Of a DNA stretch of 64,000 nt, positions 1-64,000 are shown piece by piece. The position numbers were made by a program, and so were the translations under genes. Positions within the stretch are counted from its first letter, which is position 1; every line of letters begins with the position of its first letter. The DNA is from Podospora anserina (Eukaryota): positions 3,038,001 to 3,102,000 of the forward strand of contig CM030338.1 in assembly GCA_017654855.1 (NCBI GenBank), written 5' to 3'. The notes below the pieces were generated by a model. The model searched no databases and was not told the origin of the DNA. It saw only the letters and a program-made list of their open reading frames with translations.

Positions 1-2600
1 GAGTTGCTCTGGTTTTAGATCAGCAACACTCCTGGGGTTTACCCCCTTTGTTGACGTAACCATGTCCACCCCGACCAACCTCGCTTTTCTCGTGCTGCCG
101 CTGCTGCTGCTGCTGCTGCTGTTGGGGTCGATTTTCCAACTCCATGTTTGATATGATGAGTTTTTTGGAATAGATTCGATACGTAACCGTTGCCCGCCGA
201 CAAGGTCCTTGAATATTTTTCTCTTGTAAACCGTCTCGCTGGGGCTGGGAGAAGAAAGCGAAAAAGCCAACATGACCATCCTGTGCCCCTTTGGACAGCG
301 GCGCCATCCCTTTGGGCCGTTTTCCACGGGGAGGTGGTTCATATCAAGGAAGTGGTTGTAGCACGCCACGCAGAGATTTGTACAATCCCCAGCAGTGGCA
401 GAGGGGAGTTGGGAAGGGCAGGAGTAGCAGTGATAATAAACTTGGTTGCGAGGTATGGGCTTGGTACATTGCTCGCAGTGCTGTTTTGGGTCGGACGGGT
501 GGTAGACTCCTTTGCTGCGGGTGGTGCTGTTTGCGACGGCTATTGATGATGGCGCAAAGGGGGATTGTTGAGGGGAGGGTTTAGACATGTAGGTGAAGGG
601 GGTGAGGGGGTGGGGGCAGGATTTTCCTTTGCTGACGCAGGTGTTGCAGTACCCCCAGTCCCCAGCGTTGCAGGTGTCACATCCCCAGTGGAGGTCGTTG
701 CGCGTAAAGGCTGAGCACCCTGAGCAGAAGGTGCCTCGTTGTAACCGATCGGCTGGGTTTTCAGCTGTTAACGTCCGGCGACCTTCTGCTCCTCCCGGAA
801 GGGTAGAGGGGGGGAGGTATCGGCTCCCAACCAGTGTGTGCGGCGGTGGGAGGTCTGGGCCAAGTCGTTTCCACTTCTGGAGGGCGTTTGGGCCGTACCC
901 AAAGAAGTGTAGACATCCCTTGCCGCGGCGGTAGCAGTCGAGACAAATATTCCAGTTGCCTTCGTGGCAGAGATTGCAGTTGTAGTGGAGATCGTATTGG
1001 ATGTGTTCCCTGGAGCAGTGGTTGCATTGGATCAGGGGCTCTTTATACCACACTGGCTGGGCTCGTCGTGGGGACGCTAATGGCGGAGAGTTGATATCAT
1101 TGCTCAGCGGCCCTGACGTCGGCGCAAGAGTAGGAGAGTCATGTCGAGCGAGTTCCCTCCTAGCCGGACCAACTTCCGCCGGCAACTCCGTCGGTGATTG
1201 CTGTGTTGGTATAGTTCCAGCTGGTATCAAAGGTATCGGCATCGTTCCCGCAGGTACAAGCGGTATTGGCTCCCTCAGCGGAGAAGCCCTCTCTCCCGGC
1301 GACTCCCTCCGAGACGAAGGCGTCGTCGTCGTCGTCGTCACCGTAGCAGAAGTAGGCGAGCTCGAAGTCCCTCCTCTCAACCTCGGCCTCAACGGAGCAG
1401 GCGCATCCCCCAAAGCCACCGGATCAGTCTGCACCCTACTCCCCACCCTAACCGGCTCAGGAAACTGCGCCGGCGGCAACGGAACCGTGGCGCTCCTCCC
1501 ACTACTCGACGTCCGTCTCCTACTCCTCCCCGGCTCCTGCACCTCCAGTCTCCCAGCAAAACTGGTACTCGGTGGATACCTCCCCCTAGGCTCCCTGTCA
1601 CTCTCATTCCCACTCTGACTCGGCGCCCGTGAGTGAACCGTATGCCTACTCGCCGGCCGTGACCCCTCCCTCGTCGTCGTAACCACACCAGTCGCCGTCC
1701 TACTCCTCGGCCTGACCCCCTCAGTATTATGACTCCTCGAACTAGTCCCACTCCCCCTCACCCTCCCCCCCTCGTTATTCCTCACCCGTTCCCTATGCCT
1801 CCGTCTATACGCCTCCGTTATCCTCCGACTAAGTTCATCATTGTTCTCCAAATCAATATTATCCAAATCCAACCCATCCAGCAACCCCTCCTCCTGAATC
1901 TGCCTCGCAAACTCCTCCACCTCCCGTTCGATATCCCTCGCATCCACCCCTTCCGTACTGATTAAACTCCTGAGGCTGCTCTGGTGAGTAACCTCCCGTT
2001 CCCTCTCCCTCCTCCTTTCCCTCCTTCGCTCACCACTATCCCCTCTCCTCCGCCCCAACCCCTCCGTCGCCTCCCTCAAACTAACAGCCTGCACCCGTTC
2101 CAACAACCTCCTCTCCTCCTCATCCCGTTCCACCTCCTCCCTCGTCCTATCCTGAAACGGCAGTCGCGGCATTATGTCTTCTCCCCGTTTATACTGTCCA
2201 TCCATCTCCCTCTTCTCCTCCTCGCTCTTGATCCTCTCAAAAGTAGGATTGATCCTTTCAAACATTTCTAGTAGTGTCGCCACCCTAGCATCATGTTTCG
2301 TGTCCCTTACCCTATCCCGACAACTCGGACAAGTGTACACAGCGAAATCGGGCGGGGGAGGGGGACCGGGGCGGGAGAGGAGGGAGGAGGCTTGGAAGGA
2401 GAACCAGGACTTCAGGCAGGGGGCACAGAAGGTGTGCAGGCAGTCCAGGAGGGTTAGGGGGGTGTGGAGGAGGTCGGTGCAGATCTGCAGCACGGGAACA
2501 TCAGTAGTCGTCGGGGTAGGAAGGGAGGGATGGGGCTTACGGAGCAGGTGAGTTCCGCCTCTAGGGAAATCGCCGGGCCTGGGTTGGTTGAGGTCGACAT
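1..2600 (-). CDS. RING-finger / multi-Zn-finger protein (putative E3 ligase), 3' end outside the window
   Basis: ATG at 2600 (MSTSTNPGPAISLEAELTCS) and a GT-AG intron at 2540-2485. This gives the RING motif CSICTDLL..LDCLHTFCAPCL..YTCPSCR. The same frame holds the Cys motifs LHWGCDTCNAGDWGYCNTC (about 690-640) and WRRCPKGHRM (306-277), and is open at the window edge. The CTG repeat at about 100-121 encodes poly-Ser in this frame. Confidence 0.8.
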
Positions 2601-3544
2601 CGTGAGACAGGTAAGGGCCCGTCACCCCCGGACCCGAGAGTGTGGTTGAACGAACGGGCGGGCGGGATCGATTTCGGGACGGAGGGTAAGGTGAGTTGAC
2701 GAAAAATAAGGGCCCAACTGCTGTGTTCTTGTCCTTCTTGAATCGTTGCAAGTATCGGTGTGAACCACCAAATCGGCGGGGGTGATAGGTAAAGATCTAC
2801 AGCTTTAAATCCGCAAGAAACCCGAGATAAAAAAGACACTAGAACCCTCTCCCGGGTCCCGAGTATATACATACACAAATACGAATCCACGCCGAGAAAA
2901 CTGGGCACCGTCAAAATCAACCTCAAAGTGCAGGGCTGAGCTTGCTGACATCGCTCTCCATCCAACTGCAGCTCGCCCTGCCCGCCCATCACCAGGCGGG
3001 GCAAATCGTGGGGCTCTCCATAATCTCCACTGATGTCCCCCAGGATCATGCATATACCGATGGATAAACGATCAGTACCAGATTCCCAGATTCCAATCGT
3101 CTAGAAATGCACACAAACTCGTCATATCAAACTCATTACAGCTATAAATAATGCAAGGGCTATGTACGCACACCATGTCATCTATGCAATCTACCCAACT
3201 AAATGACGACCACCCAAACCCCCCCCCCCTTATTCATACCTCAACACTCTCCCACCTCGCTATCATCCCGCCTCCTCGTGAGAACCAATGCCGGATTTCC
3301 GTACATGTTGTAATTCCAACTACTACCAAAAAAAACAAAAAAAAACAAAAAAAAAAACTAAAAAAAAAAAATTAAAATAAAAAAAAACTCCATGTATATG
3401 TCATTATGCAAAAAAAGAAGGAAAAAAACAAGTTTCTGAATCTGGAACACTCATCAACGCCTAAACCCCCTATCCTACCCTACGCCTTTCAAATCAAACC
3501 GATATTACAGAAAGGAAAAAAAAAACATGGAAAGAAGCCTGTTG

Positions 3545-5565
3545 TTACGTCTCGTCGTTCTTGACGGATGGCTCGCCCTCGTACTCTTTGCACATTCCAT
3601 ACCATGCCCTAGAACGACAGCCGGCTGTTTCTGTTACTGTTGGAGCAGGCGTCGTGCTGGGCATGGTTGGTGGAGGGGTAATAGTGGACTGCTCGGTAGT
3701 TGTCGTGGAGCTTGTGCCTATTGTTGTGATATCATCATAGCATCCCCAGAATCGGCCTGGGGTGGCGCATGAGGTGGTGGGAGTGGGAGTGGGCGTGGGA
3801 GTTGTTGAAGTGATTGTCGTTGTCAAGGTTGTCTTATCCTTGCAACCAAACCATCCCCTAGATCTGTTAGCACAGTGTTTCTATTTGAGTCCATATTCAT
3901 AAACTTACGGAGTCAGGCACGTGGTCGTCGTTGCCGTTGTGGTAACAGTGGTAGTAGTGATTGTGCCCGTGGTGGTGGTGGTGGTAGTCTCATCCAGGCA
4001 GCCCCACCATCCTGGCGTCTTGCAAGTCTCAGTTCGGGTCCTTGTCTTTTCGGTGGACGTGGCCGATGTCGACGTCGTCGTAGTCTCTGTGCCGTTGCTC
4101 TCGTACATCTTCCAATTGCCACAGTCTCTGCACTCTGGCGTAAACTTGCACTTGGCCGCTTCGTCATACTTGAGGATGACATCGTGAATGACGGATCGAA
4201 TCTTGTGCGTACCAATTCCGACGCGCCACCCCTTGTCAGCCACCGTATCGTACACACACTCCATGCCTGTGTGACAGGCTGTTTCTAGAGCATAACCGCC
4301 GTACGAGCAAGAAGCGGTGGCTCCGTTGCAGGTACCAATGTAGATTGGGTCGGCGGTGTGTCCAAAGTGAAAGGCACCCGTGTACCGCCTAGCTTGCGGT
4401 GCTTCCGGGTCAGCACCAGGAGGCACGGGCAAGCCCAGTCTGCTGGCTGGCAAGGCTTCCGGAACGGCCTGGAAGGTCACGGTCGGAACGCCATACGTAA
4501 GGCCGAGGAAAGAGCTGACAGCACCTCCGAGAGAGTGGCCAGTCAACCAGATGTTGGCATTGGGATAGAGCTCCGTAACATTGGCATAGAGCTCACGGCC
4601 CGCCTGGTAGTAGCGGTTCTCCTCCCGCAACGCCTGAGTAACGCACGTCGTGTTGCAAGTATAGGTCGACGTCGCGCAAGAGCAAACCTGCCGCCATGTC
4701 CAGGGTCCTTGCTGAGCGCAGCAGCAACTGAAAAAGAGGTTATCGTTTTCTTTATCGTTGGTCGTCGTGCCATCACCGTCAAAGACGGCGAGCGAGGTGC
4801 CCTTCAAGCCAATCACTACCGTCGAGTTTGTCTGGTCCGCAAAGATATGTCCACGCAATCCATCGCCCTGCCAACCAAAGTCAGCACTTCTGTTAAACGG
4901 CCTTCCAACCTCTTCCCAATCGGCCTCTCCCTCGTGCTCCACGTAGGCGTCGGCTGCCATGTATGCCATCGTCAGGACTGTCTGCTTATCGGTAATATTG
5001 GGCCCTGGAACCTCGTCCATGGTCCACGCCGATGGGGCAAGAACCGAAACAAAACCCTGTTGTCTTGATTGAGCCACGAGGGGGTCTACCACGGCGGGTC
5101 TGCGGTCGACCAACCGCTGTATCGTCACCACGTCACTCTGCGCTCGGAGCGGGCCAATGCGCTCGCGGCCGTATCCATCTTCGGCGGCCAAAAAGACGTT
5201 CGCTTTTGTCGCATCGACATCCTGTTTTCGGTGAAGGCCGGGGTGCTTGTGAGTACCATGGTGGAAGACGTGGCGCAGGGTCTGGTGGCAGATTGATGGG
5301 TTAGCCCACTCGTCATACACAGCGATAAGATAACAAGACTTACAAAGGTGTGTTCGGCAGGCTGCGGGGCTTCTGGTGATAGACCTGGAATCGGAGAGAT
5401 GTCTATTGGTATAGGTAGCACCTGTTGCGCATTTCCCTGGTGGTTTCTGGGCGCTGTCGCGATGGTAGTCCCGGAGAGGGCGAGGAAGGACAACAATAGC
5501 TGGGCGGTGACCCGTCCATTCGATGTGCACTGGGCGCCTGCCTCCTTCCTCCTCCACCACATCAT
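3545..5565 (-). CDS. ATG15: Vacuolar/autophagy lipase Atg15
   Basis: N-terminal hydrophobic segment and TLRHVFHHG after intron 5343-5282. Also NLFFSCCCA and the lipase motif LTGHSLGGA. Second intron at 3908-3858, followed by a Thr-rich tail. Confidence 0.9.
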
Positions 5566-7133
5566 GGCCGGCGTGTTATTGTGGCGATGGGAGGGTTGAG
5601 GGCAAGGTGATGACGGGTGATGGTAGATGCTGTCCGTCGACTGTTGGCTACGGGTGAATCATGAGTGAAATCGCTGGTTGAATGAACGGTGAAAGAGAGA
5701 GAGAGACTAGATCCCCGCGTGTTGCTGGCATCCATATGACGACGCAAGGTTGGGTGCATGGGCGCGCCGATCGGAAAAGGATACGCCACCGCCAATCAGC
5801 GCCGCTGAACCTTTGCGGTACCTGCCTATGGCGCATCAAAGAGGCTCAACTTTTGGTTACTCGATATTCTCATCTTCATCTATGCGTAGTTCATAATATT
5901 GAAGTCTCCTAAGTCATTTAATCGCTGAATATATCTATCTTGCCTCCCTTCTCAACATCATCTTATGAACCTTGTTCCCAAAGATACCTCCAGGGCATGT
6001 GTCACGCTGCTGCGAGCAGATGCATGGCATTGATAACAACAACTGGCAGGCCAAGTATCTTCCCCGCTATTGGACAGCAAAAGGTACTCCGCTTCGAGTG
6101 GAGCGATAACAGCCTCATCTAACCCCGGATCTGCTGGGCCTCGTTGTCCCATGACATGCATCAACAACTCACCCGTTGAGTTGGTTGGTGCCTGCTGACG
6201 ACTGAAGGCGGTGACAAAGACCTTTTTTTCGTCTTTTTAGATCTTCCAACTAGATTTAGCTGAACTACTTCTCTTCAGTATATTCTCAGCACTCAGTAGC
6301 TCTCGAAGAATATCCATTGTATAGTGTAATCCCAAGGCCATGACTGGTTGAAGCGGTGATGCTCCAAGATCGTATTCCATGTGCCATAAACATGCATACC
6401 TTACGTCTGTCGCTACAATCGTCATCGGCCACGAGTCTCACCTTGCAGCCGTTTCCTTTCTTTCCCAGTCATTCGAGAATTCGGGTCCTCCACAAGGCGA
6501 GGCCAGTCTCGTGCGCACCTTGAAGGCTGGCGGCGTCCGATAACAAACCTCTTATCGGACCCACCACGAGTACGTACCTCGCCCAGCACCGGCACCTCAA
6601 CTGTGACAGCTCGAACAAGAGCTCCGTTTCTCCCGCGACGAAGTGTCTCTTGTCTGTTCTAGCGACTCGCGTCGTCCCGAATTCCCCTCCCCTCTCTCAA
6701 TCCCTTCCTCACTTTGCACCGCCAGCTTCAGTGTTCATTCATTCTGTTTCTCCAACGGGTTGGCTCTTGAGGTGGTTCGGTCTGTGGGTGGTCTGTACGG
6801 CTGGGCCTGTGGTTTCAAGGCTCCCCTAAAATTACTACCATAAGCCACTGCGACAGCATCAGCCAGCCAGGTGAGGTAAACGGCCAATGTTGACCACCCC
6901 GTGTTTTTTTCTGTCATTAGGTTATGCCCAGTGCAGCCACAAGGGATGCGGCGATCTCCCGCTCGTTTATCTTTTTGTAGACTTTTCTTCTGCTATTGTT
7001 CTCCAGAAACCCCCCTGCTTTGAAGGAAGCGCATTGTGGTCACGGATCCTGCGGATAGAGACTTGAACACAGCACTGACATGTTGTCCAGCCTGAGCCCA
7101 AACCCCAGCAACAGCAGCACCGACAGCAGCATC

Positions 7134-9521
7134 ATGTCGTCCAACCCACCAAGTGCCACAGAGCGCTCTGGCTCCTCGAGACCTCTTCGTTCCTTTCGTG
7201 TCGAGCGCTCACCCTCCCCGGAACCAACGTCTCGTCCAAAGAGAGCCAGTACCATCATGACGGGACCAACGCCTGGTGCGAAGTCCATGGTCCGTACTGC
7301 GTCTGGCACGCATGTGAGGCTGGACAGCGAGACGGAAAGGCCAGACACCTTTGAGAGCCGGATTAGTGAGGAGAATGCCGATTCTGAACCACCGAGGGCC
7401 TCAGTTGACCTGGACGATCTGCCCATCGAGCTGGTCAGCTTGACCGACGGCTTCATTGACTCATTGTCGGCCAAGGTCCATTCCACTCCGCCAAATATTG
7501 ACAGGCTGTCGCAAATGTTCCAGGACTTTTATGCTACTGCCTCAGCCCATATCAGGACCCATATCGACAGCCTGGCTACTCTGCAGAGGCGAGATGTGTC
7601 TCCGACGCCAGCCCTGTCGACCAGAGCATCTGCTGCCAGCTTGCTCCGGGCCAAGGCTGCTTCGCTGGGTACCAAGGAGAAGACGAAGCCAGGAGTTGTC
7701 AGAAGGGAGTCAGAGATGTTGACACCAGAAGAGCTGGCGGAAAGGAAAAAGGCGCGGAGAGCGCTGGAGCAGAAGAAGGGACTCTTGGAGGAAGCCGTGG
7801 AGAGGAGGTTATGTGAAGGAGTCTACAGCAAAATCTACCGCCATCGTACCACTCAAGACGAAGCACAGGATGCCAAACTCCGGTCAAAAACTGCTGCCCT
7901 CGCCGTGGTTGATATTGGGCCCGTGGATCTCGGTGTCGAGCTCGGCACACCGGAAAATGATCCAGAAGCGATCGCCAAGAAGACGGCCGAGGTCAAGGAG
8001 TGGTTAGAGGGCGCAAGGAAAGAGCTCACGTTGATGAGCCAGGCGCGGTATCCCCTTCGGAAGATCAACCACCTAAAGGCCGCCTTCAAGAGCATCATTG
8101 ATACCCTGGCACATTTCCACCCCTCGTCCTCGGCCGATGAGCTCATGCCCATGCTCATCTACACTCTCATCACCCTCCCACCACAGAACCTCAACGCCAT
8201 CAGTGACATCAACTTCATCCAGCGCTTCCGCTGGGAACAAAAGCTAACCGGCGAGGCCTCCTACTGCCTAACAACTCTCGAAGCGACAATCAGCTTCCTC
8301 GAAACCGTGGATCTATCCACCCTCCGCGCCGACGAAACCCCCGGCGGGCCCATGAAAGCCCCCGGCTCACCCCCTAAAGAAAACACCTTTCCCCCAGCCT
8401 TCTCACCCACCTCACCCTCTCCCCCGACCGCCGCCACCGCCATCGCGGCGGCAGCCGCCTCCAGTCCAAACCCTAACACAGCAGCAGCCTCCCTCTCCGC
8501 CAATTTGATCAGGCCCCCCTCCCCCTCCCCCTCCTCAGCAGCCGCAGCGGGCTTCCGCTCCACAGTCTCGCAACAGCTCCGCAACCGCCGCCTCTCAGAC
8601 CTAGTAAACACCCCCGCCCAAGCCTTCAACGCCGCCTCCGACGCTGTCCTCTCAACAGTCAACACCGCCGACCAGTCCTTGAAAACAATAGGAAACTCCC
8701 TCGGCGACAGCTATAAATTCCTCCTCGGCAAGCTCCGCGAACCTCTCTCCCAACCCGACGGCCAAGTCCTCGTGCCCAAAACCCTCGACGACGCAAGGAA
8801 ACTGATCGAGACACCACCGCCACCCCTCGACAGGGCTGACTCCCCCTCCCCTGGCCCGGGTCCGGTGTCAGAAGACCGCCCCCCATTATTGTCTTTCATC
8901 TCAGGCACAGGCCGCAAAATATCTCGCGAACCTTCCGCGGATAGTACCCGCAGCGGGGGCTCACGACGCGCCCTAGACGAACCCAATTTACGCCCCCCCG
9001 CATCAACAACAACAACAATAGCAGTAGCCACAGGAGGGGGCGGTAGTCCAGTTGTGACCAGCCCGTTAGACTCCATGAGACAATTAGGCAACTCGTTCAA
9101 CCCCTTGGGTCGGATCTCGGCCGGCATCGGCGGCTTTCGCAACTTTGGCCGTTCAACGCCCACACCGTCATCACCTGCGCCACCCACGCCGACGAAGGAT
9201 GCTGTTTCTACTCTCTCAACCCGTGGGTTGGGAGTCACGACCGGGGCTGTGGGGACAGAAGGGGGTGATTTGGCTACTGTGAGTCCAAGTCCAACCACAA
9301 CTGGTGATATAACAAGGGCAAGCGGTGCTGACGACTGTGCGAAAAAGGCATTTCCCGATCTGGCAGGGTCACTCCCGCCAAAGAAAATCGAGGGGCCGAT
9401 ACAGAAGTTTGTGAACATGCAGAATGCCGCCGAAATGAAAGTGGGGGATGTGTTTGAGCTGCTGAAGGACTACAAGAGGTTGGCTGGGGCGATCAAGGAG
9501 ATGGGGGGGTTCAAGGAGTGA
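7134..9521 (+). CDS. VPS9-domain Rab5 GEF (Muk1-like)
   Basis: VPS9 motifs SADELMPMLIYTLI and GEASYCLTTLEATISFL. Probable in-frame intron at 9279-9347. The start is uncertain: there is an acceptor-like CTGAC..CAG ending at 7090, so an upstream exon is possible. Confidence 0.8.
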   Translation: MSSNPPSATERSGSSRPLRSFRVERSPSPEPTSRPKRASTIMTGPTPGAKSMVRTASGTHVRLDSETERPDTFESRISEENADSEPPRASVDLDDLPIELVSLTDGFIDSLSAKVHSTPPNIDRLSQMFQDFYATASAHIRTHIDSLATLQRRDVSPTPALSTRASAASLLRAKAASLGTKEKTKPGVVRRESEMLTPEELAERKKARRALEQKKGLLEEAVERRLCEGVYSKIYRHRTTQDEAQDAKLRSKTAALAVVDIGPVDLGVELGTPENDPEAIAKKTAEVKEWLEGARKELTLMSQARYPLRKINHLKAAFKSIIDTLAHFHPSSSADELMPMLIYTLITLPPQNLNAISDINFIQRFRWEQKLTGEASYCLTTLEATISFLETVDLSTLRADETPGGPMKAPGSPPKENTFPPAFSPTSPSPPTAATAIAAAAASSPNPNTAAASLSANLIRPPSPSPSSAAAAGFRSTVSQQLRNRRLSDLVNTPAQAFNAASDAVLSTVNTADQSLKTIGNSLGDSYKFLLGKLREPLSQPDGQVLVPKTLDDARKLIETPPPPLDRADSPSPGPGPVSEDRPPLLSFISGTGRKISREPSADSTRSGGSRRALDEPNLRPPASTTTTIAVATGGGGSPVVTSPLDSMRQLGNSFNPLGRISAGIGGFRNFGRSTPTPSSPAPPTPTKDAVSTLSTRGLGVTTGAVGTEGGDLATVSPSPTTTGDITRASGADDCAKKAFPDLAGSLPPKKIEGPIQKFVNMQNAAEMKVGDVFELLKDYKRLAGAIKEMGGFKE

Positions 9522-10130
9522 TGATGTTGGGTACCTAAGTGTGTTGGAATAGATGAGGGTAAAAGGTTGGATGTATGTGGTGACTGGCATCTTGCATTCG
9601 GAATGGATAAACAAATCTAGGATATGACAGGTAGAAAGTGTCAAGAGAAATGAAATCATCATTATCAGCAGTTTGAAGCACATAAAAATTGAAATCAGCA
9701 AAACTGTATAAGAGTACTCTTTATTTCTCTAATCCTACCCTACTTCTTCCTTCCCCTCCCCTTTCCTATCCTTTTTGCTTTGCTTGTGTGAGGTGTAAAA
9801 AAACCAAATTTGACCTCCATCCATCCATCCATCCATCCATCCATCCATCCACCTTTCCACCCAATGCTTCCTTCCATCCCAGCCAACCATTCATTCATTC
9901 ACCTATCCATCATTCACGATACACCACCCAGTAGCAGCAACTATCCACCCAGCCACACCAACCTGATAACAGATGCCACCTACCTAAATGCCACCAGCCA
10001 ACAAAGATTAAATCGAAAAACCCGTATAAAATAAAGAAACCCACCAACAAGGCAAACCAAAAATCCAGGGGCATGGTGGTGCACCAGTAACACTAACCCG
10101 CTTCTTTTGCTCAACCGCCCCCTTCCTCCA

Positions 10131-12904
10131 TCAATAAACCCCATTCTTCCCACTAGCCACACTCTTCGCCGGACTCGTCCTCCCATTCGTCCTTTCCCCC
10201 AAAATCCCACTTACATTACTCCTCCCACTCCCACTACTAGCCGGCCTGCCCCCCTCATCAGCAATCAACCTCTCCATAAAAGCAATATAATCAAACTGCC
10301 TCTTCCCCCTGTCCTCCTTCACATCCGGCCCCTTGTGCTCAGGAATAATCTCCACCAGCTTCTCAATCACCTCGTCCGGCACCAAGCTATGCCGCAGATC
10401 CATCTCCGTCACATACGGCTTCCCGTCCGCCACCTCCCTAAAGCTCTGAAACACCTGCTCCGCCGTGTTCTGATCCTCCGTCACATCAACCATGAACCGA
10501 ATAAACTGCTCAAACGTCACCCTGTCCCGCCCGTTCGACGTCGCCAAAAAGTACTCGTGCATCTCATCCTCGGAAAAAACCAAGCCCAGCGACGCCAACG
10601 CGGCCGAAAACTCAATTTCCGACAGGGAATTGCTGTCGTCTCGGTCAAAGTGCCTAAAGACAGACTCGAATTCCTCGAGCTGGATAGGCGTGAGGTTCGT
10701 CATGCTCCGTGCCACGACTTGGTTGTCCAAGAAGGCCAATTTTTTCGAAACCGACGATTTGACGAGCGAGAGCTCGTACACCAGCTCGTCGTACGTGTAA
10801 GTCGTAAAGTCGTTTTCTTCAATGTTCGCCTCCTGGCACTTGGCGTCTACTGCCGCGATGGTCACCAGGTACGCGTCTAGAGGTGGTAAGTTATCCGACA
10901 GCTTTCTGACATGGTGCAGCTGGTCTTCTACATCGCCTTCCAGCCCTGATATGGCTAGTTGCATCGTGTTGAGGGCGAGCGCAAAATCGTTGGCCTTGTC
11001 GGCAAAGGACTTGCGGAGGGCGTTTTTGATGCTGTCTTTGTCAGTTTTGGAATCCAAAAAAAGAAAAAGAAAAAGAAAGAAAAAAAAAGGATGAGGGCAA
11101 GATCTCACTCTCTAATGGTCTCATTGATCAATTGACCGCGCGCCATCTCAGACTTGGTCAGATTCGACCATTCCCTATCAAGCGTATCTAGACTCAAATG
11201 CGCCGGTGGATCATACGGCCGCAACCGATACGTCCCCAACTTGGTCTTGATGTTCCCCAACAGCGTCGCCAACTCGCTCTTCTCCGCCACCCACTCCCTC
11301 TTGACACCCCTCTTGTAAGACGCAAACTCACTCGCCTGCGCCTTGGCGTCAGCATAAGTCCCCTCAAACTTTGCAGTCTGCCAGCTCTCAATCTGGGCAC
11401 GGATGGCCTTGAGAAGAGCAGCCATTCTCCTCTCATAAGCGCTCTGCATCTCCCAGGCACCCTGCATGTTGTTCACAAACTTCTCCACGCGCCGACCCGC
11501 GTTCTCAACCTTTTCCATCTGAGAAAAGGCGTGGAACCAGTAGGCAATATACGTCATGAGCGAGCGCTCGTCAGGCTTGGCCACATCGCACACATCCTCC
11601 ACATCAAGCAGCTTGGGGATGCCAATCTCCTTATGAGCGATATCAAACGCCAGCTGCATGTTGCCCCGGTGATCCGACTTGTCGAGAGCGTCATAGTCAA
11701 TCAGGTCGGGACGGTGGATATCAAGCAAGGCACAGAATGCCAGGCCATCATTCCAGCTCGCACTAAAATCCCGTACGTCGACCTCGTCGTAACAGGCTGT
11801 TTTACGTTGACACCACAGAAGTAGACCTTCTTTGGCCGTCATACCCTCCTCGTTAATGTCACTGATGGTGAAACGCAAAATAAGCGTCCATATCAGCCCC
11901 AGGATAATCTTTCTGTTTCCGTCCACGACATCTTCGGCGCCTATATTCGTCATTTGAATCCCTCGGGATTTGATAAAGTTGAGGGCGAGGTTGGCGTTCT
12001 CGAAGCGCTGCACACGCAGCTTTGGTTTGGCGGCATATCGGCCGAGTGATTCGCCCGAGAGACACTCGAGGAGGTGGATGAGCATTACCTGTTGGAAAAA
12101 CCGGTCAGCATATATACTTCCGACGGCTTTTGCCAGAGAATAATAATAAAAAACACATACGCCATCACTCAGGTCTTGCACCAGATCCTTGACCTCAAGG
12201 TTCCGGACTTCCAACTTTGTGTTTAGCCATTTGGTAAAGGTCTTTTGCTGGACCGTGATCCAGCGCTGCTGCTCGGCGAAGGCCATCCTGGTCAGGCCCT
12301 GCTCGTGGGGAGGTTCGGTGGCGGCGAGAGCGTCGGCGGCGGGGGTGTTCGAGGCCCGCTTGAAGCGGCCTTTCAACGAGTTTTCCCTCTTGCTGGCGAG
12401 GGCTAGGCTGGTTGAGCCTGAACGCTGCAGTCGAGCGGCATGCAGCTGTTTGGCGTCGCGGCGGCTGCGGGTGAGTGGTGGCCGTTGGGGTTGGGGACTG
12501 CCCGTGTGAGCACCGAGACCACCAGGTGGGGATGATGGAGATTTGGCGGTGGGGACGTCGTCAGTGCAGTGGGTAGTGTGGCTAGTGCACGATGATGAAG
12601 CGGTGCTGGCGATGGATGCCCGTCTGTATTCGTCGTCGTCGGCGTTGTTGTCGCAGATGTCAAAGGTGGTATCCGTGGAGTATTCGGATGAGCCGTTGGA
12701 GGAGGCTACCGAGGACACCGAGAGCGCGGAGGGGCGGTTGACAATGGTTGTGGTGGTGGTGGTGGTGGCGCTGTGGCTGCCCGAGTGTTGCTGTAAACAA
12801 TCGAGATCAGGGAATCGCTCCAGCTCCAACCCCAACCCCACGCTGTTGCCGGGCAGGCCTGGTGCCGGCTGTCCGCCAGCGGCACAACTGTCAAATCCCG
12901 CCAT
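10131..12904 (-). CDS. ain1: Alpha-actinin-like protein (2 CH domains, spectrin-like repeats, EF-hands)
   Basis: QQKTFTKWLN, IGAEDVVDGN, KEGLLLWCQ and SWNDGLAFCAL, plus EF-hand FRHFDRDDSNSL. Introns at 12160-12089 and 11108-11032. The start codon is uncertain (12904, or the later MAFAEQQRW ATG). Confidence 0.9.
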
Positions 12905-15052
12905 TTTGGCCCGGCAGAGCCCCTGATAACGATAAGAAAATAAGGTTGGTCCCAAGATCGGATGCACCACGCCGAGCCTGCTCAGGGGTATGTAGCGCCT
13001 GGGTATCGAACACAAAAAGAAAAAAATCCAGGGGAGTCGAACAGCGCCGGGCTTCAAGAACAAGACAAGATGCAACATGTGTCTTGGAGTTGTCTCCTGG
13101 GGGATCTACAGTTTATATTTCTCTCTGTCCCTTCTGCCAACAGCCAACTCCATGGTATGTCCGGCACGGCATATGCTATCCTTCGCAAGCACTCTCTTAC
13201 AGCTGAGAGGATGAAACACCACGGTCCAAGGTCTCCCGTTCCAACAGCAGCCCGCCGGCCTTCTGTTGTCAATGCATCTTGTCAAGTATTTTGAAATGTC
13301 GCATCCTGGTGGGACTCCGGCCTCGTGCCGATCGTAGAGCGAGATCGTAGATCCGGCTGTTTGTTCCTAGGTGGGGAGGAAGACGATCCCAAGTTACAGT
13401 TGCCACCAAGAACCCTGACTGCTGGGCAGCGACACGCATCGATACCACTCTACTGGTGAAAATCGACTGCCAGTCATTCATGCTGGTGACATCCTGGCTG
13501 GAAAGAGACGAAAATATCACCGACATCTGTGCCCTCAATAGATCCTTTTATTAAGTCGATGTTCATTTTGTGTTTGGCAAAGTCCTGGTCAGCGATAGAC
13601 GGCCCATTGTCGCATGAATATTGGGTCCTTCAAGCGAGCAGAATCCGACGGCATCTGCTTCATGTGTAGCCTATGAATACTGTGATGTATTTAGCCATCA
13701 GGCTTTCGGGTCGCCACAGGAACTGCTCAGTCTCCAAGCAGAGAAAGCTTGACCTCGGCCACCCAGGTTGCAGACATCGAAGTCGGCACTGAGGAGCAAT
13801 AAGCCAGCAAGTGTTGACAACATAATTAAACCCCAATTTTGACATGTTCTCAAGGCCTTGAAAGTTGGCTATGACAAAAATAGACATGAAGGTCAAAAGC
13901 CCTTGAATTTCAGGTTGCAATCCTGTTCTGAAAAGAAATTGTGTAGAAGTCCCACTACTTTTGTTCACGAGGTGCCCCATTTCACCCAATGTTGGAGCCG
14001 AACAGCCATGCTCTGACAGTCGTCTGCTGTGTCACGATGAGATGCAGATTGCGCCATCTAAGGAATTGATGGCTGTCTCAAGCCCAGACTGCCTTGGTGA
14101 GTATGAAGGTTTCCAAAATCATGTTGACAGACCATGTGATACGAGGCTTGAGATTTGAACATGACTGCCATCTATATAGTAATAATGCATCGCAATCCTT
14201 TTCTCCATGACGAGCTGGCAACTGGAGGCTGTTCCTGAATGTCCCTGGCAATGCACCCCTTGACCAGGAGATCCACTGATATGGACACGCCGTTGAACCC
14301 CATCTGTGGGGGAACCAGATCTGTTGACAGCCAGCCAATAGGGGGGCTTGAATGCTCTTCACCCCTGCACTTCACTTGCCCTGGCCCGAGCTTGGCAGGG
14401 CTCACCGCCCGACCTGCGGATGCCAGCCCCACTATTCTGCCAGGAAACTCCCCCACTAATCGGCTTGGCTTATCTTTTTTTTGACGTCCCTACGGTTCGC
14501 AGACTCTCCTCCATCTGTACAACCAAAGAAAAATAACAGGCACAGACCGACCTGCAACTTTGCCGACATAGCTGCAGTACAAGAAGTGACCCGTTTCCGC
14601 ACCCGCCGAGCCATCGCCGGCGAGCTGCCCATTGCTTCATTGCATTCACAAGGTACGTAGACATCTTCCTTTCTCTCACAATTCCACCTTCCCTTCCTTC
14701 AACCACCACCTTTCCTCTCACCCCAATCGAGTCGCCTGGACTGCCACTACTCGGTCCCATTTTCACTGCCCCACCTACACTGCACCTCTCAGATCAAAAC
14801 ATTCATCTTCACTCTGTCTTTCGCGCCTCATTCTCTCTTCCCACGCCTTCCTCTCTTCCCTCACATCCATCGACACTACCGACACAGCGACTCCATCATC
14901 CTGGCCTTGAGTTAACCTGCTAGTTGAGCTATAGCTACATCGAGTCGCGCAGCAATAATCGCTTCGTTCTGCCAACACTGTAACAATCACAACCGCAAAT
15001 CACGCAGCATCACAAGAGTCCTTGTTGATCAAAGCCAAGAATCAAATCAACA

Positions 15053-18000
15053 ATGGCTCAGCGTCCCAACACACACCTGCCCGCGGTGCGTTTGGAGACT
15101 GAGAAGAATCTGGGCATCACCCATCGTTCTGCCGCCCTGAACTTTGCCTGGACTGGCGATATCCGCAAGCGGTAAGTCTTTCTGTCCTTGATCGCTGTCT
15201 TTTGTGATTTTTCTGACTGGAAAATGCAGATATACCGATTTCCTTGTGTATGAGATCAACATAGATGGTTCTGTCATCCACCTTTACGACTTCATTGAAG
15301 ACAAGCCGGCTCACTCCCCGACTGAGAGTCAGTTTCAGGTGAGATGGTTGTCTTGATGTGATTCGACCAACAGACTGTGCTAACCCCATTTTCCAGAACA
15401 AATCGACTGCTCTTGTTCTCGCTTCGACTGGGCCCCGCAAGCAGGAAAACAAAGCCCCTATTGTGGTCCAAGAGATTTCCAAGGAGGACCAGGAGAAGCT
15501 CATCAAGTTGATCGGCGAGTCGACAGCCAAGAAGCTCATCGAGGTCGACAACAATGTGCAACGCAAAGTGCTCATGAGCGCCGAAAACCGCACTGTCGTC
15601 TTCGACCCGATTGACGATCGCTCTCAACGTGCCGAAGTCCATCAGGAGATTCGTCGCATCTTCAACAGCCGTGTGGAGACTGTTGCCAACTCTGAAGGCG
15701 TCATCACTGCGACCCCCTCCAAGTGGGCTGTCACCCGTGGCAGCAGTAACAACCGCACTCCTAGCCAGACATTTGGTTCCCGTCGCGACAATACTAGAGG
15801 TCAAGATCGCAACGTCAGCTTCGCCAAGCTGGGTGGTGAATATCTCCACTTCACCATGTACAAGGAGAACAAGGATACGATGGACGCAATCAACACCATC
15901 GCCCGTCTCTTGAAGATCAAGGCCACAAACTTTGGCTTTGCCGGCACCAAAGATCGCCGTGCCGCGACTGTTCAGCGGATCAGTGTCCGCTACCAGAGGG
16001 CCTCGAACCTCACTTGGTTGAACACCCGTATCCCCAACGTCAAGGTTGGTGATTTTGTGCACAAGGAGCAGCCGCTCTCTCTTGGTCAACACGGTGGCAA
16101 TGAGTTCATCATCACTCTCAAGAACTGCTCCCCTCTCGGTGGCAGTGAATGCTCTGTTGCTCAGCGCATGAAGATGATTCAACAGACGGTCGAGTGCGGC
16201 CTTGCCTATCTTAAGCATAACGGATACATCAACTACTTTGGTCTTCAGCGCTTTGGCACCCACACCATCGGGACCCACCTTCTTGGCATGAAGATCCTGC
16301 AAGGCGATTTCGAGGGCGTCATCGACGCCATTCTTCATGTCGATGATCACTACATTCAGGAGGCCTTCAATAACGTTGGCTCATCTCACGGGACCAAGCG
16401 TGATTTTGATCACAGCCACGGCAATGGCAACAACGCCAGCACTGCCAACCGCGATGACTACGATCGTGCCCGCGCCATCACCATCTGGAAGACTTCCAAG
16501 AATGCGAGCAAGGCTGTGGAGGGCCTACCCAAGAGATTCAGCTCTGAAATCGCTCTCATCCGCCACCTTGGCAAGAACCCAAAGGACTTTACGGGTGCAA
16601 TTCTGAGCATCACGCGTAGTATGCGAATGATGTACATTCACGCCTTCCAGTCCTACGTCTGGAACCACGCTGCATCCCGTCGTTGGTCCAAGTATGGCGC
16701 TCGTGTCATTGAAGGCGACATTGTCTTGAACGAGGATGTTGAGGATGCCACCACTCGTCCCAGCGAGGATGATGAGTTCGACACTTACGACGACAATGAG
16801 GTCGCTCATGTCTTCCCCCAAGCTCACGTGGTTACTGCCGAGGACCTGGCCGCTGAGAAGTATACCATCTTCGATGTCGTTCTCCCCACTCCCGGCTATG
16901 ATGTCGTCTATCCCCAGAATGAGATTGGCGAGTTCTACGTCGAGTTCATGGGCAAGGAGGAAAATGGCGGTCTGAATCCCTACGACATGCGTCGCAAGAA
17001 TCGGGAGTTCTCTCTCAGCGGCAGCTACCGCGCCCTCATGGGTCGCTTCATTACTGAGCCCCAATACGCCATTCGGGCTTATGTCGATGACACTGAGCAA
17101 ATGTACCCCACTGACTTGGATTTTGCTACTCACAAGAAGGCCCAGCAGAAGAAGTCTCTGGCCCAGCCCAAGCCAGCCAGCCAGGCTGCCAACTCTTGGA
17201 ATGCCTTTGCCGCCAATCCTGCGGCATTTGATGATGCTTTGGCTGAGTTTCAGCGCCGGCGCAAGGCTAGCGAAGGGCCTGCTTCTGAAGTCAAGACAAT
17301 CATCAAGGAGACTTGGGTCGAAACTGGTGTCAACGGCTCCGCTAAGCGCGTCAAGGTTGCCCGTCATCAGCAAGAGATTGAGTCACCGCCCGAGACTCCT
17401 CAGGCCGACGCTTTGACCAGGCGTTCTTCTGATCCCGAGCTTCAGGCTCGCATGAAAGCCGCGCTGTTCCCTGGGAACACGGAGGCTCCGGCTGTCGTCC
17501 CCCAAGAGGATGTCGAAATGGTCGACACCCCTTGCGCCCCTACACCTGCCAGGGGCCCTGCTTTCCTCTTGAAGTCGCCCCCCGTCGGCAAGGGTGTTTC
17601 CCTTCTTGACTCGTACTCTCCCATCGCTGAGCCTGCCGCTCCTCTCCAGCAGAAGCCTGGTATTTTGTCTGGGGATGGCGGTCTTGTCGTCCCGAAGGGT
17701 CCCAATACCTCTGGCACCCGAGGTCTTTCTGACACGTTCTACGCCGCTGGCGGGGACGACCCTTTTGTTGGCCAAACTTCGCCTCCTACGACCATTGTGA
17801 AGAAAGAAGAGAGCGACTCGGTTGCCAAGTCAGAATCCGACGAATGGTACGGGAAGAAGGAATTGGCTGGTCTTCTCGGCGGCCCGACTGCTCTCGTCAA
17901 GACTGAGCAGGAAGACGACGCCGCGCCCTCTACCTCCCAGGCGCTCGTCAAGGTTGAGGACGACTGCAAGTCGGATTCCAGTGTCGAAGAGTTGATCAAT

Positions 18001-18186
18001 GGTGTCCCCTTGCCCAAATTCCACACGGCGTCCAACAACCCGTTGTTGCCTCCCAAGAACATTGTCGACGTCGACACTCTCGACCCCAGGGCGCGCAAGA
18101 TTGCTGTCATTCTCAAATTTCAGCTCAAGACTAGCAACTATGCCACTGTTGTGCTCCGTGAGCTCATGGGTACTACCGTCGAGTAG
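15053..18186 (+). CDS. PUS7: TruD-family pseudouridine synthase Pus7
   Basis: IRKRYTDFLVYEI spans intron 15172-15229, with a second intron at 15339-15396. Catalytic motif FAGTKDRRA, plus GNEFIITL, INYFGLQRFG, HAFQSYVWN and C-terminal FQLKTSNYATVVLRELM. Confidence 0.93.
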
Positions 18187-18605
18187 TGTGCCCACTTTTC
18201 AACACCAACCCTACAGGTGGCTTTGCCTGATCAACCGAAGCTATCCACAACAGGACGAGATTGTACTGAAATTTTTTGTCCCTCTGTTTTCTGATCGCAT
18301 TTGAGGCGATGTCATCGCGTCTCAGCAACATCTAGTGGAGCACATGGGCTCCTGATTGCCACGATGGTTCATTTTGCCGTATACACATTCACGGATACGC
18401 GGCCGCTTTTCATGGCTCGATCCTACAAGCATAACTATTCACTTTCTTCGACTCAAGCATAACTACATCAACTGTCTTCGACCTGTACACTATTCGCTGC
18501 ACGACTACTGCCGTACCAAGCACATCGACTCGATTTTCTTGCAAGCATTTCAGCAAGCGTTGCCATTAAGTTAGCGACCTCGAGACATTGCAAGCCATGT
18601 TCAAA

Positions 18606-18792
18606 GCCAAGGACTTTTTTGTTCATTCTCGCGTCGGAAGCTCCCATTCAGTTGGGGACATGTCAGAAAGCCGCCCTCACTGAGTTGGGGGGGCACACTA
18701 TTAGCGGGAAGCTCCCATTAAGTTGGGGACATTACCGAAACAAAGTCTTTGGCACGACGGGAGGTTCTCATCGAGTTGGGGACGTTACCGAG
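18606..18792 (+). repeat. Cluster of 3-4 repeated hairpin units (candidate structured RNA element)
   Basis: Units resembling GGAAGCTCCCATTNAGTTGGGGACATTACCG at 18636-18670, 18707-18740 and 18760-18792. A partial unit lies at 18674-18696. Bases 18606-18623 are complementary to 18739-18753. Confidence 0.75.
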
Positions 18793-19584
18793 TTTTGAGG
18801 CATTGGGGGTTCTTTTCCTCTTCATTGGTCGTCATTGTCTTTTTTTTTCTTTCCTTCGGGGTGGGTTTGCTTTGCGTGGAGTTCCGGTTCGGCATACATA
18901 GAAATGGTGTTTGGGATTTATAGACGGATGGATGGGACAAGGGCAAAAGTTTGGGATGGTTGTTTTCTTCATTCTCTTTCTCTCTCATTTCTTTTCTTCT
19001 TTTGGTCGTCAAGATTTGATTGATTATAAGAGATACCCACTTTTGCGATTTTGAGAAGAGGAGAAAAGGAAGATATCCCCTGTGAGGAAGGGAAGAAAAT
19101 GGGAGCTGGGATTTGTAGGGAGAGAAGATTGGTGGGATTATGGCGAGCATTCCGAGACATCACAACACAAGGACAACACTAGGTTTTCGGTTTTCGGTTT
19201 TCTATTTCCCTCTCGGGAAAAGAGGGAAGGGTAGTAGATGATGGACTTTGTTAGCTAGTGTGTGATGGCTGGGGGTAATGAGGAGAAGTCTACTGCTATA
19301 TTCTTCTGTTTTGTTTTGGTGATGTGATCATGTATGTTACAAGCAGTTGAAGCATGGTCCTCACTGAAGTGATAACGACACCTAAATCCAATCTTGAAAC
19401 CGCCTTGTAATTTGTGAAGCCATCCACATCCCCAATTGTCACAGCATCAAAGAAAAATGTATTGTAAATAGGCCCAGCCCGTGTATATATTTCATCTCGG
19501 TAAAATCTTTTTGTAAAATACTCGACCTAAAATCTCAAGGCATTCATCATTAAGGATAGAGACAAGAAGGCGTAAAATAAGTAA

Positions 19585-19611
<27 letters not shown>
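19585..19611. repeat. (GT)n microsatellite
   Basis: Perfect GT run, directly visible. Confidence 0.9.
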
Positions 19612-19615
<4 letters not shown>

Positions 19616-19921
19616 GTTGTTGTAGAATGTAGTTCGTGCGTGTTGGCCCAACATCATCATCCATCCCTTCCTGCCAGCGCCAACCTGCCCCCCCCAACCC
19701 CAACCCCAACCCCAATTCCCATATTGCCGTCCGTATATCTAACCAAGATAAAGTTGGAAATATCGTACCAGATCACCACCCCTAAACCCCGACCGTGACT
19801 CCTAGCCATAACAAGCCAGTATCTTCTTCTCTTCTTCCTAGTCAAAATGTCGTTTCAATCACCCCTTCCATTTCGGAGAGGCTTCTATCCTCAACTCTCC
19901 CACATCTTCACACTCTTCCCC

Positions 19922-21590
19922 TCACTTCTTATCATCCCACCCCCAAACCTGCGTCAAATACTTGCTCATATTCACCCTCTTGGTCTTCATCTCCACCATC
20001 CAAGGGTGCTCCAGCATCCTCCACGGCGTTGCCCTCCTAAGCGGATCCTTCTCCAGACTATTCCCCCCAAAAAAAGTCAGCAATCTTCCCAACCATTTCC
20101 CTTTGTCGGCGATCACTTACCAGCACTCAATAAAATACTTAAAACTATCACTCCAAAAAATACTCGCCTCGGGCTCGTCCTTCAGCTTGGGAATCGGCTG
20201 CCTCACAATATACGTCAACAAATCAATCAACCCCGCCCTAGGCTGCATCTCGGTCCCGTCCGCAGGAAACGGAAACCTATGCTGCGCAACCTCCAGCAGC
20301 GTCACGCCCGTCGACCAGACGTCGCTCGTGATGGTGTATGACTGCCCCGTGATCCGTTCCGGAGCCATGTAGTAACTCGTTCCGATAAAAGTGTTGGCAT
20401 CTCCCTTGGTGCCAAACTCACCCGACACACCAAAGTCGCAAAGCTTAACCTCCCCGTTGCGGCAGAGGAGGATGTTGCTCGGTTTGATGTCACGGTGAAT
20501 GATCTTTTTGCTGTGGAGGTAGGTCAGGCCCTGGAGGACGCCCTCGGAAATCTTCCCGAGGACTTTTTCTCCTGTGCGGCCGCCGAGGCGCTTGACTTCC
20601 TTGTAGATGGAGTCGAGCGAGCCGCCCTCGCAGAATTCCATCGCGATGGAGATGGTGGCGGTCGAGGGGTCGACAAAGGCGCCGTAGTACCTGCAGATGT
20701 GCTCCGACATGCAGTCCTTGTTGAAGCCGAGCTCGCGGACGATTTGGCGTTTGACGTCGGGGTCGGGGTTGGTTGTGATGACCTTTTGGGTACGTTAGTT
20801 TAGACATGGTGATGGATAAAGGGGTCAAAAAGGCGCGCACCTTGAGAGCGAAAACCGTGTTCCCCCCCTTGAGCTTACACCTCGTCACCGCACCACCTGC
20901 ACCCTCTCCCAAACTCCCCAGCTCGACAATCCTCTTCTCCATGCTCACGATCCTCCAGCCTTCATCGTCCAGATCCTCCACATCCGCGCTCCTCGCCTTG
21001 TCTAGGCTCAGCTTGTCGAAGCTCTCCAGCCCGTGTAGGCTGTTTTCTCTTTCCATGCCGACGCTCTCGCTGGCGTTTGAGTAGAGCGATCCCACGGCTG
21101 ATACCGGGTCCCCTGTCCCGGCGTGTCTAGTCGGTCCAATGCCATACTGCTCAGCAAACGACAAAGCGCTGAACTGCGACCCCGCACTGGTTGGGTTGCT
21201 CGCACGGCCGTCAAAGGGGCCGAAAGAGCCGGATCTGGAGTGGGCGGCGCTCGATTCGCTGCCGCCGCTGGCGGATTGGAGACTGAGGGCGGGCTTGATG
21301 TGTTGTGGTTGTTCTTGCGGGACCACGCTGCTGCTTCCCATGGGGGTAGCAAGATGAAGAGTCGGGAGTGCTGGTCTACCTGGGGCCGGGCCGGGGTTGC
21401 TGAGTGGTTTTGCGTTGGGGGATGGAGGGATGGCGAGGCCGAGACGGGGAGCACGTCCGCCGGAGCGGTTGCCTCCTGGGAGGGCGGGACGGAGGAGGGG
21501 AACGCTGTTCATCTTTGGGACGGAGGAGCCGGGCGAGGGCTGTGGTGATGGGAACTCCAGGGTAAGGTTTGGTGGCTGAGGCTTTGACAT
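19922..21590 (-). CDS. MKK1: Cell-wall-integrity MAP kinase kinase (Mkk1/Mek1)
   Basis: [45 protein letters not shown] and SDVWSTG. Introns at 20840-20783 and 20120-20058. N-terminal docking-like [11 protein letters not shown]. Confidence 0.92.
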
Positions 21591-23220
21591 GGTTGGCAAT
21601 GGTTAGTTGAGGATATCTACAATGATACTGGAGAGGACTGATTGTTCCAAGGTTCCGGTGGGATGGGTCCACCAGTCGCCTGATTGTTTGAGAAAAGCCC
21701 CGGCACAGACAGGCACTGACGGGGAGAGGGAGAGAGAAAGAGATGAGAAATTTTTATTGATTGGAAAGAAAAAGGTCCATACCCGAGGCGCAGCGGCCTC
21801 GCTGCTCTGATTGTCTGAAGCGACCATTCTGGGCGCTGTTGGAAACTCCTGCGCTGTCGGGTCACCTCACAGCAGAGGAGGGGGGTTAGCGGGGAACGGG
21901 GCGGTAGCTAGTCGAGTAAACAGGGCTGCTAGACTCGGCGATGGGCGAACGATCGAGTCGTGCGAATGCAACTGTTGATTATCTCGAGGATGTAGGGCTG
22001 AGAAAGGTCCCCTTTCGAGATATCTGAGGGCAAATGGCCAAATGCGATGCGGTGCAGTGCGGTGCGGTGGAAAGAGCTCGTGCGACGAACAGCAGCGAGC
22101 CGACAGCGATGGAACGCACGGATAAGGCAGGCAGGCAAGGCACGGCTTTCAGGTGGTGGGGTGGTGTGGTGCTCGCTAGGGATATGGCCGGTTTGGAATC
22201 GGGCCAGATCTGTCCTGTCCTGTCCTCGATGAGTTGTCCTTGACTACGGAGTAGGGAGTCCTGGGTGACCGCAGATTCGGGAAGAGGGAGGAAGAGGGAT
22301 TTGAGGGTGATGGAGGAGTTGAGGTGGTGGTCAGAGATAGAATAGTCCTAGATAGATATTTGCCCCTGTGCTGCTGAGACCAGACGAACAAGACAAGAAA
22401 GACATCTGCACGTTCGAGGCAAGCCGGGCGCCTGTGGTTCTAGGACCAGGGGGCCTCTGAGGTTTGCTTGGCCGGCCGCTGGCCAATGCGAGGACCCGGG
22501 TGTCCAGGGGTGGCCGTTGGGGGTGAAAGGCGGGGCACCGTCTGGTGCCATCACCAGACAAAGACTTTCTTAAACGTCCAAGTTTCAAAGTTTGAACTAG
22601 CGAACATTTTGACAGCATTGTCCATTTCCATTTTCCATGATCTCGTGGCTAAGGTACCTGAAAAGCGGAAATTACACGGGGCCGCCTCGACCGATATGGC
22701 CATTTTAGGACTTTATCCTGAGAAGAAAGGAAGGCTGTCATGACTGGTGGCTGATGATGAATGGCTTTTCGGTCAAGATGGGATTACATCTTAGCAAAGC
22801 TAATTACCAGCACATGCCGCCCTGAGGCAAGGAAGAGCGCGGAGGAGCCGTGGGAGCCGTCCCCGTACACTTCGTACACACCACTGACGTGAGCAGTTCA
22901 ACAAGCGACGAAGGGTGCATGGATCGCCAGAAATTACCTACTGTTGAATGGACGCCTCGGACACATCGCGGCTGTCTGTTGGTTCACTCCGTGAGAACTT
23001 GATGTGACGGCGTCGAATATCAAAAAGGCAACGGCTTTTCCCAAGCGCCCAGCCCTAGTCCCAATAAGCGCCCGCCCACACAGTGGGGTTGATGCATCTT
23101 GTCGTTCCTGTGGGTCGCAAAAGCCGCCCCACATTTTAGACGTCAAACCTCCAACCAAAATTTTTGATGGCAGCAACACATCTCATCGAGGACTATATCT
23201 CATCACACCACACAGACGTC

Positions 23221-24956
23221 ATGCCATCAGCTGCCTCAAAAAAGACCGGAAAGGTCAAGCCGGTGCCGGTGGATGAGGATATCCATTCAGATGATGTAAA
23301 CTCAGGACCAGGTTCTGGCTCTGATTCAGACGACTCCAACCACTCAGACTCGGACTCGGATTCACTGGATAGCGACAGCCCCAGAAAACGCCGCCGAACA
23401 GAACCAAAAGATGTTCAAATCGTCGACGACGACGACAGCGATGATGATGAAGATGATGTCCCAAAAGTTATCCAGTCTGCCTACAGCGTAGCGTCACGCA
23501 TCAAGCCTCAAAAATCCCAGGCCGACAAAAAGGCCGAGGCCGTAAAGGCGACCCTCCCGGAGCCCACCACCGGGGTCACGGTCTCTACCGACTCCAACAC
23601 CACCTTCGAGTCCCTAGGAGTCCGCCCATGGCTGGTTCAGTCCCTCGCCAACATGGCTATCAAACGGCCCACCGCCATTCAAAGAGAAAGTATCCCCATG
23701 CTTCTCAAAGGAAGAGACTGCATCGGTGGCAGTAGGACAGGTTCCGGCAAAACAGTCGCCTTTTCAGTCCCCATCCTTCAACAATGGGCCGAGAATCCAT
23801 CGGCCATCTTTGGCGTCATTCTCACTCCTACTCGGCAAGATTGTCCTCTCACCCTCGCACGATTTCATCTCATATACTAATTTCGGCTCACAGTGAACTC
23901 GCCCTCCAAATCTTCGAACAAGTCAAGGCCATCTCCTCCCCTCACTCCCTCAAAGCAATCCTCGTCACCGGAGGCGCAGACATGCGGGCCCAGGCCATCG
24001 CCCTCGCCCAAAGGCCACACATCGTCATCGCCACCCCCGGCCGTCTAGCCGACCACATCCGCACTTCCGGCTACGACACCGTCTGCGGCTTGGGTCGCGT
24101 GAGATTCGTCGTGCTAGACGAAGCAGACAGGTTGCTTGCCGACAACGGTCCTGGTTCCATGCTCCCGGACGTGGAAGAGTGTCTCTCCGCCTTGCCACCG
24201 GCCGAGAAACGGCAGACACTCTTGTTCACCGCTACCATCACCCCGGAAGTCATGGCTCTCAAGAATATGCCCAGAAAACCTGGGAGAGAGCCGGTGTTTG
24301 TGTGTGAAGTTGACACGGAGAAGTTGGCGATTCCACCAACGCTTAAGCAGATGCATTTACAGGTTCCTGTTACACACAGGGAGCACTACTTGCACATGTT
24401 TTTGCTGACGGAGCAAAACGTCCACAAGAGCATTATTATCTTTTGCAACAGGACGTCAACAGCTGATTTCCTCCATCATTTACTTCGGTTGTTGGACCAT
24501 AGAATAACGAGTCTACACTCTAAACTGCCCCAACGGCAGCGGATAGACAACCTGGGCAGATTCAGAGCGTCGGCCGCAAGGATATTGGTGGCGACGGATG
24601 TGGCGGCCAGAGGTTTGGATATTCCTGAAGTGAAGATGGTGATCAACTATGATATCCCGAGAGATCCAGATGATTACATTCATCGCGTCGGTCGCACTGC
24701 CAGAGCGGGGAGGAAGGGCGATGCGGTCACGTTTGTTGGGCAGAGGGATGTTGATTTGGTGCTGGCGATTGAGGACAGGGTGGGGAGGAAGATGGAGGCG
24801 TGGGAGGAGGAGGGCGTGAACTTGGAGACGAGGGTGGTGAGGGAGGCGTTGAAGTTGGTGAGCGAGAAGAAGAGGGAGGCGTTGCTGGAGTTGGAGGAGG
24901 GGAAGGAGGTTGGTGGGAAGAGGAAGAGGGGGATGGAGAAGCTGAGGGCTACTTGA
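23221..24956 (+). CDS. DBP8: DEAD-box RNA helicase Dbp8
   Basis: Q motif [19 protein letters not shown] (across GC-AG intron 23835-23893), ATPGRL, LDEAD, TAT, ARGLDIP and [10 protein letters not shown]. Confidence 0.9.
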
Positions 24957-25135
24957 GTGCTTATGGTGATGTAGCCATGTTGAGTGGGACAACGAAGATA
25001 CCCGATTCATTCATCATAATCCATAATTGCTCTTTGCACAACACTTGACTGAACGACACACTCCACGGTCTGCTATGTTCGACAATCAGCCTATGACAAT
25101 CTCATCCAGTTGAACCGAACCACAAGACCTCAACA

Positions 25136-26283
25136 TCAATAAGTAGCACTCAACCTCTGCACCAAATACTCCCCGCTATATATCCCCTCATACTTCTTCT
25201 CCCCCTTCTCGGCCCCATAAGTCCCAGGAATAGCCTCGATGAAGCTGTCGAAATTCGGGTTGCAAAAGTACCTGTTTTCCTTCATCAGCACACATCACAT
25301 CCTTCCACTCTTTCTCTCTCTCTCTCTCTCTCTCAGCAAGTACTCACGCAACACTATACCTGGCCGGATACTCCTTCACCTCTTCACTCTCCCCCTCCTC
25401 CTTCGGAGGCGGAGGCTCAACAACCCGATGAATCGTACTCTTCACCCCATCATTCGCCCACCTAGCCAGCAAATCCCCCGCATTCACCACCACCGTCCCC
25501 TCAACAGGCCTCGCATCCACAAACCTCCCCCCCGGCGCCCTAACCTGCAAACCCCCCCTCCCATCCTGAAACAAAAGCGTGATACTCCCATAATCACTAT
25601 GCTCCCCCGCCCGAATCGCCCCCTGCTCAAACCTTTCCTTTCCCACAGCCGGATAATGCAACAACCGTAACGTATTATCCCCCCTGTCCACAAACCCATC
25701 AAAAAACCCCTCCCCCAACCCCATACCCACAGCAATAGCCCTCATAACCTCCACATTCAGCTCATGACACCGTCTGTGAAACTCAGTCATCACTTCCCTG
25801 AACCCTGCCAACTCGGGCCAGCGGTTAGGATGACCAGGTTCATCCTCCCTCCCAATCTCAAAACTCTCCTTCAGATCGGGCACCTTCTCCCTTAAACTCT
25901 CCACCTCGTCCGGCTTCGTCAGCTGTGTCACTTTTTCTCTGCCGGGGGCCGAGTACCCCCTATTGGCGTCGGGTGTGGTCCACAGGTACTTCCTCTTGAA
26001 GTCTTCTCCGTGATCAAAAAAGCTGGCAGAGTTGGCAAAGACAGAGGTCAAGAGGTCGGGGGGGATGGGGGTGTGGGAGAGGTAGAGAAAGCCTGAAGTC
26101 TGAAAGGCAGTGAGGATTGCTTTGGCGGTAGCAGCTTTGGATTCGGGGGAGCCAGAGAGGAAATCGGAAAAGTTGATGATCTGAGGGCGAGTGTTAGTAG
26201 ATATGGGAGGGGATGAGAGTGAGGGGGAGGGGGGTAGCTACAGGAATGACGAGGCCGTCTTGTTCCACTGCTGTTGAGCCCAT
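25136..26283 (-). CDS. 2OG-Fe(II) dioxygenase, probable thymine-7-hydroxylase
   Basis: Introns at 26241-26181 and 25347-25272. Motifs GFLYL, NRGY, DLKESFEIG, LRLLHYP, HSDYGSITLL, STIHRV and RYSVAYFCNP. Lies head-to-head with an isoorotate decarboxylase. Confidence 0.85.
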
Positions 26284-26836
26284 CTTGAAGCTTCACTTCA
26301 GGGAAATGACTGAAGAACTAAAGACATAACAAGCATACAGGTTCAAGAGCGGGGTGAAGCTTCAAGTATGCTGCTGCAGAGTTCCCTTTGTGCTACAAAG
26401 CCGTTGAAACATCAACCCGGAGCTCTCCGTGCTGCTGTCCGGGAGGGGTACTGCCGCCCATAATATATGTCTCAGAGCTCTCGCAAGGAGCTATCATATC
26501 TCACAGCCAGCATTGTCATGTGCCATACTCCAGACCTTCCTATCGGAGGAATTGACGGTCATATACAGACAGTGGTAGTCAATGATAAGACTAACATGCC
26601 CCCTGTTCGACAACGATAACAGCGCGGGCACTCAAGGTGGGAATGTGGGGTGATAGACGTTGACTTACACAGCAGGAGCTCTCCCATATCCCGTCTTGGC
26701 TTGCAGCAAGCACCCCTCGCTCGCTACTCACATCAGTCAACTTGCCTTACATAGCATACTTCATCTTCCCAAACCTTTTTCTTTCAACCACATCTCCTTC
26801 ACACCCTCAAGCTTCACCCCCAACAAGCCACCCAAA

Positions 26837-28078
26837 ATGCCTTCCAGCAAGAAGAAGCCCCAGCAACCCGCACAGGGGGAACCCTCCAACCCAACCGCCC
26901 CCGCAGTCGAAACAACAGATCCCCAGACCAACAAGCCCAACATCGTCGACATCCACACCCATATGTACCCCGCCTCCTACATCAAGCTTCTCGAATCCCG
27001 CAACACCATTCCCCTCATCCGGTCCTTCCCTGGCCACCCTGAACCTCGCCTCGTCCTCCTCCCCTCTGAGGTCCCCCTCCTTTCCAACCCTTCCCCAACC
27101 CACCCCCCAGGACGCCCCCTGACAGAAGCCTACACCTCCCTCGACGCCAAGATCGCCTTCATGGACAAGCACAACATCTCCATCTCGGTCCTCTCCCTCG
27201 CCAACCCCTGGCTCGAGTTCCTCTCCACCTCCCCCGACCCCTCATCCCTCTTGGAACCCGCTCTCAGAATCAACGTCGAGTTCGAAGTCATGTGCAATCA
27301 ACACCCCGGCCGGCTCTACTTTTTCGGCGTCCTCCCCCTCCACCCCGAAAACACCTTGTGCGCACTCCCGTTGGTTCTCTCCATGAAGATGAAATTCAAA
27401 CACTGCCGAGGTGTCATCATCGGCACCAATGGGCTGGGAAAAGGTCTCGATGATCCGGACATGGAGGACGTTTTTGAAATGTTGGAGGAAGATGACCTGC
27501 CAATATTTCTCCACCCGCATTATGGTTTGCCAAATCAGGTGTTTGGAGAGAGGGCGGAGAAGGGGGAGTACGGGCATGTGTTGTCGTTGGCGTTAGGGTT
27601 CCCGATGGAGACGACGGTGGCGGTGTCGAGGATGTATCTGTCGGGCATGTTTGACAAGTTTCCCAAGTTAAAAGTCATTCTGGCGCATGGGGGTGGGACG
27701 CTGCCGTTTTTGGCGGCGAGGATTGAGAGTTGCATTCGGCATGATGGGTATTTGCACAAGAAGGAGAAGGAAGGGCGTGGGAAGATCAAAAGGTCGATAT
27801 GGGAGGTGTTGAACAGTCAGGTGTATCTAGATGCGGTGGTGTATGGGGAGGTTGGACTGAAAGCGGCGATTCAGGCGTCGGGGGAGAGAGGGGTGGAGAG
27901 GCTGATGTTTGGGACTGATCATCCCTTCTTCCCACCGTTAGAGGAAGGGGAGGAAGAATGGGGGAGTGTGGTGATGAATACTGAGGCTGTGAATAAGGGG
28001 CTGGGGGAGGGGAGCAAGGAGGCGAGGATGGTGTTAGGGGAGAATGCGATCAAGATTTTGAACTTGGAGAAACCCTGA
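26837..28078 (+). CDS. Isoorotate (uracil-5-carboxylate) decarboxylase, amidohydrolase superfamily
   Basis: VDIHTHMYP, SLANPW, IFLHPHYG, LALGFPMETT, LAHGGGTLPFL and MFGTDHPFFPP. Confidence 0.88.
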   Translation: MPSSKKKPQQPAQGEPSNPTAPAVETTDPQTNKPNIVDIHTHMYPASYIKLLESRNTIPLIRSFPGHPEPRLVLLPSEVPLLSNPSPTHPPGRPLTEAYTSLDAKIAFMDKHNISISVLSLANPWLEFLSTSPDPSSLLEPALRINVEFEVMCNQHPGRLYFFGVLPLHPENTLCALPLVLSMKMKFKHCRGVIIGTNGLGKGLDDPDMEDVFEMLEEDDLPIFLHPHYGLPNQVFGERAEKGEYGHVLSLALGFPMETTVAVSRMYLSGMFDKFPKLKVILAHGGGTLPFLAARIESCIRHDGYLHKKEKEGRGKIKRSIWEVLNSQVYLDAVVYGEVGLKAAIQASGERGVERLMFGTDHPFFPPLEEGEEEWGSVVMNTEAVNKGLGEGSKEARMVLGENAIKILNLEKP

Positions 28079-29581
28079 GATCAGCTGACTGGATTCGCTG
28101 GGTAGTACTTGCCTCCAGCTGTACCTTTGTATACCTATTTCAGGAAGGCACGATAAGGCATTGGGGAAGAGCAACCTGAGAAGGGAAGGTGCAATGGACT
28201 TGACACTCTTGGGAACACTTGAGAAGGGAAAGAGCCACGGAAGAACACATAAGAAAAAAGAAAAAAAGAAAAACCAACCATATACATACACAAATGTAAA
28301 ATCCTTCATCCCGGACCTTTTCGCTTCGAAAAAATCCTCAACACCCAACCATATACAACCGGAAAACTCATTTACCCAAAATCAGAACCAAAAACTCCCA
28401 ATATCACCACGACCGAGTCGAGCACATCTTGCCCACCAGCAACAAGCCTCCATCATAACTCCTACAATTGCCACCCTCATCCCTCTCTATGTCAAGCTGC
28501 CTCCCCAAAACATAGTCACTGCCCTTTCAGTCACCACCAGACCCCTCAGTAACCAAAGAACCAGCAAACTCCCGTACATTCTCCCTTCCCCCGGGAGTGG
28601 AAGGGTTTGTGGGGTTGGGCATGATGGGTAGCTGGGTGGTAAGTTCCTTTTGGGTTGGAAGTAAAGTGGTTTGATATGTGCGTCTGTTCAAGGTGTTGTA
28701 GGTGTAATTCGGGACTGGTGCCTCAAGCATTGAGAAAGTACACCGAGGGTAGAGTGCGGTTGTTGCTGTCAAGAGAGGGGAGTTGAGGGAAATGAATGAG
28801 GATGCCAAACCTCGGGGTCGAACCCTTCCAGGTATATATCATTGCCCAGTCAATGGGTGCAATAACCCTCGAGCAGTTCAGTCAATCCCCACTGTTTGGT
28901 CTGCATCTCTTTTTTAAATGTATGATGCCTTACAGTTTGTGTTACCTACAACCTCCAAAACCATCCAATCAACTTGCAGGTTGTAGAGAGAAGAACGCCT
29001 AGTAGACGGGAGGAGGCAGGTAGTACGAGCCGAGCTTCTGTTTGAATAATTAGTATTTAGACGATTTACCTACCTTACTTCGTCTGTCATGCCCGGTAAA
29101 GCTACCTATTTATTCTAGAAGTAGGCTTTGCGCAGTTGTGGAAAGCAACAACACGAAAGAGATGTTTGCCCGTGGGGCGAACAGATCTCGGGGAGATGAT
29201 TACAACCAAGCGAGGCTGGCTACAAATCAAACCAAACCCTGACCATACCAAAGCACACACCGAGCCAAAAGCTGTCAAAATCGTTATCTTCTTGGTGGTT
29301 TGATAGGTTTGACCGAGAGGGTAGCACCCTTACCTTTTTGTTCAGGAGTAATCGCGACACGGGATCAAGTAAACCTCAGCAGGATATATACATAATGTAG
29401 ACTGATGTCCGCAACAATCCCCTGAGATGAAGTCACCACTCCCAACTCAGATACACATCTTCAAAGCCAGGCACAATGCATGCCCACGCTTAGGTAGGAA
29501 CAAAAATGGAATTTGGTATCTCTCAAGGAAAAAGTGACTATATCAACCTTCGAAACCAAGCACATCTCTCAGATGGCTGCC

Positions 29582-29584
<3 letters not shown>

Positions 29585-29614
<30 letters not shown>
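29585..29614. repeat. (CA)n microsatellite
   Basis: Perfect AC run, directly visible. Confidence 0.9.
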
Positions 29615-29616
<2 letters not shown>

Positions 29617-29994
29617 TCACGCGGATACGCAACCCTAATGTGTACACCAATCCCTACCAGCCAGACCACACTGTAGATACACACCACACCATCTCCCCAT
29701 CTCATCCTCAATATCAAACGTTGTCACCACGACTGGTATTTCCCGCCCTCTTGAACCCTCCAAAAAGCTAACTCCCCCCTTTCCTTTTCCAAATCCATAC
29801 CCTTTCCTGATCCAAATCCCAATAACCTTCTTCCTTTCCAATAACCCGCCTGCTAAAAAATGCAATCCAGAAAATTGATCAAAAAAAGCGAAATATACGC
29901 ACACACACGTACACACACACACACAAATATACCACACACCAAAGAAACCCCCTCCCATCTCATACTAATACACCCCCCTTATCCCCCCATCCCC

Positions 29995-32900
29995 CTAATG
30001 ATGATGCATCCCCCCCATCCCAAACATACTCCCAAAAGCATCCATCCCCCCTCCCACCCCCCCCTGCCCACCCAAAACCCCACCCCCTAGCCCATCCCCC
30101 GGCCCCCCAATCTCAGGCGGCTCCATATTAAAAGGCATAAACCAGGCCGAACTCGGCTCCGCCCCAAAAGCAGCATGCAGCGCAGCGTCCTGCTGAGCAG
30201 TATGTCCCCCCCTCCCACCACCACTACCACCACCACCACCACCATGATGTCTCCCCCCTCCCCCATCACCACCACCCCCCCTCCCACCCCCAGTCCCATC
30301 ATGATCCTGCGCCGCCCACCCCGCCAGGCCCGACGCGAGCGGATGATGCTCAACCCCATTCCCATACGCCCCAAACACCAACTGCCTATCCAGTCCCGGC
30401 AGCCCATGAGCCCCCAACGCGCCCAAGGCAAACGGATCCGGCGGAAAAAACGAATTGTGCGGATGATGAGGGTGATGATGCGACAAATGCGAGACCGCCA
30501 CCGGGGAGACAGGCGACAAGGCATGATACGCCGACGCGTTCGTTATTGTCAAGGGGTTGAACGGGCTGGGACCACTAGACTGCGGACCAACACCCGCATT
30601 GGCAGAGAAAGACCGTTGATGAAGCCTCGCAGCAGCATGCATCTGCTCAGCCGCGCCTTGTTGATGATGATGATGATGTTGTTGCTGGGCGCGGGCAAAG
30701 TCGGTTTGCAACGGTGATAAAACCTGGTCGTTGGCACCTCGCTGGGGGCCGCCAGCAGTGGAAGCCTTTCTAACGATGGATTTCCGTTTGAGGTGCTGGC
30801 CGGGGCGGGAGATGCCATTCGGACCACCAGCATGTTCGCCACTTTGCGGGGAGAGCGTGGTAAAAAACTCTTCGACTGTGTGCAGTTCTGGTTTCTGTTC
30901 TAGCACCGCGTCCTCGCCCTTTTCCTTCTTCTTGTACGTGGCCGGGTCGAGGAAGTCGGACTGAGAGACGCCGTGAGGATAACGGTCGAACCAGTCGCCG
31001 TATTGGAATATGGGCGAGGCGGCGTTTTCCTGGGCTGGGTTGCCTTGCCTGGCTGCGTCGGCGCAGGTGCGGTACTGTTCGCGGAGGTTTTCCGACATCC
31101 AGTGGAACATGCCCCAGTACCGTCTCATCTTGGAGAGGAACTTGACGTTGGTGGCGAGGTTGCGCTTCGAGGTTGCCTCCATCGAGGGGTTGCCCGAGAA
31201 GATGCCAAAGATGTGGACTGTGCTAGACAAGAAGGCACAGTATCCTGTGAAGGGTGCCGTGATGAAATGTGACTCAGCATCCTTGAGTAGTTCTGATATC
31301 CGGTTCGCGGCGGCGAATGCCTTTGCGCCTGCCTTGGTGACGAACGCCTTCGGCACGTCCTGTTGTGACTGACCGTTTGGCGATGAGACGGCGAACCGGT
31401 TCATAAACAGAATGTTTTGCTGGACCGAGATGTGCAGAAACAGAAACTGGTTGGCCATGTTGTCTGTCTCATGCAAGTGAAGGTTTTCTGGTGTGTAAGC
31501 CAAAGACTCCGGCAGCTCAAAGTCTTCGGTCTGCTTGAGTAGTTTCGCGTATTCGGATTCCGGACTCCACATGGGGTGAGGATCTAACTCCTTTCCGCCC
31601 TGGTTGAGGTACCCGATGATGCGCCCCCATAAAGCGATGGTCTTGATCATCCAGGCTGCCACGCCCATATTGTCCTTGGCCTCGGTCGCTTGACCCTCGG
31701 TCGTGGGCTCTAGAACTTGCCCACTGAGCGTCTCGGTCGGCCCGGGCATGTCGTACTGAAAGTTTTTTTCCTTGATGGGCAGTGGGATCTTAAGGGTTTC
31801 CTCTCTGATGAAACATGGCCGATCGGTTCCTGATGAGTTGAAACGGTCCATCAAGAAGCACGCCCACATCGTTCGTCTCCGGATTTCTCGATCGATAAAG
31901 CTCAGCTGTGTCTTTCCCGTCATCCGGAGGGGGTCGTGCTCGAGATCCTTGTGAAGCTGAAGCGCAAAAGCCATCCGGATGGCCTGTCCTCCCAAAGACC
32001 AACTCCGTCCACCATGGCATGTGCCGAACTCGTGCAGACCCAGAATCAGAAGACAGGTCAAAATCGTGATATTTGGCCATTCGTATCGCTTGGTGAGAAT
32101 ATCGCGGGCCGTCGAAGCCCATTCCTCTCCACGAAGGAAATTCGGGTTCGTGGCTAGCTTTGGGTGGTTGGAAAAGCGTGCAGCAATGGCGCATACCGAG
32201 AGGATCAACACTGGAGGTAAAGCGCCGGCCCTGTTTCGAACAGTCAATAATGAAACTCACAGAACAGTTGCGAGCCGACTTACTTGAGCTTTCTCATAAA
32301 GCTTGGTTTATGAAGGATGTGATAAGCTTGGCCGTAAATGTTCTCAAAAAACACCTCGGCCAAGTGCTCCTGGATCTCCTTTGATGGCAGAGCATCGCCG
32401 CCCTCGAGCAATAGCTTCGATTCCTCCGCCTCTTGAACCAGCATCGTTGAAGGCTTGTGAGGTCCATCCAGCTTGGATCTTGATGTGCCACGAGCCCAAT
32501 TGTCCAAGTCTGGTCCGAAAGCTTCATCAGCACCGCGCTTCTTCGCCGCGCCCTTGGTGCTGGTGAGAGTCCCTGGAATAGCCGGCTTGACAACCGCTCT
32601 GGTCACCGACGCCGCCATAGAATCCTGCTCTGATTTTGGCACCACTTTGATGATGCGCTCCTCCATTCTCTTCAACCGCTTATCCAGCATGGCCATATAA
32701 TCAGTCCTCGGCGCCGCCTTGCGCGCTGTCACCTTGTAGACACATGGAATGCGAGACCGTAGACAGTGCTTGCATGCTGGCTTCTCTCCCGAGCATCTAA
32801 TCTTCTTGCGCCGACACGCGATGCAGGCCAGGGGCAATCTCTTGCGCTCCTTGCCCGCCTTCGTCTTCAGCTCGCTCCATGCCGGTGTCGCATCTGTCTT

Positions 32901-33404
32901 ATCACCCTTTGATTTTCCACCCATGTCTGTCCCATCCCCCAAGCCTCCAGTGGCAAGACCAAACTCGTCCGACATTGGCTCCTCCAGGGAATTGCCGCCG
33001 TTCTGGTTGCTGTCGGGGCTGCCATTCTCGGATGTGTCCATGCTCTCCTGCCGCCGGCCATTGGTGTCGCTGTAAGAGGTCTGGACAGTGATGGAGGTGG
33101 CCTGGTTCTGTTGGTCATGCATCGAGGTTACCGAAGGTGGATGGGAATGCGCAAACACGTCTGGAGTGTGATCGTCAAAGTTTGGTGGAGCTAGACCAGC
33201 CATCGGTGAGTCGTCTTGATAGGAGAACTGAAAGTCGCCAAAATGGGTCGCATCTACAAGATCGTGGGTTGCTGCCGTAATGGTTCCCATCCCGCCATTG
33301 GATGACTCCAGCTTAAGGGCTTGCAGAGCAGCGGATGATTCAGGTTGCGCGTGGTGACCGTCAGTGTTGTCCGCCGAGGGCGAGAAATCGAGCTCCAGCG
33401 ACAT
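29995..33404 (-). CDS. Zn(II)2Cys6 transcription factor with fungal TF middle-homology domain
   Basis: CIACRRKKIRCSGEKPACKHCLRSRIPCVY, intron at 32283-32231, and middle region EIRRRTMWACFLMD. His/Gly-rich C-terminus. Start assumed at MSLELDF (33404). Confidence 0.9.
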
Positions 33405-36400
33405 GGCGAAAGGATGGATGGCACTCTTGGGCTCGTGCAAAATACAGGTGGGTATGTGACCTAGTAGGTACCCTCCACTGGGCAAGTAACGGTAGCAACG
33501 GCCAAGCGAGATATCGTAAAAAAGACTCGGTACTCCGTAGCTAGTTTGCGAAACTCCTACTACACGACCAGACCAAACCCCAACTTTGCTCTCCTTCACT
33601 TCACTTGGGAATATCTGGGACGGCGACGATGATTTGTAGTGGTGCACAGGAAAAGCGCATGGTATAAGGGGCGGTGGTGTGGTGTCACGAGCTGCTACCT
33701 GACATCGACATGTCCCCTGAGGATTTCCGACAGAGCGCTTTCCAGGATGCGAATTGTCGAAGCGTAATACCCGGAGTGTTTCCCGGCCTTGACCGTCTTG
33801 TCGATTTCTTGGTATGCGATCGGCCGTGTGTTCTCGAGTAGCAAGGTAAGGTAGAGGTGGTGCAAAAGGTCGTCGCGGTCGTTCGTACGGGCCGTCGAGG
33901 GGAGTCAGCACGATAGAGAGAAAAGTAGTGGAAAAAGACAACTCCGAGAAGCTTGCAGAAGGGGGAGGCGACAGGCGACAGCAACCGGGGTTCGAGTCTT
34001 TTGGCGTTTGGCGTTTCCCAACCACAGGCGTCTCCAAGGCCGGCTTGGTGGATCAGCAAGAGAAGGGTCTGGCGGAACTAGCGAAGAGAAGCGTTTTCGG
34101 CGGCTGTCCAGTGGGGTAACATGCTGTTTCGGTTTTCTTGCGTGTGGACGATCCAGAAGCTAGACCGCCCAGGGCAAGGAGGACAGGCAGGGAGCCACCT
34201 CGTAATACCGAATAGGCCGTTATGTCCTTTTTGTTTTGTCTGGTCTGCAATTGGGTGCTTGAGCCGGCCTAGTCGCAGTCGGATTCGGTCTTGTTGAGAA
34301 TGTGACGACGTGGGGAACAGGGAAACAGGGGCCTGCAAGTCAATATACGGGGAGGCCAGAGAGGGGATGGAGTGTATGGGGGGAGCATCAAGGAAAAGAT
34401 GGGGCAAATAGATTGATCGTGGAGACAGGGTGACAGGCTGGTCCAAAGGATGTTGTAAAGCCCACGGCGGGCCGACTGGCTCTCTAATGGCACCTATCAA
34501 GCGCCCTCTCCCCTCATTTTCCGTCATATCAAGACGAGAGCATGGGGAACTCTCGTACCTCACAGCAGACAAGGTCGAGGCGGGCCACCTACCACCCCTC
34601 CTGCATGCACAAGAGACACACGTTCTTCCTTGCAGCTGAAGCAAGCCACCACACCAAGCAGTATCATGGATGCTCACAGAGCTCTCGCGAGTGGACTGGT
34701 TCCAGGCTAGGCACTACCTACGCCGCGCACGGGCGCCCGCTCCTTCGTCCGGGGATGTACTGTAGGTGGTGTGTGTAGATATTCTTATCCCCTGTTATGA
34801 TACATAGACCGGGCAAAACGAACTGAGATGGGGGTGGGAGGGCCAGGAACCGGTTCGTTCGTCTGTCGAGTCGGTGTCGGAGGGGGTGGTGGGAGCAACA
34901 GCTTTCAGCGCGCGGATATAATTGTATGAGCGAGGGGGCTGTCATCTTGATCCATCCGCCAACCTGCCATGGCAAAATTCCGAGAATACGCCGCCAGGCA
35001 ATATAGGATGTACAGCATGACCGGGGTGCTTGGCTGGTGCCGTCGATTGGGTTTATCAGCGATGTGTACCTATTCTATATTATCCCCGGATTCTGTCGAT
35101 ACAGACCTGCTCCCTCTCGTCGTACAGGCCGTCTCTGTCTCTGTCACAACCCAGAGGCATCAAGACGTTTGTGGGGAGTGGCAGGGATGGGCCGGAAGAC
35201 GGGTAATGTTGCGGGGTTCGGAGCAGGGTTCGGTCGACCAAGCCCCGAGCAAACAGCGAGTCCCGTCGCGCCCAGAAAGCCGGGACCAGCTGGGGCCGAA
35301 GCGTCTTGACTCGTCTCCGTTGATGACCGCCGTGTCTTGGCGGGTGGCAGAAACTCCGGTGATGCCCAGTTTCCCTTGCTTTTTCTCGAGGATAGCTCCG
35401 GGCCGCACAATGTGTTCTGTTAGCTCAATGTCAGAGCGAACGAGCAAAAAGGAGAATACCACCTTCTGTAACACAGCGAGCGAGTGACAGCTACGGTTGC
35501 CGGAAGCAATGTTCCACAAACCCTTGCTGAACTCGTGGGAAGGCGGCGTGTGGGCGTGACCTTGCCAATTTTGTGGCGCTCCATCCAACCCCACTTGGAG
35601 CAAGGCCCAAAATCAACCTCTTGCTCCTGTCAGTGTCAGTCTGTCAGATCTGCCCAGATCACAAGCTTGGAAAGGATCATCGTCAATATTTGGTGGACCT
35701 GCATCGTCGACTACGAGTCCATATCCAATACTTACGTAGACATCGACAACGATATACACTCTCTCACTCTGAGCGGAACAAGTCACCCCTTCGGTGGTTT
35801 TCTCGTCTCGTGCCGCCATGAATTCTCCGTAGGCATAAGAAACAATAAAGGAAGCTTCGGTGCCTTCTCTTGCAGGTCTATGCTGATGCGAGAAGCCTGG
35901 CCCATATTGGGTCGCCACCAACTCTCGTGGGAGCCTTGTATCTCGAGGTAAGATGGTCACAGCCCTCTCAACATATAATATCGATTTTAGGTTACAGCAA
36001 CACACCACCTACGAAATAAATGGCAGCCAACAAATCCCTCTCTGCCTTCCAACACGCTTCGGATCGCGCGGGATCGCCACCAGCTGGGCTATTCACTGTA
36101 GCTATCTTTACAGTCACCCCAAATGTCAGCATCGCTCGTGCTACAACAGGCATGACTGCAGCAGTCAAGAGCGAGCCCAGCCGTCCAAGCTGGGGAAGCG
36201 GGAAACATGGAGGGGGGTTACACGGCTCGATTCGATCCGTCCTTTTTCCTCCAGCTTCCGAATTGGCATTTGCTATATTGGCTTGTCAAACCGACAATTA
36301 TCCGCAGTGCAGCTCATAGCCTTCCTCCACCTCCATGACTACTACCCCAGAGCCACCGTCTCCGCTGACACACTCTTCCGGACCGTTACCACCTCAAATC

Positions 36401-38743
36401 CAGGATCAAACCGGCCGCCTAGCGTTCAGGTTTGGTCTTAGCGACCTACCAAGCTCACAAGAACAGCGTTGCGTTTCTCATCGTCCTCGCAGATGCCAAA
36501 TGGCCAACCTGTCATCCAACCCAAGGTTGAGCTTCATGGTGATGACTCTGTTCATCATTGCGACCTCGAATATTGCCCGTCATTAAAGGGCGCTTCCAAC
36601 AAGCGAGTCGTCTGCGTGGTGTGTGGACGTTATCACACAGCATTATATGCTCGTGGGCACGGGATCTGCATATTAGTTTCAACGGCCCCAGCGATGATCG
36701 TGTTTCCTCGCAGTCCCGTCTGCCCCCTTTGGGAAATATTGCGCTTGGTCAGTTATAGTCACGAGGGGAATGCTCTGTAGAGGTCTGGATTGAAACGTCG
36801 GGGTCACCTCTGCATCCACTTGCAGCACGACCAGGAATCGCACGCATGCTACGCCGTGTCTGCCTTCAATCTCTGCCTCTCCAAGATCCAATCGGAACCT
36901 CGGATGGTCCGCTTACGGCTCGTTGCTTCAGGACGATGCAGGCCTTCGTCTTGATGTGTGCTGCTGCTCTCCGCCAGCCTGGATCGTTGCTCACACTACG
37001 CGTCAGAAACACACCACTTTGGCGGAGTTTATCCCGCAGCTTTAGACAACGACGGGTTCAACCGTGACAGAGTTGTGGTGGATGGCTGACTAGAACAGTC
37101 CTTCGACATAGCTCGGCTGGCAAAGGCTCCTTCCTATCCAGTCATGAAATCTGGGGGCGGGCGGAAGAATTTTGATGAAGAGAAAACGGGATAAATTCGA
37201 ACAGGCTGTTTCAAAGGACTCATTTCACATCTAGGGCAACCGTTGTACGATTCCAAGCCTTTACCTCTTCCCTCACCGAACGCAAAAACCACTAGCATCA
37301 CCAGATCAACCCAAATTTGATCGTCCCTGAGGTAATCTCTTCAGCGCCACGCGTATATGAAAAACAAGCACTCCCTTCATTTCCTTTCTTCTTCTTCTCT
37401 ACCTGCCCGACTTACATCTTGGTACATACATACACTTACAGAAAGGTCTTGGCTTGCCGTTGTGTTGACTCCCAACCAATCGGGTATTTAGAGGTTGTAT
37501 TTCGGGGGCAACTTCGGCTCGGTTCATCGTACCGATCATGATTGCTTTCCCTCTGATGGAGAAGTTCGCTTGATGCCTTTCCCGCTTGACAATTCTTTTT
37601 GGTTTACATTCATCAAGATCGCGGTAGGCACCCTGGCGGTCAAGGAAAGACATGGGGGACAGGACAGGTAGGGTGTTATTCCTTGGTCTCACGGACCATC
37701 ATGCTTGATTTGATGGCTTGAATAGAGTGGATTGGGACGAGGTAGAAGCCCGATTTAGGTTTCCGGGCGGGGTGCAAGGCATCACTGACAGTGTAGTCGG
37801 TCCCGGTTCATCTGATTTGAGAAGACTACATGTGAAAAGAATTGCAACTCCGGTGTGTAGGAGGCCAGGGAATGGTTCTGACAGTGTGGATACAGCTGTC
37901 ATAAGATTCCTGAGTCCTTGGGTATGGCACATAACCATTGCACTCTACAGACCGAGAGATCAAGTTCCATACCAACCTACAAGCAAATACTCTATCGATT
38001 GCTCGTGGTCATTCCCAAAAATCACAGCCCAACGCTCTTCATTTTTTTCTTGCCCTTTTTAATTCGACCCTTCTTCCTCATAGCTCCCAGGTTCTGCATC
38101 CGCATGCTCCCATTCCATCCCCACAACCGAACTCGAGGCTTTGATCAAGATGTCCCGTCCTAGATAGATACCTATCAATTTAGGCCTATCATGACTTACC
38201 AACCTCGGGATTATCACGACCAAGCCTTCCCATTCCAAGCCCAAACCAAGCTAGGACAATAAGAGTGCGAATTTTGAAGGCAGTTAGTTGCTGCTCAAAA
38301 ACAGTATTTGTCTTTGACCACTTGTGCTTGAAATGGAGTTGAAATGTAGCGAGGGATATCAACAAAAGCAATCAGAGTGTTCTTGAAAAACAATGTTTTA
38401 ACCGGACAGCTTTCTTATACGTAGAAGCGTGCAAGCTGTGAACGGTATATGTAGCAGGTAGGCAGAGCCAAGAGGCCAATACCCTAGGTAGCTGACTTGA
38501 TAGGTATTGTTGGCAAAGTGATATGAATTGTTGGGAGTGGCAGTCCAGTTTCTGAATAGATAACAGCACAAGGGCAACAAACACCTCCCGGTGGTTTAAA
38601 TCTCAACACCGAGTCCAATACCAGTCTTCTCCCCTATATACACAAGCCAATCCATACAAGAGAAAACCTTATGAAAAAGCCACCAAGCAATTAAACGTCC
38701 ATTCGCTATATGCACAAAATCACATCTTCCCCCCTACACACCA

Positions 38744-40843
38744 TTATTCTTCACCCTCACCATCACCTCCAGCAGCCTTCCCCTTCTTCGACCTCTTCCT
38801 CTTCTTTTTCCTCTCCCCCTCCACAATCCCATCCACCGCCACCTTCTTCTCCTGCTCCTTCTCCTCTCCACCCTCCTTCTTCTCCCTCTTCTCAACCCTA
38901 ACCGAATTAGCCCCACTCCCCTTCTCCTTCTTCTTACCCTTCCCCTCATCCAACAGCTTCTCAAACCCATACGTCGGCCCCGACTCCTCAAACTCCTTCC
39001 CAAAAGTATCCCTCCTCCACTGTCTCAACCTCGCCTTCTTCCCCAGCTTCTTCTTGTCCTTCTTCTTCTTCTCCGCGTCCCTAAACGAGGCCAGCTTCTT
39101 CAACCCCGCAAACTCATTCAGCGCCGCGTCCGAGGGCGCCAGAAGGATATCACGGGCCGTGAGACCGAATGATGTTGGGGAGGTCTCGCGGTACTTGAAG
39201 GTGAACTGCTCCTTGCCCTTCTTCTCCAGCGCGCGGGGCTGGTCAATCTCCATCTTGGTGTCGACCAGGGCTTCAATCTTGGCAAGCTCGGCCCTGGCTT
39301 GTTTCTTGGCCGCCGCCTTTTCCTTCTTGAGATCCTTGGTGGTCTTGCGCTTCTTGGCTGGGCGGTCAGAGTCATCTGAATCATCAGAGTTGGAGCCCTC
39401 AACTGAAGGGGCAGGCTGATCAGCCTCGAGGTCGGAAAGGGCAATAGCGGGTACTTCTTCCTCGTCTTCCTTGAAGTCAGGGATGATGTCCTTGATGTCG
39501 ATATCGTCATCCCATTTGGGCTTCTTGGGCTTTTTGGAATTCTTTTTCTTCTTGCCGTCTTCGTCCTCGCTGCCAGAGGCTTCCTCCTCCTCGCTGTCGA
39601 TGACCATGTCGTCGACCTCATTGTAGTAGTCATCATTGAATCGCTTCTTCATTTCCTCCTCCCAGTCGTCATCCTCCCATGCCTTGTCCAAGAACTCAAC
39701 CCACTCCTCATCCGTAAGCTGCTTCCCGCTCATGCCCGCCGCCTGCTTAATCTTCTTCAACCTCTCAGACGCCTCGTCCACCTTGAGCCTCCTGAGCCTC
39801 GCTCTTTCCGCCTCCCTCTCCTTCTTCTCAGCCTCCTTCCTCTCCTTCTCGAGAGCTCTCAGCTTTTTACGTCCAGTCAGCTCCTCCTTGCGAGCGGAGC
39901 GCGCATTGGCCAGGTTTCTCGAGTACGTCTTCAGGACCTCATTGCTCTTGGTGGGGTCTTCGAATCGCATATTATAGGCATGCTCGAACTCGTCAGCAAT
40001 ATCGTCCTCGGCATCCTCTTCGTCAGAGTCAAATGCTTGCCACTTGTGGTCAGGCGCCCACGCCTTGGAAGCCATGAACTTGGACAGAAACTCCTCCGGG
40101 TTCTTGTCGGCGTTCTTCACGTCCAGCTCCGTCACCTCGACGACGGCGGCTCTGGAAGGGTGGACGCCGTTGGCAGCAGGGGCGGGTTCGGCCTTTTTGA
40201 CGGGCTTGATAAAGGCGTCGTCGTCGCTCCATTCCTCGTCGTCGGCGCCGGCGGCGTTGTTGATTTCGGCCATGATGGCATTCTTGAGTTCGGCCTGCTC
40301 CTGGACGTAGGTTCTGGGAACGTTGGGGTCGGCGGCGGTGGCATCATCGTCTGCGCCGACGTCGCCAGCCATGTAGCGCTCGCGGTGGTAGTCGCGGAGG
40401 AACATGGGCTTTTCCTTCTTTTCCTCATCGTCCTTCTTCACATCTGTGGTAGGGTCGAAAGGCTTGTAGAAGACGGCTTCCTTATCATAAATGCGCGGAT
40501 CCTTGTTCTTGATAGCGGCGAGCGTGGCTGAGATTTCGGCGTCCAAGTCCTCGGTGATCAAGGCGGCTTCGTCGTCCTCGGATTCGTCGTCAGAAGAGGA
40601 CTCGGACTCCTCGCCGGCGCCGTACTTTTCCTGCAGGCGGTGAAGCTCCTCTCTCTTCTTGTTGTGCTCGAAGCGGCGGGCGTATTCCTCGTTGATGTTG
40701 AGGCCGGGTGTCTGGCCACCGAGAGTAACGCCGCCATCTTCCTGGTCATCTTCGCTGCTGGAGGCAGAGTCGTCGAAAAGGGACTGCTTCTTGGGGACAA
40801 TCTTGTCGCCGCTCCGGGCGGTTTTCGCAGAAGCTGAGGCCAT
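38744..40843 (-). CDS. KRI1: Ribosome biogenesis protein Kri1
   Basis: INEEYARRFEHNKKREEL, KPMFLRDY, FEHAYNMRFED, FKYRETSPTSFGLTARDIL and LNEFAGLKKLASFR. Confidence 0.92.
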   Translation of the reverse strand: MASASAKTARSGDKIVPKKQSLFDDSASSSEDDQEDGGVTLGGQTPGLNINEEYARRFEHNKKREELHRLQEKYGAGEESESSSDDESEDDEAALITEDLDAEISATLAAIKNKDPRIYDKEAVFYKPFDPTTDVKKDDEEKKEKPMFLRDYHRERYMAGDVGADDDATAADPNVPRTYVQEQAELKNAIMAEINNAAGADDEEWSDDDAFIKPVKKAEPAPAANGVHPSRAAVVEVTELDVKNADKNPEEFLSKFMASKAWAPDHKWQAFDSDEEDAEDDIADEFEHAYNMRFEDPTKSNEVLKTYSRNLANARSARKEELTGRKKLRALEKERKEAEKKEREAERARLRRLKVDEASERLKKIKQAAGMSGKQLTDEEWVEFLDKAWEDDDWEEEMKKRFNDDYYNEVDDMVIDSEEEEASGSEDEDGKKKKNSKKPKKPKWDDDIDIKDIIPDFKEDEEEVPAIALSDLEADQPAPSVEGSNSDDSDDSDRPAKKRKTTKDLKKEKAAAKKQARAELAKIEALVDTKMEIDQPRALEKKGKEQFTFKYRETSPTSFGLTARDILLAPSDAALNEFAGLKKLASFRDAEKKKKDKKKLGKKARLRQWRRDTFGKEFEESGPTYGFEKLLDEGKGKKKEKGSGANSVRVEKREKKEGGEEKEQEKKVAVDGIVEGERKKKRKRSKKGKAAGGDGEGEE

Positions 40844-41863
40844 TTTTGGATCAACCTTGCGATCTTTGGGCGGTCAATTCGAAAAAGGGAAAAATTTTGG
40901 AGAAGGAAGAGGGAGCTGCAAACTCCGGTGTTGAACTTTTTAGTGGGGCTACTAAGAAGTGGAGATGGGCTCATGCACAGACCACATGTAACGATCAGAA
41001 GACAAAGCTCCACCAGTGGCAGGGGTCACTTACACTGACACCGACTCCAAGAAGAGTTTCAATGATGGATGATATGTACATGTGATTTTACAGCATAATA
41101 TTATGGGAATGGAATTGGCAAGACATTGGTAGAGGATAGAGGATGAGGAGTGGATGTCCTGGCAGCTCCCGTGTCTTTCTCACACCATCCTGGGATGCTA
41201 TTTGGACTGCTATGGCTTGGAAATAGGAAAAGCAGACTCTTCATTTCATATCTACCTGACATGGGACGTCATGACACGCGTATAACTTCCAGGTTATTTT
41301 CAAAAGTACACAGGGTTGGCAGCTGCCTAGATCTTGATGTGTTGTTAGTTGTTACCTAAGCCTTCAGCTATAAATCACTTCTCCAGGTACCTCTATAGAT
41401 TGGATGACAATGTAGAAAAGACACTGGAATTCTCTGACAATATGTTCTGGTTCTTCAGCTTTGGAAAATGTACCTGTTTAAGCTACTTGCAGTCAAATTC
41501 CATTTCATCCTGGAGCTGTCTTGCCTCTTAGTGCCAATGTGGCACGTGCACTGTTGGAGCGCAATCGCCTTGACACTAAGCCTGATTTGGAGTTGGCTCG
41601 GAACTCCCATTGCCCATGCATCGCCGCCGCCGTCGTCGCATGCATCCTGGTTCCCGAACGCTGTCTACCTATCACGTCACTTCGATTCCAGCATCGAAGC
41701 CAACACCACGCAACACTTTGCAAGTCCACATACGCATCTTGCCATCACCAAGAGGGCCTGCCATTTCTTCTCTTCTCGCTCTGCCCTGCTTTTGTCTTTT
41801 TTTGCTTGCTGAAGCCCTCGCCGACCGGTGTTCCGATCTCTCTCCCCGCTACAATATCCCAGA

Positions 41864-42703
41864 ATGGCCGACTCAGGTGCTCCCAAACCAAGCAGCAGCG
41901 TCAAGCTGGTGCTGCTCGGTGAAGCTGCTGTGGGAAAAGTACGTCTCTTTGCTGCCTCTAAACACCGTCAACGTTTACCCCTCCCGCTCCATCTCCATCG
42001 TACGACTGCTAACAAGACCTGTTCCAGTCATCTCTCGTTCTGCGGTTCGTCAATAACGATTTCCAAGAGAACAAGGAGCCAACAATAGGAGGTATGTTGA
42101 TCGGGGTACACTCTGATGTTTGCAATACTGACTCCTTCTCAAATAGCTGCCTTCCTGACTCAAAAATGCAATCTACCCACACGCACTATCAAGTTCGAGA
42201 TCTGGGATACCGCCGGCCAGGAAAGATTCGCCTCTCTCGCCCCCATGTACTACCGCAACGCCCAGGCAGCGCTTGTGGTCTACGACCTGACGAAGCCCAC
42301 CTCGTTGATCAAGGCGAAACACTGGGTTGCCGAGCTGCAACGGCAGGCCTCGCCCGGTATTGTCATTGCTCTCGTCGGCAACAAGCTCGATCTCACAAAC
42401 GATAGTGCTGGTGGAGACGGGGAAGGGGCTGTTGTTGGTGATGGAGAGGATGCCAGAAAGGTGACGACAGAGGAGGCCAAGTCGTATGCTGAGGAGGAGG
42501 GGCTTCTTTTCTTCGAGACCAGTGCCAAGACGGGCTACAACGTCACTGAGGTGTTCACGGCTATTGCAAATGCCATCCCTGAGACATCGCTCAAGACGGC
42601 TCGGGGCCCTGGTGCCTCTTCTGCGGCTGCTCGTACGGAGGAGCAGAGGGTCAACCTCAATGGTCCTCGGGATCCAAATGCCAAGGAGGGATGTGCTTGT
42701 TGA
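41864..42703 (+). CDS. VPS21: Rab5-family GTPase (Vps21/Ypt51-type)
   Basis: [39 protein letters not shown] and C-terminal CAC prenylation motif. Introns at about 41939-42027 and 42092-42145. Confidence 0.88.
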
Positions 42704-43670
42704 TGATGGGCTGGGATGTGGAGTGGAGGGCTTTCTTTTGGTGGACGGGAGAGGGCTGCGACGGGATTTGCATTTTATGGGTACAGGAGTGTCTGGTTTC
42801 TCATTTGGGCAGGAGTAAATAGTGGTTTAGGTGTTTTCTGTCGTTTTTAATGCCATTGCGTTCCTGTATGGTGTCTTGGTGTTTGAGGGACTCGATACCC
42901 TGTCATGTCCGTATCTTTTGACAAGAGTGAACATATCGTCACAAAATCATCCAAGGCTTGAACCAATTACATGTTGAACCAGCCTTTGTAAAGTATATTT
43001 TCTTTCGAGGCGGATTCCCATGCCTCAACGGTTGGACCTCAGAGTGTCCTTGCTGGTGCCACTCATGAATGCCTCACAGGAAGCCACATACGCGCAGTCT
43101 TGAATGTGGCAGAAGTAAAAACAGTTTGAACATCAGCTCGAACAAGGTAGAATGACAATACTCGCAAGGGAACTCCATCAATTGCCCCTATTGTCTACAT
43201 CACCATGGGAATTTCTCCAAGTTGCCCCACTGAGTGAGTGAAGTGCAACGTTCTGGCGCTCCAATATTTAATGGTGGCCCAAGCGGCGGTGGCGCACGTG
43301 CTGCTTGAATTGGTCTCCCAAAATTTTATTGAGCCCAGATTGCGAAACGCGACAGCAGAGCGCATCCAGCTCGACTCTCAAACCGCCATCGCTTTTGATT
43401 CAGCCTTTGAAAACGACATTCGATAGCTCATATTTTTGAGCCGTTACTTTTGGAAACAAGAAGAACCCACCAGCGTCGATTTTCCCCCCCAAGGCCACGT
43501 CTTTCGCTGCCAGGCTACGACCGGCGACTTTTCGCTTCGCGCGTTGCCCGCTCTCGCCTCCGCAAGTGTAACGCAACATCCCCAATTTCGATGCCGGCGA
43601 CACTCCACCACTCTACTTGACCCTTTTCTTGGGCGGCGGCACCGCAACTATCGCGGATTGCAGGGAAATC

Positions 43671-46600
43671 ATGGCGGCGTCATTCACCATCACCGAGGCC
43701 CAGGCCGAGCTTATTCGGTACGTCTCTGTCCCAAGCCGCTCTCTTTTTACAAGGGATGACACTAACAAAAAGTCGCACCACACAGGTCTCTACCTCAGGA
43801 AGACATACCTGCGAAGCTCCGATGTGCTATTTGTAGCAAACTAGCTGTCAACGCTTTCCGTTTGCCCTGCTGCGACCAGGCCATCTGCGAGGGTTGTCAG
43901 TCGACCCTGCCTGCGTCGTGTCCTGTTTGCGAACACTCCCCGCTCTCGGCCGACGATTGCAAGGCTCACAAAGCACTGCGGACGACCATTAAGGTTTTTC
44001 TTCGGACAGAGGAGAAGAAGAGGGAGTCAAATCGGCCAAAGGAGGCTACTCCCATCACTCCTGTCGATCCTAGCCCGGTTTCGGCAACTGCCCCAGTGCC
44101 ACCTGAGCTGAATGAGCAATCGGCTGAGTCTGTGGCGCCTGCTGGGGATAATCAAGAACAATCCAGCTCAGAGGCACCTGCTGCTGAAGCTTCCGTCGAG
44201 ACTTCCCATGGCCAGGAAAATGGTGAAGCGGCACCTGGTCAGAATGACGAGACTTTAGAGCATGATGCTGCTGATTCTGTAAGTTTTCTTGGACTTGTAC
44301 CTCTACGGAAAACACACAGTTTGCTAACCATGATCAAGGACCAACCTTCACATCCTGCTCCCGAGGGCGAGGGCGTAGGAGAAGCCACATCAACCGAATT
44401 GGTGAAGCAAGAAGGCACTGAAGTTGCCGAGGGCGAGGAAACTGAGGAAGTCAACGGCGAGGAGGGGGATGGAAATGGGAATGACCAAGAGCAGAATGCA
44501 GATGGTACAGCCAAGCCCGTGACTGGCGGTTTCGGCATGGGCTTTGGCGGCAACTTTGAACAAATGCCAATGATGATGGCCATGAACAACGGCTTTGGCA
44601 GTTTTCCAATGATGGGTCAGTCCAACTTTACCTGCGTGTAATCCTGCCATGTTGTGTGTAAAGTTTCTCGGATGCTAACTCTTTTTGCCAACTTTTAGGC
44701 ATGCCAGGCATGAACATGGACCCGGCGATGATGATGCAAATGTGGAGCGGGGGTTTTCAAGGCATGGGCATGAACGGCATGAACATGAACATGGGCATGG
44801 GAGCAGCAGCAGCAGCAGCAGGGTACGGTGGCGAGGCCGATAACTGGAGCGGACAGCAATCATGGAATGTCGGCCAAGATAATTACAATCATCCAAGCGC
44901 TTCTGGCATGGGCAATGGTGATTATGGCTCGTTTAACTCTGGCTTCCAAACAGGATATAATCAAGGTAATTATGGCCACCCAAATCAGTTCAATGACTAT
45001 CGCCGGAATCAGTGGGGGGGGTTCCCCCGTGGTAGAGGTCGCGGCCGCGGGTACGGGTATGGCGGCGGCGGGTATGGACGAGGAAACTTCCACAATGGGG
45101 GGTATGGGGGTGGGAATTATAATGATCAGAATTTCAACAACGGACAGCAGCAGTATCCCGGCAGTATGAACGGTCAGGGCAGCGAGTTTGGTGGCGGCGA
45201 GAATGGCGAAGGTGCTGTTGGCCCGAATGATGGTACCGTCGATGAGTTTGGGCGCTCTATTCGCGCTGATGACGGTGCTGAGGGCGCCGCTGATGGCCAC
45301 CAAGACGGGGTTCCGCATCATCAGGGAGAGGGTGGTGAAGAGGGGGCACACCACCAAGGCGAAGAGGGCGGTCCAGCCCAGCCAGCTGACGAAGTTCTGA
45401 TTAATGCACCCAAAGGTCCCAAGGCTATGTTGCGCGGTCTTCCCAACACGAGTTACATTCACCTACAAGCTAGAGGCTGGGTGGATGACGGGAAGCCGAA
45501 TACCCCCAACAGTGCGAATGGCACTGCGGCGCCTAGCCAGGCGGGCGATCACCCCCGGTCACGTAGTAGTTCCCCGAGTGGCTCGCGGAGGGGCGGTGGT
45601 GGTGAGGATTACCATCACCATCACTCTCACAGGGATAGGGATCATGAGGCTTATCACTCTTCGAGGAGAGAGAGGGGCAAGTCTTCGAGGCACGAGGGGC
45701 AGTCGACGAGGACGCATTCGCCTTCTGCGGTGGGGAGTCGGAGTGGGAGTCGCAGTCGGAGTGAGGATAGGAAGGAGAAGGAGGAGAGGCATCGGGGTGG
45801 TAGACGGCAGAGGTCGCATTCGCCTGATGGGGATAGGGAAGATGATGGGGAGGACCGCCGGCATAGGTCGCATCGCAGCAGTAGGAAGCATGATGATCGG
45901 AAGGAGAAGGATGAGCATACCCGCTCGCGCTCGGCGTCACCTCCGCCGGATGAGTCCCGAAGATCGAGCCATCGCAGCAGCAGGAAGGATCGCGACTCGG
46001 ATAAGAGACGGGATAGGGAGAAGGATCGGGATAGAGATGGGGAGCATGAGAGCAGCAGACATAAATCTAGCGGCCATCGGTCATCTCATCGGGATAGGGA
46101 CTACGATAAGGATCGCAGCGGACGAGACCGTGATAGAGAGCGGGACCGGGACCGCAATAGGGATCGCGACCGGGATAGGGATCGGGAAAGAGATAGGGAT
46201 AGGGACCGTGACCGGGAGAGAGATCGTGATAGGGACAGGAAGGAGCGTCGGGATCGGGATCGGGACAGGCGGGATAGGGATAAGGAGAGGCGTCATAGAG
46301 GTGGGAAGTCTACTGCTGATGGGGCTGAGGATGGGAGCTCGTCAAAGAGTAAAGGTTTGGAGATTAAGGGCGGTGGTGGTGGTTGGGGGGGGGGGGTCGA
46401 AGGGTCATGGAGAGAATGCTGCTGGTGATAGCGTCGCTGGTGGGAGAAGGTCAAGTGCTGCTACGACTGGGCCTGCGGTGCAGGATCCGCATGCTGCTGA
46501 ACGGGCTGCTCGGGATAGGGAGCGGTTGCTTAAGGAGACGCGACGGATGGCGAGTTTTGCTAGTATTGCTGGGTCGAAGAGGGGACGGGATAGGGATGGG

Positions 46601-46702
46601 GAGGGGGATGATGGGGAGAGGAGGAGGAGTAGGAGGAAGGGGAGACGTGGGGAGGTGGTGGATGGGGAGGGAGAGGAGAGGGAGAGAAGAGATTATGATT
46701 AA
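43671..46702 (+). CDS. RING-like Zn-finger protein with G/M/N-rich middle and RD/RS-rich tail; apparent +1 frameshift at a G12 run
   Basis: CAICSK..PCCDQAICEGC..CPVC after intron 43718-43785, with further introns at 44279-44338 and 44616-44698. The protein-like C-terminus (QDPHAAERAARDRERLLKE) is in a different frame after 46385-46396. Confidence 0.75.
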
Positions 46703-47743
46703 TGGGTGGTGAGATGCATGGGGTGTTGCAGGGTGGTTGTAGATTTACATAGGGGGGTTGTCACTCGGAAATCAAAAGCGCCCTTTTTGTGAAGATGGTT
46801 TTTTGGGGGTGAAATGGAAAAGAGGATAAAAAGCGATGTTCACGTTGGCATTGGTGGTGGGGTGTTGTTTGGTATATATAATATATGGTTGAGTGTGATG
46901 TATTTACAAGACTGGGGATCGGAGTATAATTGTGTCTTGTACCTACCGTCTTCATCAACGCTATCCACAGAATGAAGGTGTTTCTATGCTTCAGGTTACT
47001 GTGTCCCTACCACGCCATCAGCTCGTGTTCTACTTAGCCAGTTGAGCACACCCAGACGACCATGTTTTAGTTACGCCTTCATTCAGCCACACCAAAGGTT
47101 ACCACAACCATGCCATTGAGGTGACAGTGATATGCAGGGTCGCAGCTTATTATACCGGCATTCATCAACACAGATTTCCCAGTCAAGAAACACAGCCTGC
47201 ATCATCCCTCCCTCACCGTCCAATCCCATGCCCAGCTCGCCCGTCCGCGTGGTCGGTTTTAGCACCCAGTGAGGTGTTAGTGGCGTGGAGATGGTGGCCC
47301 CTAAGGGGAAGCATTGGTTGACTTCCGGGCGGGAACTGCGGGGTTAGCTGACGCTTGTGCCCCCAAACGGGGGGCTTGTCTCCAACTGACAGCTCCCTAT
47401 CGTGGTGGGGGGTACATGGGTGCATGGGTACCTCTCTCCATATCACTTACCGCATCTTAACAACCTCCGTTTGCCTCCCGTACCATCTCTCTCTCTTCCC
47501 GTGTCCTACCACTAGATCTGCTGCCAACCCCTCCCTCGGGCGTGAACTTTAACGACGGCTCTTTCTGATGATGTCCAGCTTTATTCATTGACAACTGATT
47601 ACACTGCAGTCAAAGAAAAAATATCAAAACATTTTACTACTTGCTTATAAACCACGTCGACCACTTTCAGCTCCTCCTCTCCATCTCATGTAACTTTCTT
47701 GCCTCACTCATACCATTTCCATCCCATTATTCACGACACAGCG

Positions 47744-50218
47744 ATGCGTCCGCTCCCCGGTGATGACGCCTTTGGTGGGCGTCCTCGGACCTCGACCATG
47801 GCGGGCGGCGACAGCGACACACCCGCCTTTTTGAACATGTCTTCTGCTGCTACCGCTGCTGCTGCTCCGCAAATGACTTATTTCTTTGCTGATGAAGCTT
47901 CCATTGGGGATTCTTCGAATGCGAGACCACCTGCTTCGTTTCATCATCATCATCATCATCACAGGTCGAAGGATAGCAAGAGGTTCCCTTCTCTGGATCA
48001 TCCTGATCATTATTCGCATCATATTCCCAAACAATATCCGCCACGCAGCTCACCAGCTGTTCAGTACGAAGACCGCGACGTCAGCGGCGGTAGAGCGATA
48101 AGCTCAAGCTCAAACTCCAAAGGCAAAGCTGTGGTGGCTGCTGCTGCTGATAACACTGCTGTCAATTCCAAACCTAATGACAGTGATGACCTGGCCACGC
48201 CTATGCCAGTGACCTCGGGCAATTTCCCAAAGTTATCATCGCCCCATCCTCCACCGCCGTTATCGACTACTTCCAACTCCCGCCCTACCACCCCGTTTCT
48301 GTCCGCCGGTCCAGCTTCAACACTGGGAAGTATCTCCTCTCGACGAAACTCATTGTCGTTATCCTCCGCCCCGTCTGTTATCGGAACCGACTACGACGAT
48401 CATTTATACCCCGACGAAGACGAGCAACAATTGCAAGAGACAGAAATCATGGAAAGCAGCGGGAGTGTGCCGCAGCTGGTTATGCCCAGTATCAAGATGC
48501 CTTCTCGACGGCCGTTTACCGAACAGGGGAAACAGATGGGTAGATTGAAGGTGTTGATTGCTGGGGATAGTGGTGTGGGAAAGACTAGTTTGATCAAGGC
48601 TGTGGTGCAGAGCTGTGAGAGTGTTGTGCATGTTGATTCGATTGTTGCTGGAGAAGGGAATGGGATGCTGAGGAGTTTGCCTGTGGGAGGCAGGAGGGGG
48701 AAGGGGAGTGGGGAGACGAGGGAGATTACCGAGGTTTGGGCTAGTACGAAGCCTTATCCTGAGTGGTGGAGTGAGGTAGAGGCGGGGGGTGGTGGGTTGG
48801 GGGGGAGGAAGAGTTTGGGGGATGAGGTGCTGGATAGGAATGTTTGTTTTGTTGATACGATGGGGTATGGGTTTGGGAGTTCGGTGAGTTTTATGAGCGA
48901 AGGGGTGAGAATGGGGTTGGGATGAATGAGGGCTAATTTGTGATGGCAGTCTATGGATACTATTACGCCGGTGTCGGAGTATATTCAGGGTCATCTTCAG
49001 CGAATTAGTAGTGGTTCGTTGAGTGATGGGGATGTGTTGAGCATGCTGGGTGGTGAGGGGGGTGTGCAGGTTGATGTGGTGTTTTATATGGTGTCGAACC
49101 GTGAGTAGAGGTTCTCGTTGTCTGGGGTCCGGTATATGCTGACTTCGATATTAGGCCTCCGCCCTGTTGATATTCACTACTTACGACAACTCTCACCCTT
49201 GACCAACATCATTATCCTGTTGGCGCAAACTGACCTTATGTCTGCGGACCAGGTTGCCGCAAGCAAGGAGCAAATCTACAGCCAGCTGAAAGAGGCCAGT
49301 ATCCGCCTCTTCTCTTTCAACACAACCTCTTTCAATTCCGATAAGCAAGGGGTATACGCCACATCCAGTGCCAACGGCTCAGACCACGACAACATGGACG
49401 CAAGCCTCCTCATGTCTCCCGACTACGTCCAACCACTCTTCCCAACTGAACTCGCCACCCTCGTCGAGCAAGTCTTCAACAAAGATGGCATCTCCCGCCT
49501 CCGTCACGCAGCCGCCCGTAAATACATCCAATGGCGAAAGACCCAGTCCCCAAGCCCACTATCGCTGCCACAGCGGTCCCTCCGCATGTCCAACTCCTTC
49601 AGCCAAAATTCTGTTTCTGGAAGCCAGATGCTCAACCCGCTTGGTAGCCCTCCATCGTACGCCCTAGCCAGAATCACAGACCACACCCAAAGAGAGGAAC
49701 GCCTCGCCCAAGTCCGCTTTGCCAACTGGGCTGCTGACCTGCAGAAATCCATTGCCACCGAGAGGGCTCAGTATCTGGCCCTTGCCCGTGGTGACCGTGT
49801 CCTCTGGCTGACGGAACGGCTTAATGAGTGTATCCAAGAGGGGAGTCTAGTCCCAGTGAATAGTAGACAGCATACCCACCGCCACCGTGGAAGGAGTGGG
49901 AGTGATGGGTTAGAGTCACAGAGGTATAATAATGTGAGGAGACAGCAGCAAGTGAGGCAGGTGCATAGGGAGAGTAGTTTGAGGAAGGAACCAGAGGGGA
50001 AGCAGCAGCAGCAGCATCAGCAAAACTCGAATCATGACCCGTTGGGGTTGTTGGAAGTGGCGGCTGACTTGAGGAGGAAGGGGTTGGTTGTTTTGGAGGT
50101 GTTGGGGAGTATTGGGGTTTTGGGCGGGGTGGTGGTTTGGGTTGTTGATCGGTGGGTGCATGTGCAGGCTATTGGGTGGGTGTTGGGGGAGTGGGAGAGG
50201 TGGTGGGAGGGGAGGTGA
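47744..50218 (+). CDS. Septin-related P-loop GTPase-like protein with C-terminal hydrophobic segment
   Basis: KVLIAGDSGVGKTSLI, NVCFVDTMGYG and TNIIILLAQTD. Introns at 48884-48949 and 49101-49154. Hydrophobic tail LVVLEVLGSIGVLGGVVVWVV. Confidence 0.75.
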
Positions 50219-50703
50219 TTTAGGGTGGGGAGGTGATGGGTGGAGAGGTTAGGGGTGATTTAGGGGGTTTAAGGGGGTATATAATACAGATGGTACTATC
50301 TGAGAATGGGGCCATGTTTTTTGAAAGAATGGAGCATATGGGACTTGGGAGTAGGGGGTGTTGAGGGGGATATATCATGTAATTTTTGGTTGGGGGTATA
50401 TATAGTGAGAAAGAAACGGATATTTAAGTTTGTAAAGACTCTTCCACTGTGTTGAGCTGAGTGAGCGGGGACTTTTGCTTGTGGTCTGCTTTGGGGGAGC
50501 TTGGTCAAGTGTGTGAACTAGTGTGAGGTGTGTAGATGTGATGGTGTTGGAGAGTCAAAGAAATGTAAGAACACAGAATGGCGGCCGTTTTGCTCACTGT
50601 AAAGGAATGTGTAGGAGCTTATGTGTGTGTGTGATCGAGTGGTCTTGGTGGTCTTGTTCAGTTTGGCGGAGGGGAAGAGGCGCTGTTGTGGGAGATAGGG
50701 GCC

Positions 50704-51015
50704 TACCAGCGCCCCGCTCTCTACCTATTCACTCACCCTCCCTATAATAAAAGGTCTTAAAAGAAAATTAATGCGCCTTTAAACTATCTTTTAAGGCCTT
50801 TCAATCATCTTTCAAGGCGTTTGAACTATCTTTTAAGCCCTTCTAATTATCTTCTGAAGCCTCTTAACTATTTTCCTGACGTCTTTTGACTATCCTTTAA
50901 AGCCTACCAAATATCCTTTAACTCTTAATAATCATCATTCGAAATATAGTTAAACTCTATATAAAGGGGGCGTGTTGGTTAGATAAATAGGGGGCTCCGT
51001 AAAGCTTCTTTCCAA
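50704..51015. mobile_element. AT-rich MITE-like element, copy 1 (about 7 x 21-bp tandem units plus inverted-repeat end)
   Basis: Units resembling GCCTCTTAACTATCTTTTAAG at 50775-50921. Its CTACCTATTCACTCACCCTCCCTATAAT matches CTACCGATTTACTTACCCTTCCTATAAT in copy 2. Bases 50972-51005 are an inverted copy of 56908-56941. Confidence 0.65.
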
Positions 51016-51310
51016 AGTAATGGAGGCTGCCACGTGAAATTTGGGCCATGAAAGATTATCAACAAGCCTTCGGACACAATAAAACGCCTGTGGGTGGCGG
51101 TGACATGTATGTGTGTGATGGCGGCATCTAATAGGGCAGCTGCATTGCGGCTTCCTTCTCTGTTGAGAATGTCTAGCAGGCTCAGCCGCAGAGCCACACA
51201 AAGTGCAGAATTTGATGAGGCTGGCAGGCACGAAGCGGGGTTTCCCATTTTCGAAAACTACTTCCGAACTTTACAACTTCTCTGTTGGGATTTGCAAGTG
51301 TGTACTCAAC

Positions 51311-54300
51311 ATGGCTGCTATATCCAGAGACAAGATACCTGCTATTGGCCTGACCGTCATTTATGAGCCTGAGGGGGAGGCAAACTTGGAGTAAGTTGCT
51401 CTATTTCCAAGCACCTGTTCGCACATCATCGACGGCGGACCGATGAGCTGACATCCGCAAACAGTGTAGTCTTCGTACATGGGTTTACGGGCCATCCAGT
51501 GCGGACATGGACTCACAACGGAGGATCTGAACGACTGGATCAGGCTTTTGAGCCACCACCCAAAGCCAGAAAAGTTAACCTCTTCTCAAGGCCCCACGAA
51601 CAAAAGAAATCGACTCCTTCTTCTGCCTCTGTATATTGGCCCCAAGACCTTCTTCCAAAGAACCTACCGCATGCCCGGGTCGCCACCTTCGGTTACGATA
51701 CCAATATCAGACATAGACATGTCGGTCCAGTGCTCAATAAAAGTACCATTTATGACATGGCAAAAGATTTCTTGTATCGACTCGAAGCCCTTCGCAGATC
51801 GAATAGCTCCAGGCCTCTCCTTTTCATCGCTCACAGCCTTGGCGGCATAATGGTCAAAGAGGCCTTGCGGCAAGCGTACAACAATCAGAATCGACATATT
51901 CAGCTTAGACAAACATTCGACTCGACCATTGGCATACTATTCTTTGGGACACCTCACGGAGGCGCTGATCCACGTGGACTTGTCGTGGGAATTATCGAGA
52001 GACTTGCCAAAGGATTGGGATTCGAGGCTAACCAGCATGTTCTCAACACTTTGCTGCCGGATTCGGAGTGTAGGCAGCTGAGGGACGAGTTCAATCCGGT
52101 CCTTCAAGATCAAAACTGGATCATTTATTCTTTTCAAGAAGCGCTTGCACTGTCGGGTCTTGGACAAAAGGTCGTGGAAAATAGTTCGTCATGCCTGAAC
52201 TTCCCGAAGACTGAGATGACCATCTCAATTGGGAAGGACCACCGTGAAATGTGGTAAGCTCAAACATCACTCTTTTGAGCGTTGCTGTTACACCCTGAAA
52301 TTTAAGCTGACAGACCTCTTCGTCGCCCAGTCGTTTTTCTAGCGTCTATGACCCCCAGTATCAAAAGGTGGCAGCAGCTCTGGATCGTATTGCGGAACAA
52401 GTCTCGGTGTCCCCATCAACATCTGACGCGGGATTGCCCGCCCCATTTCCTGATGAGCAGGAACCCCCGGAGGCGACTTCGCTGGACCACCAGAGCATTC
52501 AAACACTGCTGGATTCGTTGAGATTTGAGCAGATCGACTCACGGCAGGAAAGCATTCGGGTGGCGCACAAAAACACTTGCGTCTGGATAACGAAAACACG
52601 AGAATACAAAGACTGGCTTGACATCAACAAGATGGAGGATCATCACGGCTTCCTTTGGATGAGAGGAAAAGCAGGAAGTGGAAAGTCAACTTTGATCAAA
52701 TCGACCCTCAGAAGCTTTCAAAACTCCAAGAGCAGCAAGGGTACTACGGTCATCCACTTCTTCTTCAACGCGCGGGGTGCTGAGCTGGAGAAGACCACAA
52801 GAGGGATGTACCGGGCACTTCTCGTTCAACTACTGGAGATACTGCAGAAGAAAATGCCCCATTTTCAAAGGGATGTCTTCAAGTCGGCTGCTATCAAAAC
52901 TTGGAATGTGAGAGAAGGTCGCGAGTGGTCCGTCGCAATTCTGGAAGAGCTTTTCGAAAACGCCATTTTGTCTATTGGTCAGGAAGAAGTGACATGCTTC
53001 ATCGACGCGCTGGACGAATGTGATGACGAGCAGGTTGAGCCGATGATTCGACTTTTTGAGAGAATCGGCGAACAAGTTGTCTCCAATGGCCTGCGCTTTC
53101 GTATCTTCTTTTCTAGTCGACCTTATCCGGATATCTCACTGGACACCTGTCTCAACCTCATGCTTGACGGCCAGGAGGGGCATGTCAGAGATATCAAGAC
53201 TTATATTCAGAAGGAATTGAGGGCTGGTGATCAGCAGACTAAGGATCAATTACTGTTGAGGGCATCAGGGATTTTCATGTGGACTGTCCTGGTCGTGGAC
53301 ATCTTGAATAAGGAGAAGCGCAAAGGGACACCCAATCACTTAGTCACCAAAAAACTCAAAAAGATCCCGGGCGATCTATGGGAGCTGTTCAAAAGCATTT
53401 TGAACCGAGATCAGGAGGACAAAGACCAGCTCCTGCTTTGTATCCAGTGGCTATTGTTCACGCGAAAACCATTGGGTCCGGAGGAGTTTTACCATGCTCT
53501 TCTTGCCGGGATTGAGACTGATGACGATTCAGTGTTTGAGGACAACTCAGAGTCCGACGACTACGCAGTGCTCGGGGAGAACTCTGATTCTGAGCACAGT
53601 CCAGGTTTTCATGTTCAATCAGATCCAGACAAGGATTCACATTCCCTAGATGAAGGCACTTCTGCGACCGGGGATGCTTTGAGAGCCACAGTTCCTGATA
53701 TCCCTAGATTCATTCGGAGTATTTCCAAGGGCCTTGCTGAGATCACACAGTCGAAGAAAACCCCAGTTGTGCAGTTCATCCATGAATCGGTGCGAGATTT
53801 TCTTCTGAAAGAAGAAAAAAGGGGGTTGCGAGTGGTTTGGCCCGAGCTTGGCGACGATTTTGAGGCGCAAAGCCATGAGAGATTGAAGCAATGCTGTTTC
53901 CAGTACTATATGCGGAGGGACATTCTGACCATCCTCAGCGTTGGTTTCGACACGGCACTTCCCAAAGCTTCAGCTAAGGGAGGCCATGCCCTCCGCGTGA
54001 AGGCTACAGAGACCTTTCCATTTCTGGGTTATGCTAACCTAAACGTCCTCTGGCATGCTGAATGTGCACAAACTGCTCAAGTTGGCGCTATTTCGCAACA
54101 ATGGTTCCTCGATAAAGACTTCGACTTACGGACATGGTTGCTGTTGCGAAATGTTCTGGAAGTACATGAGGCTCGCCGGTACAACTCCACATATACGGCC
54201 AGTCTGCTTTATGTGTTAGCAGAGCTCAACCTACCTGCCTTGATCAGAATATCTTTACCCAGCTCCTGTGGTACCGCCAGTATCATCACAGAAGAAGAGC

Positions 54301-56528
54301 GATATGGCTCACCTGTCCTTGCTGCGATAGTATCCCAGAGTCGGGGTGCAGTTGATGCCTTTGTGGATCATTTAGCGGCCCTCCAGCAGATTCCGCCATC
54401 GACTGTTGGTGAATGGAGATCAGAAACCGGAACACACTCGTCACTATCCACTACAGGTTTTCGGTTTTCGCAGAAAAGGGGTCTTTTATCATATGCTGCG
54501 GAATATGGGGACGTGGCACTTTGCCATCTTGTTGGCAGGATTCTTGGTCACGAGGAGATCAACAAGCGCGACCAGAAGGGAAGAACGCCTCTATGGTATG
54601 CCGTGCTAGGGGGACACAGCGATGTTGCGAAGGTTCTCTGTCAAGAAGGAGCAGACCCCAACATTGAAGCAAGTGCTGATTTTGACAGAACGCCTATCTC
54701 ATGTGCATCTAAGGCAGGGCATGTCGACATTGTGAAGTTCCTCTGTGAGAAGGGTGCAGATATCAACAAACCCGACAGAACGAAGAGAGGGCCTATTTCA
54801 TACGCGTCTGAAAGAGGCCACACGGCTATTGTGTCATTTCTTGTTCGAAAAGGGGCTGACATAAATGCCAAGGATGTCGATCAGAACACACCTGCCGTGT
54901 ACGCTATCAGGGAGGGCCATATGGATTGTGTCAAGATTTTTATTAGCAGCGACTCCGATTTTGAAGCGAAGCATGGGTGGGTAATAACGACGCTGATGAT
55001 GGGTTAAAGAGGGTCACCAGAAGATGGTTGAGTGGCTTCTTGAGCAGGGAGCCAGTGTCATGACAGTCGACCAGGAAGGAAGATCTGCCATGGCTTACAC
55101 ACAGAAGGGTTCGAAAACGAGAGGATTGCCTTTGGCTCAGCTCATTAACCTGATGGGCCTAAGCAATCCACACTGGACTGATGATGGCGGAACAAGCGTT
55201 TTATACTACGCTGCTCAGCAAGGAGATAACGTGGTCCTCCAATCTCTCTTAAATTTGGGGGTGGCGGACATCAATCTTCGAGATGAAAGAGGGCGGACGC
55301 CTTTTAGCTACGCTGTTGCTTGTGGTGAAGGTCAGGACGCGGTGAAGCTACTACTCGACACCGGGACGGTCGAGGTTGACTCTAAGGACAGTAACGGACG
55401 CACGCCACTTAGCTATGCCGTTAGTTCATGGTCCAATAGTGAAACGGTGAAGCTACTACTCGACACCGAGAAGGTCGAGGTTGACTCTAAGGACAATGAT
55501 GGCCGCACGCCACTTAGCTATGCTGTTAATTCAATGTCCGATAATGAAACGGTGAAGCTACTACTCGACACCGGGAAAGTCGAGGTTGACTTTAAAGACA
55601 ATAACGGACGCACGTTACTTAGCTATGCCGTTACCCATTCGAATAATGAAATAGCGAAGCTACTACTCGACACCGGGAAAGTCGAGGTTGACTTTAAAGA
55701 AAATAACGGACGCACGTTACTTAGCTATGCCGTTACCCATTCGAATAATGAAACGGTGAAGCTACTACTCGACACCGGGAAGGTCGAGGTTGACTCTAAG
55801 GATAATAATGGACGCACGCCACTTAGCTATGCCGTTAATTCAAAGTCCAATAATGAAACGGTGAAGCTACTACTCGACACCGGGAAGGTCGATGTTAACT
55901 CCAAGGACAATGATGGCCGCACGCCACTTAGCTATGCTGTTAGCTTACGGTCTAATGATGAAACGGTGAAGCTACTCCTCGACACCGGGAAGGTCGAGGT
56001 TGGCTCTAAGGATAATGACGGACGCACGCCACTTACCTATGTTGCTACCCATCGGGGAAATAAGCGCAGCTTAAACTTCTCCTAGGGACTGGGAATGTTG
56101 ACATAAATTCCAAAGACGATGGTGGGCGGTCGCCATTGAGTTGGGCGGCGGGGAGCGGGGCTTATGACTGTGTAAAAGAGCTTCTTTTGGTTGGCACAGT
56201 GGATGTGGACGCAAGGGATTTGCAAGGCCGTACACCACTTGTACACGCCTTGGATTATCTACTACCGGATCTATCGGATATTTTCACCAGGACAAAAGTA
56301 TTTAAAGTCATCACTGCTTTTCTCGAGACTGGTAGAGTCAACGTTGATCTGACAGATAACCGGGACCGCACAGCGCTTGATATCGCCGCCGTGATTGACA
56401 GAAAGGAGAAAAGCAGTGGAGAGGGATTTCCCTGGTGGAAAAAAGGAAACAGTGTCGTTAAAATGTTGCAAAAGTATAAAGAAGGAAGGATCAGCGGTCT
56501 GCCAAATCCGGGGCTGCTTTACTGGTGA
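51311..56528 (+). pseudogene. Fungal NLR: SesB-like alpha/beta-hydrolase - NACHT - ankyrin repeats, with two frameshifts
   Basis: ATG at 51311, introns at 51391-51464 and 52254-52330. Hydrolase motifs DVVFVHGFTGH, WPQDLLP, TFGYD, AHSLGG, FFGTPHGG and DHREMCRF. Walker A GKAGSGKST, Walker B CFIDALDEC, and VQFIHESVRDFL. ANK repeats from about 54480. Frame breaks near 55000 and 56065. It could be functional if these are sequence errors or are spliced out. Confidence 0.85.
55342..56070 (+). repeat. Tandem array of 7 near-identical ankyrin-coding units (102/105 bp)
   Basis: Unit starts G(T/C)GAAGCTACTACTCGACACCG at 55342, 55447, 55552, 55654, 55756, 55861 and 55966. Confidence 0.93.
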
Positions 56529-56898
56529 TGGCCACTATTACGGAGGTATGGCTAAGTTGTTTCTTAGGGTATTTACTTTTATTCGTCGTAAATCATCACA
56601 GGACATGCTCAAATAATACCAGAGCGATCTTTTTGAAGTACCTTAAATGTCCTCGATGACTTTGGGAATGCCCACATAGGTAACTACTTCACTGCAGGCA
56701 TAAAGAGCTATGTGTGTCGAGTGTTTCGGGTCTGTCTACCTAGACAGCTAATAGGTACATTGTGGTACCTATGCAATTATACTTATCATAATAATGATGG
56801 GTGGTGCTTTGAAATCGCAGAGAAAGGCGGCAGAATAGTGGTGCACATCTCTCCTATGGCTGTACCAATTACCTACCTACCCAACATATCATTTTTAA

Positions 56899-57160
56899 AA
56901 GAGGGAACCTTTACGGAGCCCCCTGTTTATCTTACCAGCACTTCCTCCCTAAGTATCTACCGATTTACTTACCCTTCCTATAATATAGTAAGTGGCTTTC
57001 AAATTATCTTTTCAGGCCTCTTAACTGTCTTTTAAAGCCTCTTACTTGTCTTTTAAAGCCTTGTAACTATGTTTTAAGGCCTCTTAAATATGTATTAAAG
57101 CCTCTTTACTATTTTTAAGGCCTCTTAACTATCTCTTAAGGCTTATTAAATATCTTTTAA
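56899..57160. mobile_element. AT-rich MITE-like element, copy 2 (inverted-repeat end plus about 8 x 21-bp units)
   Basis: TTACGGAGCCCCCTGTTTATCTTACCAGCAC at 56911-56941. The 21-bp array at about 56995-57160 is in the same orientation as in copy 1. Confidence 0.65.
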
Positions 57161-58185
57161 CCTCCCCCTCTTCACTGCAACGAGAGGAGCAGCCGATAGG
57201 TCATGTCCCATATCTGCCGAGTAAAAATAGTAGTCTGATATTGTTGATCTCTAAAGAATCTGTTTACAAAGCTTTGGTCGGTTGCACCACAATTATTCCC
57301 TGTATAAGCTGCCCTTGACACATGTCGTAGGTGGGTAGTGATCGTGGGTTTTCCGTACCTAACCCCGGCCACATAGAGGATGTATATCATGCTGCTGCTG
57401 GTGGATAATTTTGGGTTGATGTTTGGTTGGTGGGTGTTGCTAGTAATGGAAGATAATAGAGGTGGGTAAGGGGGGAGAGCTGGATTGGAAAGGGGGTAGA
57501 GAAGGTTAGACGTGATGGGGGTAACTATGTGCTATCCTTTTATAGATTGGGGGTCGACCTGCCATATTATCGTGGTAATTAACCAAGATTTAGAATCGAT
57601 ATAACTTTTGGAGTAGAATCAGTGTCCCGGTCGTGACGTTGATTAGAACTGTTATTATTATTTATGAGTAGATTTTGGTTATCCCAAGGAAAGGTTTGAG
57701 ATATGAGATGCTCGATAGGACGAGGAATATCGTGATGAGAAATGTAAAGCTTAGTCATTTGTATCGTTAAGTGGACATACATTCCCCTTACATAACAAGG
57801 TCAGCCCAGCCGTTGTCACAAACACTCACCACTTAGTCACCCAACACTCCTCCATACCTGAGGTAATCAAACTGCTTTCATAATCACCTCACTTACCAGC
57901 AATCCGAGCCTCATATGCAAGGCTCGTACACCAATAAGCAGACATGTAGAGCCCTACAATACAGAAATTCCACGGCAGTGTCCCCCTATTCCCCCCCAAT
58001 CACCTCCCTCGGTATTCTTTCCCTCCCCAGCCAGCCACCACACACCTCCCCGGAGCTGACCTATGCATGATTGTCATTCCAGCCACATCCCCCCCTCGTT
58101 CCTGACCCAGAACGCCGGACCGGATATTGAACACGACACGACTTACTCATCGGACCGCATCCGTGGTGAAACAACCTCTCCCTTA

Positions 58186-58222
58186 CCTCTCACCTCTCAC
58201 CTCTCACCTCTCACCTCTCACC
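58186..58222. repeat. (CTCACCT)n minisatellite
   Basis: About 5 tandem heptamers, directly visible. Confidence 0.8.
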
Positions 58223-61200
58223 ACTCCACTATCAGCACTTTCAGTCTTCGTTACATTCCAGTCATCCTCACTGTCCCAAAACAGCACCATGATTCAACCC
58301 CATTTCGGCAACCCCTAAAATGTCAAACCCCGGAACCGACAGTTGCCAGACCTTCTTCGCCCATGCATGCATAGAAGCATTCCAAACCTTCCACCCACCT
58401 TCCAAATACGACAGTAGGTAGGTACGCAGTGGCGCGGCACCGACAGACTGGCACGCTGTCACTCGCGGTATTACCGTCTGCCCGTCCGCCGACCGAGATC
58501 CGTGGGGGAATAGAAAAAGCGGCTGCTGGCCTGAGGTCTCCCGTCCAGCGATTGGTTGGGTTGCGAGGCACAGCACTGCCTTACTGTGACATTACGATGC
58601 TGCAACCGCGGGCAGCGCGCGCAGGCGGTAGAGATGGGCAACGAGAGAGAGAGAGTAACATTCAGGCTCGTATACTAGTGCTGTTACCGCCATTGACGGG
58701 GGACTATGAGAACGTAACAGCGCAAAAAAACAAAAAAAAACATGAGGGTCGGATTTAAACTGGGGATTGTAACAGACAGATTGATGGACAACAAGGCTGA
58801 CAACAAAAGTCCTGATGGTATGTATTATACCTATACGATCTGATATACCCCCCCTAGAGTAAAATGGGGTCCGGAGTACGAAGAAAATATGGGGAAAAAA
58901 TGTTAACGTTGCCTTTGGGGGTTTCTTCAAAATGACCTGATCTGCGTTGGGTGATTTTCAGTCCTGTAAGTTTACCGTCAGCATTGCTCGGATTTTTAGA
59001 GAGTTGATCAATGACGATCCGTGATCGGTGATAGCTGGCGGTGGTAGATACGATACGATACGATCCCTTCATGCAGACCCGACCTGTGATACTCTGTTGC
59101 CTGTGAGCTCAGCCCTGTCCCTGAATCAAAGCCATGATACCATCGCATCGATAGCCCCCTGGTGCTGTGACGCCCGCGATGTCGTGATTCTATGCTCCCC
59201 GCCCAGCGCCTCCACGCCGCTCACCTTTCCGTCCTGGCAGACGGTCATCTCCATCAGGAGAAAACCACCGCTCCCGCTCTGCAGCAGCCAACAACCCCCG
59301 GTGCAAGCTCAACGCCGCCGGGACCGCCATGTGGTTTTCTTCCACGGACTCCACGGGTCTCACGGGCTGTGCCTCCCAGTTACTGACTGTGGTGGTGGTG
59401 GTTGCGGTTTACCTTCCCCTTGGACCCCGACTGGTAGAAGACAGACAGAGAGTGAGATAAACCCCTGGACCCCAATTCCACCAAGTGTCTATCAGCCCTA
59501 TCTGTGGGGGCCAATGGGCACGAATCAGGACCCGAATTCCGTGCCAAGACCCATCTTGGGGGTCTTGTAACGTGTGCGGCGTTTGCGGCCTTTTGTTCGT
59601 TGCTCAGAAAGGGGGGGGGAAACTGTGCGGGGGAGGAGAACGAGGAATTCTCGAGTTGTCCCGTCCCGTAGCCACATACATTTCCGGAGGCGGTGCAAAA
59701 AAGTTCTTCTATTCGGTGGTGGTGATTGATGCCCTCGGAGTTTAGTTACTCTTGTGGTGTCGTACAGCTCGCCAGATATCGACAGGCGACTCTGAGCTAA
59801 TGAATCATCTCTCATTCACACCGCTGGTATTACATAGACAATGGTCCTTTTCAAATGAGGCGGTGCTCTCTCGTTCCTGTGTCCCATCTGGGGTAAATTG
59901 CGTTCGCTGCGAAGGGGTTCCGTGCATACGGATAGGGCAAATGCTACCATGTTAACGAACCGACGAATTGCATGCGGCGCATTTTTTTTACCTCCCCAGG
60001 GCATGAAGATGACTGTCTTGTCCTCAGTCTGCCCTTGCGCGTGTACTGCACAGATAGTGGTGCCGTCTCCGTGTCCGCGGGATCCTGTTACCGAACGCGC
60101 TGATAGCTATGCACCGTATGCGTTCAAGACAGGGCGCATGTATTGGTGTAGCCTGCCCAATCTGCCAATGTGGGATTCTCAAATGTGGTTGGTGATGGGG
60201 TGGTCGTCGTGTCGTCGTGTTCGAGTCGTTGGCTCATGACGTGGATTGTTGCCGAGGGGTAGAATGGGGGGTTGATTGGGGTTGGCTTGGCTTCGGTTGC
60301 TTTTGCTCAGCGGTGCTGCCTCGCTGCCTTGTTGTGGTGGGTGGTGGTCAAGTGGATGACAAAATGACTCTATGCCGGAACCCATTAGAAATCAAGGCAA
60401 CCGACTCTATGTGAAATTGGACGGGCTGCGTTGATTAGATAACCTCTCAATGCCGCGAAGACGGTTGCAGAAGAAGCCGACAGAAGGGCGAAACTCTCCG
60501 CCGTTTTCTCTCTTCCATCCGGTCGGGTGCGGGCAGCTATAGCTTAGCTTTTAGGGTTGATTGCTGATTAGTAACAGCTCATGGATCTCTCTGATCTCTC
60601 TGATCTCTCTGATATGGCATCATCAAGCGATATCCATCGGAGATCGGATATTGGTGGACTTTAGGACCCTCAAACTCTGGGGAAACCTGGGAGGAAATCA
60701 AATGACATGCAGTCCTCTGGATAATGCCCAGACGTGCCAAACATTGCAGGGCACGTCAATCAATCGGCCTCGTGCCGGTCTGAGCAGGAGAGCCACGTCG
60801 GTGGGCAAGGCATCAAGACATGGACGTGCGTGGCAGGTTGAGGGGGCAGACAAAGACCTGGGCATTGGCCCAGTCTGTAACAAAACGAAAGATTACAGCG
60901 GTGAGGCGTGGTGGTTTAAGGCCGCGTTCCTGCTAGCCTGCAAGGGTAGAGTAAAAGGGCGGGAAGCGGGCGGACTGGGGTGTCGGACTCTCGGTTTTTG
61001 TCAGCTGCTGCGGATGATACATTCGCTGGTGACCCTGCGGTGTCTTGGACGGAGCCGAACACCAACAAGGACGGTCAAGGGGGTTTACAAAAGGAGCATG
61101 ACCGCCCCCCCTCTGATGTCTCCGTTCTCCGTCAGTTGAAAGTGTCCATCTTCATGAGCTTTTACTCTCTACTCCAGACTCAACACTGTGACTGCTTGTC

Positions 61201-61541
61201 AACAAAACATCTTGACATCTTGACACTGAGTTGTTGTACCCTACCTGAGGACAGAGGACAGCCTAGCCTATCCCCACACCCCTCCACCACCCACCGCACG
61301 CACCCCCCGACCCTGTAACTTTATCAATACTGGGTCCAGCCGGGATCGGCTCGTCGGTGCCTTGAGTCACTCGCAAGAAAATACGCCAAAAGCAACAAAT
61401 ATTAGGGAAGCCTGCTGCCGTCAGCACCCCGATTACAAAATGTCCACAACAACCCAAACACACTCTCAAAGGCTCCAGGCAGCTTCGCAATCAATCTACC
61501 CAGCTTCACCATCACCATACCACCTCAGAAAGAGTCCCACC

Positions 61542-62276
61542 ATGTCGATTGCCCAGACATACTTCCTCGCCCACAAGGCAAGGGCCAAGCTCTCCTCGGA
61601 AGCTGCCCGCCCTGATCACAACCTCCGCCTGCTAGTCGGACACGCCAACCTGCTCGACTCCCTCATGCTAGATCTCGCCGACGCCGAGAGGGAACAAGAA
61701 TCGTGGTTCAACCAATCCGTCCGTGGCGCCACCCAGAGCCCACCACCATCCAACAACCGCCACATCCAATGGGCCGACCACATGGAAGAGCCCCAGCACG
61801 ACTGGAGAGCCGAGGACGCCGACTCTGATTCCGACGACTCGGACTGCACCTACGACGAGGACGAGGATGACCTCGACTCGGACGAGGACGTTGAGATGGC
61901 CGACGCGGTCGTCGCCCTCAGGAGGATACCTTCCCACGCCAGCATGCTCCCACCAAAGGGCTACAACTACCGAGACGAAGAAGAGGAGGACTACGACATG
62001 GAAGACGACGATGAGGACTACACCCAGCTCGCCCTCCAGAGAACATCTTCTCACTCTGCACCATCCTCCCCACCCGAGCTCCTCGACGATTCCGACTCCA
62101 CCACCGACGACGAGTCGTCCATGCCACCATCACCACCAACCACTACGCTACCCGCTTTTGACGACAAGAAGAGCACAACGATACAAAGTGCGACGGGGCA
62201 CGGGGTCAAGGACGCCTTTTATGAGGAAGGGTTCTATCTCCCGCCAAGAAACCCGGCGAGGATATCGATCTATTAG
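61542..62276 (+). CDS. ECM13-family-like acidic protein
   Basis: N-terminal MSIAQTYFLAHKARAKLSSEAARPDHNLRLLVGHANLLDSL resembles the conserved block of yeast Ecm13/Yjr115w-like proteins. Acidic low-complexity tail. An alternative ATG lies at 61440. Confidence 0.7.
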   Translation: MSIAQTYFLAHKARAKLSSEAARPDHNLRLLVGHANLLDSLMLDLADAEREQESWFNQSVRGATQSPPPSNNRHIQWADHMEEPQHDWRAEDADSDSDDSDCTYDEDEDDLDSDEDVEMADAVVALRRIPSHASMLPPKGYNYRDEEEEDYDMEDDDEDYTQLALQRTSSHSAPSSPPELLDDSDSTTDDESSMPPSPPTTTLPAFDDKKSTTIQSATGHGVKDAFYEEGFYLPPRNPARISIY

Positions 62277-64000
62277 CCGCCATCTTTTCCTCTCTTGTCA
62301 TCATTTGCATTGGGTAGGCGTTTTTTTTTTGGAGGGGAGGGTTCGAGGAGAGACAACAGCTCACTCTACACTTTGATACCACCGGTTTCTTTTGTTTCTT
62401 TTCTTGGGTCATTATCACACAGCGAGTGAGGATGAAAATACACAGCGGCATCATTTCTTATATCATCAATTGGCGGAGGGGGAATATATATGGAAAGGAA
62501 TAAGGAAAGCATGATGCAATGGGAGGAAAGCGGGATGAAATCAATGGGGAAGGAAACAAAACCACACTCATATTATTACTTATTTACTATTCACAAGAGT
62601 ACTTGCTTCGCTCCCTGAGGGTTGAGTGTGCAAGCTCTATTCAATACCAAAAATAATCCACAACATTTTACAATTGGCTGTTTGCAATCGTGAATTGAAT
62701 GTGTGTCTCAATTGAGCATGTGTTTCTGGCATACGGTGCCAATGGTAGGGAAGTCCTAACCGAGGATTCGGCATTTTTGGGCAAGTTTTTTTTTGGGTAC
62801 GAATACTGTGTCTCCAAGACCTCGGCTCTTCGCCTTTTTGGAGAACCACGGGATGTGAGGCTTCAGAGTTAAAGTTCTACACAAGACATGAAGCATGGAA
62901 CTTTGATATAACAAAAGACATATTTTCTTTTTGGGATTAGCACAATGATTTGAAAGAGTTAGTTTGTAGTGCGCGCGCCGTTTTATTTTTTGGACAGTTC
63001 GGAGGAAGGGTTTGGGATTTGGAAACTTTGAAACTTTGGGACCTGGAATTTGGGGGTGGTTTGAATGGAAGTGTTAGGTGCACGCCGGAGTGGGGGGAGG
63101 GGGTGGGGTGAAGCCTTGTAGAACTCTTGGGCGGGATTCAGGACTTTGACGTTGACATCAATTTCCAATCGATGTCTTGGCTTGGGTGAGGATTTGTAAA
63201 TGCGATCTCTATAGCGAAAAAAACTTCTACCAGTTGGGTAGAATGATTTCGAAGCCAACGGTAATATGGGGAGGGGGTGCTCGTGCTCGCTTCGGTCGGA
63301 TTGACATAAACAGCAGTGATGAAAAGTCTCTTACGTGGACGCTGGGCTTTGTTTTCCTTTTTTTTCCTTTGGTGTTGGTAGTGAGTGGTGCTGTAAGAAT
63401 ACGATACAGCCAGCTACCAGACGCGGTCGGCCACCGAACTGGTGGTGGATCTGACTGACAAGATGGGACTTTTGCACAGCTGGGCGGGCGAGCGGGTCAG
63501 CTTCACAGCCTCTTCTTGTTGCAAACGTCCAATATCATCCGTCAGGCAGCTACTTTTGCACGTTTGCTTCAACCGCCTCACAACATTCCCCGCAAAACTA
63601 AAGTTTCAGACAGAGGGAAAAGTATTGTGTGCGTTGTCAAATTTTACATAGCTTGTTGACAATTGGTGAAAACCTATGACGATAGCGGTGAGTGACTGGG
63701 AGTTAAGAAACCGGGATGCTCCCCGGAGCGGGGGTGAGAGGAGTTCTCTACACGATGGGGTTCCTGCACGACGATGTGGATGAAAGCAAAAAAAAAAACG
63801 TGAATGAGGTGGAGCTGAGATACGGGATGTGGGAAGAAGTGGTTCGGGCTTCCGAGCTTGTCTGCGATGATTTTTCGGGCGGCACTCGGGATTGATGTCC
63901 GCGGGTCGCGGCGGCCGGGACGCCCTTTCAAAGGGTCGGGTCTTGTTTCCGTTGTCAGATTGGGAGGGTGATGTGTTTCATACCCTATATAAATACAAAC

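Follow-up and report, generated by a model that had tools for sequence, protein, structure and literature searches.

A hairpin repeat array downstream of a PUS7-type gene in Podospora anserina is a plausible lineage-specific structured RNA candidate

Does a cluster of short hairpin-like repeats lying downstream of a pseudouridine synthase gene of Podospora anserina belong to a structured RNA, or are its hairpins a by-product of local duplication in non-coding DNA? We addressed this question in a 64,000-nucleotide stretch of contig CM030338.1 (assembly GCA_017654855.1, positions 3,038,001 to 3,102,000), hereafter the window, to which all coordinates below refer. On the plus strand, a stop-to-stop frame of 947 aa at 15343-18186 encodes a PUS7-type pseudouridine synthase (Pfam TruD, E = 1.1e-64; PUS7L_N, E = 1e-4). 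On the minus strand, 19922-21602 carries a gene delineated from spliced RNA contigs and their translations, with its stop at about 19922 and introns at 20058-20120 and 20781-20838. We take this gene to be a MAP kinase kinase (MAPKK) from its kinase-domain sequence as read, not from a family search; Pfam returned no family for the one MAPKK frame scanned, the N-terminal one. The two genes are convergent and separated by 1.7 kb, so the repeat array sits between two 3′ ends. It starts 373 nt and ends 597 nt past the PUS7 stop codon, and the distance of 420-600 nt given in a preliminary description of this DNA is borne out by the ORF end at 18186.

Across 18100-19500 there are 16 ORFs beginning with ATG, of 25-121 aa; the longest (121 aa, minus strand), the sole one of the 16 searched, has no homologue, and Pfam found no family in a 111-aa open frame running across the array. 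A protein gene hidden at the array therefore lacks support. A tRNA origin was rejected, as ARAGORN detected no tRNA over 18000-20000.

The array consists of a quasi-palindromic unit of 20 nt present in five copies, which have diverged and share a single orientation within 225 nt. The consensus of the unit comprises a 5′ arm CYCYCA, a hexaloop NNNAGU and a 3′ arm UGGGG. We named the copies E, A, B, C and D by the start of the 20-nt core and aligned them as five paralogues. Copy C (18711-18730, plus strand; GCTCCCA-TTAAGT-TGGGGAC) equals the consensus, and copy A (18640-18659, plus; GCTCCCA-TTCAGT-TGGGGAC) differs from it in the loop. Copy B (18673-18692, plus) reads GCCCTCA-CTGAGT-TGGGGGG, and copy D (18764-18783, plus), GTTCTCA-TCGAGT-TGGGGAC, forms seven of seven pairs, including two G.U. 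These four account for the hairpins already described, whose hexaloops ending in AGU (TTCAGT, CTGAGT, TTAAGT and TCGAGT) were read correctly. Outside the stretch covered by that description lies a fifth, degenerate copy, E (18559-18578, plus; GTTGCCA-TTAAGT-TAGCGAC), in which one C-G pair is flipped to G-C and one C.A mismatch occurs; the repeat search lists it as a weaker member at 18559-18576. As RNA, the hexaloops of copies A to E are thus UUCAGU, CUGAGU, UUAAGU, UCGAGU and UUAAGU.

The motif CYCAYYNAGTTGGGG has four matches in the 64 kb, all on the plus strand and starting at 18643, 18676, 18714 and 18767, against 0.13 expected; none of 100 shuffles reached four, and outside 18643-18781 the window is devoid of matches. 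The element AGTTGGGG is unchanged in four of the five copies. The repeat search returned two families, one of 18 nt and one of 34 nt; the 34-nt unit is common to A, C and D (the first, third and fourth of the copies described earlier) at identities of 88% and 68%. Copies B and E have only the 20-nt core in common with the others, their flanks being unalignable. A covariance model of the unit recovered all five copies at 16-48 bits (A, 39.5; B, 16.2 over model positions 11-31; C, 48.2; D, 43.2; E, 37.5).

The best further match to this model in the 64 kb, at 3179-3217 on the minus strand (17.2 bits, rough E 0.023), scores just above copy B. This match shares CATTTAGTTGGGTA and is preceded by 11 consecutive Gs; as it does not retain the stem, it is probably due to chance. 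Two other features were noted near the array. A 28-nt unit is duplicated in tandem at 18426-18482 (2.0 copies, 86% matches), 80 nt upstream, which indicates that this stretch duplicates readily, and past the array, 18805-18860 forms a pyrimidine-rich tract.

To compare pairing among the five paralogous copies of this one locus, we scored a 7-bp inner helix and a 3-bp CGG/CCG outer helix, 50 cells in total. Standard pairs fill 82% of the cells, compared with 69.7 ± 3.4% after shuffling of partners (none of 500 shuffles as high), a control that overstates significance for related sequences, which can beat all shuffles without any structure. The covariation score was 0.34 against 0.19 in shuffles (2 of 500 as high), and slid controls were 32-52% paired. 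Within the inner helix, 31 of 35 cells are paired (88.6%). Random placement of the 15 observed core substitutions (11 transitions, 4 transversions) reached that level in 0.7% of 100,000 trials, and the 25 of 35 cells observed under Watson-Crick pairing alone were reached in 2.6%; this simulation treats the copies as independent, three substitutions are common to more than one copy and may be inherited, and the array was selected for study because it looked hairpin-like.

Pairing among the copies is kept beyond random substitution, in line with the earlier observation that changes between copies preserve it. Copy E carries G-C where the other copies have C-G, a double transversion that restores the pair. 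At pair 12-29, copy B has C-G, copies D and E have U-A, and copies A and C have a C.A mismatch. Of the changes that preserve pairing, the majority are C/T transitions facing G, and such changes are unable to break a pair. The stem sequence as such is not protected, since 10 of the 15 core substitutions fall in stem positions, where 10.5 would be expected.

Thermodynamic prediction favoured structure on the plus strand. Folded as plus-strand RNA, 18604-18755, whose boundaries were picked after an inverted repeat had been seen, reached -55.8 kcal/mol, compared with -42.95 ± 3.99 kcal/mol in shuffles (z = -3.22; 0 of 200 as good). The minus strand of the same interval gave z = -1.53, with 14 of 200 shuffles as good, and the wider interval 18596-18802 gave z = -2.25 (plus) and -0.42 (minus). 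Seven G.U cells, together with one in the closing stem, turn into A.C on the minus strand, and the structure therefore favours the plus strand, as had been proposed from the G-U pairs. Smaller and sliding units were unremarkable: 35-nt units folded singly had z values of 0.50 (A), -1.82 (B), -1.14 (C), -2.48 (D, at -13.7 kcal/mol) and -0.08 (E), and plus-strand windows of 150 nt slid over the array had z of about -1.0, placing them outside the 8 lowest of 95 windows (up to about 19320).

The inverted repeat that bounds this domain joins 18606-18620 to 18739-18753 on the plus strand, with 13 of 15 matches (87% complementarity) around 118 enclosed nucleotides. Its presence upholds the closing stem proposed earlier. 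When 18400-19000 was dinucleotide-shuffled 100 times, five shuffles held an inverted repeat of equal quality, so that the stem is borderline when taken alone. In a partition-function fold of 18187-19300 (plus strand, 1,114 nt), the closing stem received pair probabilities of 0.94-1.00 (18606-18615 with 18744-18753), hairpin C 0.93-0.97 for its inner stem, hairpin E about 0.8 and hairpin D, which lies outside the closing stem, 0.6-0.7.

Copies A and B behaved differently from the earlier picture, in which the stem encloses three hairpins. As separate hairpins they have probabilities of at most 0.01; their arms and loops instead pair with each other to give one longer hairpin, a prediction explained by the complementarity of the two loops, UUCAGU and CUGAGU, over UCAG/CUGA. 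Because A is predicted to pair with B, the predicted domain inside the closing stem has two branches rather than three, and of the enclosed hairpins described only C is predicted to form as such. Long hairpins closed by CGG/CCG had likewise been proposed for copies C and D. They appear when each copy is folded alone, whereas in context the outer closure of copy C (CGG 18705-18707 with CCG 18735-18737, plus strand), a possible longer hairpin, has probability 0.00; that of copy D (CGG 18758-18760 with CCG 18788-18790, plus) has 0.54-0.57. The loops of C and E begin with the 4-nt palindrome UUAA and that of D with UCGA, which would allow loop-loop contacts.

To examine transcription, we compared four sequencing runs (X1, X8, X13 and X15) as contigs over 17000-21000, deducing their RNA nature from splicing. 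In X1, X8 and X13 alike, a single MAPKK contig lacks 20058-20120 and 20781-20838; both missing segments have CT..AC ends and are thus GT..AG introns of a minus-strand gene, which identifies the three runs as RNA. X15 has no splice joint and a flat depth, and is therefore DNA. All three RNA runs cover 18146-19269, array included, without gaps and without differences, so the locus is transcribed, and sampled words of 18400-19000 are present at 100% in 14 of 14 runs guessed to be RNA. The contig of X1 spans 17613-19298 (depth 26; PUS7 coding pieces just upstream, 2.9-3.9), that of X8 18146-19321 (depth 8.03; coding pieces, 3.6-4.3) and that of X13 17000-19269 (depth 55.7), the latter running on upstream for a further 860 nt. 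No splice joints occur in 17000-19321 of the RNA contigs. The array thus lies in a transcribed, unspliced stretch at 18146-19321 with no evident coding capacity, for which the contigs give no strand; likewise, a contig that spans PUS7 and the array does not prove a single molecule.

The right-hand ends of these contigs bear on the strand. RNA cover ends at 19298 (X1), 19321 (X8) and 19269 (X13) and returns at 19460, leaving 19322-19459 without RNA contig cover, while the DNA run X15 is continuous; 19572-19725 was left out of the comparison as a repeat. The gap at about 19300-19460 is a weak hint of a boundary between two convergent 3′ ends. Two convergent transcripts ending about 140 nt apart would place the array on plus-strand RNA. 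Over 17613-19321 the contig exceeds the PUS7 coding pieces just upstream in depth by a factor of 2 to 7 in two of the three RNA runs (X1 and X8), contig depth being a poor measure of expression; 3′ bias could account for the greater depth, as could an unannotated transcript of either strand that is more abundant. The four runs show no sequence differences over the 4 kb compared (17000-21000) and so offer no population variation to use.

Comparison with known RNA families and published elements yielded no counterpart. No Rfam 15 family reached its gathering score in any part of the window, which agrees with the earlier statement that no described family fits. Permissive scans (E up to 10) touched the array only with bxd_4 (16 bits, gathering score 40) and Ms_AS-8 (13.2 bits, gathering score 48), both at chance level. 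A metagenome collection held no match to the 22-nt motif, and a search of it for PUS7 relatives, based on the C-terminal 399 aa, gave 137 pattern matches, none of them confirmed. Of the papers found on Pus7, UTR stem-loops and Neurospora, none describes such an element by title and abstract, and term searches of the main texts of two structured-RNA screens in fungi (PMC5640933, PMC8216456) yielded no mention of PUS7. One fungal paper sharing 8-mers with the array (PMC8526985) contains them as cloning primers. The array is probably lineage-specific.

Several known hairpin systems resemble the array in part. Iron-responsive element (IRE) clusters in 3′ UTRs, represented in Rfam by IRE_I and IRE_II, present several hexaloop hairpins that bind one protein, and each element follows a rule of a CAGUGN hexaloop plus a bulged C in the 5′ arm. 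Like them, the array has several short hairpins, all in the same orientation and each with a loop of six bases, a possible 3′ UTR location and a partly invariant loop; in contrast to them, its loops are NNNAGU rather than CAGUGN, no bulged C is present, and no IRE model matched up to E = 10. Smaug/Vts1 hairpins carry a CNGGN loop and fungal Rnt1 hairpins an AGNN tetraloop, and both resemble the array as short stem-loops in fungal transcripts whose loop is read by a protein. None of the five array loops contains CNGG, however, and AGUU cannot be closed as a tetraloop in four of the five copies because the flanking bases do not pair. A G-quadruplex formed by the four GGGG runs also seems unlikely: the intervening loops would be 28-49 nt, and those of canonical quadruplexes are far shorter.

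How, then, might the array act? Our tentative preference, which we put forward as possible rather than probable, is a cis-acting multi-hairpin domain of a plus-strand RNA, the host being either an unusually long PUS7 3′ UTR of about 1.1 kb or an overlapping, more abundant transcript. In such an RNA, a closing stem of 10-12 bp (18606-18617 with 18742-18753) would enclose the composite A:B hairpin and hairpin C, with hairpins E and D flanking the enclosed domain. The similar loops, with their invariant A...AGU-U edge, would probably serve as a multivalent platform for an RNA-binding protein, and the bound protein would govern how stable the transcript is, which 3′ end it uses or where it is located. 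With more reserve, we suggest that this constitutes an undescribed fungal cis-regulatory RNA domain, in which selected hairpins with the invariant loop edge and the long closing stem recruit several copies of one RNA-binding protein to the long PUS7 3′ UTR or to a separate ncRNA. We regard the array as a plausible lineage-specific structured RNA candidate, not as an established new RNA class.

The hairpins may instead have been inherited without selection, an explanation that we consider possible but doubtful. In non-coding DNA that evolves fast, slippage or template switching would have copied a chance quasi-palindrome several times, and the resulting RNA would have no hairpin-dependent function. 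Quasi-palindrome correction by intrastrand template switching is a mutational mechanism from the bacterial and yeast literature; under neutral duplication, the apparent compensation would consist of transitions opposite G and, possibly, of such correction. The common orientation of all copies within 225 nt, the 34-nt unit shared by three of them, the separate 28-nt tandem duplication 80 nt upstream and the lack of another strong model copy in the 64 kb are what such duplication would leave behind, and the ordinary thermodynamics of single hairpins and sliding windows, together with a stem substitution count close to expectation (10 of 15, against 10.5), fit it as well. It accounts less readily for pairing kept above the level of random substitution (0.7% of simulations; 0 of 500 shuffles), for the double transversion that restores a pair in copy E, and for copies B and E, which retain just the 20-nt core although their flanks have diverged past alignment. 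Alternatively, 18606-18753 could be a 148-nt fragment of a small mobile element (a MITE or foldback element) bearing 15-nt terminal inverted repeats and internal palindromes, which we consider improbable. The array does resemble such elements in having some 150 nt bounded by 15-nt inverted repeats, of which 13 positions match around 118 nt. It differs from them in showing no target-site duplication (the flanks, ...TTCAAA and ACGACG..., have no common direct repeat), in leaving copies D and E beyond the inverted repeats, and in having no second strong copy in the 64 kb or match to the 22-nt motif in the metagenome collection; moreover, equal inverted repeats turn up in 5 of 100 shuffles.

Two further explanations assign the array a function other than that of a structured platform. 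The copies could form a homotypic cluster of C2H2 zinc-finger sites reading TTGGGG in DNA, exerting upstream or bidirectional control over an unannotated transcript that would run rightwards over about 18850-19300 or leftwards, antisense to the PUS7 3′ end; we judge this unlikely. The consensus of Adr1 is TTGGRG, as given in Table 2 of PMC3897899, and TTGGGG fits it in four of the five copies; AGTTGGGG is invariant in four of five. In an arrangement that may recall an Adr1-type upstream activating sequence (UAS), a G-rich half-site faces an inverted C-rich one and the sites are clustered. The pyrimidine-rich tract at 18805-18860 after the array, the Watson-Crick palindromy above chance (2.6%) and the deeper downstream contig in two of three RNA runs (X1 and X8), a hint of a separate transcript from a poor measure of expression, would also suit DNA sites. 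Unlike such a UAS, the array lies inside transcribed sequence, with RNA contigs passing straight through it, and between convergent genes, where no promoter is needed: it is not upstream of the flanking promoters, since both flanking genes point their 3′ ends at it. The right half of the unit is invariant and the left half varies; read on the other strand, the left halves are TGGGAG, TGAGGG, TGGGAG, TGAGAA and TGGCAA, none of the five fitting TTGGRG, so that the left half-site is degenerate. Copy E lacks the consensus, having TTAGCG for TTGGGG, yet keeps its pairing by a compensating change, which fits structure rather than sequence-specific DNA reading. For a hidden gene under such control, the longest of the 16 ORFs and the Pfam scan of the frame over the array provided no conserved ORF. 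The preliminary description had also suggested an autoregulatory decoy, with the hairpins in the 3′ UTR of PUS7 bound or modified by the Pus7 enzyme itself; this idea, which we think very improbable, found no support beyond the position of the array downstream of PUS7 on the sense strand. A regular-expression scan of 18550-18800 (plus strand) for UNUAR found no instance, which extends to the whole interval the earlier remark that the loops lack this motif, and the array may not belong to the PUS7 mRNA.

To our knowledge, few structured cis-elements are known in filamentous-fungal mRNAs beyond the TPP riboswitch and the few dozen candidates that comparative screens have put forward. If the structured-domain reading were confirmed, a multi-hairpin element would add a directly testable motif to these mRNAs, and it would explain why more than 1 kb of transcribed sequence follows a housekeeping RNA-modification gene. 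If the array instead arose by neutral duplication, it would serve as a useful warning that paralogous quasi-palindromes can mimic covariation.

Further features were observed between the array and MAPKK. A short RNA contig covers 19460-19571, its record extending about 40 nt further into 19572-19612, at depths of 121.8 (X1) and 144.4 (X13), compared with 26-56 on its left side. The excess is not due to a genomic repeat, the depth of the DNA run X15 being flat here at 45.6; the depth ratio to the MAPKK contig is inconsistent, being 39.7 in X1 and 639.7 in X13. The minus strand reads AUGAUGA at 19543-19549, with a weak Rfam C/D-box match to snoMe28S-U3344 (20.5 bits, gathering score 50) and no clear D box seen. 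A small stable RNA could account for the contig at 19460-19571, as could the end of the MAPKK 3′ UTR. Farther right, at 19684-19716, the minus strand, which is the MAPKK sense strand, carries four tandem TTGGGG followed by extra Gs, the same hexamer that forms the hairpin 3′ arm on the plus strand, and this run adjoins a (TG)n microsatellite (in a region noted with 19585-19613).
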